Below, one piece after another: positions 1 to 49,710 of a stretch of 49,710 bases of DNA. Origin of the DNA: Pyrinomonadaceae bacterium (GTDB lineage Bacteria; Acidobacteriota; Blastocatellia; Pyrinomonadales; Pyrinomonadaceae); NCBI GenBank assembly GCA_036395055.1, contig DASWDX010000523.1, positions 1 to 49,710 on the forward strand, in the 5' to 3' direction. Within the stretch, counting starts at the first letter, position 1. Each line of letters opens with the position of its first letter. Made by a program: the position numbers and the translations under genes. The notes below the pieces were generated by a model, which was given only the letters and a program-made list of their open reading frames with translations, made no database searches and was not told where the DNA came from.

Positions 1-2255
1 CCGACATCAACAAACGCGTTGACGACTTGCTATCGCAGATGACTTTGGAAGAGAAAACCTGCCAGACGGCTACGCTATACGGCTACGCTCGAGTCTTGAA
101 AGACGAGTTGCCCACGCCGGAATGGAAACGTCGAGTTTGGAAAGATGGCATCGCCAATATCGACGAACACCTCAATGGTTGGGGACAAGGCGCGAGCAGC
201 ATTTATGCCAGAGACATAAAGAAGCATGTGTGGGCCATGAATGAAGTGCAACGCTTCTTTATCGAGGAAACGCGACTTGGAATTCCGGTGGATTTCAGCA
301 ATGAGGGTCTCCGTGGTGTCGCTTTTTCTATCGCCACGAGTTTTCCTTCCGAGTTGAGTCAGGGACATACGTGGGATAGAGAGTTGATTCGGGAAATTGG
401 ACGAATCACCGCCAAGGAAGCGAGAGCGCTCGGCTACACAAATATTTACGCGCCGACTTTGGATGTTGCTCGCGATCAGCGCTGGGGACGAATCGAAGAT
501 GTCTACGGCGAGGACCCTTATCTCGCCTCACAGCTAGGCGTGGAAATGGCGAAGGGTCTGCAGGAACACTACACGGTTGCATCCACCGCTAAGCACTTTG
601 CGGTCTACAGCAATAGCAAAGGGGCTCGCGAAGGGCAGTCTCGTACAGACCCGCAAACCTCGCCACGCGAAGTGGAAAATGTTTTTTTGCCACCTTTTAA
701 AGCTGCTATTAAGGAAGCCGGCATTTTGGGCATGATGAGTTCGTACAACGACTACGACAGTATTCCAGTCACCGGGAGTAGTTACTGGCTAACGGACCGA
801 CTCAGAAAAGATTTTGGGTTTAAGGGATACGTTGTCTCCGACAGTGCCGCGGTAGAGTTTTTATACAACAAGCACGGCGTCGCCGCCGACATGAAAGATG
901 CCGTGCGTCAATCCATCGACGCCGGCTTGAATGTGAAAACAAACTTCACTCCGCCAGACGACTTCATTCTTCCTTTGCGCGAGTTGGTTAAAGAGGGAAA
1001 AGTTTCAATGAAAACGCTCGACGACCGGGTGCGCGACGTCTTGCGCGTGAAATTCCTGGTCGGCATCTTCGATCGTCCCTACGTTTCTGATGCGGACGCA
1101 ACCGAACGGTTGGTTAATTCCGCTGAGCATCAGCAAGTTGCTTTGCGTGCTGCACGCGAAAGCGTCGTACTACTCAAAAATGAAAGGAGCGTTCTGCCAT
1201 TGAGTAGGGAGATTAAGTCGGTCGCCGTCATTGGCCCGAACGCCGATAACGACAGTAATACCCAATATCGTTACGGTCCTTCATCCATAAAAGGTGTTAC
1301 GGTGATGGAGGGGATCAAGAATAAGTTGGGCGGCAAGGTGAGCGTACGCTACGCAAAGGGCTGCGAGATTCTCGATGCTCATTGGCCTGAAACTGAAGTA
1401 CTAGCCGAGCCTTTGACTAAAGAAGAACAGGAAGAGATAGACAAGGCCGTTGACGTCGCTAAAAACTCGGATGTGGCCATCGTAGTTCTTGGTGATTCTT
1501 CAAAAACCGTCGGCGAAAGCGCCAGCCGTACAAGTCTTGATTTACCGGGACGCCAGTTGAATCTGGTCCAGGCAGTGTATGGCACCGGCAAGCCAGTTGT
1601 AGTAGTTCTAATTAACGGCCGTCCGCTGAGCATTAACTGGGTAAACAAGTATGTGCCGGCCATTGTGGAGGCCTGGTTTCCGGGCGCACAAGGTGGCACT
1701 GCGATTGCCGACGTATTGTTTGGCGATTACAACCCCGGTGGAAAACTCACGGTAACGTTTCCTCGAACGGTAGGTCAGATCCCCTATAACTTTCCAACTA
1801 AACCTAATGCTCAGTGGGAGGGCGAGAACACCCGCGTTAACGGTGCACTCTATTATTTCGGGCATGGACTGAGTTACACCACCTTCGAGTACAGCAATCT
1901 TCAAATCAATCCTCGAAAACAGACGTCGCGCGGAAGCGTTTTGGTGAGCCTTGAAGTGAGGAATACCGGCGCGCGCGCGGGCGACGAAGTTGTGCAACTC
2001 TACACACGTGATGTTGTCAGCAGCGTCACTACATACGAAAAGAATTTACGCGGGTTCGAGCGAGTGCACCTAAACCCGGGCGAAGCTAAGAGCATTAAGT
2101 TTACGCTGACACCTGACGATCTGGCTCTTTGGGATCGGAATATGCACTTCATAGTAGAGCCGGGAGTATTCAGAGTGATGGTTGGGGCTGGCTCCGAAGA
2201 CATCCGGCTAAACGGCGAATTCGAGATCGTGGGATCAAGAGACCGCGACAGATAA
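1..2255 (+). CDS. Glycoside hydrolase family 3 (BglX-like beta-glucosidase/beta-xylosidase); 5' end cut by the window edge
   Basis: The frame is open from base 3 (DINKRVDDLLSQMTLEEK...), so the TTG at 27 is probably internal. GH3 hallmarks are present: KHFAVYS, the GYVVSDS nucleophile region, and a C-terminal Fn3-like GHGLSYTTFEYSNL. Confidence 0.85.
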   Translation, partial: DINKRVDDLLSQMTLEEKTCQTATLYGYARVLKDELPTPEWKRRVWKDGIANIDEHLNGWGQGASSIYARDIKKHVWAMNEVQRFFIEETRLGIPVDFSNEGLRGVAFSIATSFPSELSQGHTWDRELIREIGRITAKEARALGYTNIYAPTLDVARDQRWGRIEDVYGEDPYLASQLGVEMAKGLQEHYTVASTAKHFAVYSNSKGAREGQSRTDPQTSPREVENVFLPPFKAAIKEAGILGMMSSYNDYDSIPVTGSSYWLTDRLRKDFGFKGYVVSDSAAVEFLYNKHGVAADMKDAVRQSIDAGLNVKTNFTPPDDFILPLRELVKEGKVSMKTLDDRVRDVLRVKFLVGIFDRPYVSDADATERLVNSAEHQQVALRAARESVVLLKNERSVLPLSREIKSVAVIGPNADNDSNTQYRYGPSSIKGVTVMEGIKNKLGGKVSVRYAKGCEILDAHWPETEVLAEPLTKEEQEEIDKAVDVAKNSDVAIVVLGDSSKTVGESASRTSLDLPGRQLNLVQAVYGTGKPVVVVLINGRPLSINWVNKYVPAIVEAWFPGAQGGTAIADVLFGDYNPGGKLTVTFPRTVGQIPYNFPTKPNAQWEGENTRVNGALYYFGHGLSYTTFEYSNLQINPRKQTSRGSVLVSLEVRNTGARAGDEVVQLYTRDVVSSVTTYEKNLRGFERVHLNPGEAKSIKFTLTPDDLALWDRNMHFIVEPGVFRVMVGAGSEDIRLNGEFEIVGSRDRDR

Positions 2256-2299
2256 ACTCCTGATCCACTCCGTGAAGACCGGCGATCTTTATGCATTGA

Positions 2300-2797
2300 T
2301 CAAAGAGTGATCTCAACGCGAGGTTTCCGCGATGAAGTTACAGATTGATTGCGCCACGTCATCGGCAAGATACCACGCCATCCCCAGGTAAGAAGTGTAG
2401 CTACCGCTCGAGAGAGTGGGGCATTCGACCAGCGAACGTGCTGTCGAACAGAAGTAGACCAGCCTCCAATTGCACCCGCGAGCTGGCGCAGAAATGCGCG
2501 CGCACGAAGCGGAAAGTTTCCGATTTTGAAGATCGCACCGCGAATATAAATCGCGTGCATCTCCTCATCTTTCCACGTCCAAAGCAGAGCGTGGCGAATA
2601 ATCTCGCGCTCCTCTTCGGAGATGGGCATGGCCTTTAAGCGCACCGCGATCAAATCTTCCCGGTACCCAACAGACACGATCTCCTCACGCTCCAGCGCAA
2701 GCAGAAAGAGCCGGATCATCTGGCGGCGCGGGCGTCCAGCATACTTGTTGTCCCAGATAGCGAGTTCAGCTTGAAATTGATCGTAGACGCTTCCCAT
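2300..2797 (-). CDS. Hypothetical protein (possibly ferritin-like/helical); the C-terminus looks odd
   Basis: 165-aa ORF convergent with the GH3 gene. I recognise no motif beyond a DEEMHAIYIRG helix. The last ~30 aa are Trp/Arg-rich and may be out of frame. Confidence 0.4.
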   Translation of the reverse strand: MGSVYDQFQAELAIWDNKYAGRPRRQMIRLFLLALEREEIVSVGYREDLIAVRLKAMPISEEEREIIRHALLWTWKDEEMHAIYIRGAIFKIGNFPLRARAFLRQLAGAIGGWSTSVRQHVRWSNAPLSRAVATLLTWGWRGILPMTWRNQSVTSSRKPRVEITL

Positions 2798-2988
2798 GAC
2801 GATTTGTCTTTCACCGTCCCTGTTAAGCCTGAGTGCTTATACCAACATTGACATTAATTTCAGTCTCTAAGCAAGGTTGAATCTGAATACCCAGAAAGAG
2901 GAGGGCGAGCTTCCGCAAGTTTGCCTGAATGAATCGAATCGGATGAATAAGGAACTGTCAGCCCACAGCAATCTGTCGCGTTACGGCA

Positions 2989-3423
2989 TCATCTCAAGAT
3001 CGGCGCGAGCGGAGTCGGTGAAGTCGTCGCATCTTTGGTTTCGAGGAAGTCTTCCCTCACCGGGGTGAAGATATCGATGAGAACGACTTCTTCGTCCAAC
3101 ATCGTCGCGCCGTGCAAGCAGTTTGAAGGAAAGTGGAGCACATCACCCGGCGACGCAAGACGCTCTGTGCCGTCGGCAAAGAAGCGCACGCGGCCGCTGA
3201 CGACAAGCGACATCTGCTCATGTGGGTGCGTGTGCTGTGGTGTCACGAGCAAAGGCGCGAAGCGAAAGCGGCAGATCATCAAGTGCTCGCCAACCACCAT
3301 CTGTCGCTCGATGCCTTCGGCGGGATGCTCGACCGGAATGCTGGACCAGTTGAGATGTTGCGCGTTGCTTAATAGCGGCAACGCCGACGTGAGGGTCTGA
3401 TCTTCTCTTGCATTTAAAGACAT
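2989..3423 (-). CDS. Cupin-2 domain protein, KdgF-like candidate (ring opening of unsaturated uronates)
   Basis: Cupin metal motifs are present: HTHPHEQ ... GDVLHFPSNCLHG. It is a small cytoplasmic cupin at the end of the hexuronate operon. Confidence 0.7.
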   Translation of the reverse strand: MSLNAREDQTLTSALPLLSNAQHLNWSSIPVEHPAEGIERQMVVGEHLMICRFRFAPLLVTPQHTHPHEQMSLVVSGRVRFFADGTERLASPGDVLHFPSNCLHGATMLDEEVVLIDIFTPVREDFLETKDATTSPTPLAPILR

Positions 3424-3438
3424 CTGTTTTCCTGGCGA

Positions 3439-3711
3439 CTATTTCCTGGCAGCTAATTCCTGGCGGGCCGCTTCGAGACCGGAACCACTCGCGGCGTACT
3501 CTGGCTGCACATTCACCACGCCAAACTGCCGATCTTCACCTTCACGCACAGCCGCCATCATCCACAAAAAGTTTATCTGACCACCGGGCGCCGCCACGTT
3601 CGGATGGTAGCCTTTTGGCAGACATAACACGTCTCCCGTTTGATCTCCGGCATCGTAAGTTGATCGCTCATCGAGCCCTCCTAAACATCCTACTGGACAG
3701 AGCTGTTCCAA
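3439..3711 (-). pseudogene. KduI/IolB-family isomerase, C-terminal ~90-aa remnant
   Basis: LPKGYHPNVAAPGGQINFLWMMAA matches the GYHP..aPGy.lYyLwvmaG core of IolB/KduI-family proteins, which are about 270 aa. An in-frame TGA lies 3 codons upstream of the TTG start. The upstream space is occupied by the dehydratase gene. Confidence 0.45.
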
Positions 3712-3782
3712 TTCCTGGAATCAAGCCGCGATTCCACTTCGTTGTTTTCAGGGCGGCCTCTTCGGGACCGACCTCTTTAGAT

Positions 3783-5357
3783 CTAAAGGGAAACGGTTTG
3801 TTCAGCCCAGAATTGAAACTCACGATGTTTGTGCTCTTCAGCTTTAGCCAGCGCTTCGCCACTGGCTACTCTTCTCACTTGCTCGAAGACACGCGCACCG
3901 ACTTCATCAATGGTCTCCGTGCCGTCAATCACTCCACCGGCAGAAAGGTCCAGGTCGCGGGACATGCGCTCGAAGACCGGCGTGTTCGAAGCCAGTTTGA
4001 TCACCGGCGTAATGGCATTTCCGATGGTCGTGCCGCGTCCGGTTGTGAACACCACAACCGTGGCACCAGCGCCAACGAGTCCCGGCGTCGACTCCTGATC
4101 GTAGCCTGGCCCTTGCATCAAATGGAGTCCGTGGCATTTCGGAGTTTCAGCGTATTCAATAGTTCCCTCCACGCGAGTTGTACCGGCCTTGGACATGGCC
4201 CCCAAACTTTTGACCGTAAGATTAAGCAGCCCCCCTGCGATATTACCCGGACTCGGATTCTGATTGAGCACGGCGCCAAACTTCGAGGCATACTCTTTGT
4301 ACCAGTCCACTAAACGATAAATCGCTCGACCAATTTCGGCGTTTTTAGCACGGTGGGCCAGAATGTGTTCAGCACCACAAAACTCCGGCACCTCCGTAAT
4401 CAAGACTGTGCCGCCGGAACGAACCAGCATATCCGCGGCGCGTCCCAAAGATGGGTTTGCCGAGATTCCCGAGAAGCCGTCCGACCCTCCACACTTAACT
4501 CCTAACACCAACTCGCCGACAGATACTTCTTCGCGCACGGCCCGATTAACTTCCGGTAGCATGCGTCCAACCTCTTCGAGTCCAAGCTTGATCGCGGCTT
4601 CAGTACCGCCAATTTCCTGAATCCCGATCTTGGCGACGGGTTTATTGAAAGACTTCTCGCGATTGAGCAGATATCGCTCAACATAAGCAAGATTCGTCTT
4701 TTCGCAACCCAAATCCATCAGAATCACTCCACCCACGTTAGGGTGATCGGCATAGTTGGAAAGTGTCCGCAACATAACGTCAAGCGTGGAACCATCCTGA
4801 CACCCACAGCCCTTGTTGTGCGGAATCGCCACCACGCCATCGACATTTGGGTACTTCTCACGTGTGTAGAGCATGAACTCTGACATCATCGAGATCTGCT
4901 GCGCCTCGTGGCTTGCACACATGCTCGTCGGCACGATCAGGACGTAATTGCGAGTGCCGACTCGTCCGTCCGCACGGCGAAAGCCCATGAACGTTGCGCG
5001 TTGCGCAGGCGGAATGTAATCGGGCGGAGGCGTTGAAAGGCCCTGCGGCAATTCGCGAATCACCGGCACTTCGTTTGACATATTGTCGTGGGTGATCTGT
5101 TCGCCTTCGTTGATACCCCTGGAGGTTCCTATAGGCTGGCCATACTGCAAAACAAACTCCCCGGCAGGAATGTCGCGGATGGCAAAACGGTGGCCCGGGG
5201 GAATCGCAGCACTCACGCGCACGACGCGATTGTCGGCAAGGGCCACCTCGAGACCAGGCTGCGTCTCCTTCTTGACGACCGCCAGGTTGTCTCCTGGATC
5301 AACGACGATCGCGTATTCGCTTACTGGCGTTGCTGCGGCGATGAACGTAGTCGACAT
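3783..5357 (-). CDS. UxaA/GarD-family hydro-lyase (altronate/galactarate dehydratase family)
   Basis: N-terminal SAF domain (PPGHRFAIRDIPAGE), then CGGSDGFSGISANP, ITEVPEFCGAE, NPSPGN and VFTTGRGT, all typical of UxaA/GarD. Confidence 0.9.
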   Translation of the reverse strand: MSTTFIAAATPVSEYAIVVDPGDNLAVVKKETQPGLEVALADNRVVRVSAAIPPGHRFAIRDIPAGEFVLQYGQPIGTSRGINEGEQITHDNMSNEVPVIRELPQGLSTPPPDYIPPAQRATFMGFRRADGRVGTRNYVLIVPTSMCASHEAQQISMMSEFMLYTREKYPNVDGVVAIPHNKGCGCQDGSTLDVMLRTLSNYADHPNVGGVILMDLGCEKTNLAYVERYLLNREKSFNKPVAKIGIQEIGGTEAAIKLGLEEVGRMLPEVNRAVREEVSVGELVLGVKCGGSDGFSGISANPSLGRAADMLVRSGGTVLITEVPEFCGAEHILAHRAKNAEIGRAIYRLVDWYKEYASKFGAVLNQNPSPGNIAGGLLNLTVKSLGAMSKAGTTRVEGTIEYAETPKCHGLHLMQGPGYDQESTPGLVGAGATVVVFTTGRGTTIGNAITPVIKLASNTPVFERMSRDLDLSAGGVIDGTETIDEVGARVFEQVRRVASGEALAKAEEHKHREFQFWAEQTVSL

Positions 5358-5390
5358 ATAGTCACAACTTCCCCTATTCGCGCTCCAGGT

Positions 5391-6332
5391 TTACAGCACA
5401 TCCGGCAGAATTAATGATCGGACGTTGCCGTGAAAACGCATCCACAATCCTGGGTTTTCGTCGAGTTGCGCCGTCCGTTGCGTCGGGTCAGTCGAAATCT
5501 CTGTTTCAAGCACGCGGCGATAACTGTCACGCTTGCCAGGCGCTGTGCTTGCATCCACTATCGATTGGACAATCCTTTTTGACTTGAGAATAGAAGCTGG
5601 CCCAAGCGTAAGAATATGCGTTGCCGATCGGCATTCCTCTTCGTCAGCAGCAGTGATCGTGCTTCCGCCAACTTTGAATTTATTGATGTGGTGTTCGAGT
5701 ATGCTGGAAGAAATTGGAATAACTCCAGCCATGTCATCAGCGCTGGCGCCGGACCCGGGCTTAATGTACGCAATATGAGATGCAGCACCAGCCTCCGGGC
5801 CCAGACCAAGAAAGCAAATATCAATGCCACCCAGAGATTCCAGCTTTTCCAGATATCGTTCCAGTTCAGCTTCCATGTCGTCCGTGTCCGTCTGCATCGG
5901 CGTAAAGCTTTTTACCTTTTCGAAAAAGGAGCTTCCCAACAGTCGTTCGAAATCGCGCACAAAGCTCAACCCGTTATCCATGCGCAGTGGCGCCAGCGCG
6001 TCCTGGGTGAAAATGTGAAGGCGTTTTAGCAGGTGGTCGATCTCGTCCGTCCGAGACATCTCACCTAGCATCCGGTACAACGCCTGCGCGCCCCGACCAC
6101 CAAGAAGGATGATGACCAGATCACCTTCTTTGTTCCCAGCAGCTCGTTGGATCTCCTCAAACTGCGCGCGACCAACGACCTCTTCTGACTCCATCACCTC
6201 ATACGTGAGTTCTCGAACTTGAAGCTCAAGAGCATCTTCACGAAAAGCTTGTTGCGGCCGGAGCCAAACGTTGCGCCCCACCACGCGACGAGTCAGGTTC
6301 TCCAAAACAGTAGCGGAAAAATTTGCTGCCAT
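5391..6332 (-). CDS. NagB/6-phosphogluconolactonase-superfamily protein (sugar isomerase/deaminase/lactonase-like)
   Basis: LVIILLGGRGAQ and IDICFLGLGPEAGAASHIAYIKP resemble the NagB/Pgl core (iDl.lLGiG.dGHiaf). It lies 33 nt upstream of the dehydratase on the same strand. Confidence 0.7.
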   Translation of the reverse strand: MAANFSATVLENLTRRVVGRNVWLRPQQAFREDALELQVRELTYEVMESEEVVGRAQFEEIQRAAGNKEGDLVIILLGGRGAQALYRMLGEMSRTDEIDHLLKRLHIFTQDALAPLRMDNGLSFVRDFERLLGSSFFEKVKSFTPMQTDTDDMEAELERYLEKLESLGGIDICFLGLGPEAGAASHIAYIKPGSGASADDMAGVIPISSSILEHHINKFKVGGSTITAADEEECRSATHILTLGPASILKSKRIVQSIVDASTAPGKRDSYRRVLETEISTDPTQRTAQLDENPGLWMRFHGNVRSLILPDVL

Positions 6333-6417
6333 TCGAATTAGCGTTGTGGCAATTTAAGAAAACCTCGTTCGCATCGGCACGTCTGAAGCCACGACCCCAC
6401 ATGCCGGTTTGCGTAAC

Positions 6418-6428
6418 TGGTCAAACCA
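6418..6428. promoter_or_regulatory. Operator-like palindrome TGGTCAAACCA (GGT-N3-ACC)
   Basis: Read directly in the divergent intergenic region between the NagB-like/dehydratase operon and the SDR/transporter operon. The half-sites match the FadR-subfamily GntR pattern t.GT-N-AC.a. Confidence 0.4.
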
Positions 6429-6596
6429 TTCCTCAGATTCGCAACCGAAGTATTTACCATAATGGTGGACTTCAAGGCAAGATCAATTCTATTCCGCGGT
6501 ATGCGAAAACTGAGACCAAAACCCACGCATGCCCAGAAGAAAAGAGCTTGACGCGGCCTCTCTAGTGGTGTTACACAGTGCTGACTGTAGCGATGA

Positions 6597-6608
6597 TTGG
6601 TAAGACCT
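6597..6608. promoter_or_regulatory. Operator-like palindrome TTGGTAAGACCT
   Basis: Second GGT-N3-ACC site in the same divergent promoter region, about 190 nt upstream of the SDR start. Confidence 0.4.
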
Positions 6609-6795
6609 ATGTCTCGGAGATCGGATAGCCAAAACGCCTGTCATTAAGTCAATTCTCCTCGGTACTGATGGGATTTTGCTAGGCGCCTCGGATGCCGGTG
6701 ACGATCTCTGTGTCAAAGTGGACGTGGTTTGCCCGATTGGGCCCGGCAGCGGTTAGATTTGTTTCCAGCTCCTTCAGAAGGGCATAAACGTATCG

Positions 6796-7572
6796 ATGAG
6801 CTATCCTCCTTTGGATCTCAGTGGCAAGGTGGCGGTCGTAATCGGTGGCACATCCGGCATCGGCCGCGCCATCGCCCACGGATTGGCACAAGCCGGCGCG
6901 GAAGTCGTGGCGACGTCACGACAGGCTGAACACGTCGAGGCATCCGCCCTGGAAATAGAGGCGTTCGGGCGCCGGACACTCCGCGCAACGTCCGATGTGG
7001 CCGACCGCTCCTCTCTACAACACGTCCTCGAAGAAACCGTCGAAACATTTGGCAAGGTCGATATCCTCGTCAATTCGGCCGGTCGAACAAAACGAGCGCC
7101 AACGGTCGATTTTTCTGACGGCGAATGGAACGACATTCTGGATACGAATCTTACCGGCACACTGCGCGCCTGTCAGATTTTCGGGAGACACATGATCGAA
7201 CGTCAGTATGGACGCATTATCAACATCGCCTCCCTGTCATCCTTTGTCGCCCTTTACGAAGTCGCCGCCTATTCGGCGAGCAAAGCGGCGGTTGCGTCGC
7301 TTACAAAGTCACTGGCAGTCGAATGGGCGTCGCATGGAGTTTGTGTCAACGCAATTGCCCCTGGGGTCTTCCGTACTGCACTCAATCAAAAGCTATTGGA
7401 CGAGACGGAACGTGGGCGTGAATTTCTGTTGCGCACGCCAATGAGACGGTTTGGCAAAGTCGAAGAACTGGCTGGAGCGGCGGTTTTTCTTGCCTCCGAC
7501 GCCGCCAGCTTCGTGACAGGCGAGATTTTGGTTGTGGATGGGGGCTTTCTGGCCAGTGGCGTTAATCAGTAG
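6796..7572 (+). CDS. SDR-family oxidoreductase (KduD / gluconate 5-dehydrogenase-like)
   Basis: GGTSGIGRAIA Rossmann motif, NSAG, the catalytic YSASKAA, and the IAPG..T tail. Confidence 0.9.
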   Translation: MSYPPLDLSGKVAVVIGGTSGIGRAIAHGLAQAGAEVVATSRQAEHVEASALEIEAFGRRTLRATSDVADRSSLQHVLEETVETFGKVDILVNSAGRTKRAPTVDFSDGEWNDILDTNLTGTLRACQIFGRHMIERQYGRIINIASLSSFVALYEVAAYSASKAAVASLTKSLAVEWASHGVCVNAIAPGVFRTALNQKLLDETERGREFLLRTPMRRFGKVEELAGAAVFLASDAASFVTGEILVVDGGFLASGVNQ

Positions 7573-7766
7573 GCGTTCACCTGGACTCTTCAATCACAGG
7601 AACCAAAGTGGATGAGACCCGTATCCCTTTTGCCGATGTTGAGACGTTCTGACTGCAACGCCGAATTGGCCGCAAACTCTGCTTGTCTCGAAGGGCGCGA
7701 GTATCTTTCTCCAGACGTACTATGCCTCTAACAAACTAATTCCTGGAATCAAGGACGAGTTAAGCT

Positions 7767-9119
7767 ATGGCTGATCCGAATAAGGCTCTTTTGGAATCGT
7801 CGTCCGAGATCGCACTAACAAACCGCGCGGTTGCGCCCGCGAGCATTGTCGGCAGCATTGGCACCGCCATCGGGCGTTATCGCTGGGCTATCTGCGCACT
7901 GCTGTTTTTCGCGACCACGATCAACTACATCGACCGCCAGGTCCTCGGGATACTCGCCACCGACGAAAACTTCAAGCACACGATCGGTTGGAATGACGCT
8001 CAGTATGGCTTTGTCCAGACCACATTCCAGGCCGCTTATGCCGTGGGGCTGTTGCTGGTCGGTAGTTTGATGGATAGGTTCGGCACTCGGAAGGGTTTCT
8101 CATTCGCAGTAACGTTCTGGTCTATCGCGGCGATGGGTCACGCGCTGGCGCGCTCGATCTTTGGTTTCGGAGTGGCGCGTTTTGCCCTGGGCTTGGGCGA
8201 GGCAGGCAATTTTCCCGCAGCAATAAAGACGGTGGCCGAATGGTTCCCGAAAAAAGAGCGCGCGCTGGCGACCGGCATCTTTAATAGCGGCTCAAACGTA
8301 GGTGCTATCGTCGGCCCGCTCGCCGTGCCGTTTATTGCCGTCAAGTACGGCTGGCAATGGGCCTTCATTATTACGGGACTGCTGGGCTTTATCTGGTTGG
8401 CCTTTTGGCTGGCGATCTACCGCCCTCCACAAGAGCACTCAAAAATTTCCTCCGCAGAGTTGGCACATATCCAGTCTGACCCGGCGGAACCGGCAACAAA
8501 GATAAAATGGTCGCGGCTTATTCCGCATCGTCAGACGTGGGCCTTTGCCGTCGGCAAGTTCATGACGGATCCAATCTGGTGGGTCTACCTCTTTTGGTTG
8601 CCGAAGTTTCTCAATTCAAACTACGGCTTGAACATCACGCAGATCGGTTTGCCCCTTGTTGTGATCTATGTCTCAGCAGACGTCGGGTCGATTGGCGGCG
8701 GCTGGCTCTCGTCATCGCTCATCAAGCGCGGCTGGACGGTTAACAAATCGCGTAAGGTTGCGATGCTGGTATGTGCGATATCGGTCGTCCCGATCATCTT
8801 CGCGGCTCACGCCTCGAGCCTGTGGGCGGCTGTTGGTTTTGTTTCACTGGCTGCGGCGGCGCATCAAGGCTGGAGCGCAAACATTTTCACGATGGCATCG
8901 GACATGTTTCCGCGCCGTGCAATTGGTTCCGTCGTCGGCATCGGTGGGATGGCAGGCTCGATTGGCGGAATGCTGATTCAGACCACGGTCGGATTGATCT
9001 TGTTCTATACCGGCTCGTACCTACCGATCTTCATCATCGCAGGCAGCACGTATCTGGCGGCGCTCGCTATTATTCACCTGCTCGTTCCGCGGCTGGAACC
9101 AGCTGACGTCGAGGGGTAA
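7767..9119 (+). CDS. exuT: MFS transporter, hexuronate (ExuT)-like
   Basis: 12-TM profile. RWAICALLFFATTINYIDRQVLG and AEWFPKKERALATGIFNSGSNVG match the ACS/ExuT family. Located in a uronate locus. Confidence 0.8.
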   Translation: MADPNKALLESSSEIALTNRAVAPASIVGSIGTAIGRYRWAICALLFFATTINYIDRQVLGILATDENFKHTIGWNDAQYGFVQTTFQAAYAVGLLLVGSLMDRFGTRKGFSFAVTFWSIAAMGHALARSIFGFGVARFALGLGEAGNFPAAIKTVAEWFPKKERALATGIFNSGSNVGAIVGPLAVPFIAVKYGWQWAFIITGLLGFIWLAFWLAIYRPPQEHSKISSAELAHIQSDPAEPATKIKWSRLIPHRQTWAFAVGKFMTDPIWWVYLFWLPKFLNSNYGLNITQIGLPLVVIYVSADVGSIGGGWLSSSLIKRGWTVNKSRKVAMLVCAISVVPIIFAAHASSLWAAVGFVSLAAAAHQGWSANIFTMASDMFPRRAIGSVVGIGGMAGSIGGMLIQTTVGLILFYTGSYLPIFIIAGSTYLAALAIIHLLVPRLEPADVEG

Positions 9120-9190
9120 CGACGAAACATGGAAATAGCGGATTGCACATCAAACCGAAGCAGAATTGGGTACTGGTTCACTTTGAACTC

Positions 9191-9377
9191 TTAGGTCCGA
9201 AGGACCGGAAGTTAGTAGCCCCCGTCCGTGAGGACGGGGAACTCCATCTTCTGATAGCCCGAAAGGCCCGAAGGGCCGGCACAAACCGTGGCGCACCTTC
9301 GGTGCTCAGGTAACTAACGGCCGCATCTCCCCGCCCTCACGGACGGGGGCTACTAACTTCCGGTCCTTCGGACCTAA
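9191..9377. repeat. 187-bp nested palindromic element (50-nt terminal inverted repeats, 49/50 complementary) between convergent genes
   Basis: Left arm is 9191-9240 and right arm is 9328-9377, with one mismatch counted by hand. Each arm also self-folds (GGTCCgaagGACC; CCCCGTCCgtgaGGACGGGG). The core carries GGCCCgaaGGGCC and GCACCttcgGTGC hairpins. Confidence 0.85.
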
Positions 9378-9551
9378 AGCGTGCCTGCGGTTGAAACTGA
9401 ACCAGCACCCAGAATTGTCGTTGTACTGCGTCTCGCTGGGCAGCTTTTGCGCGTTATCTGAAACCACGCCGGTAGTCGCAAAGGAAGCAATGCAGGCCGG
9501 ATGCGCGACTGTCTTCGTCGCCTCATTAGCAAATTGATTTGGGTTTGAGGT

Positions 9552-10355
9552 TTAGCTGGATCGCGGATCAACGGCAGAGGTTGACTGCTCACCATCCGGA
9601 AGGTTAGAAAGCAGAACGCCGTCACCATCAACCTCCTCTGCCTCTTGCGCCTTCTGCGCGAGCATAAGGTGGTCACGCATGGCGTTACGGGCCGCTTCCG
9701 AATCACGAGCGCGAATTGCGCGGTAGATGTGGCGATGCATCTCAGCCGATTCTTTTAGGTCTTTGGCGCGCTTGACGGTTTTTCTCCGCACGTCGAAGAG
9801 AATCGTCGCCACCATATTCATCAGGGAGGTCAGGATGCGATTTCGCGACGCAGACGCAACCGCCTGGTGGAAGCTCATGTCGTGAACGAGGAACTGTTCG
9901 GGATCATCAAGCGAGGCGTACATGCCGGTTATCTCTTCCGACAACAAAGCCATGTGCTCGCTGGTGGCACGCTCGGCAGCAAGTCCGGCAACCGCCATCT
10001 CCAGTGACTGTCGCGCTTCAAACATCTCAGCGGAAGTGAAACCATGCAACGAAGCCATCAGGCGTAGTGGACTACTGTCCAGGGCCGGCGGACCATCGGA
10101 TTTGACTACGAATGTTCCCGCGCCCTGGCGCGACTCGAGCACCCCCACGGCAGCAAGCGAGCGGATTCCGCCCCTGAGAGTTGGACGACTAACACCGAGG
10201 ATCTTGGCCAGATCTCGCTCGGGCGGCAGCCGGTCACCTGGACGCAATTCTCCTCGATGGATCATTTCTCGGAGCTGCGAGATGACTTCTTCGGCGGTAG
10301 TTCCCCTGTGGGCAGCATCGATCGTCTTGAATTTCTTGCCGTTGGAATCGGTCAT
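9552..10355 (-). CDS. GntR-family transcriptional regulator, FadR subfamily (FCD domain); ExuR/UxuR-like by context
   Basis: The N-terminal wHTH reads GDRLPPERDLAKILGVSRPTLRGGIRSLAAVGVLESRQGAGTFV. The C-terminus is an all-helical FCD-type domain. Confidence 0.9.
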   Translation of the reverse strand: MTDSNGKKFKTIDAAHRGTTAEEVISQLREMIHRGELRPGDRLPPERDLAKILGVSRPTLRGGIRSLAAVGVLESRQGAGTFVVKSDGPPALDSSPLRLMASLHGFTSAEMFEARQSLEMAVAGLAAERATSEHMALLSEEITGMYASLDDPEQFLVHDMSFHQAVASASRNRILTSLMNMVATILFDVRRKTVKRAKDLKESAEMHRHIYRAIRARDSEAARNAMRDHLMLAQKAQEAEEVDGDGVLLSNLPDGEQSTSAVDPRSS

Positions 10356-10508
10356 ACCACTTGCGCCTTTCAGAATTCTTAGTTTACCACAAAGGTCAAT
10401 CTTGCATCAGGAGTCTCCCCACATGTGGCGGCAGATCTCAAACCTTCAATCCGTCAAGTACCGTTTCAACAGGTCGCCCCGCGCGAGAATCTTAACAAAG
10501 CTCGTCGA

Positions 10509-10521
10509 AAGGTATGACCAT
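10509..10521. promoter_or_regulatory. Operator-like palindrome AAGGTATGACCAT
   Basis: GGT-N3-ACC site in the gntR/GH105 divergent region, 31 nt upstream of the TTG start I favour for GH105. Confidence 0.35.
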
Positions 10522-10551
10522 TCCGTGTACGCTTCATTATCAGGTGGTGAG

Positions 10552-12528
10552 TTGCGACAGGCGTCTCTCTTTGCAATTGGTCGCGCCGCCAGCGTGAAAC
10601 TGCTTTTGAGTTTGCTTACCGCTTCCCTTTTGTTGTCTCTCCTCTTCGGAACGTCGCCGGTTCAGGCGCAAAGGACCCCGCTGTCAGAACAGATGGCGTC
10701 CATGGTCATGACACGTTGGAAGGATTCCTGGGAGATTCAACCGGGTGGGTCTGAAAAATGGAGTTACGATCAAGGAGTTGTTCTGAAAGGAATGGAAGGC
10801 GTCTGGCTGAACACGGCCGACGGCAGGTATTTTCGATTTATTCAACAGAGCATTGATCGCTTCGTTAGAGACGATGGCACGATCCGTACGTTTGAACTCA
10901 AGGAATACAACATTGATCATATCAATAACGGAAAGATCCTGCTGCTGCTCTACAGCGTGACCGGCCAGGAAAAATACCGAAAGGCAGCGGCCCTGCTGCG
11001 CGAACAACTAAGGACTCACCCGCGCACATCAGAGGGCGGCTTCTGGCATAAGCAGATATATCCATCTCAAATGTGGCTGGACGGGCTCTATATGGGTGAA
11101 CCGTTCTATGCCGAATACGCCGCAGCCTTTCACGAAGATGCGGCCTTCGACGACATCGCGCGGCAGTTCGTGCTGATGGAACTTCATTCAAGAGACGCAA
11201 AGAGCGGGCTGCTCTATCACGCCTGGGATGAATCCCGAAAGCAGCGCTGGGCGAATCCCATCACCGGACGCTCGCCCAATTTTTGGGGACGAGCCATGGG
11301 TTGGTATGCCATGGCGCTCGTAGATACGCTGGATTATTTCCCGCAAAACCATCCGCAGCGAGGCGCGCTTATTGGAATACTGAAACGGCTCGCCGTCGCC
11401 GTTCAAAAATATCAGGAACCGAAATCGGGTCTCTGGTACGAAGTGCTCGACCAGGGTAGCCGGAAAGGAAATTACCTTGAAGCATCCGTCTCCTGCATGT
11501 TCGTTTACGCTTTAGCCAAAGGTGTTCGCAAGGGTTATCTCCCAGATTCTTATCTCGCGGCCGCTCGGAAAGGTTATAGAGGAATTGTCAGCCGGTTCAT
11601 TAAAACAGACGGCGAGGGGCAAGTAAATCTTGAGGGCACAGTCAGCGTCGGAGGATTGGGCGGAAATCCTTATCGCGATGGAAGTTATGAATACTACCTG
11701 AGTGAAAAAGTCGTCACTAACGATCCGAAAGGCGTCGGAGCCTTCCTGATGGCGAGCAATGAGATGGAGATCGCAGCTCATCTACCCGCGGGTCGCGGCA
11801 AGACTGTGACGCTGGATTCTTACTTCAATAACGAACTCAAGAAAGACGCAACCGGACGCGTCACTCGCTGGCACTATAAGTGGGAGGAAATGACAAACAG
11901 CGGTTTCTACTTCTGGGGAAACGTATTCAGGAACCTCGGTGCCAAGACCCAATCTTTGGTGGATGGTCCCACCGTTGCGAACTTGAAGAAGACCGACATC
12001 TACATAATCGTCGACCCCGACACCGGGGCGGAGACTAAACATCCAAATTTTATCGAGGCGCAGCATGTCAAAGCCATCACTGAATGGGTGAAGGACGGAG
12101 GCGTGCTCGTGTTGATGGGTAATGATGCGGGCAATGCGGAATTCGATCACTTCAATCAGTTGGCAAAGCACTTTGGTGTTCATTTCAACCAGGACAGCAA
12201 GAACCGCGTGCAGGGAAACGATTTTGCGACAGGCAGCGTTGTGGTTGAAAAAGGCCACGCGATTTTCAAGAACGCCAGGCAGCTTTATCTGAAAGAGATT
12301 TCCACGCTCTCGCTCGCACCGCCGGCTGGATCTGTCATGCGGCACAGGAGCGACGTAATTATGGCGGTGGCCCGGCTGGGTAGGGGCACCGTCTTTGCCG
12401 TCGGCGATCCCTGGCTATACAACGAATATGTGGACGGAAGAAAGCTGCCGGCGGAGTTTGAAAACTTCAAAGCATCTCAGGACCTTGCGAGGTGGTTGAT
12501 ACTGCAAGCGGCGGCGAGAAAGAACTGA
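10552..12528 (+). CDS. GH105 unsaturated rhamnogalacturonyl/glucuronyl hydrolase fused to a ~270-aa C-terminal DUF4350/GATase1-like domain; secreted
   Basis: GH105 core: PRTSEGGFWHKQIYPSQMWLDGLYMGEPFYA, LYHAWDES, FWGRAMGW. Signal peptide: KLLLSLLTASLLLSLLFGTSPVQA. Start choice is TTG 10552, preceded by AGGTG at 5 nt; the alternatives are ATG 10423 and GTG 10594. The 9922 start of the tracked ORF runs antisense through gntR and is rejected. Confidence 0.8.
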   Translation: MRQASLFAIGRAASVKLLLSLLTASLLLSLLFGTSPVQAQRTPLSEQMASMVMTRWKDSWEIQPGGSEKWSYDQGVVLKGMEGVWLNTADGRYFRFIQQSIDRFVRDDGTIRTFELKEYNIDHINNGKILLLLYSVTGQEKYRKAAALLREQLRTHPRTSEGGFWHKQIYPSQMWLDGLYMGEPFYAEYAAAFHEDAAFDDIARQFVLMELHSRDAKSGLLYHAWDESRKQRWANPITGRSPNFWGRAMGWYAMALVDTLDYFPQNHPQRGALIGILKRLAVAVQKYQEPKSGLWYEVLDQGSRKGNYLEASVSCMFVYALAKGVRKGYLPDSYLAAARKGYRGIVSRFIKTDGEGQVNLEGTVSVGGLGGNPYRDGSYEYYLSEKVVTNDPKGVGAFLMASNEMEIAAHLPAGRGKTVTLDSYFNNELKKDATGRVTRWHYKWEEMTNSGFYFWGNVFRNLGAKTQSLVDGPTVANLKKTDIYIIVDPDTGAETKHPNFIEAQHVKAITEWVKDGGVLVLMGNDAGNAEFDHFNQLAKHFGVHFNQDSKNRVQGNDFATGSVVVEKGHAIFKNARQLYLKEISTLSLAPPAGSVMRHRSDVIMAVARLGRGTVFAVGDPWLYNEYVDGRKLPAEFENFKASQDLARWLILQAAARKN

Positions 12529-12589
12529 GCGAATGACCTCTTCCAGGTAGCGGCTCTTTCGAGAACAGACGACGAGAGGATGAATCAAG

Positions 12590-13141
12590 ATGTTCACAAA
12601 GATGAAGTACATTGCCGGGATAGTTTCAGTAACCATCGCTTTGGCAATTAGTTCGCCGGCACAATCGGTTGAACGCGCGCCGAGTAACCCGCTGCGGCCT
12701 TTCGTTGTTATGCCAGCCCAGTCGCTTTCCGATCTGGAGCGGAAACTCCAGTCGGAAAATAAGGCGGAGGACTTGATCGGCGGCGAGGGAATGCAGTTGC
12801 GTGTGGCTGTGCAGCATGACCTGAACCGACCAACCGCTGCGGCCGAACTCCATGACGCCTCCGACGATGTCTACTATGTGTTGGCAGGAACAGCCACGCT
12901 GACGCTTGGCGGAAGACTGGATGCACCACGTGAGATCGAGCCTGGAGAGTGGCGCAGCCCACGTATCAATGGTGGCCAAACATTTCAAATCACCAAAGGC
13001 GATCTCATTGTTGTGCCGCGCGGGACGCCGCACCAGCGCACCGGGAAAGATTTCTCAATGATCCTGATAAAGATATACGCCGCGCCCCTACCGCCGCCCA
13101 AACCGACTGCGCCAAAGGAACAGACTCCGCTGAAGCCATAG
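12590..13141 (+). CDS. Secreted cupin-domain protein
   Basis: Signal peptide MKYIAGIVSVTIALAISSPAQS. Cupin strands YYVLAGTATLTLGG ... GDLIVVPRGTPHQ. GAGAGGA Shine-Dalgarno upstream. Confidence 0.7.
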   Translation: MFTKMKYIAGIVSVTIALAISSPAQSVERAPSNPLRPFVVMPAQSLSDLERKLQSENKAEDLIGGEGMQLRVAVQHDLNRPTAAAELHDASDDVYYVLAGTATLTLGGRLDAPREIEPGEWRSPRINGGQTFQITKGDLIVVPRGTPHQRTGKDFSMILIKIYAAPLPPPKPTAPKEQTPLKP

Positions 13142-13348
13142 TCCCCCAGAATTCTTCGGCGTAAACGTCCAGGCAGGTTTTGCCTGCGGAGCAGGCGTCA
13201 ACGTAAAACTTGGGGGTGAAGCGCAACGAAACCAGGTTGCGAACGAAAGCCAGAATCATCAGCCCGCAGAGCGGGCGAGTTTCTAAAGCATGTGCCCGCG
13301 CGGTTAAACAAAACGGTTTGAAGATATTAGGGCGTGGTCTGCTGGGAG

Positions 13349-14788
13349 CTAAGGCGGCGGTTTTTTCCTGGCCGGTTCGATAGTGACATTCTTGAACGAA
13401 ACCGAGCCGGCGTGATTCATCACTTCTGCCGCTTCAACTCCGCGGAAAGTGCAGTCACTGAAGCGCACGTTCTCAATCCTCACGCCGGGAAAACCTACGA
13501 TCCACATAACCCTCGGGCTTGACGTGCTCTGCACCCGTTCGAGTGAGACGTTACGCAAGACAGGCCGGTGTGTGCCTTCGGCCCCAGTATCGTAGAGAAA
13601 ATCAATCGTCAGCACGGCCTCGGCGACCCGTCCGATCATGACGTCGCGCATGAAGACGTTTTCGATCAAGCCACCGCGCCGGGCGTTTGACTTGAAGCGC
13701 AGCGCGCGGTCGAGATTAGGGCTGTCCATCCGGCAGTTTTCAACGAAAACGTTGCGACAGTCACCTGAGATTTCACTCCCGATAACCACGCCGCCATGCC
13801 CATCTTTCATACTGCAGTTGCGGACAATGATGTTCTCCGAAGAAACATGCAGACGCCGTCCGTCGGCGTCTCGGCCGCTTTTGATGGCAATGCAGTCATC
13901 TCCCGTGTCGAAAACGCAGTCCTCGATAAGCACATCGCGGCTCGACTCAGGGTCGCACCCGTCGTTGTTGGGACCGTGGCTGTCGACGGTAACGCCACGC
14001 ACGGTGACGTTGGTGGAGAGCACTGGATGAATCTCCCACATCGGTGAATTGATGATCCGCACACCCGCAATCAGAATGTTCCTGCTGCGGTAAGGCTGAA
14101 TGAAACTGTTTCGCAGATAATGCCCGGCGCCAAACACGCGTTCCTCCACGCGCACTCCTCGGTCTCCCATTTCGCGCAACTTTGTGATGTCCGCCCTTGC
14201 CGGTGGATCTCCTCCGTTTGAGGTTCGCCGTGCCCATTTCCACCAGTTATCGCTTGAGGCCGAACCATCGAGGGTCCCACCCCCGGTGACCGCAATGTTC
14301 TCCTGCGCAAAGGCATAGATAAGCGGCGAATAGTTCATGCACTCCGTGCCTTCAAAGCGCGTGTAAACGACGGGCAAATACTTCGCGGGATCGGGGCTGA
14401 ACTTCAGCGTCGCGCCTTCTAAGATGTGGAGATTGACATTGCTTTTGAGACGGATGGCGCCGGTTTGAAAAACGCCGGGCGGCACGACGACGCGTCCACC
14501 ACCGCCCGTGTGGCAGGCCTCGATAGCTTTGCGGATGGCTTCGGTGTTGTCATCGGCTTCGGGACGCGCGCCGTAGTCAGTTATCCGGAAATCGCGCGCG
14601 GGAAATCTGGGGGCCTTGATGCGCACGAGGATCGTGGGCATCGTCTCCCATCCGATCGGGCGGCCGCTTTCAACCACCCCGGGCGCGTGCATTCCCAAAG
14701 CATGATTTGGGTAAGATGACGGCACTACGCCGAGTAGAAAAGCCAACAGTAGTGTTCGGGCGGCGTAGCAATTAATCAGCCGATGCAT
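13349..14788 (-). CDS. GH28 polygalacturonase (exo-/endo- not resolvable)
   Basis: The four GH28 motifs are present: NNDGCDP, GDDCIAIKSG, GHGGVVIGSE and RALRFKS. There is an N-terminal signal sequence. Confidence 0.9.
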   Translation of the reverse strand: MHRLINCYAARTLLLAFLLGVVPSSYPNHALGMHAPGVVESGRPIGWETMPTILVRIKAPRFPARDFRITDYGARPEADDNTEAIRKAIEACHTGGGGRVVVPPGVFQTGAIRLKSNVNLHILEGATLKFSPDPAKYLPVVYTRFEGTECMNYSPLIYAFAQENIAVTGGGTLDGSASSDNWWKWARRTSNGGDPPARADITKLREMGDRGVRVEERVFGAGHYLRNSFIQPYRSRNILIAGVRIINSPMWEIHPVLSTNVTVRGVTVDSHGPNNDGCDPESSRDVLIEDCVFDTGDDCIAIKSGRDADGRRLHVSSENIIVRNCSMKDGHGGVVIGSEISGDCRNVFVENCRMDSPNLDRALRFKSNARRGGLIENVFMRDVMIGRVAEAVLTIDFLYDTGAEGTHRPVLRNVSLERVQSTSSPRVMWIVGFPGVRIENVRFSDCTFRGVEAAEVMNHAGSVSFKNVTIEPARKKPPP

Positions 14789-14890
14789 AGAAGTGTGGTC
14801 CTCGTTTCTTAATCGAGAAGTCAGGAACTGATAAAAAAGTGTGCACTAAACGAATCTCGGATACCTCTCTGGTTCTGCTGATGTTTCGCT

Positions 14891-14930
14891 CCTTTGCGAA
14901 CTTTGCGAATGCTTTGCGAGCTCTGCGATT
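14891..14930. repeat. Four phased direct repeats of TTTGCGA (last copy TCTGCGA), spaced 9-11 bp
   Basis: Read directly: ccTTTGCGAacTTTGCGAatgcTTTGCGAgcTCTGCGAtt, in the divergent GH28 / HExxH-protein intergenic region. Confidence 0.8.
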
Positions 14931-15109
14931 ATGGTTCTGTTTTGCTGCAGGGAAAATAAAGCATTCGTAAAGGACCGCCAGGGATTACTTCGTTTAGCAA
15001 TTTGTTGACTTATCAGCTGGGATGGTTTAGAAAACTTTATCCCCCTTGTCACACGCTCCATGTATATTTTGATGGATGATTGCATCGTTAACTTGAGAGG
15101 GTTTGCCAA

Positions 15110-16054
15110 ATGAGCCAAACGATATCGTCGCGCCTTGGTTTCATTTCGGTTTTGTTAACCTCGCTCGCCTTCCTGTTCCCTCATGCCGGCCAAACTGCTT
15201 ACGAACCATCAACGGGGGACGACCGAGGTCTGGAGAGAGAGCGCGCAGCCCTGCGGTCCGAGTTCTTGCCTGGTTTAGTCGCTCAGTATCACGGCTTGTC
15301 TGCAGCCTCGGACGATTTCGAGGGGACGTTACCCGCAGTCGATAAGGGCGGAATTCGTGAAGAGGTCCCTGAAAAATTCATGGCTCGTTATCAGCAATGG
15401 AAAAAAGAGTTTCTGGCTACCGAAACTGGTCGCCAGCAATGGGCCTCTTATCAAAACAACCCGAACTTTACGCTAACGGTGGTTGTATCTCATGACAATC
15501 CAGAAGGCGGAACCACCGGCAACTACAAGTGGAACGAGGCCGGCAAATTGATCGCGGCAACGATCACGCTCGGTTCTCGTCTAGACGCGGGCGTTCCCAA
15601 CCCAGTCTATTTTCCAGTGATGAATTCGCTGCTGCCCACGGAAAAAGCTCGCAAAGTAGACGGAGAAACTCTGGCGGCAACCAAGATGGCCCACGAGTTT
15701 GGCCATGTGAACCGCACGGCGAAAGGTGACCCGGTTCTCTATCAACTTCAGAGTCAATTGATGCCTCAATACAATCAGATTTTTTTGAGCAACGGTCGTG
15801 ACTCCAGCGATCCGCGCTTGATCGAACTGGTGCGAAGGATGGGTGGCACTCCCGTTGGGATTTGGGAAGATCGTGAATATTGGGGTGAAACAAACGCCAT
15901 GCTCTTTCTTCGCGATCGATTTGCCGAGGACGGCTTCCGTTGTCTGCTCTTTAGTAGAATAAAGCGAAGCGTCGATTTATACGCGCCCGGCTATGAAGAG
16001 CGATTCCTTCACATAGCGCAATCAACACCCTCAGGCCGCCATTGTGGCTGGTAG
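15110..16054 (+). CDS. Secreted hypothetical protein with an HEFGH zinc-metallopeptidase-like motif
   Basis: Signal peptide ...LLTSLAFLFPHAGQTA, a single HExxH (AATKMAHEFGHVN), and a GAGAGGG Shine-Dalgarno. I do not recognise a family. Confidence 0.6.
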   Translation: MSQTISSRLGFISVLLTSLAFLFPHAGQTAYEPSTGDDRGLERERAALRSEFLPGLVAQYHGLSAASDDFEGTLPAVDKGGIREEVPEKFMARYQQWKKEFLATETGRQQWASYQNNPNFTLTVVVSHDNPEGGTTGNYKWNEAGKLIAATITLGSRLDAGVPNPVYFPVMNSLLPTEKARKVDGETLAATKMAHEFGHVNRTAKGDPVLYQLQSQLMPQYNQIFLSNGRDSSDPRLIELVRRMGGTPVGIWEDREYWGETNAMLFLRDRFAEDGFRCLLFSRIKRSVDLYAPGYEERFLHIAQSTPSGRHCGW

Positions 16055-16083
16055 TTTCGGCCGCGGCACTGGTCCCAAGCATC

Positions 16084-17961
16084 TCAGTGTGGGCCCGTAC
16101 GGCCACTCGTTATACCCAGCCTTCCCGAGATCCAGTTGACTACTTTGTTTTTGTAACCCGGATCAGTCGCTTCCCAGCGCGTCATGCCATGCACTCCATC
16201 ATCGATCGTTATCAGATCGCACGACACTCCAACCGCTCGTAGTTTTGCCTGCAACTGGACCGACTGGTTGTAAGGCACACTCATGTCGGCCGTACCGTGG
16301 ACCAGCAGAAACGGCGGCAGGCCCGAGTGAACATAGTTGATCGGCGAAGCTTCGCGCAGGAGTTGAACAGCTTGGGCGTCAACTTCATGAGAGCGCCCGA
16401 AAAGATCTCTCAATGACAGACTAAGGCCGCCGCGCCGCTGAGTGTCGGATTCCAAATCCACCGGAGCATAAAACGGAATTGCTGCCGCGACGCGGGTGTC
16501 ATCCTGAGCTCGCACGACGGCCATCGCCACCAGATGTCCGCCCGCCGACTCACCCAGCAGCGCCACGCGCTGCGGATCGACGTTAAATTCCGAGGCGTGT
16601 TTTTTCAACCAGCGAATCGCCGCTTCGACGTCTTCCACAGATGCCGGATAACGATGCTTCGGAGGAAGTCGATAGTTGATCGAAAACCAGCCAATACCGG
16701 ACTTCGATAAAGGCCCAAAGAGGGGATCAACGCCTGTTGATTTGTCGCCACTGGTCCAGCCACCACCGTGCACGAGAATGACAGCCGGAAACGGGCCCTT
16801 GCCATTCGGCACACAAGCGTCGAGTCGCAGACTCTCTCCGCCGGCGCGACTGTATTCCAGGTCCTTCCTGACGCCGATCTTTGAAGCACAGTCAATTCGG
16901 GAAGAATTCCTTTTCCTTCCAGCGGTCGTATTGGCTACATTAGCCGCGGTCGCAGATGTTTTTTCGCGAGCTTTCGGATTCCACCCATCAACTCCACGCA
17001 AGACTTTCTCGGAAGTGATGCTGCTGGCTTCGGCAGCGGACAATTGTCTGGACCACGACACGCGCGCCGCTTTTTGTCCTCCGGGGCCAGCGCTCTTGAA
17101 CTCGGCGTAACGTGATGTCTTTTCACGGCCCGGCTTATCCCAGTTGTGCCAACCAACTGGCCGGACCACTTCTGACATTTCGGTGTTCAGGAAAATAACG
17201 TTAGCGAAATCCCTCCACGGCCTGCCGAGATACGTGTTCACGTCGGTGCTTTCGCCGGTAATCTTGCAGTGGGAAAAAACAAAGCCGAAGGGCTGTTCGG
17301 TTGGCGTGGAGGCGGCGGTAATGTAGCCGTTGCGCAGGCAGTGGATGTGACAGCTTTCGAAAAACGCGGTCGCGCCGCCGAAGATGAAATCCACGTGTCC
17401 GGCGATGTAGCAACCTTCGAAATAATGACGGCCGCGGTTAGCCAGAATCGTATCCTGCCAACCCAGAAACCGGCAGTTACGAAACGCCACCCGGTCACCT
17501 TCAATGCGAATCGCGAGCGCTTGACCCACTGGGCCGGCGGAATTTTCAAATGTCAGGTTCTCCGCAGTGAAATCATCGGCGTCGATGTATGTTGAAGCGG
17601 TGCGGAAGGTGCCGATGATTTTGCCGTCCGGACCCGGCATGTTTGCGTGCAGGTTGTAAGTCAGAATGGTCTTTGTTGGGTCATCGCCTATCAAACTAAT
17701 GAAGCGCTTCTCGCGCTGCACGTAAATCAGTTCCTTGTAAACACCAGGTTTGACGTGTATCACCCACGGTTTTGTCCGACTGGTTCGCTGTGGCGCGGCG
17801 TTGATTGCATCCTGAAGCGACTTGAATTGGCCGTCACCATTTGGGGCGACCGTGGCGTCGGCAGCGCTCGCCTGGCCCACGCAAACACTGAGCAACATCA
17901 GCAACGCGAACATCAGAGACCTGACCAACTTAGCGATTAGTGTCGTTAGCATGCAATTCAT
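16084..17961 (-). CDS. Bifunctional pectin methylesterase (CE8) / alpha-beta-hydrolase esterase fusion
   Basis: N-terminal half carries the CE8 motifs QALAIRIEGDR, GWQDT and GHVDFIFG. C-terminal half carries the HGGGW oxyanion motif and the GESAGGH nucleophile elbow. Signal peptide present. Confidence 0.9.
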   Translation of the reverse strand: MNCMLTTLIAKLVRSLMFALLMLLSVCVGQASAADATVAPNGDGQFKSLQDAINAAPQRTSRTKPWVIHVKPGVYKELIYVQREKRFISLIGDDPTKTILTYNLHANMPGPDGKIIGTFRTASTYIDADDFTAENLTFENSAGPVGQALAIRIEGDRVAFRNCRFLGWQDTILANRGRHYFEGCYIAGHVDFIFGGATAFFESCHIHCLRNGYITAASTPTEQPFGFVFSHCKITGESTDVNTYLGRPWRDFANVIFLNTEMSEVVRPVGWHNWDKPGREKTSRYAEFKSAGPGGQKAARVSWSRQLSAAEASSITSEKVLRGVDGWNPKAREKTSATAANVANTTAGRKRNSSRIDCASKIGVRKDLEYSRAGGESLRLDACVPNGKGPFPAVILVHGGGWTSGDKSTGVDPLFGPLSKSGIGWFSINYRLPPKHRYPASVEDVEAAIRWLKKHASEFNVDPQRVALLGESAGGHLVAMAVVRAQDDTRVAAAIPFYAPVDLESDTQRRGGLSLSLRDLFGRSHEVDAQAVQLLREASPINYVHSGLPPFLLVHGTADMSVPYNQSVQLQAKLRAVGVSCDLITIDDGVHGMTRWEATDPGYKNKVVNWISGRLGITSGRTGPH

Positions 17962-17988
17962 TTCCGGCGAACATCTTCAGTTCATCGT

Positions 17989-19893
17989 CTAAGGCTTGTT
18001 TGGATCGGTGTTGTTCAGGTACTCCTCGAGATTGGTGTATCCATCGCGATCATTGTCGTTGGAACCATCAGCCGGGTCGTGCGGTTTCAATCCATGTCGA
18101 CGCTCCCACGAATCCGGCATGCCATCATTATCGCTGTCAACCGGCGCGGCTTTGGATTTCAGCGGCGGCCAGCCGCCAACTTGCGCCTGCGAATCGATGA
18201 TTGACCCTTTGCGCCGGCGCACCTCGCCTACGATCCGGGCATCGACTGAATCACGCCGCGGGAGTGAAGCGCCGACCATACGCAGCACTGCTTCATAAGC
18301 GCGTTGGGCGGAGACGGTCTCAACTGGCAGCGCGCTGAATGGTTGTGCGACGGGCTGCACTTGTTTCTTGCCATCGATCATCACCGGATCAAAAAACTGC
18401 GAATTGTCGGCAGTCAAAACTCGGTTGCCTTCGAACACGTTCTCTCGAATGTAGAAGCTCAAATCTGAAGGTCCACCAATATGAATCGGAGTGCCGGCTT
18501 TGCTAGCTGGACCCGGGCGAATGTAGTTCGCCACGTAATTTACCTTCAGCACTCCCTGAGTTAAGCCGGTAGCAATTTCACCGTAGTCGTAAATGACATT
18601 GTTACGAACATCGAACGTAGGGTAAGGCGGCCGTCCGTAGTTGTCGCCCAGCCGCGGGTTGCGCGAGTTGTTGTGCGCCCAAAGATTGTGATGCCAGGTT
18701 ACAGGACCGTTTGCCCGTGAGAGCGAGCCGTAGCCGTGCGCTCCTTTCGTATGCTTGCTGTGATTTAGACCTTCGGCAATCAGACACCATTGCACGGTGA
18801 CGTTCGAGACATTGCCTGCTAGCGATAGCGCCTCGTCTACAGACCAGGTTGCCGAGCAGTGATCGAGTATCACATTTTCCGCGCCTGAAGCCAGCGTGAT
18901 GCTGTCAGCCTCTTGTCCGCTCAAATCACCCAAACGACTGCGCAGATAACGCACAACGACATCATGTGTGGCGATAACGAACGTGTAGTTGCGAATACAA
19001 ATGCCGTCGCCCGGTGCCGTTTGTCCGGCGATCGTAAGGTAAGGATTCTTGATCACAATGGGCTTCGCGAGCGTAATCAAACCGGAGACACGGAAAACCA
19101 CCACCCGTGGCCCTTCAGCATCACAGGCTGCTCGGAAACTGCCGGGTCCCGCGTCGTCGAGGTTGGTAACAAGTATGGCCCGGCCTCCACGTCCACCCGG
19201 CGTTGTCGAGCCAAATCCTTCGGCGCCCGGGAATGCCGGCATCGTCCGCGATTCGCGCACTGCCGAGGCAGCTTGCGGCCCGACGCGTTTCGACTTCTCA
19301 CCGCTTCTCTTCACCTGTCTGCTGACTTCGATGATTCGCTCCAGATCGCGTCGCGCCTGTGTCGACAACTTCGCATCAATCACCACTGACTTTTCAAAAA
19401 CAGGGTTCTCAACAAATGCGTTAATAAGATTGCCCAGATCCAACAGCCACAAACGCACTTGCGCTATTCCGGTCTCAATGTTCGGGTCAGAGGGCTCAGC
19501 AATTTTTTCGATTTCAGGCAGAGCCAGATTTTCTCTGAGTCGTTCGGCGAGCTTTGTGATCTCAGACGCAGATTTTGCGACTACCCTCCGATCGAAGGGT
19601 TCGCTACGCGACGCAAATCTCTGCAGATGGTCATTAAGGATCTGAATGCGCAGGAAATCTTCTCTGATCTGGGCCAGGGTTATGCGCCACTCCCGTTCAG
19701 CGTGACGGCGCGGGCCCTCAGCCAACGCCCTCTCGATCGATTCCGATTCAAAACGGCGTTGTAACTCACGCTGAACCGGATCGGTTCGTCCTCGGGTTCC
19801 CGGAGTTACCCCGCTCTGTCCACAAGCCGAAATAGACACGAACAGAGAGACCATTGCTCCGAGGCCCAGTAGAAGACGTCTGACTCGCTTCAT
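17989..19893 (-). CDS. Pectate lyase (PL1-like parallel beta-helix) with lipoprotein signal, helical N-terminal region and C-terminal TSP3-type Ca-binding repeats
   Basis: Lipobox SISAC. AFPGAEGFGSTTPGGRGG...TIAGQTAPGDGI is typical of pectate lyases. The tail DSDNDGMPDSWE...DNDRDGYTNLEEY is D-x-D-x-D-G repeat sequence. Confidence 0.8.
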   Translation of the reverse strand: MKRVRRLLLGLGAMVSLFVSISACGQSGVTPGTRGRTDPVQRELQRRFESESIERALAEGPRRHAEREWRITLAQIREDFLRIQILNDHLQRFASRSEPFDRRVVAKSASEITKLAERLRENLALPEIEKIAEPSDPNIETGIAQVRLWLLDLGNLINAFVENPVFEKSVVIDAKLSTQARRDLERIIEVSRQVKRSGEKSKRVGPQAASAVRESRTMPAFPGAEGFGSTTPGGRGGRAILVTNLDDAGPGSFRAACDAEGPRVVVFRVSGLITLAKPIVIKNPYLTIAGQTAPGDGICIRNYTFVIATHDVVVRYLRSRLGDLSGQEADSITLASGAENVILDHCSATWSVDEALSLAGNVSNVTVQWCLIAEGLNHSKHTKGAHGYGSLSRANGPVTWHHNLWAHNNSRNPRLGDNYGRPPYPTFDVRNNVIYDYGEIATGLTQGVLKVNYVANYIRPGPASKAGTPIHIGGPSDLSFYIRENVFEGNRVLTADNSQFFDPVMIDGKKQVQPVAQPFSALPVETVSAQRAYEAVLRMVGASLPRRDSVDARIVGEVRRRKGSIIDSQAQVGGWPPLKSKAAPVDSDNDGMPDSWERRHGLKPHDPADGSNDNDRDGYTNLEEYLNNTDPNKP

Positions 19894-20005
19894 AGGGGCC
19901 TTCCTACAGTCTCACTCGATTATTGACTGTCGCTTTTTCAGATTCGCAAGATCCGCGTTCATCCGCGGCAAATTACCATCGAAAGCCGTTCCGCCAACAC
20001 TGCTT

Positions 20006-21060
20006 TCAATTCGACATTGAAGGGCTCCGCGCCATCTGCGGCACCCGGGTGATGGTGTAGTATTTCGCGATCATGTTAGGCACTTCCCAGGCAGGTAGTT
20101 TTCCTTCCCTGAGAAACGTCAAAAACTTTTCCATGACCTGAGCGAAGTGCGCTTCGTGATCGGTGCGATGCTTTTCAGGAATTAGGAGGTGCCACCGATT
20201 TCCCTCAGTGCGAAGTTCCAGCCCCGGATAGACTGCCTCCAGTTTGTTTACCGCCTGCTGCAAAGCTAACCAAAACTCCCGTGGCCGGGTGTGCCCCGCG
20301 ACTTCAACGTAAAGCTCGGGGCGATAGTTCTCTTCCTTGCCTTGATGAATAATGACGTTCGCTTTCGTTCCTCTCATGATCGAGAAGTGGTTGTTCGGGA
20401 AAGCTTTCCCACTGAATCAGGTCAACCAGATGCGTCGTGATATCAACTATGCCTTCGCCCTGCTGGGCGATATCAAAGAACCAGGGGGGACGACGCAGCG
20501 GTTTGCCGGAAACGTATTTGAAGAAGTGATGCACGCTCTCCTTGGTTACCGCCGGATGATCGACGCTGCCTTTGATCAAACGACCGAAGATCGCGGGGTC
20601 GTTGACCAACGCCTTTTGCAGGATCGTAGTAATCTCATAACGCTCCGTCATGATGTCGTAGAGCAGCAGGTGTTTTGCTGCTGCGGTCCTGAAGCTCGCC
20701 TTGAGCTCTTCGAAACCGGCAACGTCAATGCACATCGGCTTGTCGGCCAGGACATGGAGGCCGGCATTCAGGCTGCCTTTGATGTAATCAATCTTGTCAC
20801 GATTATTGCCGGCAATGACGACGACATTACCCGGCCGTTCGGCCAGCATCCGCTCGAAGAAATCGGAGCCGATGTAGAGCTTTTCTTCCCACTTGGTCGG
20901 GTTCGCGGATCGTGTGTTATAGGCTTCGACACGTTTCAAATGTTCGTCCAGGTCGGGGCCCGCCGGGGCGTAAACCGAAACGGCCGACGAAACCGATGGA
21001 TACATAACTTTCTGCACCAGCGACGCGTGGAAATGACTTCACTGATGAACCCAATCAGGT
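20006..21060 (-). pseudogene. Gfo/Idh/MocA-related 'putative oxidoreductase C-terminal domain' protein, disrupted
   Basis: Two overlapping ORFs in different frames (20304-21017 and 20006-20377). The junction reads ...QWESFPEQPLLDH | RGTKANVIIHQGKEENY, which is a frameshift or an out-of-frame internal deletion. Upstream, HFHASLVQKVMYP is preceded by an in-frame TGA, with LIGFISEV in another frame, so the N-terminus is also broken. Confidence 0.6.
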
Positions 21061-21187
21061 TTATATCGCATTAATCCTCGATCAGATTCCTGGCTAAACA
21101 GTTCAACGGGTAGCGCAGCGGCAGGCACTCATCGTCGTCCCTGACGCGCGTAACATGCGTGATCGATCAAACTTATTCATCTCCTTA

Positions 21188-21220
21188 ACAAAGAAGGGCG
21201 CATGAAGCGCCCCTCTTTAA
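21188..21220 (-). terminator. Rho-independent-type terminator after the TonB-dependent receptor gene
   Basis: On the minus strand: GGGCGC-UUCAU-GCGCCC followed by UUCUUUGUU, about 25 nt after the stop at 21245. Confidence 0.5.
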
Positions 21221-21244
21221 TGGTAAACGCCTGCCGCAGGTTGG

Positions 21245-24200
21245 CTAGAAAACGAGCCGCAAACCATACTGGACTTCGCGGCCGTTGTAAGCCACGAGCT
21301 TTGTGGTGACCCTGCCGAAATTCGCGTTGTTGAAGTCAACGATCGGATTCGCAAGATTGACGTGATTGAAGACGTTGTATGACTCAGCGCGTACCTCCAA
21401 CCTGAATCTCTCGGTTAGGCTGAATGACTTGCTGATGGTCATGTCGGTTTGCCAAATCCCCGGGCCCTCGACTCCCGGGAATGTCCAGGGGTTGTCCCGG
21501 CGATGGAGGTTTGGGGGGAGGGCTGGATTCGTCGACGTCGGCAACGGATGAAACTTGCTGGTGTCGAACCATTTGGACTGAGTCGGATTGCTTAGCTTTG
21601 GATTGCCATCCACAATCAGGTTCTGGTTGAAGAAGAGTGGTCTGCCGGAATAGAGGCGCGTAATCGTTGTAACCGTCCAGCCGCCCACGATCATGTCGAC
21701 TCCTTTCGGGGCATCGTTTAATAACGAGCGTCCTTTGCCCACCGGGATGTCCCAACTCACGGCGCTGGTCAAGCGACGTCGAGGCGTATCCGTATCGCGC
21801 CACTCAAACTTGCGCGCGTAAGTAGCGAAGTCGTCGAAGAATTCCTGTGTCCGTTCCCGCTGGTAGGCGAAGGCAAAAAGCACGCTTAGACCCTTAGCGA
21901 AGGGACGCTGCGCCTGAACCTCGAAAGAGTGCAAGTGTTCTCCCTTGCCGGCCGTGTTTGTCTGGTTGATCACGCCATACTGCGGGTAAGGCCGCAACAG
22001 CGCGCCTTGCGTGATCGTGGTCTGGCTGCGCAGTGTGCCCGGGAACTTATTCGGTGTCAGATAGTTCAGGAAGGGGTTGGCTATCGATAGGTTGAAGATG
22101 GATCTTGGCGTCTCGTAAGAAAACGCGGGATCAGCCATGTTCAAGTCAACCGCATAAGGCACGTTCCGTCCTTTGTTGTAGAAGTACTCGACGTCGAGGA
22201 TAAATCGACCCCAAACCTCGCGCTGATATGAGAAGCTGAAGCGATCGTTAACTTGCGGCTTCACATCAAACGGGTCTATGCCGTTGGTTGCATTTCCGGC
22301 GGCTCCAATGGAATTACCCAGGTTTGTATAGCGGCCAAGCGATTGGCCCACGGGCTGTTGAATCGGAGCAAGGGCGACTGGGAATGGGTTAGACAGAGTA
22401 GCTTGCGGCCGACCGTTGCTGATTGTTCCGGGCGCTGGCGTGCTGGTAGAGAAACCGGCGTACTGGTTAACGAAATCGCCGAGCGGATCGCGGATTCTCG
22501 ACGACGGAGAGACGTACCGGCCCCAGCCGAACCGGACCACCGACTTTTCACTGAGTCGAAAGGCCCCACCGAGCCGAGGCTGCACTGTAATCTTCTCCCG
22601 GCGCCAGGCGCTGCGACTGTCCGCACTCGTAAAGATCCATGCGCCATTGAAAATATGCTTCTCGCCCTTGCTTGCCAGCAAGTTCGTGACTGTGGCTGGA
22701 ATCGCGGGTGGAGTGGCGATCATTTCCGGAATTGGTTGGGTTAGATCGAGCCGCTGCGACAAGCGGTTCTGCGCGTCAACCGGCCCCGGCTCATACTCGT
22801 AACGCAGACCGAGATTAAGAGTAAGCCGGCTGTTAACTTTGAAATCATCCATAAAGTAGCCGGCATACCCTTTCTCAACCGTCTCCTGGATTGGCACGCG
22901 TGCCGCAATCGAAGAGTTATCGATGTAACCCAGCATGAACGTGGCCCATTCGCTGCCAGAGTTGGTTAGGTTGGGGCTTGAGTTGGCGTTGGCTGTGAGT
23001 GTCTGCTTGATGCTAAAGGTCAGAGGCTCAAATCGCGCTCCCTTCCCTTTATCGACTCTATATTCACCGCCAAACTTCATTGAGTGCTTGCCGGCGTAGT
23101 AATTCAAACGGGCCGAACCGCCAAAGCCCTGCGGATGCTGCCAAAACTCACGGCCGGGGCGGCCCAAACGAGTAGTGGTGCTTCCCTGAACAAAGTCGAA
23201 GGCCGGATAGAAATACTGGTCTAGTGTGTACAGCGATGACCAGAAGTTCGTTGGAAATAAGTTCGCTATACCGTCTTTGCCAATCAAGGCTGGGTCGGCG
23301 GCATACTCATCTGTAAGTTGGTGGTAGTTGGCGCGAACGTTCACCGTCATCTTGGGCGAAACAGTGTAAACAGAATCGGCAGCGATGCTCAGACCATATC
23401 GATTACTGCCATTGACCGGCAAAAGTTTTTTGCTCGTGGGGTTCGACTCGAGGAGACGTGCCTTGAATTGGCCATACCGGACAAATGTCCTCCAGTTATC
23501 TGAGTAAACCCAATCGACGCGCTCAGAAAAATTCCAGTAGGATGTCTGATTGACCTTGAAGCCCTGTAGATTGTCCTGGCTGCCCGGCAGATTGGGAAGC
23601 GGCAGCTCCGCAAGCAATTTCAACGCTGTCTGGTCGAGCCGGCCGGTCGGAATGATATTTCCATTAAACTGCGTGCGCGTGCCGCTGGAGCCGGTGGAAG
23701 TCAGCGGGTCAAAGATGTTGCGGATGACGCCGTTACGAACCGACTGACTGAAATTGCCGGCCCGCTCCAGCTCGGTCGGTACGGTTAGAGTAAATGGCAG
23801 CGGTTGAGCGTCATTCCAATGCTCATACGAGGTGAAAGTGAAGAGCTTGTTCTTGATGAGTGGACCACCAAACGTGCCACCATAAATCTTCAGGTTCGTC
23901 CCTCGGAAATTCCTTTCGTCGGCGCCGGCCGTCCGCTTGATTGTCGGATCGGTTACGGCATTGAATCTGGGGTTGCGCCAGTTGGCAATGCCGCTGCCAT
24001 GATACGCATTTGTCCCGCCTTTCATGTTCAGCACGATGACGCCGCCTGCGCTATAGCCGAACTCCGAGTCGATGGCATTCTTCTGAAACGTTACTTCCTG
24101 TACGGCGTCCATCGCCGGCGTGTAGGAACTCTTATAGCTGGAGGTGAGTGGCACGCCGTCGAGCAGAACATCGTTGGCTCTTATGGTGCCGCCGCCCGCA

Positions 24201-24763
24201 TCGAAGTCGCTGGCATACGCGTGGTGGTAGGGCCGGTTTTCGTTTGACGTCGAACCGGTGCCTGGGGAAACAGTCGGATCCAGATTAGTTACGTTATATG
24301 GATTGCGTCCTCTAACCGGCAATTGGTCGATCAGCTTGTTTTCGATCGTCAAGAGCGTGCTGCTCGAACCAAACTGGACCGCGATGGGTGGCGATTCAAC
24401 GGTTACCGTTTCCTGAACTCCACCAACTGACAGTTTAAGGTCCACTGTAATGTCAGCCCGGTTTCGGACGATCACATTTTCCTGCACAGCTTTTTTGAAA
24501 CCTGTCAGCTCAACGACAACGATATATTCGCCCGGCTCCACGAAGTCGAAGATGTAATGCCCTTCGCCATTTGACCGGCGTGTAACCTCCACAGTTGTCT
24601 GAATATTGCGCAGCACTACCTGGGCTCCGGGAATTGCGGCACCGGACTCGTCGGTGACGCTTCCCTGGACCTTGCCGCGATAGTCCTGAGCGGCGACGGA
24701 CGATACCATTACGAAAAGCAACACAATCACCGAGATGCCAAACCGATAGTTCAGAGAAGTCAT
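21245..24763 (-). CDS. TonB-dependent outer-membrane receptor with carboxypeptidase-regulatory-like N-terminal domain
   Basis: Signal peptide MTSLNYRFGISVIVLLFVMVSSVAAQ. CarbopepD_reg-like sequence GSVTDESGAAIPGAQVVL...GEYIVVVELTGF. Long beta-barrel ending in ...YGLRLVF. The ATG at 24763 has GGAGG 6 nt upstream, and the 24868 start is rejected. Confidence 0.85.
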   Translation of the reverse strand: MTSLNYRFGISVIVLLFVMVSSVAAQDYRGKVQGSVTDESGAAIPGAQVVLRNIQTTVEVTRRSNGEGHYIFDFVEPGEYIVVVELTGFKKAVQENVIVRNRADITVDLKLSVGGVQETVTVESPPIAVQFGSSSTLLTIENKLIDQLPVRGRNPYNVTNLDPTVSPGTGSTSNENRPYHHAYASDFDAGGGTIRANDVLLDGVPLTSSYKSSYTPAMDAVQEVTFQKNAIDSEFGYSAGGVIVLNMKGGTNAYHGSGIANWRNPRFNAVTDPTIKRTAGADERNFRGTNLKIYGGTFGGPLIKNKLFTFTSYEHWNDAQPLPFTLTVPTELERAGNFSQSVRNGVIRNIFDPLTSTGSSGTRTQFNGNIIPTGRLDQTALKLLAELPLPNLPGSQDNLQGFKVNQTSYWNFSERVDWVYSDNWRTFVRYGQFKARLLESNPTSKKLLPVNGSNRYGLSIAADSVYTVSPKMTVNVRANYHQLTDEYAADPALIGKDGIANLFPTNFWSSLYTLDQYFYPAFDFVQGSTTTRLGRPGREFWQHPQGFGGSARLNYYAGKHSMKFGGEYRVDKGKGARFEPLTFSIKQTLTANANSSPNLTNSGSEWATFMLGYIDNSSIAARVPIQETVEKGYAGYFMDDFKVNSRLTLNLGLRYEYEPGPVDAQNRLSQRLDLTQPIPEMIATPPAIPATVTNLLASKGEKHIFNGAWIFTSADSRSAWRREKITVQPRLGGAFRLSEKSVVRFGWGRYVSPSSRIRDPLGDFVNQYAGFSTSTPAPGTISNGRPQATLSNPFPVALAPIQQPVGQSLGRYTNLGNSIGAAGNATNGIDPFDVKPQVNDRFSFSYQREVWGRFILDVEYFYNKGRNVPYAVDLNMADPAFSYETPRSIFNLSIANPFLNYLTPNKFPGTLRSQTTITQGALLRPYPQYGVINQTNTAGKGEHLHSFEVQAQRPFAKGLSVLFAFAYQRERTQEFFDDFATYARKFEWRDTDTPRRRLTSAVSWDIPVGKGRSLLNDAPKGVDMIVGGWTVTTITRLYSGRPLFFNQNLIVDGNPKLSNPTQSKWFDTSKFHPLPTSTNPALPPNLHRRDNPWTFPGVEGPGIWQTDMTISKSFSLTERFRLEVRAESYNVFNHVNLANPIVDFNNANFGRVTTKLVAYNGREVQYGLRLVF

Positions 24764-24976
24764 TTTCAACCTCCAGAGTCTTGAAGAGAAAAGTCTATCC
24801 CTCAGGATGTTTGCCTTGTAAGAAGCCGGAGCCCGCGTGGGCTCCAGCGCTTGCGCGCGACCGGGCAATGATTGTCATTCTGAAACCGAGCGGATGCTGG
24901 CCTCGAAATTCAGGACAGGGCAAGTCACCCCCCTCTCAACGGGAATGATCCGGACCTAACCCCTACGAGAAGCTCC

Positions 24977-24989
24977 TTGGTCTTACCAA
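24977..24989. promoter_or_regulatory. Perfect operator-like palindrome TTGGTCTTACCAA
   Basis: TTGGT-N3-ACCAA, 214 nt upstream of the TonB-dependent receptor ATG. It has the same half-sites as the sites at 6418, 6597 and 10509. Confidence 0.45.
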
Positions 24990-25254
24990 TTAGCCGAATT
25001 CCCTAAGTCTCAGATTTTCCGGCAAGCAGTTACTGGCCAAGGATGGCCTTTGCTGGACTCGTTTCGAGAACCGACTGGCTCTCGGTTCAACAAGCCAATA
25101 AAGAACAGTTACAACCTAGGTTTTTTAAGCGGGGTTCAAGCTTTGCCCTGCAAGACACAACCTTATATTGCGCTAATCTGAAACGGCCGTATTCTCTGTC
25201 AGCTCACGAAATCTGTCAAGCCCTTTTCTGACCAATTTACAACATGTATACCTG

Positions 25255-25473
25255 TGGGTCTTACCAGTCACCGTTTGAACGGCAGGAGTGGTTAGGGCTC
25301 TACGTCGCCAGGTACAAAGCGACAACCCACTAATTGACAGCGGCGTGAGCCCTGCGACGGTGAAGGAATGGACGGGATGGTCCGACTCTGCTTTTGCTCT
25401 TTACTACCCGCACGCGACCAGGAATCGAGCGAGAAAGCAGGCCGAGAATTGGAGCGGTTGGCGGGGAGAATAA
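25255..25473 (+). pseudogene. Tyrosine recombinase (phage integrase family) C-terminal remnant
   Basis: GLTSHRL (H-x-x-R box) is followed by a stop and a frame change, then ...LIDSGVSPATVKEWTGWSDSAFALYYPH, which resembles the Gv....v.e.lGHsd......Y.H box II with the catalytic Tyr. No N-terminal part was found. Confidence 0.4.
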
Positions 25474-25552
25474 TGGCTTAGACCGGATCGCATTGGAGCG
25501 ATGTGGCAGTAATCCTGATGCGCGGATTTGCTGAGAAAAACAAAAATCCTGG

Positions 25553-25720
25553 TGCCGAAGGGGGGGAACGATTTCGGCAATTCTGCTAACTTGTTATACA
25601 CCAACGACGTTCGCGCAACCAATTATCTAGTCGTGGTTTGCCGAACTTCTCTTTAGTGCTCCGAGGTCTAAATAATCTCTCTGGTGCTCTCCAATAATAG
25701 ACACCAAACAGATACAAAAA
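25553..25720 (+). repeat. Noncoding repeat, copy A (partner at 40933-41103)
   Basis: Both copies share TGCCGAAGGGGGGA at the left end. They also share GTGCTCTC-nn-ATAATAGACACCAAACAGA at the right end, with a 19-nt perfect core at 25694-25712. The spacing between the two anchors is 141 nt here and 143 nt in copy B. Confidence 0.7.
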
Positions 25721-26352
25721 AATGTTTTCTCATGACGCTCTTAAAACCGAATTACTATGGCGGTGCCTAATCGAACAAACAGAGCTAGATCACTTCCGGC
25801 GATGCGAATCTACCAATCAACTGCTTCGAGTTCAATTTAATCCATCGCGCCGGTTCTTAGAAAGGGACATGAAAACTGAGTGCCACGCTGCATCGGACCG
25901 AACTCATGCCGTGTGAAAAATCTTCCGGTCGCCTCTTAAAGCGGGCACTCGTTGAAAACATCACGCTTGCTCTCTCCCAAGGCTCGTGCCAGCTTCGGCA
26001 GTCTACCGGCACCGAAAAGAAGAATCTCGATGTGCATACCTGCTCGTGTCCGGAGGCAGGAACATAGCGTCAAGAGAAACGACGATAAGACAGCTTTCAT
26101 GGCACCGCAGGTTAGCAGCCGATACTGCTAACTTCAATGAGCATACTGAGGACGGAGTATTGGTAGGGACAGGCCCCAGCTGTCTCCCATTCCTGCTCTT
26201 CAGCGCAGGCGTACTGTGGAGATGATCTGGAGCAAGCATCTGGCCGATGAAAGACTTCAAATAGAATTTTAGCGCAGCTGAATTTCTTGACTTTCCCTTC
26301 GAATATATTAAAGTCGAGCCCCTAATGCAGTAAGTCAAGTCTGTTTTCGCAG

Positions 26353-29322
26353 ATGCCCCTACCACCTAACACGAGTCTTGGCCGTTATGAGATTCGCTCT
26401 TTGCTTGGCACTGGCGGCATGGGTGAAGTTTATCTCGCCTATGACACCAGCCTGCGTCGCCAGGTCGCCATCAAATTGCTCCCTGCTGAATTCACGCAAA
26501 ATAAAGTTCGCCTCAGCCGTTTCGAGCGTGAGGCCTATGCCGCCTCAAGTCTCAATCATCCCAACATCCTGACTATTTACGAGATCGGCGAACAGGACGG
26601 AAACCACTTCATTGCCACCGAGTACATTGAAGGCGAAAGCTTGCGCCATCACCTATCGCGCAAGCGCATCGAGTTAAGAGAAGTCTTAGATGTCACCTCA
26701 CAAGTCGCCGCAGCACTGGCTGCGGCACACGAGGCCGGCATCGTTCACCGCGACATCAAACCTGAGAACATCATGCTCAGGCGTGACGGGTTAGTAAAGG
26801 TGTTGGATTTCGGACTGGCTAAACTAGCCGATGACGCCGACTTAGGAGCGAGACAGGAAGCGATTGAAACAGAAGCACCGACAAAGACACGCGTGGTCAA
26901 CACTGAGCCCGGAATGGTAATGGGGACGGCCGGCTACATGTCACCAGAGCAGGCACGCGGTCTGCAGGTGGATGCGCGCAGTGACATTTGGAGTTTGGGC
27001 GTGGTGCTCTACGAGATGTTTTCAGGCCGGCTACCGTTTGAAGGCACGACGACGAGCGATGTGATAGCGACGATCCTATACCGGCAGCCGCCATCGCTGT
27101 TGCTCCACAAGTCCGATGTGCCCGCTGAGCTAGAGCGGATTGTAGAAAAAGCGTTGACGAAGGAGCGCGAAGAGCGATATCAGTCAGCGAAAGACTTGGG
27201 ATTAGATTTAAAGAGGCTGAAGCAACGCTTAGAGGTGGAAGCCGAACTCGAGCGCAGCATCACGCCTGAAGAGGGAGCCAAGCGTGTAAGTGCTCGGCTG
27301 GCGGTGGGTGGCGGACGATCAACCTCTTCAGGAGCAACGGTGACAGCCGCCACGGCGCAGACGACCGAACCGAGCGCCAGTCAAACGACCTCAAGCGCTG
27401 AGTACCTTATCACCGAGATCAAACGCCACAAGCGAGGCGTCGGTCTCACTCTCGGAGTGCTCGTCCTCGCGGCAGCCGCCACGATTGTCTTTTATTTCCA
27501 TCGCGCCGCTGCCTTGACTGAAAAAGATACGATTCTAATTGCGGATTTCGTCAACACGACAGGCGATTCCGTCTTTGACGGCACGCTCAAGCAAGGCCTG
27601 GCCGTGCAACTTACCCAGTCGCCGTTTCTGAATCTCTTTCCTGACGCGCGGGTACGCCAGACGCTGCGCCTGATGGGTCGATCCCCGGATGATCGTGTGA
27701 CGAAAGAGGTGGCCCGGGAGATCTGCCAGCGCCAGGGACTGAAGGCTTTCCTGGCCGGTTCAATCAGCAACCTCGGTACGAGCTACGTCATCACGCTGGA
27801 AGCGGTGAACGGACAGAGCGGCGAAGAGATTGCGAGCGAGCAGGCGGAAGCCGGAGCCAAGGAGGAAGTGCTGAAGACGCTTTCACAGGCGGCGAGCAAG
27901 CTGCGTGAGAAGCTGGGCGAGTCGCTCGGCTCGATTCACAAGTTCGACGCGCCACTGGAAGAGGCCACGACCTCATCGCTGGAGGCACTCAAAGCCTACT
28001 CCCTGGGGAACGAGCAGTCGATCAGCGGCAAGTGGCTGCAAGCGATTCCGTTTTACAAACACGCGGTGGAGCTTGACCCGAATTTCGCCCTCGCGTACAT
28101 CGGACTGGCAATACAATATGGCAATAGCAATCAGCCAGGGCTGGCGGCAGAAAATGCGGCCAAGGCCTTTGCGCTGAAAGACCGGGTGAGCGAATACGAG
28201 AAACTCCGCATCTCTTCTTTCTATTACTCTCAAGTCACCGGGGAAGTGGACAAGGCGATTGAAGTTCAAGAACTCATGAAGCGGACGTACCCGCGCGATC
28301 ATCGGGGGCCCGGCAACCTTTCTGACCGTTATTTGCGGATTGGGCAATTCGAGAGAGCCGTCGCCGAAGCCCGGGAAGCACTGCGTCTCAATCCGAACGC
28401 GGTCGCTTGGCATGCGAACCTGGGAGAGGCATTCCTTCGTCTCAATCGTTTCGCGGAGTCTAGGGAGGTTTTTGAGCAAGCGCAGCAGCAGAAGATAGAT
28501 ACGACAGACTTTCACACTCGGCTCTATCAGATCGCCTTCGTTAGCGGCGACGCAGGGGCGATGAAGCAACAACTTGACTGGTCCAGCGGCAAGCCAGATG
28601 AGTATGTGGCACTGGATTGGCAGACCCAAACTTCAGCCTTTGCCGCTCAGTATAAGCTGGCCCAGGATTTCTCGCACCGCTCGATTGACCTCGGCCTGCG
28701 CAGCGACGCGAAAGAAGTGGCCACGCAGTTTGCGGCCGAAGAAGCTCTGCGAGGGGCAGCCTTTGGCCAGTGTCAGCAGACGAAAGCGGATGCTGCGCAA
28801 GCCCTCGCCTTTGAACGCAACACGGTGTCTCTGACTCGCAGCGCCATCGCACTGGCGTTATGCGGCGAGGTTGGCCAGGCGCAACTGCTCGTTGATGAAC
28901 TCGCAAAGCGCTATCCCAAAGATACGCTAATCAACTTCATCTGGCTGCCGACCATCCGTGCTGCCATCGAACTCAATCGTAACAACCCCGCCCAGGCGGT
29001 TCAGTTATTAGAGGCGACGCGTCGCTATGAAGCGGCGGCTGAGTTCTGGCCGCAGTACCTGCGCGGCCAAGCCGATCTGCGGCAACAGAAGGGTGCGGAA
29101 GCAGCAGTCGAATTCCAAAGGATATTGGATCACCGCGGCGAGGCGCCGCTTTCAGCGTTATACCCACTCGCGCAGCTCGGTCTGGCTCGCGCTGCCGCAA
29201 TGGCTGGAGACACCACGAAAGCGCGCACGGCATATCAGAACTTTCTCGCGCTCTGGAAAGATGCTGATCAAGACATTCGCGTCCTTGAGGAAGCGAAGCA
29301 GGACTATGCAAAGCTAAAATAA
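26353..29322 (+). CDS. Ser/Thr protein kinase with TM segment, TolB-like periplasmic module and C-terminal TPR array
   Basis: Hanks kinase motifs GTGGMGEVYLA, AIK, HRDIKPEN, DFGLAK and SPEQ. A TM helix follows (LTLGVLVLAAAATIVFYF), then repeated TPR-like helices. Confidence 0.9.
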   Translation: MPLPPNTSLGRYEIRSLLGTGGMGEVYLAYDTSLRRQVAIKLLPAEFTQNKVRLSRFEREAYAASSLNHPNILTIYEIGEQDGNHFIATEYIEGESLRHHLSRKRIELREVLDVTSQVAAALAAAHEAGIVHRDIKPENIMLRRDGLVKVLDFGLAKLADDADLGARQEAIETEAPTKTRVVNTEPGMVMGTAGYMSPEQARGLQVDARSDIWSLGVVLYEMFSGRLPFEGTTTSDVIATILYRQPPSLLLHKSDVPAELERIVEKALTKEREERYQSAKDLGLDLKRLKQRLEVEAELERSITPEEGAKRVSARLAVGGGRSTSSGATVTAATAQTTEPSASQTTSSAEYLITEIKRHKRGVGLTLGVLVLAAAATIVFYFHRAAALTEKDTILIADFVNTTGDSVFDGTLKQGLAVQLTQSPFLNLFPDARVRQTLRLMGRSPDDRVTKEVAREICQRQGLKAFLAGSISNLGTSYVITLEAVNGQSGEEIASEQAEAGAKEEVLKTLSQAASKLREKLGESLGSIHKFDAPLEEATTSSLEALKAYSLGNEQSISGKWLQAIPFYKHAVELDPNFALAYIGLAIQYGNSNQPGLAAENAAKAFALKDRVSEYEKLRISSFYYSQVTGEVDKAIEVQELMKRTYPRDHRGPGNLSDRYLRIGQFERAVAEAREALRLNPNAVAWHANLGEAFLRLNRFAESREVFEQAQQQKIDTTDFHTRLYQIAFVSGDAGAMKQQLDWSSGKPDEYVALDWQTQTSAFAAQYKLAQDFSHRSIDLGLRSDAKEVATQFAAEEALRGAAFGQCQQTKADAAQALAFERNTVSLTRSAIALALCGEVGQAQLLVDELAKRYPKDTLINFIWLPTIRAAIELNRNNPAQAVQLLEATRRYEAAAEFWPQYLRGQADLRQQKGAEAAVEFQRILDHRGEAPLSALYPLAQLGLARAAAMAGDTTKARTAYQNFLALWKDADQDIRVLEEAKQDYAKLK

Positions 29323-29799
29323 AGCAAGCATTTTCTTTGAGCAGCACTTCGCACTCAACACATTGTCCTAAGGGCCTGCCGGGTGCTTCAAATTAATGCC
29401 GTGCAGACGTGTTATTGCGGCTCCCCTTCAATTAAGTTGCTGCAAGGCGTTCCTTCCTTCTCTCAAACGCAAGCCCTCCGACCCAGATGGCGAGCCCACA
29501 TACTTAATTGAGGATTTGGATTTGAATAAACTAGTGATGCGAATCTCTTTGAAGCGTCGGGATCCCAACAAGACCGACTTTGCAGCGCTTGGCACTATAA
29601 GCCAGCTTGGGGGGTTCATCGTTTTTGAGAAAAAATAGAAAAAGCGTTGATCGCTGTTCCAAAAAGCAAGATAGATAAAAGCAGGCCGCATACGAGCGGA
29701 AGAAACTTTCAGAGAAGAAACGAAAATGTTGCTTGAATGGTTCGCCGCGCCCGGTGAATTCGATCGTTACATGCTATCGTTTGAGGAAGGAGAATACAG

Positions 29800-30210
29800 A
29801 TGAATAAGTGGATGAGCTTCAGTCTCGCGTCCGCGGTCTTGCTCATTAGTTTGGTAGCAATAGCGCAAGAATCAGGTGTCGTCAAGCCCCAATTACTCCT
29901 GAGCGAGATCGTCCAAGGGATGCCTAAAGGCGAGAGGCAGGAGGTGCGCGTCCTCACGGCAAACTTCCAACGGGGTGATAAGACTATGTTCCATACGCAC
30001 CGTTTCCCGGTGACTGTCTATGTTCTGGAAGGCTTATTCACATTAGAAATGGAGGGGCGCGAGCCAGTCACGGTCAAAGCTGGTCAGGCGATGGTGATGC
30101 CGCCGCACGTGAAAATGACAGGTTATAACCGCAGCAGCACCGAGTCGTTGCGGTTGGTGATCTTTTCTGTGAGTGATCCAGACACACCGTTCCTAGACCC
30201 CATACACTAG
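29800..30210 (+). CDS. Secreted cupin-domain protein
   Basis: Signal peptide MNKWMSFSLASAVLLISLVAIAQE. Cupin core FHTHRFPVTVYVLEG ... GQAMVMPPHV. Confidence 0.7.
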   Translation: MNKWMSFSLASAVLLISLVAIAQESGVVKPQLLLSEIVQGMPKGERQEVRVLTANFQRGDKTMFHTHRFPVTVYVLEGLFTLEMEGREPVTVKAGQAMVMPPHVKMTGYNRSSTESLRLVIFSVSDPDTPFLDPIH

Positions 30211-30274
30211 TGAGCTACGAGAAAATTGCTTATACGGTATATGAGACACTACGCAAGTAGGGTTAATCGCTAAG

Positions 30275-31981
30275 TCACTGCGACAGGCCGATGCGCTGCA
30301 CCAAATCTTGGACTCTTGGATCCGCACGAACAACACTGAACTGTGGCCACACTTTGAGATAAACCAAGTGGAAGCAATGCTCCTTGTATGCTTTTTCCAA
30401 CAATTTAAATTCCTGTTCGTTGTCGCCAAGGGCCACATAGATTGCCGCTGTCTCATATGATGATACATAGCGTTCCTTTGAAAGCTCCTTTAGCTCATTA
30501 AGTATCGTTATTGCTTCATCTTTCCTGTTAGCTTTCGCATAGGCGTGGGCAAGAGACGCCTTCATCAGCAGACTGCCTCCCGATAGGGCGGTTGCCGTTT
30601 GAAACTCTGCAATGGCCTCGTCAAACATGTCCTTTTGCTCGTAAGCCAGCGCGAGGTGCCAGTGAGCGACAGCGAAGTTCGGATCCATCTCTATGGTCCT
30701 GCGGCATTGTTCTATAGCATCGTCATAGCGCTCCGCGAAGTAGAGAGTCGCTCCCATGAACGTATTCATTACGAGAGACGTTGGCTCAAGCACCAGCGCC
30801 CGTTTCATTTCCTGTAGAGCCAAATCCACTCGCCCAATTGCCGTTAAATAGTGAACGGCATACCACTGGTGAGCCGTCGCATAATCCGGGTTGAGTTCTA
30901 TACTGAGCTTGAACTCTTTCTCCGCCTCCGACCAATTCCAATCGTAATTCAGTAGGACGTGCGCGAGTGAGGCATGCGCTTCGGCGAGCGCATTATCTAT
31001 CGCAAGCGCATTCATTGCAGCTTCTTTCGCCTTCGGCATTGTTTCGTTGGGGGCGGCAAAATTATAGAACGTCAGTCCGATGTAAGAATCCGCCAATCCC
31101 ACGTAAGCAAGCCCGTAGTTAGAATCCGTTTCGACCGCCTGCTTGAACTGTGCGATGCCTCGATTGAAACCGTCCTCTGTTCTCTTATTCCAGAAATAGC
31201 GGCCTTTGAGATAAAGCTGATAGGCTTCAGCGTTATCGGTGTAACGCTTTGTCAAACCCTTCTGCTGTTCTCCCGAAAGCTTCAGGGCCAGCGCTTCCGC
31301 CACCTTACCCGAGATAGAGTCTTCGACTTTGAATATATCGGTAAAGTTTTCGTCGAATTTGTCCGCCCATAGCACCGAGCCATCAGGCACGCTCACAAGC
31401 CGTGCTGTAACTCTTATCCGTTCTCCCAGCCTGCGGATGCTTCCTTCCAAGACCGTGTCCACCTCAAGTTCTCGACCAGCCCAAACCGTGTCCTTCTCAG
31501 GGGACGCGTACTTGAGGACGGCGCTGGTTGGACGCACTGCTAGTAGCTTTAGGCTACTGAGCCTGGTTGTTAACGTCTCGGCTATTCCAATGCCCAGATA
31601 TTCATCGTTGCCATCTATTTCTAATGCCTTAAACGGAAGCACCGCTATTGATTTGATGGTCTTTCTCACGGTTGCTACAAAGCGGTAACCGCGACGTGGC
31701 ACTGTCTCTATAAATTTCTGACTTTCACTCTCGTCCAGCGCCTTTCTCAGCAGCGAGATGTTCTGCGCAAGGCTCCCCTCTTCAACAAAGGTATTGGGCC
31801 AAAGTCTTTGCATCAATTCGTTCTTCTCAAGAAGGTGCCCGCTGTTCTCCACAAGCGCCAGCAGCATGTCGAATGCTTTCGGACTGAGCGGAACAATTTC
31901 TTCGTCGTGCAGCAGAAGGCGTTCCCTCGCATCGAGGCGGAACGGACCGAATTCGTAGGAATGCTTTGTTAGCCGGCTCAT
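30275..31981 (-). CDS. Transcriptional regulator: OmpR/CadC-type winged-helix DNA-binding domain + TolB-like module + TPR repeats
   Basis: YEFGPFRLDARERLLLHDEEIVPLSPKAFDMLLALVEN...ETVPRRGYRFVA is the trans_reg_C domain. SIAVLPFKALE follows. The C-terminus is TPR sequence (AYVGLADSY, AHWHLALAYEQ). Confidence 0.85.
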   Translation of the reverse strand: MSRLTKHSYEFGPFRLDARERLLLHDEEIVPLSPKAFDMLLALVENSGHLLEKNELMQRLWPNTFVEEGSLAQNISLLRKALDESESQKFIETVPRRGYRFVATVRKTIKSIAVLPFKALEIDGNDEYLGIGIAETLTTRLSSLKLLAVRPTSAVLKYASPEKDTVWAGRELEVDTVLEGSIRRLGERIRVTARLVSVPDGSVLWADKFDENFTDIFKVEDSISGKVAEALALKLSGEQQKGLTKRYTDNAEAYQLYLKGRYFWNKRTEDGFNRGIAQFKQAVETDSNYGLAYVGLADSYIGLTFYNFAAPNETMPKAKEAAMNALAIDNALAEAHASLAHVLLNYDWNWSEAEKEFKLSIELNPDYATAHQWYAVHYLTAIGRVDLALQEMKRALVLEPTSLVMNTFMGATLYFAERYDDAIEQCRRTIEMDPNFAVAHWHLALAYEQKDMFDEAIAEFQTATALSGGSLLMKASLAHAYAKANRKDEAITILNELKELSKERYVSSYETAAIYVALGDNEQEFKLLEKAYKEHCFHLVYLKVWPQFSVVRADPRVQDLVQRIGLSQ

Positions 31982-32312
31982 AAGCTCTTTCAGATGTCAT
32001 GAGAGTTTTATGAGAGTTTTGTCCAGACTCTCGCAGGACTTCCAGACTGGCTCTGGAGCAATGTGCAGCGTGTGGAGTACGGGCAACAACGCTTGGGTTT
32101 AGAAGTCCAAAGGGCCCGCATTACTTAGCCCAATCGGCCAGCCCGCATCAATTGCGGGTAACCGTGAATTTGCCACGCCTGTCGCACTAATGATTAAAGA
32201 CAACAGTTTGCCCTTGAGTGATGTTTGCAAGGCACAGATGCGAACGCGAGCTTATCACGGCTTGAACGACTTGATGAACCTCAAAAGGAGAATTCATCCA
32301 AAGGAGAATCCA

Positions 32313-33674
32313 ATGAAAATAGCAAAGGTTTTACTAGTCTTAGCCGTTCTTTCCGTCCTATTCATGACGACGGCCAGGGCCGATGAAGTCACAGACTGGA
32401 ATCGGAACCTGTTTGAGGCGGCGCCTACGCTGCCGCCGGGAAATACCGTCGAGCAGTGGAACACAATCGCCGAGAACACCGTCGTGGGCTCGGGCGCGTT
32501 CCAGGCCGAGGGCCTGATCTATATGGCCTACGTCTCAGCGGCGGTGTACGACGCGGCCGTCTCAATCGAAGGTGGGTACGAGCCGTACGCCTCGGGCGTC
32601 GCGGCCGCACCCGGAGCGTCCACGGACGCCGCGGTGATCGAGGCTGCATACCGGACGCTCGTCAACTACTTTCCGGCGCAGGGAGCGACGCTGGGCTCTT
32701 TTTACGCTGAGGCGCTCGCGGTGATTCCTGACGGCGCGGCAAAAACTGCCGGACAGGCTGTCGGTCTGGCGACGGCGACGAATATCATCAATCTGCGCGC
32801 CGGCGATGGACGCCTGACGCCGATCGGCGTGACTTCCTCGTTCCTGACACTGTCGCCTGGCCCGGGCGTGTGGCGCCGGACTCCGGCTGCGTTCGCGGCG
32901 CCGCAGACTCCGTGGGTAGGGAACGTGCGGCCTTTCATCCTGCAGGACGCTGCTCAGTTTCTCCCCGATCCGCCGCCGTCGCTTCAGAGCAGCGAGTGGG
33001 TCGAAGGCTTCAACCAGATCAAGACGTTCGGCCAAGTGACCTCCAGTGTGCGAACCGCTGAGCAGACCGCGATCGCACAGTTCTGGTCGGCGAACATAGT
33101 ACGACAGTACAACCGCCTCGCCCGCGAAGTGGCTGAAGACCGCGGTCTTGGACTGCTCCAAAGTGCTCGGCTCGCGGCGATGGTAAATATCGTCGGCGCC
33201 GACGCGCTGATCTCGTGCTTGTTTGCGAAGTACCACTATCTGTTTTGGCGGCCCGTCACGGCCATCGACCCGACGGCGGTTACTGCCGATGGTTTCGGTC
33301 CGGTTCCTGGATATGACGATGACAACGCGGCGACGCTCGAGCAGTTGGGATGGAGGCCGCTTTTGGCGACGCCGAACCATCCGGAATATCCCGCCGCGCA
33401 CGGAGCCATCACATCCGCGATGGCTGAGGTTCTCAGCAGGTTCCTCGGCTCACAGCAATTCAACCTCGACATCCACGGCTTCGACGCCGCCGGCCCGGCT
33501 GGCAACCTGAACGCCGTGAATCACTTCGACATGCCAAACGATCTTCGCAACGAGATCATCTATGCGCGTCTCTGGGCAGGCCTGCACTACCACTTTTCCA
33601 GCGTCGCCGGCGTGGTCCTTGGACGAAACGTCGCGGAGTACGATCTCAGGCGCGCCTTTCGATCACTTCGATAG
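32313..33674 (+). CDS. PAP2-superfamily protein, vanadium-dependent haloperoxidase / acid phosphatase-like, secreted
   Basis: AAGGAGA Shine-Dalgarno before the ATG at 32313. Signal peptide MKIAKVLLVLAVLSVLFMTTARA. PAP2 motifs: K..LFWRP, HPEYPAAHG, ARLWAGLHYHFS. Visibly GC-richer than neighbours. Confidence 0.8.
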   Translation: MKIAKVLLVLAVLSVLFMTTARADEVTDWNRNLFEAAPTLPPGNTVEQWNTIAENTVVGSGAFQAEGLIYMAYVSAAVYDAAVSIEGGYEPYASGVAAAPGASTDAAVIEAAYRTLVNYFPAQGATLGSFYAEALAVIPDGAAKTAGQAVGLATATNIINLRAGDGRLTPIGVTSSFLTLSPGPGVWRRTPAAFAAPQTPWVGNVRPFILQDAAQFLPDPPPSLQSSEWVEGFNQIKTFGQVTSSVRTAEQTAIAQFWSANIVRQYNRLAREVAEDRGLGLLQSARLAAMVNIVGADALISCLFAKYHYLFWRPVTAIDPTAVTADGFGPVPGYDDDNAATLEQLGWRPLLATPNHPEYPAAHGAITSAMAEVLSRFLGSQQFNLDIHGFDAAGPAGNLNAVNHFDMPNDLRNEIIYARLWAGLHYHFSSVAGVVLGRNVAEYDLRRAFRSLR

Positions 33675-33694
33675 AAACAACCTTGAGCCTTTTG

Positions 33695-33719
33695 GGACGC
33701 GCCGATCGGAAGCGCGTCC
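33695..33719 (+). terminator. Hairpin after the PAP2 gene (weak terminator candidate)
   Basis: GGACGCGC-cgatcggaa-GCGCGTCC lies 20 nt after the stop. There is no clear U-tract. Confidence 0.3.
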
Positions 33720-33849
33720 TAGCGGCCGGCATCGTCTTAAATTCGAATGGCCGGGGCCCGACTGTTCGTTGAGGCTAATAAGCAATAAGTGAAGATAAGG
33801 TGAAAAATTATGAGAACTAAAGTTGCGGCCCAAACCTCGATTTCCATTT

Positions 33850-34275
33850 TGACGTTTCTCGTCCTGCTTGTTTTCGGCAGGACGACTTTCACAGCCGCGC
33901 CCGGCGACCTCGAATCGCACGGGCGACACGCACGGCAACCCCGAGACCGAGCCTGACCCCTGGCCGCGGTCACCGCCTTGACCTGTTGGCCCAGCACGCC
34001 AAGGGAGCGGCGGGCCGCCTGGACGACCTTTGCCTCGTCGGGAATCTCACCCGCTGGGCGATCACCGATGAGCTTCATCTCGACTGTTAGTGCCTCGGAT
34101 CGCCAGCGCCTGTTTTCCTCGACGACCGCTTCTTTGATCGAGGCCATCACCCTTTGCTCGAGCTTGAGGAGCTCCTCCATGCTGTTCGAGCGCATATCGA
34201 TGGTCATTCGCGCCTCCCCCTGCGATCGCGTTGACCGAGATGCCCCCGCGCACGGTCCGGACCGTGAACGCTATG
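33850..34275 (-). pseudogene. M20-family peptidase, C-terminal fragment with frameshifts
   Basis: ...TVRGGISVNAIAGG | EARMTIDMRSNSMEELLKLEQRV... matches the GG.s.NaIp.ea....D.Rs dimerisation-domain region. A frame change occurs at the C/G run 34214-34221. There is a second frame change near 33950. The catalytic N-terminal half is absent, because the ggt stop lies directly upstream. Confidence 0.55.
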
Positions 34276-34288
34276 AGCAGTTTTTTTA

Positions 34289-36043
34289 TCAGTAGCCAAC
34301 AGCTCGTGCGTTCGGATTACGCGGGTCTGAAGCGCCAAGGCGCATTCCCGTCGCAGGCTCGATCATTATCCCCTCGACATCACCCCAGTAGCGCGCATTT
34401 AGCCCAAACCTGTGTCCCTTCTTTGTTAGTGCGTCCATGACATCCTTTGCTATTCCATACGGCTCATACCTGACAACATCGGGCAGCCATTGATGATGGA
34501 TGCGCGGCGCGTTGACGGCATGCTGCAGGTTCATCCCGTGATCGATGACGTTGGTAAGAACCTGCAAAACTTGGGTGATGATCGTCGGCCCGCCTTCACT
34601 GCCGAGAACCGCAAAGAGCTTACCGTCTTTCAAGACAATAGTCGGCGTCGTTGATGAGACGGGGCGTTTGCCGGCTGCGATGATATTGGCTTCGCTCTGG
34701 ATCAACCCGTCTTGAGTCGGGATCCCGGCTTTAACTGTAAAGTCATTCATCTCGTTATTGAGAAGAAACCCCGCGCCGCGAACCGTCACGCCACTGCCGT
34801 AGGCATTCTCGAGCGTATAAGTATTTGAAACCGCATTCCCCATAGCGTCAACGACGCTGAAATGCGTCGTTTCGGTCGGCTCATTAACGTTTGCACGACC
34901 GTTTCGGATCGCGGTGCTGGGAGTTGCACGATCGAGATTTATGGTCTTCGCCAACCCTGCCGCATAACTCTTTGACGTGAGCTCTGCGACCGGAACCTTC
35001 ACGAAATCAGGGTCGCCGAAATGCCGTGCCCGATCCGCAAACCCCCGCCGCATGACCTCGATCATAAGGTGGTACTTCGCTGACGAGTTATGACCCATGG
35101 CGGCAAGATCGTATTGCTCTAAAACATTCAGCATCTCGATCAGCAAAGTTCCGCCCGTGCTGGGAGGCGACATCGAGATGATCTCGTAACCCCTGTACGT
35201 CCCTCGTACCGGCGGGCGTTCTTTGGCCTCGTATGCCTTCAGATCTTCAAGCGTGATTAGACCGCCGTTGGCGTCCATCTCCTGACCGATCAGCTGCGCC
35301 GTGCGTCCTTCATAAAATTCACGAGGTCCATCCTTCTGCAACCGTTTGAGCGTCTCCGCCAGATCGGGCTGCTTAAAGGTATCTCCGACTTGGTAGTGGT
35401 TACCGTCCCGAAGGAAAATGCGGCGGGTTTCCGGAAATTGCTCAAGGTGCTTTATAACGCTATCTACCCTGCCGACCTTATTGAAATCCGAAAAGACGAA
35501 ACCTTCGGAAGCCAACCTGCGAGCGGGCTCAATAACATCGCGCCACTTCATCGTGCCGTACTTCTCGAGCGCTAACGCAAAACCCGCGACGGTCCCCGGC
35601 ACGCCGACGGCGCGATGACCTTTGCGCGTAATGTCCGGAATAACTTCACCCCTCTGATCAAGAAAAATGTCTCGCCGCGCTTTAGCTGGCGCCCGTTCGC
35701 GGTAATCAATTGCAGTGGTTTTGCCGTCAGCCATTCTGATCAACATGAAACCGCCGCCGCCAATGTTACCGGAACCGGGCCAAGTGACGGCGAGCGCCAA
35801 ACCGACAGCGACAGCGGCGTCAACGGCATTACCGCCCCGTTTCAAGATCTCAACCCCGACTTGCGATGCGATCTCATCGGACGAAGCAACGACTCCTTGC
35901 CGAGCCCGGACCGGCGAATATGCCGGCGACTGACTCATAACGGGTACGCAGACGGGCGGCGTAAGCTGGAAGGAAAGTAGGAGACAAATGAGAATCAGCT
36001 TTGGCAGCCGAGTGATTCTGTTACTTTCAGCATTATGTGTCAT
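34289..36043 (-). CDS. ggt: Gamma-glutamyltransferase
   Basis: TETTHFSVVD (autoprocessing Thr), GFLLNNEMNDF, PVSSTTPTIV and GSEGGP. Signal/TM sequence at the N-terminus. ATG at 36043 preferred over 36097. Confidence 0.9.
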   Translation of the reverse strand: MTHNAESNRITRLPKLILICLLLSFQLTPPVCVPVMSQSPAYSPVRARQGVVASSDEIASQVGVEILKRGGNAVDAAVAVGLALAVTWPGSGNIGGGGFMLIRMADGKTTAIDYRERAPAKARRDIFLDQRGEVIPDITRKGHRAVGVPGTVAGFALALEKYGTMKWRDVIEPARRLASEGFVFSDFNKVGRVDSVIKHLEQFPETRRIFLRDGNHYQVGDTFKQPDLAETLKRLQKDGPREFYEGRTAQLIGQEMDANGGLITLEDLKAYEAKERPPVRGTYRGYEIISMSPPSTGGTLLIEMLNVLEQYDLAAMGHNSSAKYHLMIEVMRRGFADRARHFGDPDFVKVPVAELTSKSYAAGLAKTINLDRATPSTAIRNGRANVNEPTETTHFSVVDAMGNAVSNTYTLENAYGSGVTVRGAGFLLNNEMNDFTVKAGIPTQDGLIQSEANIIAAGKRPVSSTTPTIVLKDGKLFAVLGSEGGPTIITQVLQVLTNVIDHGMNLQHAVNAPRIHHQWLPDVVRYEPYGIAKDVMDALTKKGHRFGLNARYWGDVEGIMIEPATGMRLGASDPRNPNARAVGY

Positions 36044-36077
36044 AAAGCCCTCGACCTCTCCCTCAAGATGGGACAGG

Positions 36078-37642
36078 TTAAATACTATTAACAGCAACGG
36101 TGTTCGCTAGCGGCGGCCGCCGTTTGTGCCACTCGGTTGCCTGCTCGAACGCGCGCCCGAGCGCGAAAACACGTGCCTCACCCCAATGCGGGCCGACGAT
36201 TTGAATACCGACCGGTAGACCTTCCTTTGTAAATCCGCACGGAACACACATGGCCGGCAGGCCGAAGACACTGAACGGTGTCGAATGATCACCAAAACCG
36301 CGCGGCAGCGGCGATTCCGCGGTTATGGCGGCCTGAGCTTTCAGAAAGTCTTCGAGCTTACCGGTGTAGGAGCGTCGCGCGGGTAATACGATCAGATCAA
36401 CATGATCGAAAACCTTGACGACCTCTCGCCGTAGACGGTTCATTTCTGCCGCGCATTCGCATAGTCCGTTGCCGGCATCGCGGCCACTTCTTTAAACAAT
36501 GCCTCATAGATCGCAGGATAGCCGCCCTTGTATTTCGGGTACCATTGCGAATGATATGCGCAGATCTCGACGTTCAGCATGACGTCGAGTCCAAAGGTCG
36601 GGGGAATTTGTAACGTCCTGTGAGCTGGCTGTGAGCTTGTTCACGACGTTTAGGCTTCATGGACCGCGGGGCGGAATTCCTCTGACAGGTCGTTAAAATA
36701 CGGAACGCTCGGTGTCCCGATCCGCAAGCTCTTTACCGCTCTTTTCATCCCAGAAACGTAGTCCGGCACCGGCTGATTGACCGTGCTTGGGTCGGCGACA
36801 TCGTAACCCGCGATCGCTTGCAACATTATCGCAGCGTCTTCGACCGTCCTCGTCATAGGACCAACAGTATCGAGCGACCAAATGTATGGAATAACGCCAC
36901 GGTTGCTTACCCGGCCGTACGTCGGTTTCAAACCTACCAAGCCGCAAACTCCTGCCGGCCCGCGTATCGAACCGCGCGTATCGGTACCTAGGGCGCCGAA
37001 GCACATCTCTGAGATGACCGCTACTGCACTGCCGGTGGAGGATCCCGCCGTAGTACGATCTGGCGCCCATGGATTTATCGCCGGTTTGTAATAAGTGCTC
37101 AACGTACTGCCCGCAAAGATCGCCATGTTCAGTTTTCCGAGAATGACTGCACCGGCCGATTTAAGCTTGCGTAGCACTTCGGCATCTTCGATCGGAATTC
37201 GTTCGGCGAATAAAAGGCTCGCAGCTGTCGTGCGAATACCAGCCGTGTCGATGTTGTCTTTTAGTGCTATCGGGATGCCATGAAGCGGCCCGCGCCGTTT
37301 ACCTTTCGCCGTCTCCGCGTCCATCTCGCGTGCCTGTGCTAAGGCCTTTTCAGCAGTTACAGTGATGAATGCATTTAGAACCGGTTCGTATTTGTCGATG
37401 CGGTCAAGGCAGGCGCGTGTGAGGTCGAGGCTTGTGACTTTCTTCGATTTGATCAGATCGGACGCCTGTTTGAGAGTAAGGCTGGTAAGTTCGGCGGCGG
37501 GAAGCTGTGCCTGTGCACTGGCCGTTTGCGGGAAAGCGGCCGCGGCAACAGATGCGCCGGTCAAAGCCAGAAAATCCCTTCTCGAAAGCGCGCTTTGCGA
37601 AAGATGGGACATACGAGGTCCTCCTTCGGACAAGTTATTCAT
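36078..37642 (-). pseudogene. Amidase-signature (GatA-like) amidase with Tat signal, disrupted
   Basis: N-terminal ORF: SRRDFL twin-arginine motif, GIPIALKDNID, GSSTGSAVAV, GTDTRGSIRGPA. In-frame TAA at 36650-36652 and TGA at 36641-36643, after which the same frame continues amidase-like. A frameshift at about 36444-36447 (..YANARQK|MNRLRREV..) comes before the C-terminal ORF (GLPVGIQIVG). Confidence 0.7.
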
Positions 37643-37895
37643 TGAAGAAGGGAGTTAAACCAAAATAACTTTGCCGTAAAAATAGGATCAGAGCGCATTT
37701 TACATCCAAGACAAAGGCCGCGATGTTCTGCTTAGCAAGTGCGTTCGCGATTTTCTGAAGCGTCGCGCGCCGCATGTTCGTGCTCGCACCGTGACCCAGT
37801 ACAAGAAGATGCGTCGCGTCTTCCGGCCGCATAAGAAGCGCGGAGACTTCGCCTTTTTCCGGAGTTGCATTGAAATGAGTTTCCGTCAAATTCAT
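37635..37895 (-). pseudogene. Alpha/beta-hydrolase (KANL3/Tex30-like) N-terminal stub
   Basis: VSALLMRPEDATHLLVLGHGASTNM...LAKQNIAAF resembles the first ~60 aa of this family. After that the similarity is lost, and it overlaps the amidase start. Confidence 0.35.
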
Positions 37896-37977
37896 TTAGG
37901 CTTTCGGTCGGGTACCTTTCTAGAGCAGACATCGAAGAGCGATAATGTTCTGAATCGCGTTCAGAAGCTCTCTGGCT

Positions 37978-39975
37978 TTAGTCTTGCGTCGCCGGCGCCC
38001 CGAGGTATTTCTCAAACCAGTCGAGATTGCTCTGCATCACCGCGATCTGCATTTTCGGCTCGTTCGGACTGTGTGGTTGCCGAGGCAGAACCATCATCCT
38101 GACGGGGACGCCCTGCTGCTTGAGCGCGTTGTAAAATTCGTAGCCCTGCGAGATCGGCACGCGCATATCGGCTTCGCCGTGCTGGATCAAGGTGGGCGTC
38201 GAAACTCCCTTGACGAACGAGATTGGCGAACGCTTAGCGTAAAGTTCGGGAACTTCCCAGAACTGTCCTCCGAAGTAATCGCTGATATAACTCGGAATAT
38301 CGGTCGTGGCAACCATGCTCGTCATATTCGTTATCGGCGCTCGCAGCAAGGCGACTTTGAATCGCTTTGTCTGCGTGACAATCCACGCTGCCAGGTAACC
38401 GCCGTAACTGCTGCCCATGACGCCCAAACGATTCTCGTCGGCGACGCCCATTTCGACGACTTTATGACGCCCGACATTACGTCCCGATAATCAACACCGC
38501 CCCAGTCTTTGATCAAAGCGCGCCGAAATTCATTCCCGTAACCAGCCGAAACGCGAAAATTCGGTTTAAAAATGGCGTAGCCGCGCTCGGCAAAAGCGGC
38601 AAACGGATAAGTGCCGGTGCCCTGAGCGCCGATAAACGATTGTTGAGCAGCGCCGTTCGGACCGCCGTGAATATATAAAATCAAAGGCACTTTTCTTCCC
38701 GCCTGATAGCCGACCGGGTAGGTCAGCAGCCCTTCGATCTAACGACCATGCGTGCTTTTCCAGCGTATGACTTCCGTTTTGCCAAGATTAGTTTTGCGTG
38801 ATTCAGCGTTGGCGCGGCTGATCTGGACGGGAGCGAATCTCTCAGCCGGCGAAATAAAAGCTTCGGGCGGCGTGTCGGAAGTTTGTCGGACAAAGCCAAA
38901 AACCTTTCCCGTTCGATTGACCGAAATGTCCTGCAAAACCTAGTTCCCGTTGTTGACTTCACCGAGCGTGTTGTCGGCGATGTTGAGCGCATAGATTCGT
39001 GTGACGGTTCCTTTCGCCTCGTGAAAATAGAGCAATTGACCGTTTGGCGACCAGCCGAAAAAGCGCATTGCTTGTCCGTTTAGCACCGGCGAAAGAATTT
39101 TCGGAGCGCCGCCCGCCACCGGGAAAAGATAAATTCGTCCGTCAAAACTCCAGGTCGGGGGATTATCACTCACCAGAACCGCGACTGATTTTCCATCAGG
39201 CGCAAATAGCGGAGATACCTCGGCAGCGGGTGAGTTTGCCAGCAGCGTAACTCGACCGCTTGCCACGTCAACTATTGCAGCGTCGGCGGTCTGCCAGTTG
39301 TCCGGGCTCGAACTCTTTACGCGGCTGAACGCGATGGTTTTGCCGTCGGGCGACCAGTCAAATCTAGCGAAGAGACGTAGTTTTCATTTATGAGTTTCCG
39401 CGATTCGCGTTTGCCGCTTGCATCCTTTTCAACGGGAATCACGTAAAGGCGCAGCATTTTAGTATTCTCGTCAATCCATCGAAAATCGTTTCTGCCTTTA
39501 TCGTTTTTCTCTTCCTCGTCGGTTTTCGTGTCGTTCATCGCGTACGCAATTAACTTGCCGTCGGGTGACCATTCGAAAATTGAAACGCTGCCCCTTAAAT
39601 CGGTCAGGGGCTCGGCTTCGCCGCCCTCAAGCCTCAAAAGATAAAGATTACTGCGGTTGTCTTTTCGACTCGAAGCGAAGGCGATCATACTGCCGTCGGG
39701 CGACCATCTCGGGTTGGTCGAAGGTCTATCGCCAAAAGTAATTTGTGTGGCATTCATGCCGTCGGCGTTTGCCATCCAGATTTGCGTCACGAATTCCGAT
39801 CTGTCGGCGGTCATCACCGCCTCGTTGATGGTGTAAACAACGCCCGGCCGTCGGGCGAAACTTGCACCGACGCGACCGTTTTGGTTTTAACCTGCTGCTC
39901 CGGCGTCCACACCGTTTGCGCGCAAAGAGAAGAAGCAAATAAAACGGTAATCAGAAAAACCTTTACTATTTTCAT
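37978..39975 (-). pseudogene. S9-family serine peptidase (beta-propeller + prolyl oligopeptidase/DPP domain), heavily disrupted
   Basis: GGAGG plus ATG at 39975 and the signal peptide MKIVKVFLITVLFASSLCAQ. Repeated SPDG blades, the GSSYGG nucleophile, and a C-terminal HGEADMRVP. I traced five lesions: frameshifts near 39841-39850, 39370-39385 and 38470, and in-frame TAG codons at 38940-38942 and 38739-38741. Confidence 0.75.
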
Positions 39976-40161
39976 AAAACCTCCTACTTTTTAATAACAA
40001 TGACGCGTAAATTCTTTGCCCGAACATTTTATTAACGTCCGCAACATCTACTGTTTCAATTTCCGAAAACCTGGCCGATTTGTATCAATTTTGCCGGTCA
40101 GGCCGTCGGCGTTCGTCCCACAGATTTCATCGTGGCTACCGCGGTTGGATTCAAAAGTCTT

Positions 40162-40500
40162 CTACTTTTGCGCCGATTTATTACCGCCGAGATATTTCTC
40201 GAACCAGTCGAGATTGCTCTGCATCAACGCGAGCTGCATTTTCGGCTCGTTCGGATTGTGCGGCTGGCGCGGCAGGACGATCATCCTGACCGGGACACCT
40301 TGCGGCTTGAGCGCGTTGTAAAATTCGTAGCCCTGCGAGATCGGGACACGAATATCGGCCTCGTCGTGCTGGATCAGGGTCGGAGTCGTAACGCCCTTAA
40401 CCATGAACATCGGTGAATGTTTCGCTTAAATCTCCGGAATTTCCCACGAGTACCGACCCAAATAGTCAAAATTCAGTGACGGAACACTGTCGAATCTTGA
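40162..40500 (-). pseudogene. Second, diverged copy of the S9 peptidase 3' end (fragment)
   Basis: VKGVTTPTLIQHDEADIRVPISQGYEFYNALKPQGVPVRMIVLPRQPHNPNEPKMQLALMQSNLDWFEKYLG parallels residues encoded at 37990-38230. Upstream it reads WEIPEI*AKHSP, with a TAA where copy 1 has Tyr. Similarity ends near 40500. Confidence 0.65.
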
Positions 40501-40932
40501 AGGGCGACTGCGTTGGCTTAGCCCACCAAGCTCATTGCTATGTGTTGGGGGAGTGTCTAAACCGCATCAAAGAGTCAGTTCTGGGGTAAGGCACTATCGA
40601 CGCGCCTCTAGCTTATGAAGAGGTGGTTGCAACGTGGTGACTTGGACCAGAGACTCCTCAGGGATTGGGTGTTGAACTTCGCTTCCTCATCCCCACGGCT
40701 TTCTATTCAAAGCGGCCTTAAACGGCGACTCGTTTTAATTAAGTTTTTGCCCTTCGCGATGTAAATGGGTTCTCTCTTAAAGAGATTACACGGGAGGGTT
40801 CCGAAGAAAGACTCGACTCCCTCTTAACCCTTGAAAACGTAAGGAAACGAGAGGTTTTGACCATACAACCAAGTCATCAAACCAACTGCCCGGCATCCCT
40901 AAATAATTGAAACGATTGGACTTAAATGGGAT

Positions 40933-41103
40933 TGCCGAAGGGGGGACCCGAACTGATCGCTTCTTCTAAGTTACTGTTAACACATGATTAGTCAGCAAGT
41001 CATTATCCGGAGTGGGTTAGGAAATTTTCTCTTTGGTCTCTCTGATTCCCTCACCTCTACCTCTAGTGCTCTCTCATAATAGACACCAAACAGACACCAA
41101 AAA
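40933..41103 (+). repeat. Noncoding repeat, copy B (partner at 25553-25720)
   Basis: Same anchors as copy A, with the 19-nt perfect core ATAATAGACACCAAACAGA at 41076-41094. Weaker similarity seems to continue about 150 nt further right in both copies. Confidence 0.7.
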
Positions 41104-41408
41104 GAGTCTTTGATAATCCGCGATGCGTGACTAGAAGATGGACGGTTGGTATTTCGAGCAAGATGATTAGAGAAGAGAGAATATCGATTCGTTGAGCACA
41201 ACCTCGAGTTCGATCAGAACTTTGAGGGGCTTTAGTAATCCCGATACGGGGGCGGTCACGGAGGGCCGCACCTACAGCTACAGTACCGCGCAACCACTCC
41301 TCTTGTCTTCCCATATGAGTCGAGGTATAGTCCTATGGCCAAGCCATAGGAGAACGCTCGGGCTGACCACGTATCGCAAACTCATGTCACCCAAGACTCA
41401 AGAAAACC

Positions 41409-41753
41409 ATGTCAAGCAAAACTGAAATCTGGCAAGGGACACTTGCCCTGATGATCTTAAAAACGCTCGATACTCTCGGGCCGCTTCATGGATATGGAAT
41501 TGCGCGTCGTATCGAGCAGATAAGTGGGGATCGCCTTTCGCTGAATTACGGAACGCTCTATCCATCGCTGCTGAAATTAGAGCAGGAAGGCTGGATCGTT
41601 TCTGAATGGGGTGTCTCTGAAAATAACCGCAAGGCCAAGTACTACAAACTCACACGCGCGGGCCGCAAACAACTGGCAAAAGAAGCCAAAGAGTGGAATC
41701 AAACTACCGCGATCGTCGCCCGGTTTCTCGCACCAGCGGAGGACCAATCATGA
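41409..41753 (+). CDS. PadR-family transcriptional regulator
   Basis: ILKTLDTLGPLHGYGIARRIEQISGDRLSLNYGTLYPSLLKLEQEGWIVSEWGVSENNRKAKYYKLT is a canonical PadR wHTH. Confidence 0.9.
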   Translation: MSSKTEIWQGTLALMILKTLDTLGPLHGYGIARRIEQISGDRLSLNYGTLYPSLLKLEQEGWIVSEWGVSENNRKAKYYKLTRAGRKQLAKEAKEWNQTTAIVARFLAPAEDQS

Positions 41754-44398
41754 GACAACTTCGCGCCTGGCTGTTGAGATTTAGAGGACTGTTTCTAAAA
41801 GACGCTCGTGAACGCGAATTCGCCGACGAGCTCGAGAGCCATCTGCAAATGCATATCGACGACAACATCCGCGCCGGCATGTCGCCGCAAGAAGCCAAAC
41901 GAGTCGCGGTGATGAAGTTGGGTGGCGTCGATCAAGCAAGAGAAGCTTACCGCGACCGCGCTACGATTCCGTTTGTCGAAAGCGTAGTGCGGGACTTGCG
42001 CTTCACGCTCAGACAGTTCCGGAAGAACCCAGCCTTTACCATTACCGCCACCGCGATGGTAGCGCTTGGCCTCGGCGCAAGCGTTGCGATCTTTGCTTTC
42101 GTCGATGCTGCGCTCATCAAACCCTTGCCATATCAAAATCCTACGCGGCTCCTCTTTGTCACGGAAACAACGCCAGACATTCCCCGCGCCGCGCTTTCAT
42201 ATCCTGACTATCTCGACTGGAAGAAGCTCAACAGAGTTTTTGACTCGATGGAGGTCTACAATCAACGTGGGTATGTGGTAAGCACGTCCGCAGGAATGGA
42301 AATGGTTGACGGCGCCCGCGTAAGTGCTGGTTTTTTCCGCACCCTTGGTGTTGGTCCTCTTCTCGGTCGCGATTTTTACACAGGCGAAGACTTGCCCGAA
42401 GCACCTCGCACTTTGATCCTCAGCTATGCCTCATGGCAAAAGCGTTTTGGCGGTAAACAAGAGATCATCGGCCAGCCGATCACCTTGGATGAAACTCCAT
42501 ACGTCATCATCGGAGTACTTCCTCAGAACTTTCATTTCGCTCCCGTCGAGAATGCAGAGTTTTGGGCCACCCTTAACCCGGGCGGCGGCTGCTTTACGAG
42601 ACGGAGTTGCCACAGTCTAAACGGAGTTGCTCGTCTGAAAGACGGCGTATCGATTGAGGCGGCGCTGGCTGATGTCACGCGCATCGCTAAAGACCTGGAG
42701 GCTCAATACCCAGACTCAAATCGGAACCAGGGCGCAACGGGCGCGCCACTGTCTGAAATAATTGTCGGAGACGTTAAGCCGATTCTGCTGCTCTTACTCG
42801 GCGGCGCCGGGTTGTTGCTTCTAATCGCCTGCATCAACGTGGCCAGTCTTTTGCTTGTACGCTCAGAAACGCGTCGACGCGAGTTGGCTGTTCGACGTGC
42901 CCTTGGCGCAACCAGAGCGCGCTTAATTCGTCAGTTTGTGATTGAGGGTTTGGTGATCGTCGTTGTGGGAAGTATCGCTGGTCTAGTTAGTTCTCATTGG
43001 GCTATGCAGATCTTAAAAGGACTCATTCCCACAGACATGATGGCTGGGATGCCATACCTCACCGATCTTGGATTGAATTCTCGTGTGCTCATGTTTGCAC
43101 TGGCCGTCGCTGGATTTGCAGCCGCACTCTTCTCACTCACTCCGGCATTTCGTCTATCGACTTTAGACGTGAGAGAAGGAATGGCGGAAGGCGCTCGCGG
43201 TAGTGCAGGTAAAGTCTGGACACGAATCGGATCCAAGCTTGTGATCCTGGAATTAACAACAGCGATGGTGTTGTTGGTTGGAGCAGGACTTCTCGGCAAG
43301 AGTTTTTATCGCTTGCTGCAAGTACGTGCGGGTTTTGAAACAAAGCACCTGATCACAATGAGAGTTAGAGCACCACTTTCGGCTTATGGAGAAGATGAGC
43401 AAGCGGTGGCGCTCGGGCGAAAAGTGGTGGAGGAGGTTAAGCGCCTGCCCGGCGTGAAATCGGTTGCGTTAGCCAGTACTCTGCCATTGAGCTTCAATGG
43501 CAACACAGATTGGATCAGGTTTGTGGGCCGGGCTTACAACGGGGAGCACAACGAAGTAAATCAACGAGGAGTAAGCTCAGATTATTTCGCAACCTTGCAA
43601 GCGAAACTCTTGCGAGGTCGAACATTCACAGACTCGGAGGATGCGACAAAGCCTAAGGTTGTCGTCATCAATCAAACATTCGCGAAGAAATATTTTCCCG
43701 GTGAGGATCCGATTGGCCAACGGTTTGGCGACACTGAGCTGAATTCCAAATCAATAAAGGAGATCATCGGCGTCGTCGACGACATCAGAGAAGGGCCACT
43801 GGATTCGGAGATTTGGCCAGCCTGTTATTATCCGTTCAATCAAGATCCTGACATCGGTTATGCAGTGGTGGTCCGAACTGCGCAGGACGAGCAATCGCTC
43901 ATACCAGGGGTTAGCGATGCAATCCGTGGCATCGACTCAAGAATCACGATTTCAAGTCAGACAACGATGACAGAGAGAGTTAACAACGCTGCGACAGTTT
44001 ACTTGCGTCGATCCGCGACGTGGCTTGTTGCAGGGTTTGCGGCCGTTGCGTTACTGCTCGGTGTTGTTGGACTTTACGGGGTAATCGCTTACTCGGTGAG
44101 TCAACGCACTCGCGAGATTGGAGTCCGCATCGCACTCGGCGCACAACGTGGTACGGTCTATCGACTCATTCTAAAGGAGGCAAGTGCGCTGGCCCTTGCA
44201 GGCATTGTGATCGGAATCGTATGTGCGATCATCGCCGCCTCGCTGATGCGCAAAATACTCTTCGGCACCCCGCCATGGGATATCACCACGCTTCTTTGTG
44301 TGGCCGGTGTCTTAGGAGCCTCAGCATTATTGGCCAGCTTCCTTCCGGCACGGCGAGCTGCGTCAGTCGATCCGATTACCGCACTGCGAGCGGAGTAG
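41750..44398 (+). CDS. Duplicated FtsX/MacB-type ABC permease (acidobacterial 'ADOP' family)
   Basis: Conserved N-terminus MRQLRAWLLRFRGLF...REREFADELESHLQMHIDDNIRAGMSPQEA. Two MacB_PCD plus FtsX (4-TM) halves. Ends in RAASVDPITALRAE. Its ATG overlaps the PadR stop as ATGA at 41750-41753. Confidence 0.9.
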   Translation: MRQLRAWLLRFRGLFLKDAREREFADELESHLQMHIDDNIRAGMSPQEAKRVAVMKLGGVDQAREAYRDRATIPFVESVVRDLRFTLRQFRKNPAFTITATAMVALGLGASVAIFAFVDAALIKPLPYQNPTRLLFVTETTPDIPRAALSYPDYLDWKKLNRVFDSMEVYNQRGYVVSTSAGMEMVDGARVSAGFFRTLGVGPLLGRDFYTGEDLPEAPRTLILSYASWQKRFGGKQEIIGQPITLDETPYVIIGVLPQNFHFAPVENAEFWATLNPGGGCFTRRSCHSLNGVARLKDGVSIEAALADVTRIAKDLEAQYPDSNRNQGATGAPLSEIIVGDVKPILLLLLGGAGLLLLIACINVASLLLVRSETRRRELAVRRALGATRARLIRQFVIEGLVIVVVGSIAGLVSSHWAMQILKGLIPTDMMAGMPYLTDLGLNSRVLMFALAVAGFAAALFSLTPAFRLSTLDVREGMAEGARGSAGKVWTRIGSKLVILELTTAMVLLVGAGLLGKSFYRLLQVRAGFETKHLITMRVRAPLSAYGEDEQAVALGRKVVEEVKRLPGVKSVALASTLPLSFNGNTDWIRFVGRAYNGEHNEVNQRGVSSDYFATLQAKLLRGRTFTDSEDATKPKVVVINQTFAKKYFPGEDPIGQRFGDTELNSKSIKEIIGVVDDIREGPLDSEIWPACYYPFNQDPDIGYAVVVRTAQDEQSLIPGVSDAIRGIDSRITISSQTTMTERVNNAATVYLRRSATWLVAGFAAVALLLGVVGLYGVIAYSVSQRTREIGVRIALGAQRGTVYRLILKEASALALAGIVIGIVCAIIAASLMRKILFGTPPWDITTLLCVAGVLGASALLASFLPARRAASVDPITALRAE

Positions 44399-44790
44399 GT
44401 TTGTAGGCGTGGGCCACGGCCACGGATCTGCCTTGACTTATAATTTCTCAGTCCCAATGTCAGGACGACTCGGAAACGTACCTTGCCGCTGTGCATTTGT
44501 GCGTAAGCGTCAGCGACACTATTGAGCGGATACTTTTTCAATCATCGGACGACATCACTTAACTCATTAAACTCCATTCTGTCTTGCGCTCCACTCGACC
44601 ACCGGCCCGGCAATTCCGGACAGCGCATCGACCAGTGAACTCAGAATGAGCATTAGGTTGGTGGAACCATCTTGTATTCTCGAGTCGACTCTTGTCTATA
44701 GGCGCGTTTGTGGTTCTCGATCTCTGTGGACTTCGCGAGTTCTGCGTGAAACTGCTTGCACAGAGTCCGTAAAGAAAATTCAAATAGAAT

Positions 44791-45624
44791 TTAAGAATCA
44801 TGGTGCCTGAAACCGTGATACAAACCCAGCCATTGTTCGAAACTCAATTCCGTGGGCGTGGCATTTAATGGAAAATCGAGCTTGCGGGCCAGGCGTTTCC
44901 ATTGCTTGTAGGTAAAGACGTTCTTAAATGCCAATTTGAGATTCGGTTTCCATCTCCCAAAGCCGTACTCAACAAAGTTGCGGTAGGGAGCGACGTCTTG
45001 CGTTTCTATTAGCGGGCGGCTACGTCGCTTGATCGACAGAAACGCTGAGTCGACGTTCGGCACGGGCCAGAAGTCGGTCCGCCTCAAGTGGGAGAGGATC
45101 CGGAATTCAAAAAAAGGCTTGGCCAGGATCGAGAATAAAGTCTCTCTCGGAGAGCCGGAAAATTTCTTCGCAGCCTCTTTCTGCAATATCAGATATGCTT
45201 CGGCTAGGTTAGACCGCTCATACAGGATCTTGCGTAGGATTTGCGCCGTAATGTTGTACGGAATGTTCGCAAATATCTTGTACTGCGAGGTCAACGTCTG
45301 TCGCCGAACTGTTAGGGACGGCGCAGCGTTGCCGGGTCGAGTACAAAACGAATACTCGAGAAAATCCTCTTCAACTATTTCAACGTTATCGAGCGGACGA
45401 AACCGCTCGCGCAGACGACGAACGAGGTCTGGGTCCTTTTCGATCGCGATGACATGTCTAGCTACGCTCGCGAGCGCCGCGGTGATTATCCCGTTTCCGG
45501 GGCCGATCTCGTAAACGGTGTCGGATGGCCCGATCGTACTCATCCCAACCAGCCGACGGACCAGCCTTGGACTCCTCAAGAAGTTTTGCGCTAAACAAAT
45601 TTGCCTGTGCTGCCGTGTTTCCAT
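44791..45624 (-). CDS. erm: Erm-type 23S rRNA (adenine-N6)-methyltransferase
   Basis: AQNFL, the SAM motif VYEIGPGNGIIT, IEKD, FANIPYNIT, and the Erm-like C-terminal half (YLILQKEAAKKF, FWPVPNVDSAFLSIKRR). GGAGGTG Shine-Dalgarno 5 nt before the ATG. Confidence 0.8.
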   Translation of the reverse strand: METRQHRQICLAQNFLRSPRLVRRLVGMSTIGPSDTVYEIGPGNGIITAALASVARHVIAIEKDPDLVRRLRERFRPLDNVEIVEEDFLEYSFCTRPGNAAPSLTVRRQTLTSQYKIFANIPYNITAQILRKILYERSNLAEAYLILQKEAAKKFSGSPRETLFSILAKPFFEFRILSHLRRTDFWPVPNVDSAFLSIKRRSRPLIETQDVAPYRNFVEYGFGRWKPNLKLAFKNVFTYKQWKRLARKLDFPLNATPTELSFEQWLGLYHGFRHHDS

Positions 45625-45653
45625 GTTTCACCTCCAGAAATATGTGGTGAAAC
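45625..45653 (-). promoter_or_regulatory. Hairpin sequestering the erm Shine-Dalgarno
   Basis: mRNA reads GUUUCACC-acauauuucugga-GGUGAAAC-AUG. The stem is 8 bp. Its 3' arm overlaps GGAGGUG and abuts the start codon. Confidence 0.55.
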
Positions 45654-45761
45654 GAAAACGCGCTTTTCTGCGGAGGGTCTCTCAAGCTCCACTCCTTGCG
45701 AAGGAGGGGTGGCAGCCGCTTCGGCTGACGGGGTGGGGTGGTTCTTTGGCAGGGCTCTAAC

Positions 45762-45806
45762 AGCAAAAAGCCGCGAACCGAAGCGTTGCTAACGCTGGTT
45801 CACGGC
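45762..45806 (-). terminator. Intrinsic terminator inside the erm leader (attenuator segments 3:4)
   Basis: mRNA reads GCCGUGAACCAGCGUU-AGC-AACGCU(UC)GGUUCGCGGC-UUUUUGCUG. That is 16 bp with one G-U pair and a 2-nt bulge, followed by U5. It lies 137 nt upstream of the erm ATG, with no upstream gene on this strand to terminate. Confidence 0.6.
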
Positions 45807-45837
45807 ACTTAAGCCTAAAACATTTAAGAGTTGAAAC

Positions 45838-45918
45838 TTAGGTGTTGATCATTCCGCGAATCAGGTAGGTACGCTCATGGGACCTTTCCACATTTCGTTC
45901 GCGGATTCGAATCAACAT
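45838..45918 (-). CDS. Candidate erm leader peptide MLIRIRERNVERSHERTYLIRGMINT
   Basis: 26-codon ORF starting 7 nt after the predicted -10 box. It contains R-I-R / R-E-R (+x+) motifs and two mutually complementary 8-nt segments. There is no properly spaced Shine-Dalgarno, so it may be leaderless. Confidence 0.35.
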   Translation of the reverse strand: MLIRIRERNVERSHERTYLIRGMINT

Positions 45919-45925
45919 GCTCCCA

Positions 45926-45955
45926 AGCATATTGATTATTGCGCAGAATTGTCAA
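45926..45955 (-). promoter_or_regulatory. Sigma-70-like promoter TTGACA-18 nt-TATGCT
   Basis: Read on the minus strand: -35 at 45955-45950 and -10 at 45931-45926. Perfect -35, 4/6 match at -10. Confidence 0.4.
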
Positions 45956-46507
45956 ACTCTCGATCATTTGCGGCCTGAGCCAGCGACGGGTTTCGAATAT
46001 AGACTCACATTATCGGAGTGAACGAGGAAATGAATGTAAATCACTCATTCTCACTTGTAATTTTCTGAGGATAAGCAAATCAGTCCTGGCGATCAACGAT
46101 CTTGAAAGGGGGAAACGTCGCCGAAACTATCCACTTTGATGGTGCTTGAGAAGGCGCAACCTACCGGGTTCGGATCCTTAGATATCGAGGAGTGCGATTC
46201 ACGAGATTGTAAACACCGGAAACTTGTCGTTTATTGCAACGGAATTTAGTTCCTCCCGGAACACAACATGGTCGTTACGAAATCCGCTCGCAGACTTTCT
46301 TCCCGATAGGAGAAACCACAGTCATTTGCAGAGCCTTTCCCCTGATCCAACGTTTTCCTCTCACCGTCTTTAATCAACGTCAAATTCTTAAACGCGGAAC
46401 TCAACCGAAATCTGTTATGGTCATCCGGCCATAAAGATCAAAAAGCGATCCAGTAAAGGACTGGAGTAGACCAACTATCCGCACACATACGTTATGGAGA
46501 ACTGATT

Positions 46508-47242
46508 ATGCAAGGTGACAACATGCGCGTGAAAACAGTATGTCGGTTGTGCTTCTTGGCAAGGTTTGATTTGCTTCCGCTCGTCGGTTTGGTCATTCTA
46601 GTTGCAATGATGGGCCCTGTCACAGCCTATTGCCAGTCGAACAACGACTCGACTTCACAAGCTACCACGAGTGCGGAGAATGATCCCCCGAACGGGATCC
46701 GCAGGGGTACGAATGAGTTTGGCGTCTTAGCTGCAATTTCGTTCGATGCAGTAGGTGACACGCCGGACGCGCGATTCGGCAGTATCGCTCTACGTTATGG
46801 GCGTGTTCTGGCGGCCAACAAGACGCTGGCATTCGAATGGACGATTGACGCTTTTCCGCTAGCCATTCTATCTAGCGATCACGTCACTTTTACGCAGACT
46901 GGGCCTGGTACCTTCATCAAGACGACCACCCGAGAGAGGGTCTACGGAGCGGGACTAGCACCCATTGGATTGAAATTTAATTTTAGGCCGCAACGTCGTG
47001 TGCAACCCTTTGCGAGTACAACCGGCGGTTTTCTTATCTTCAAAGAAGACGTTCCAGTCGCTGGGGCAGCTCAATTTAATTTCACGTTCGATTTCAACGG
47101 CGGGATTCAAATTGTTAATAGTTCGCGTCGTGCTTACACTTTGGGCTACAAGTACGAACACATTTCAAACGGTTTTCGATCGCAAATAAACCCGGGCGTG
47201 GATGTGCATGTGTTTTATGTTGGATTTTCCGTCTTCAGATGA
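46508..47242 (+). CDS. PagL-like lipid A 3-O-deacylase / acyloxyacyl hydrolase outer-membrane beta-barrel
   Basis: Signal sequence, alternating beta-strand pattern, the GYKYEHISNGF motif (H-x-S-N of the PagL family), and a C-terminal aromatic ...GFSVFR. GGAGAA Shine-Dalgarno. Confidence 0.65.
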   Translation: MQGDNMRVKTVCRLCFLARFDLLPLVGLVILVAMMGPVTAYCQSNNDSTSQATTSAENDPPNGIRRGTNEFGVLAAISFDAVGDTPDARFGSIALRYGRVLAANKTLAFEWTIDAFPLAILSSDHVTFTQTGPGTFIKTTTRERVYGAGLAPIGLKFNFRPQRRVQPFASTTGGFLIFKEDVPVAGAAQFNFTFDFNGGIQIVNSSRRAYTLGYKYEHISNGFRSQINPGVDVHVFYVGFSVFR

Positions 47243-47413
47243 GAGCAAATTTCGCCATGTGGACTGCGCTTAGTTACACGAGTGTTCTGTAGTTATCATC
47301 GCGGCGATAACGATCCACCCGCAGCCGGTCGCCGAGCAAGAAATAAGGGTGAGTGAAAGGTGAGTGAAGTTCTTCTGTGCGGTAAGGAAAGGAAAGACGC
47401 GTCACCTCTCGGA

Positions 47414-48563
47414 TCACTTAAGGTCGGTGATAAGGACCACGTCGTTCGTGACTTTACCACGAGCAAGCGCGAGCCACTTACCGTCGTGGGACCAGGCGAA
47501 GTTGAAAATCCGATCCCCATTAAAGTTAGTTACCTGCGTCGGTGGCCCACCCCCGATCTTTATGCAGTGTTTTACTGATGATCTGCTGCAACTCAGCAGG
47601 CGCTTCTGGTGAGAGTTGTGCAAGAGGCGGAGGCTCTCGCTCCAATATTGAGACGATCACATCGCTCGTCGTCGCCCCTTCAAACGGAGGATGACCTGTA
47701 ACCATTTCGTAGATCACCACACCCAGACTCCAGATGTCTGTCCGTCCATCTACCGATAGCCCTCTCGCCTGCTCCGGTGACATGTAGTTGGAAGTGCCCA
47801 TCATCACTCCAGTGTCCGTCGTCACCCGTGCCCCAGCAGGTGCTGCTACATCGGTAGCCTCTTGCTCGGTGAGCTTCGCCAGCCCGAAGTCGAGCACCTT
47901 CACATATCCATCGCGCCGGAGCATGATGTTCTCGGGCTTAATGTCGCGGTGCGTTACCCCAACCTCATGCGCCGCCGCTAAACCGGAGGCAACCTGCACC
48001 GCCACATCAAGCACTTCGCTCAGCTTCAGCCGAGCCTCTGTCATGTGCTGGCGCAGTGTCACACCATCAACGTACTCCATCGCGATGTAGTGACGACCCT
48101 CTTCGGTTTCACCTACCTCATAAATCACACAGACGTTCGGGTGCGACAGGGTTGATGCGGCGTGGGCCTCTTGTTCGAAGCGACGCAATCGATCTTTATC
48201 TGTCGTGAAGTGGGTCGGTAGCAGCTTCAGGGCGATCTTGCGGCCTAACCTTGTGTCGTGCGCCAGATAAACTTCCCCCATTCCACCCGTGCCAAGGGCA
48301 GCGATTATTTTGTAACGCCCAACAGACTGCCCGAGCACCGTTTTGACGGGATCAGTAACAAACAAGGGAGCGGCCATAGCCATGGCAGGTGAATCCAGTA
48401 AGCTTCCAGCTTGCGCCGACGCAGCAAGCAAACTCTCTACCTCTCGGCGCAGTTCATCATCGTTCGCACACACCTCATCGAGGTACGCAGCCAGTTGCTC
48501 CGGGTTGCGCTCCAGTGCTGTTTCCAGAATCCGGCTGGCTTGCTGCCAGCGTTCAGGATTCAT
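47414..48563 (-). pseudogene. Ser/Thr protein kinase with out-of-frame internal deletion (kinase domain joined to the last beta-propeller blade)
   Basis: ORF 47526-48563 has the full Hanks domain (GTGGMGEVYLA, HRDIKPEN, DFGLAK) but ends ...ISKTLHKDRGWATDAGN*. In the +1 frame the text continues IGGGPPTQVTNFNGDRIFNFAWSHDGKWLALARGKVTNDVVLITDLK*, the typical extreme C-terminus of kinase/TolB-propeller fusions. The TM segment and most of the propeller are missing. Confidence 0.6.
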
Positions 48564-49143
48564 CCTCCTGCTCCTTGCTTATCTCCCGATAGAGCCATGC
48601 TTTGGCCACGTTCCAATCTCGCGTCACCGTGTTCGGCGAGATTTTCAGCACCTCAGCGATCTCTTCGTTACTCAAGCCGCCAAAAAAGCGCAGTTCGACT
48701 ACCTGACTCCGCCGCACATCAATGACGGCCAGACTCTTCAGTGCATCGTCGAGCACAATCAACTCCCTCGCTCGTACCGGCGACAGGATGGCTGCTTCGT
48801 CGAGCGAGACCTTGAGAGCGCCGCCACCTCGCTTGGCATATGCGAGACTCTGCGCGTGCGTGATTAGGATGCGCCGCATCATGCGGGCAGCTATAGCAAA
48901 GAAGTGTGCCCGGTTCTGCCACTGCACATGCTTCTGGTCAATCAGCCGAAGATAAGCCTCCTGGACCACCGCTGTAGTTTGCAGTGTGTGGCCGGGACGC
49001 TCCCGGCGCATATAACGGTGAGCCAGACGGCGTAGCTCCTCATAAACCAGCGGGAATAAAGGCTCGACCGCGTCCTGCCTGCCGTTGCTCCAATCGATCA
49101 ACAGTTGAGTTACTTCGTGGGGTGCTGGGGTAGAGCGTGTCAT
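48553..49143 (-). CDS. ECF-type sigma-70 factor (kinase-associated ECF group, TIGR02999-like)
   Basis: VTQLLIDWSNGRQDAVEPLFPLVYEELRRLAHRYMRRERPGHTLQTTAVVQEAYLRL is the characteristic N-terminus. Region 4 reads LSNEEIAEVLKISPNTVTRDW. Its end overlaps the kinase start by 11 nt. Confidence 0.85.
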   Translation of the reverse strand: MTRSTPAPHEVTQLLIDWSNGRQDAVEPLFPLVYEELRRLAHRYMRRERPGHTLQTTAVVQEAYLRLIDQKHVQWQNRAHFFAIAARMMRRILITHAQSLAYAKRGGGALKVSLDEAAILSPVRARELIVLDDALKSLAVIDVRRSQVVELRFFGGLSNEEIAEVLKISPNTVTRDWNVAKAWLYREISKEQEDES

Positions 49144-49486
49144 GAGAACCCCTGGTGTTGATTAACGAAAGCCGAAAGGATCCAAAGTATAACACCTTAC
49201 AAAGCAAGGGCACACAGAGCGTCAAACTTGGGTAGTCCAACTTTGGGAACACCACCCCACCCCAAACTTTTCTGAAAGATTATTTGGTGTTGCATGGTGG
49301 TTGGAGGACCAAATTCTTGCGTTTAAAGGTGAGGGCAGCACGGTCGTTTGGCAGTTTTTGCGATCTGTTCACGCCTTATTAGGTAGATACCGTAGTGCGC
49401 TTCCCTCAAGCACCAAACGGATTAGGTTGAGGTTCCACCTCGTCTGCATTTTACAAAAACTCATAACTGAAAGAAGGGATTCAAGT

Positions 49487-49710
49487 ATGAAACTCAAAAT
49501 GCGAACTAGGGACATGACGATCAAGAGATTGGACCACGTCAGCGTCGTCGTCGACGACCTTGCAGCCGCTATGATGCGGACCCCAGATGGGCACGGGCGG
49601 CTTGAGCTGACGAAGTTTCGCAATCCAAAACTGGTCGAGATCGAACCGGCGATCGCACCGCCGAACACGCTGGGCCTCCGGAGCGTCATGTTTACAGTCG
49701 AAAGCGTCGA
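49487..49710 (+). CDS. VOC (glyoxalase/bleomycin-resistance) family protein, 3' end beyond the window; possible in-frame internal deletion
   Basis: AAGAAGGGA Shine-Dalgarno. The protein reads ..IKRLDHVSVVVDDLAAA|MMRTPDGHGRLELTKFRNP...PPNTLGLRSVMFTVESV. The ORF is open to the window end and is not in the supplied track because it has no stop. Confidence 0.6.
   Translation, partial: MKLKMRTRDMTIKRLDHVSVVVDDLAAAMMRTPDGHGRLELTKFRNPKLVEIEPAIAPPNTLGLRSVMFTVESV

Follow-up and report, generated by a model that had tools for sequence, protein, structure and literature searches.

The window, meaning the whole 49,710-nt stretch of DNA that was analysed, belongs to an acidobacterium of the family Pyrinomonadaceae, in agreement with the Acidobacteria-like host proposed in the initial annotation. 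On its minus strand lies erm (44791..45624), which encodes a 277-aa protein assigned by sequence to the Erm family of 23S rRNA adenine N6-methyltransferases. The protein passed the NCBIfam equivalog model NF000499 (Erm23S_rRNA_broad; 225 bits, cutoff 212) and scored 163 bits with the ksgA model TIGR00755, below that model's own cutoff of 171. PF00398 (RrnaAD) matched residues 11-269 (E = 3e-49), and the best solved relative was ErmE (6nvm), which aligned over residues 6-269, whereas KsgA chains aligned only to about residue 229. The Erm-type assignment made initially therefore stands against the KsgA/RsmA-like enzyme that had been named as its alternative. The motifs EIGPGNG and ANIPYNIT, for SAM binding and catalysis, are present in the translation and align with ErmE. 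As a probable member of the Erm 23S rRNA (adenine-2058-N6) methyltransferase family, the enzyme would be expected to methylate A2058 and to confer MLSB resistance. Erm classes are named by a rule of 80% amino-acid identity, and the protein reached this level (>= 80%) with no named class: the class-specific NCBIfam Erm models, including the named-class exception models, all scored far below their cutoffs, and identity to plasmid-borne Erms was <= 38%, the best relative being Erm(53) (37.6%). The neighbours of erm in the window encode a MacB/FtsX permease, a PagL-like protein and a Ser/Thr kinase; they are not common to other Pyrinomonadaceae loci and there are no convincing flanking repeats, and a mobile element in the window was rejected.

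Upstream of erm, the minus strand contains a -35 hexamer TTGACA (45950..45955) and, after an 18-nt spacer, a -10 hexamer TATGCT (45926..45931). Seven nucleotides past the latter is the ATG (45918) of a leader ORF, MLIRIRERNVERSHERTYLIRGMINT, of 26 codons plus stop (45838..45918). Segment 1 (UCCGCGAA, 45898..45905) can pair with segment 2 (UUCGCGGA, core 45860-45853; 45853..45864 with the 5' extension CUG-A), and a small inner hairpin (AGGU...ACCU, 45867..45885) lies within the 1:2 loop; segment 2 can alternatively pair with segment 3 (45791..45806). Segment 3 is the left arm of a terminator (GCCGUGAACC AGCGUU), with its first 12 nt doubling as the 3' strand of an antiterminator, and pairs with segment 4, the right arm (AACGCU-UC-GGUUCGCGGC, 45770..45787). 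The G+C-rich hairpin so formed (45806-45770) has 16 bp, in stems of 10 and 6 bp with a 2-nt bulge, and directly 3' of it is the U-tract UUUUU (45765..45769). An intrinsic terminator is thus placed between leader ORF and erm, as in an ermK-type attenuator. All of these elements, from promoter and ORF to the four segments and the U-tract, were found where the initial annotation had drawn them. The spacer that follows (45663..45764) is variable in length and sequence; no conserved ORF was found in it, and no promoter-like site was found between terminator and erm.

The cassette is conserved from the -35 hexamer to erm in 14 Pyrinomonadaceae species and in an Anaerolineales clade. A protein search of species-representative genomes gave 15 orthologues, 14 in Pyrinomonadaceae and 1 in Anaerolineales, each of which is preceded by promoter, leader, terminator and SD box; the elements also lie 5' of another 7 Anaerolineales-type loci, which were identified through the protein only. 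Since the same elements occur in the same order upstream of every orthologue examined, the leader architecture is not due to chance. Erm proteins of the Anaerolineales clade are ~56% identical to those of Pyrinomonadaceae. Nucleotide identity between the phyla was 76% in the segment 1-2 block, 58% in the erm coding sequence and 36% in the linker; the regulatory block is better conserved between phyla than the enzyme, which points to horizontal spread of the whole cassette. The leader was absent from more distant Erm homologues (<= 44% identity; Saccharibacteria, Gammaproteobacteria and others). In public data, Acidobacteriota (Pyrinomonadaceae) and Chloroflexota (Anaerolineales) each account for >1000 protein clusters, and the switch is found again in hundreds of sequences from soil Acidobacteria and Chloroflexi. 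Leader counts overstate the number of independent events, since close relatives are frequent among the leaders. About 80 of the 120 metagenome pattern matches were chance matches to a 17-mer. A phage origin was rejected, the three viral-contig pattern matches having no ATG, terminator or box.

Comparison among leaders supported the promoter and the position of the leader start. TTGACA, at which inter-locus sequence conservation begins, was present in 41 of the 42 scored leaders (2 further leaders were cut by the extraction window and lie outside the 42), and a TAnnnT hexamer was located 16-19 nt 3' of the -35 hexamer in every scored leader. Across 44300-46600 of the window, TTGACA/TATGCT was the top sigma-70-like site (10/12 matches). 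Among the 33 leaders of clade A, the gap between -10 hexamer and ATG was 7 nt (31 loci) or 6 nt (2 loci), no conserved SD was found in this 7-nt gap, and the base before the leader ATG was a pyrimidine without exception, with A at +1. The gap of 7-10 nt in clade B permits a leader of 0-3 nt. This geometry, through the transcription start that it predicts, bears out the earlier view that the ORF is essentially leaderless, and the leader ORF is probably translated from a leaderless mRNA. No documentation of leaderless translation in Acidobacteriota was found in the literature. An upstream in-frame ATG at 45930 was rejected as the start; it sits within the -10 hexamer and is unconserved.

The minimum-free-energy fold of 45925-45600 contained the 1:2 helix, the 3:4 helix and a hairpin over the erm SD, the three structures that the initial annotation had predicted for the minus strand, at -108 kcal/mol (z = -2.9), and 0 of 100 shuffles were equally stable. 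RNAalifold on the leader alignment recovered the terminator and the 1:2 helix. The OFF structure was 94.9% paired (30-45% in slid controls) and the 2:3 helix 94.4% (33-52%). A six-pair core of 1:2 was retained in 41/41 leaders with changes to wobble pairs only, and 1:2 was present in the best fold of 33 of the 41 unmasked leaders; when nt 1-28 were masked and the transcript was cut before segment 4, the best fold held 2:3 in all 41. The proposed alternation between 1:2/3:4 and 2:3 is accordingly predicted to hold over the 41 leaders, with an antiterminator that would exclude the terminator and become free once the stall site is occupied. The clades differ in the sequences that extend the 2:3 helix, clade A using CUG/CAG and clade B GGUAUGU/ACAUAUGCC; in clade B the helix also has a central C·A mismatch. 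Mean energies were -20.3 (1:2), -14.5 (2:3) and -23.0 kcal/mol (3:4); the order resembles that of the classical trp attenuator, in which 3:4 likewise exceeds 2:3 in stability. In full-length equilibrium folds with segment 1 masked the terminator was still preferred, which rules out an equilibrium switch, and any switch would therefore have to be kinetic. The conservation in homologous loci that the initial annotation had suggested as a check was found in part. The leader ORF is conserved and the terminator has compensatory changes (G-C to A-U at alignment pair 118:152, 12 leaders), but double compensatory changes are absent from the 1:2 and 2:3 helices; since changes there are only wobble-compatible, these two helices are supported by conservation and energy and not by covariation. 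The closing pair of the inner hairpin changes from A-U to C-G in 8 leaders (pair 34:52).

The second structured part of the leader adjoins erm. A 17-nt box (CGCGUUUUCGUUUCACC, 45646..45662) is identical in nearly all leaders of both clades, with single-base variants or a 1-nt deletion in L003, L009, L011, L059, L090, L120 and L154. Its 3' half is the left arm of a hairpin (45614..45662) that accounts for the conservation of the box in part only. The core of this hairpin (GUUUCACC/GGUGAAAC, 45653-45625) adjoins the erm ATG at 45624 and contains the SD GGAGGUG (45635-45629). In clade A it extends further than the initial annotation had described, GUUUUC pairing to codons 2-3 of erm (GGAAAC, within codons 1-3); its energy in this clade ranges from -17 to -22 kcal/mol, the window's copy having -19.1 kcal/mol. 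A conserved hairpin predicted to span both SD and AUG is a feature of ermC-type attenuators, and the initial annotation had made it part of a switch like those of ermC, ermK and ermD. This part of the model was not upheld: over 44 leaders, the predicted unpaired probability of SD/AUG was 0.31 in the OFF state and 0.31 in the forced ON state (2:3 enforced, nt 1-28 masked), so that by thermodynamic prediction the rearrangement upon stalling does not release the SD. Because accessibility is the same in both states, the data point to ermK-like transcription attenuation plus a separate SD/AUG hairpin.

A translational attenuator of the ermC type, in which the terminator-like hairpin merely stores structure and the stall unmasks the erm SD through a chain of helices (1:2, 2:3, 3:4, 4:box, box:SD), is improbable on the same grounds. 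The enclosure of SD, AUG and first codons in the clade A hairpin would suit it, as would the complementarity of clade A segment 4 plus U-tract (CGCGGCUUUU) to AAAAGC-GCG directly 5' of that hairpin; ermK, moreover, is reported to combine transcriptional and translational levels of control. However, the complementarity of segment 4 to the box is lost in clade B, the distance between terminator and box varies from ~35 to ~150 nt with no conserved partner, and a 16-bp stem with a U-tract directly behind it is built like an intrinsic terminator. The helix chain from segment 4 through the box to the SD was rejected as unsupported, given the unchanged SD accessibility in the forced ON state. Two further explanations of the box were also discarded. 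A second leader ORF over it (frames KARFRF and KRVFVSP) does not exist in any frame in six clade A loci, and in clade B its ATG is absent in L069 and it has no SD. A complement of the box in the 3' UTR (inverted repeat I4, 44702-44716) is a chance match, with no conserved position or partner elsewhere.

Variation within the leader ORF suggests that it is translated. Indels 5' of the arrest motif are all multiples of three (-3, +6, +9 or +12 nt), yielding in-frame variants of N-terminal length (MIRIRE, MTMMIRIRE, MNALVIRIRE and MMNATVIRIRE), and the AUG is retained at the predicted 5' end despite them. The leader stop codon lies at or past segment 2 in all variants. The in-frame indels, the fixed AUG and the placement of the stop favour translation of the ORF, and weigh against a reading in which it is untranslated and the leader acts as an RNA switch that binds a protein or ligand, or as an independent small RNA gene ending at its own terminator, erm being expressed by unregulated read-through. 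Nucleotide conservation in segments 1-2 does extend to synonymous positions, as such an RNA would predict, but changes in the motif keep its basic residues while altering segment 1 (U to A in L157). The covariance models of Rfam 15 gave no match with E <= 1 in 45400-46600 and none at the gathering score window-wide, leaving this reading without a known RNA family. We regard it as very unlikely.

Conservation of the leader peptide is restricted to the stretch I-R-I-R-E, and in two loci (L003 and L005) the C-terminal half is frameshifted. The stretch includes the codons of R4-I5-R6 (CGA ATC CGC, 45901..45909, minus strand), a conserved basic-x-basic (+x+) motif and putative arrest site. Most metagenome leaders were found via a DNA pattern that already included the R-I-R codons, and only the 22 loci found by protein are for this reason unbiased with respect to the motif. 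All 22 contain +x+ over segment 1, as R-I-R in 20, R-N-R in 1 (L157) and R-E-R in 1 (L154); L154 reads Q-I-R-E-R and has lost the first Arg with R-E-R retained, and the U to A change of L157 alters segment 1 yet preserves +x+. The initial annotation had pointed to R-x-R within R-I-R-E-R; R-I-R proved to be the conserved part of the peptide, whereas the overlapping R-E-R is not conserved, residue 8 being R, Q, L or F. ErmDL stalls at R6-L7-R8, Leu7 occupying the P site, and telithromycin cannot induce without the +x+ motif (PMC8298421). By analogy with ErmDL, the P site is predicted to hold Ile5, and the A site Arg6, at the stall here.

The same attenuator could in principle report general translation stress or arginine limitation instead of macrolides, slow decoding of CGA/CGC over segment 1 leading to antitermination in the manner of amino-acid attenuators. 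The window's leader has 6 Arg among 26 residues, nearly all leaders use CGA for the invariant first Arg, and the upstream-ORF attenuator of whiB7 responds to several translation insults (PMC13236596). Nevertheless, only two Arg are conserved, the remainder varying or being lost through frameshift, and the controlled gene, an Erm, would be useless against arginine shortage. The conserved spacing matches a +x+ arrest motif exactly, and +x+ survives changes of residue (R-N-R, Q-I-R-E-R). We consider sensing of arginine or of general stress quite unlikely.

The arrangement that we favour, with a probability of about three in four, is an ermK-like ribosome-mediated transcription attenuator with a leaderless sensor ORF. 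Promoter, leader and erm would then form a self-contained single-gene resistance cassette, the transcript of which would begin at or beside the A of the leader AUG, with the sensor ORF read as leaderless mRNA. In the absence of drug (OFF), a ribosome would cross the ORF and segment 2, or would depart and allow 1:2 to form; either way segment 3 would pair with segment 4, and the 16-bp hairpin with its U-tract would stop transcription ~140 nt before erm. With a macrolide or ketolide in the exit tunnel (ON), translation would arrest at R4-I5-R6, Ile5 occupying the P site while Arg6 is barred from the A site. Because the footprint of the stalled ribosome would cover about nt 1-28, segment 1 would be concealed, and segment 2, thereby freed, would pair with the 5' half of segment 3 upon its transcription. 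The 2:3 antiterminator would delay 3:4, RNA polymerase would read through to erm, and Erm would then methylate A2058 of 23S rRNA. As a second layer, the hairpin over the SD, the AUG and the first erm codons would hold translation of the read-through transcript low.

Among known systems, ermK is controlled by transcription attenuation in which drug-stalled ribosomes favour the antiterminator (PMC5418344). Like ermK of Bacillus licheniformis and ermD, the present leader has a short ORF followed by an intrinsic terminator, with stalling that would favour an antiterminator; as in ermD, there is a +x+ motif, here a putative arrest site, at which the P site holds the middle residue (by prediction here), and a long stretch separates leader from gene in both (276 nt in ermD, ~210 nt here). 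In contrast to ermK/ermD, the leader ORF has no SD and probably no 5' untranslated region, R-I-R is at codons 4-6, and the hosts are Acidobacteriota and Chloroflexota instead of Firmicutes. A comparison of the leader sequence with those of ermK/ermD revealed no similarity. With ermC, ermA and ermB the cassette shares a methylase SD in a hairpin and, presumably, a leader peptide that senses a macrolide in the exit tunnel; whereas those genes lack a terminator and switch the SD hairpin itself, here the terminator would be switched and the SD hairpin is predicted to be closed in both states. Leaderless short-ORF attenuators are known from mycobacteria (10.1101/834739). In the mycobacterial polycysteine 'Cys ribulon', too, the sensor ORF starts at the transcription start and a stalled ribosome remodels downstream RNA, but that system senses Cys-tRNA supply and governs SD access (10.1101/834739), whereas this one is predicted to use an antibiotic arrest motif and a terminator. 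The whiB7/wblC leaders of Actinobacteria likewise couple resistance transcription to stalling through an upstream ORF and a Rho-independent terminator (PMC13236596); they control a transcription factor in response to many insults, whereas the leader described here would control a resistance enzyme directly through a specific +x+ motif. The 1:2/3:4 versus 2:3 logic, in which a terminating ribosome covers segment 2, is that of trp-type four-segment attenuators, the signal of which is a shortage of charged tRNA and not, as predicted here, drug-induced arrest at one motif on a leaderless mRNA.

A more elaborate form, in which the leaderless five-codon +x+ sensor governs the terminator and the box with the SD/AUG hairpin acts as an independent second module, is rather doubtful. 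Such a module may consist of feedback by Erm on an rRNA-like site in its mRNA, or of sensing the methylation of the ribosome pool. For ermC, feedback by Erm binding to an rRNA-like site on its own mRNA was reportedly once proposed. If this two-key form were true, expression would require both drug and a shortage of methylated ribosomes.

Because the switch recurs across so many soil sequences of the two phyla, the cassette appears to be a genuine drug-inducible resistance of uncultured soil bacteria. It is conserved and abundant in two uncultured-rich soil phyla, Acidobacteriota and Chloroflexota, and suggests that inducible control of erm via nascent-peptide arrest is not limited to Firmicutes and Actinobacteria. 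An inducible switch under selection would imply that macrolides or ketolides are frequently encountered and that constant methylation is costly. With an mRNA that probably starts at AUG and a stall predicted after five codons, the leader would be a minimal sensor, and offers a natural test of the minimum length of a +x+ peptide as well as of whether attenuation can run on leaderless (70S) initiation in bacteria other than Actinobacteria. The regulatory block also provides a nucleotide signature by which the cassette can be traced in resistome surveys.

Re-reading of the window confirmed that every element listed in the initial annotation lies on the minus strand at its reported position. The -35 hexamer TTGACA (45955–45950) and the -10 hexamer TATGCT (45931–45926) are separated by an 18-nt spacer, and the leader ORF MLIRIRERNVERSHERTYLIRGMINT starts seven bases past the -10 hexamer (ATG 45918, end 45838). 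Segment 1, UCCGCGAA (45905–45898), is the perfect complement of segment 2, UUCGCGGA (45860–45853). Downstream are the terminator hairpin (segments 3 and 4; 10 + 6 bp with a 2-nt bulge; 45806–45770) followed by UUUUU, a hairpin over the Shine-Dalgarno sequence (SD hairpin) with arms GUUUCACC/GGUGAAAC (45653–45625), adjoining the erm ATG, and the erm ORF of 277 codons (45624–44791). The promoter is the top sigma-70-like site within 44300–46600, and the same scan revealed no other promoter-like site between the terminator and erm. The minimum-free-energy fold of the leader contains the 1:2 helix, the 3:4 helix and the SD hairpin, and is more stable than 100/100 shuffles (z = -2.9). Upstream of the promoter, about 550 bp (45960–46507) lie between the cassette and a divergent PagL-like gene; this stretch lacks an ORF of at least 70 aa, has a G+C content of 45% versus 54% window-wide, and is not conserved at other loci.

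The proposed Erm-type identity of the enzyme, a PF00398 protein, was upheld, since it passed the NCBI curated Erm equivalog model (225 bits; cutoff 212), failed the KsgA model (163 bits; cutoff 171) and has ErmE as its best solved relative. The alignment with ErmE, the closest solved structure, spans residues 6–269, and that of KsgA chains is confined to the N-terminal domain. The protein falls far under the exception-model cutoffs of every named Erm class; the nearest plasmid-borne Erm is Erm(53), at 37.6% identity, with all others at or below this value. An insertion of about 20 residues relative to ErmE, CTRPGNAAPSLTVRRQTLTSQ, appears as an alignment gap in the N-terminal domain (about residues 91–112 of the product of 44791–45624, minus strand), and the NCBIfam match breaks into two there.

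As judged by sequence comparison, conservation of the cassette across loci is the key evidence. A scan by protein, with each species represented by a single genome, yielded 14 orthologues from Pyrinomonadaceae (Acidobacteriota; 71–85% identity) and one from Anaerolineales (56%), and promoter, leader ORF, terminator and SD box were found upstream of erm in all of them (15/15). Scanning metagenomes with a DNA pattern gave about 33 further leaders amid many chance hits; since this pattern already includes the R-I-R codons, seven Anaerolineales-type proteins were retrieved by sequence alone, and the cassette was found at 7/7 of their loci. Loci resemble one another from the -35 hexamer onward, and genes that flank the cassette elsewhere differ from the window's neighbours, so the conserved unit is the promoter, leader and erm. 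Between phyla, nucleotide identity is 76% in the segment 1–2 block, 66% in the terminator and 58% in the erm coding sequence, but only 36% in the linker. The leader was absent from the more distant Erm homologues examined (identity ≤44%). At six Chloroflexota (Anaerolineales)-type loci, hereafter clade B (L152, L153, L155–L158), the cassette repeatedly adjoins other resistance-like genes, namely PF04439 adenylyltransferases, GNAT acetyltransferases and APH-family kinases (PF01636), the last possibly macrolide or aminoglycoside phosphotransferases; L155 additionally holds a DDE transposase nearby. These surroundings look like small resistance islands.

The suggested switch between 1:2 plus 3:4 (OFF) and 2:3 (ON) was reproduced in predicted folds. 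RNAalifold of 41 leaders recovered both the 1:2 helix and the terminator, and the OFF structure was 94.9% paired versus 30–45% with slid partners. Compensatory changes were found in the terminator (G-C to A-U) and in a small inner hairpin (A-U to C-G); those in the 1:2 helix were wobble-compatible only, with 0/6 core pairs broken. The 2:3 helix was 94.4% paired versus 33–52% in slid controls, and in clade B it has a central C·A mismatch and is extended at the other end by different sequence. When a stall with Ile5 in the P site was modelled, with nt 1–28 masked and the transcript ended short of segment 4, 2:3 was in the best fold of 41/41 leaders; unmasked, the best fold included 1:2 in 33/41. 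Mean energies were -20.3 (1:2), -14.5 (2:3) and -23.0 kcal/mol (3:4). At full length the terminator was preferred even with segment 1 masked; thus the switch must be kinetic, as is that of the trp attenuator. A spacer element, AGCCGAAGCG (45717–45731), is the reverse complement of part of the terminator's right arm (45771–45785; inverted repeat I6) and, when the ON fold is enforced, is paired to segment 4; it occurs only in long-spacer loci (e.g., L001, L006, L008, L051 and L132) and is therefore optional. In clade B (e.g., L015, L033 and L155), GCCAUGAC, 3' of the terminator, repeats the segment 3 start GCCAUGAA; the ATG that it creates is probably an RNA-structure element that resembles an ORF start.

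In 33 leaders of the Acidobacteriota (Pyrinomonadaceae) type (clade A), the distance from the -10 hexamer to the ATG was 7 nt in 31 and 6 nt in two, a pyrimidine always preceded the ATG, and the intervening bases were variable with no conserved SD. In clade B this distance was 7–10 nt, giving an untranslated leader of 0–3 nt. Length variants 5' of the motif (-3, +6, +9 or +12 nt) were all in frame, with N-termini MIRIRE, MTMMIRIRE, MNALVIRIRE and MMNATVIRIRE, and the stop codon lay at or past segment 2 in every variant. The second half of the peptide was frameshifted in two loci (L003 and L005) with the nucleotides retained. These patterns suggest that the leader ORF is translated, putatively from the first base of the transcript (leaderless), with a predicted transcription start at or next to the ATG. 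The R-x-R motif noted over segment 1 stood in part: only I-R-I-R-E is conserved, residue 8 being R, Q, L or F. Among 22 loci found via protein, 20 encode R-I-R, one R-N-R (L157, MMIRNRE) and one has lost the first Arg but retains R-E-R (L154, MIMMIQIRER); the constant feature is thus basic-x-basic (+x+) over segment 1 (22/22). L154 and L157 are natural arrest-motif variants and would be ready-made mutants as regards the +x+ requirement.

The arrest motif matches in type that of ErmDL, where arrest occurs at R6-L7-R8 while Leu7 occupies the P site and where the +x+ motif is essential for telithromycin induction (PMC8298421). The mechanism nearest to that proposed for the cassette is the transcription attenuation of ermK (PMC5418344), here joined to an arrest motif of ErmDL type. 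Inducibility of the window cassette is predicted. Mycobacterial cysteine attenuators provide a precedent for a leaderless sensor ORF (10.1101/834739); none was reported for an erm gene or in Acidobacteriota or Chloroflexota in the literature searched, and no Rfam family matched the leader.

Sequestration of the SD had been assigned to the attenuator. A conserved hairpin indeed buries the SD and AUG, and also codons 2–3 in clade A (-17 to -22 kcal/mol), but its predicted openness was the same in forced ON (0.31 vs 0.31; 44 leaders); the folds thus bear out the SD hairpin itself but do not tie it to the switch. Neither a second ORF over it, in the leaders, nor a conserved 3' UTR partner, across loci, was found. 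The 17-nt box CGCGUUUUCGUUUCACC (45646–45662, minus strand), shared by the window, L001–L015 and L033–L158, has the same sequence in almost every leader of either clade, a few having single-base variants. Its 5' half has a different partner in each clade; the pairing of GUUUUC with GGAAAC (erm codons 1–3) exists in clade A only, and the hairpin alone therefore does not account for its conservation. In clade B, the CUCGCGU of the box has a possible partner in ACGCGAG, directly past the U-tract, and the two covary in L044 (ACGCAAGCC/GGCUUCGCGU). Segment 3 (45797–45805, minus strand) includes CCGUGAACC, and the spacer (45681–45690, minus strand) includes (G)AGAGACCC, several other loci having AAAGACCC. 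Both CCGUGAACC and (G)AGAGACCC resemble the stretch beside the Erm target in E. coli 23S rRNA around A2058–C2073, which we take to be GGAAAGACCCCGUGAACC; this likeness could be chance or a hint of rRNA mimicry and autoregulation.
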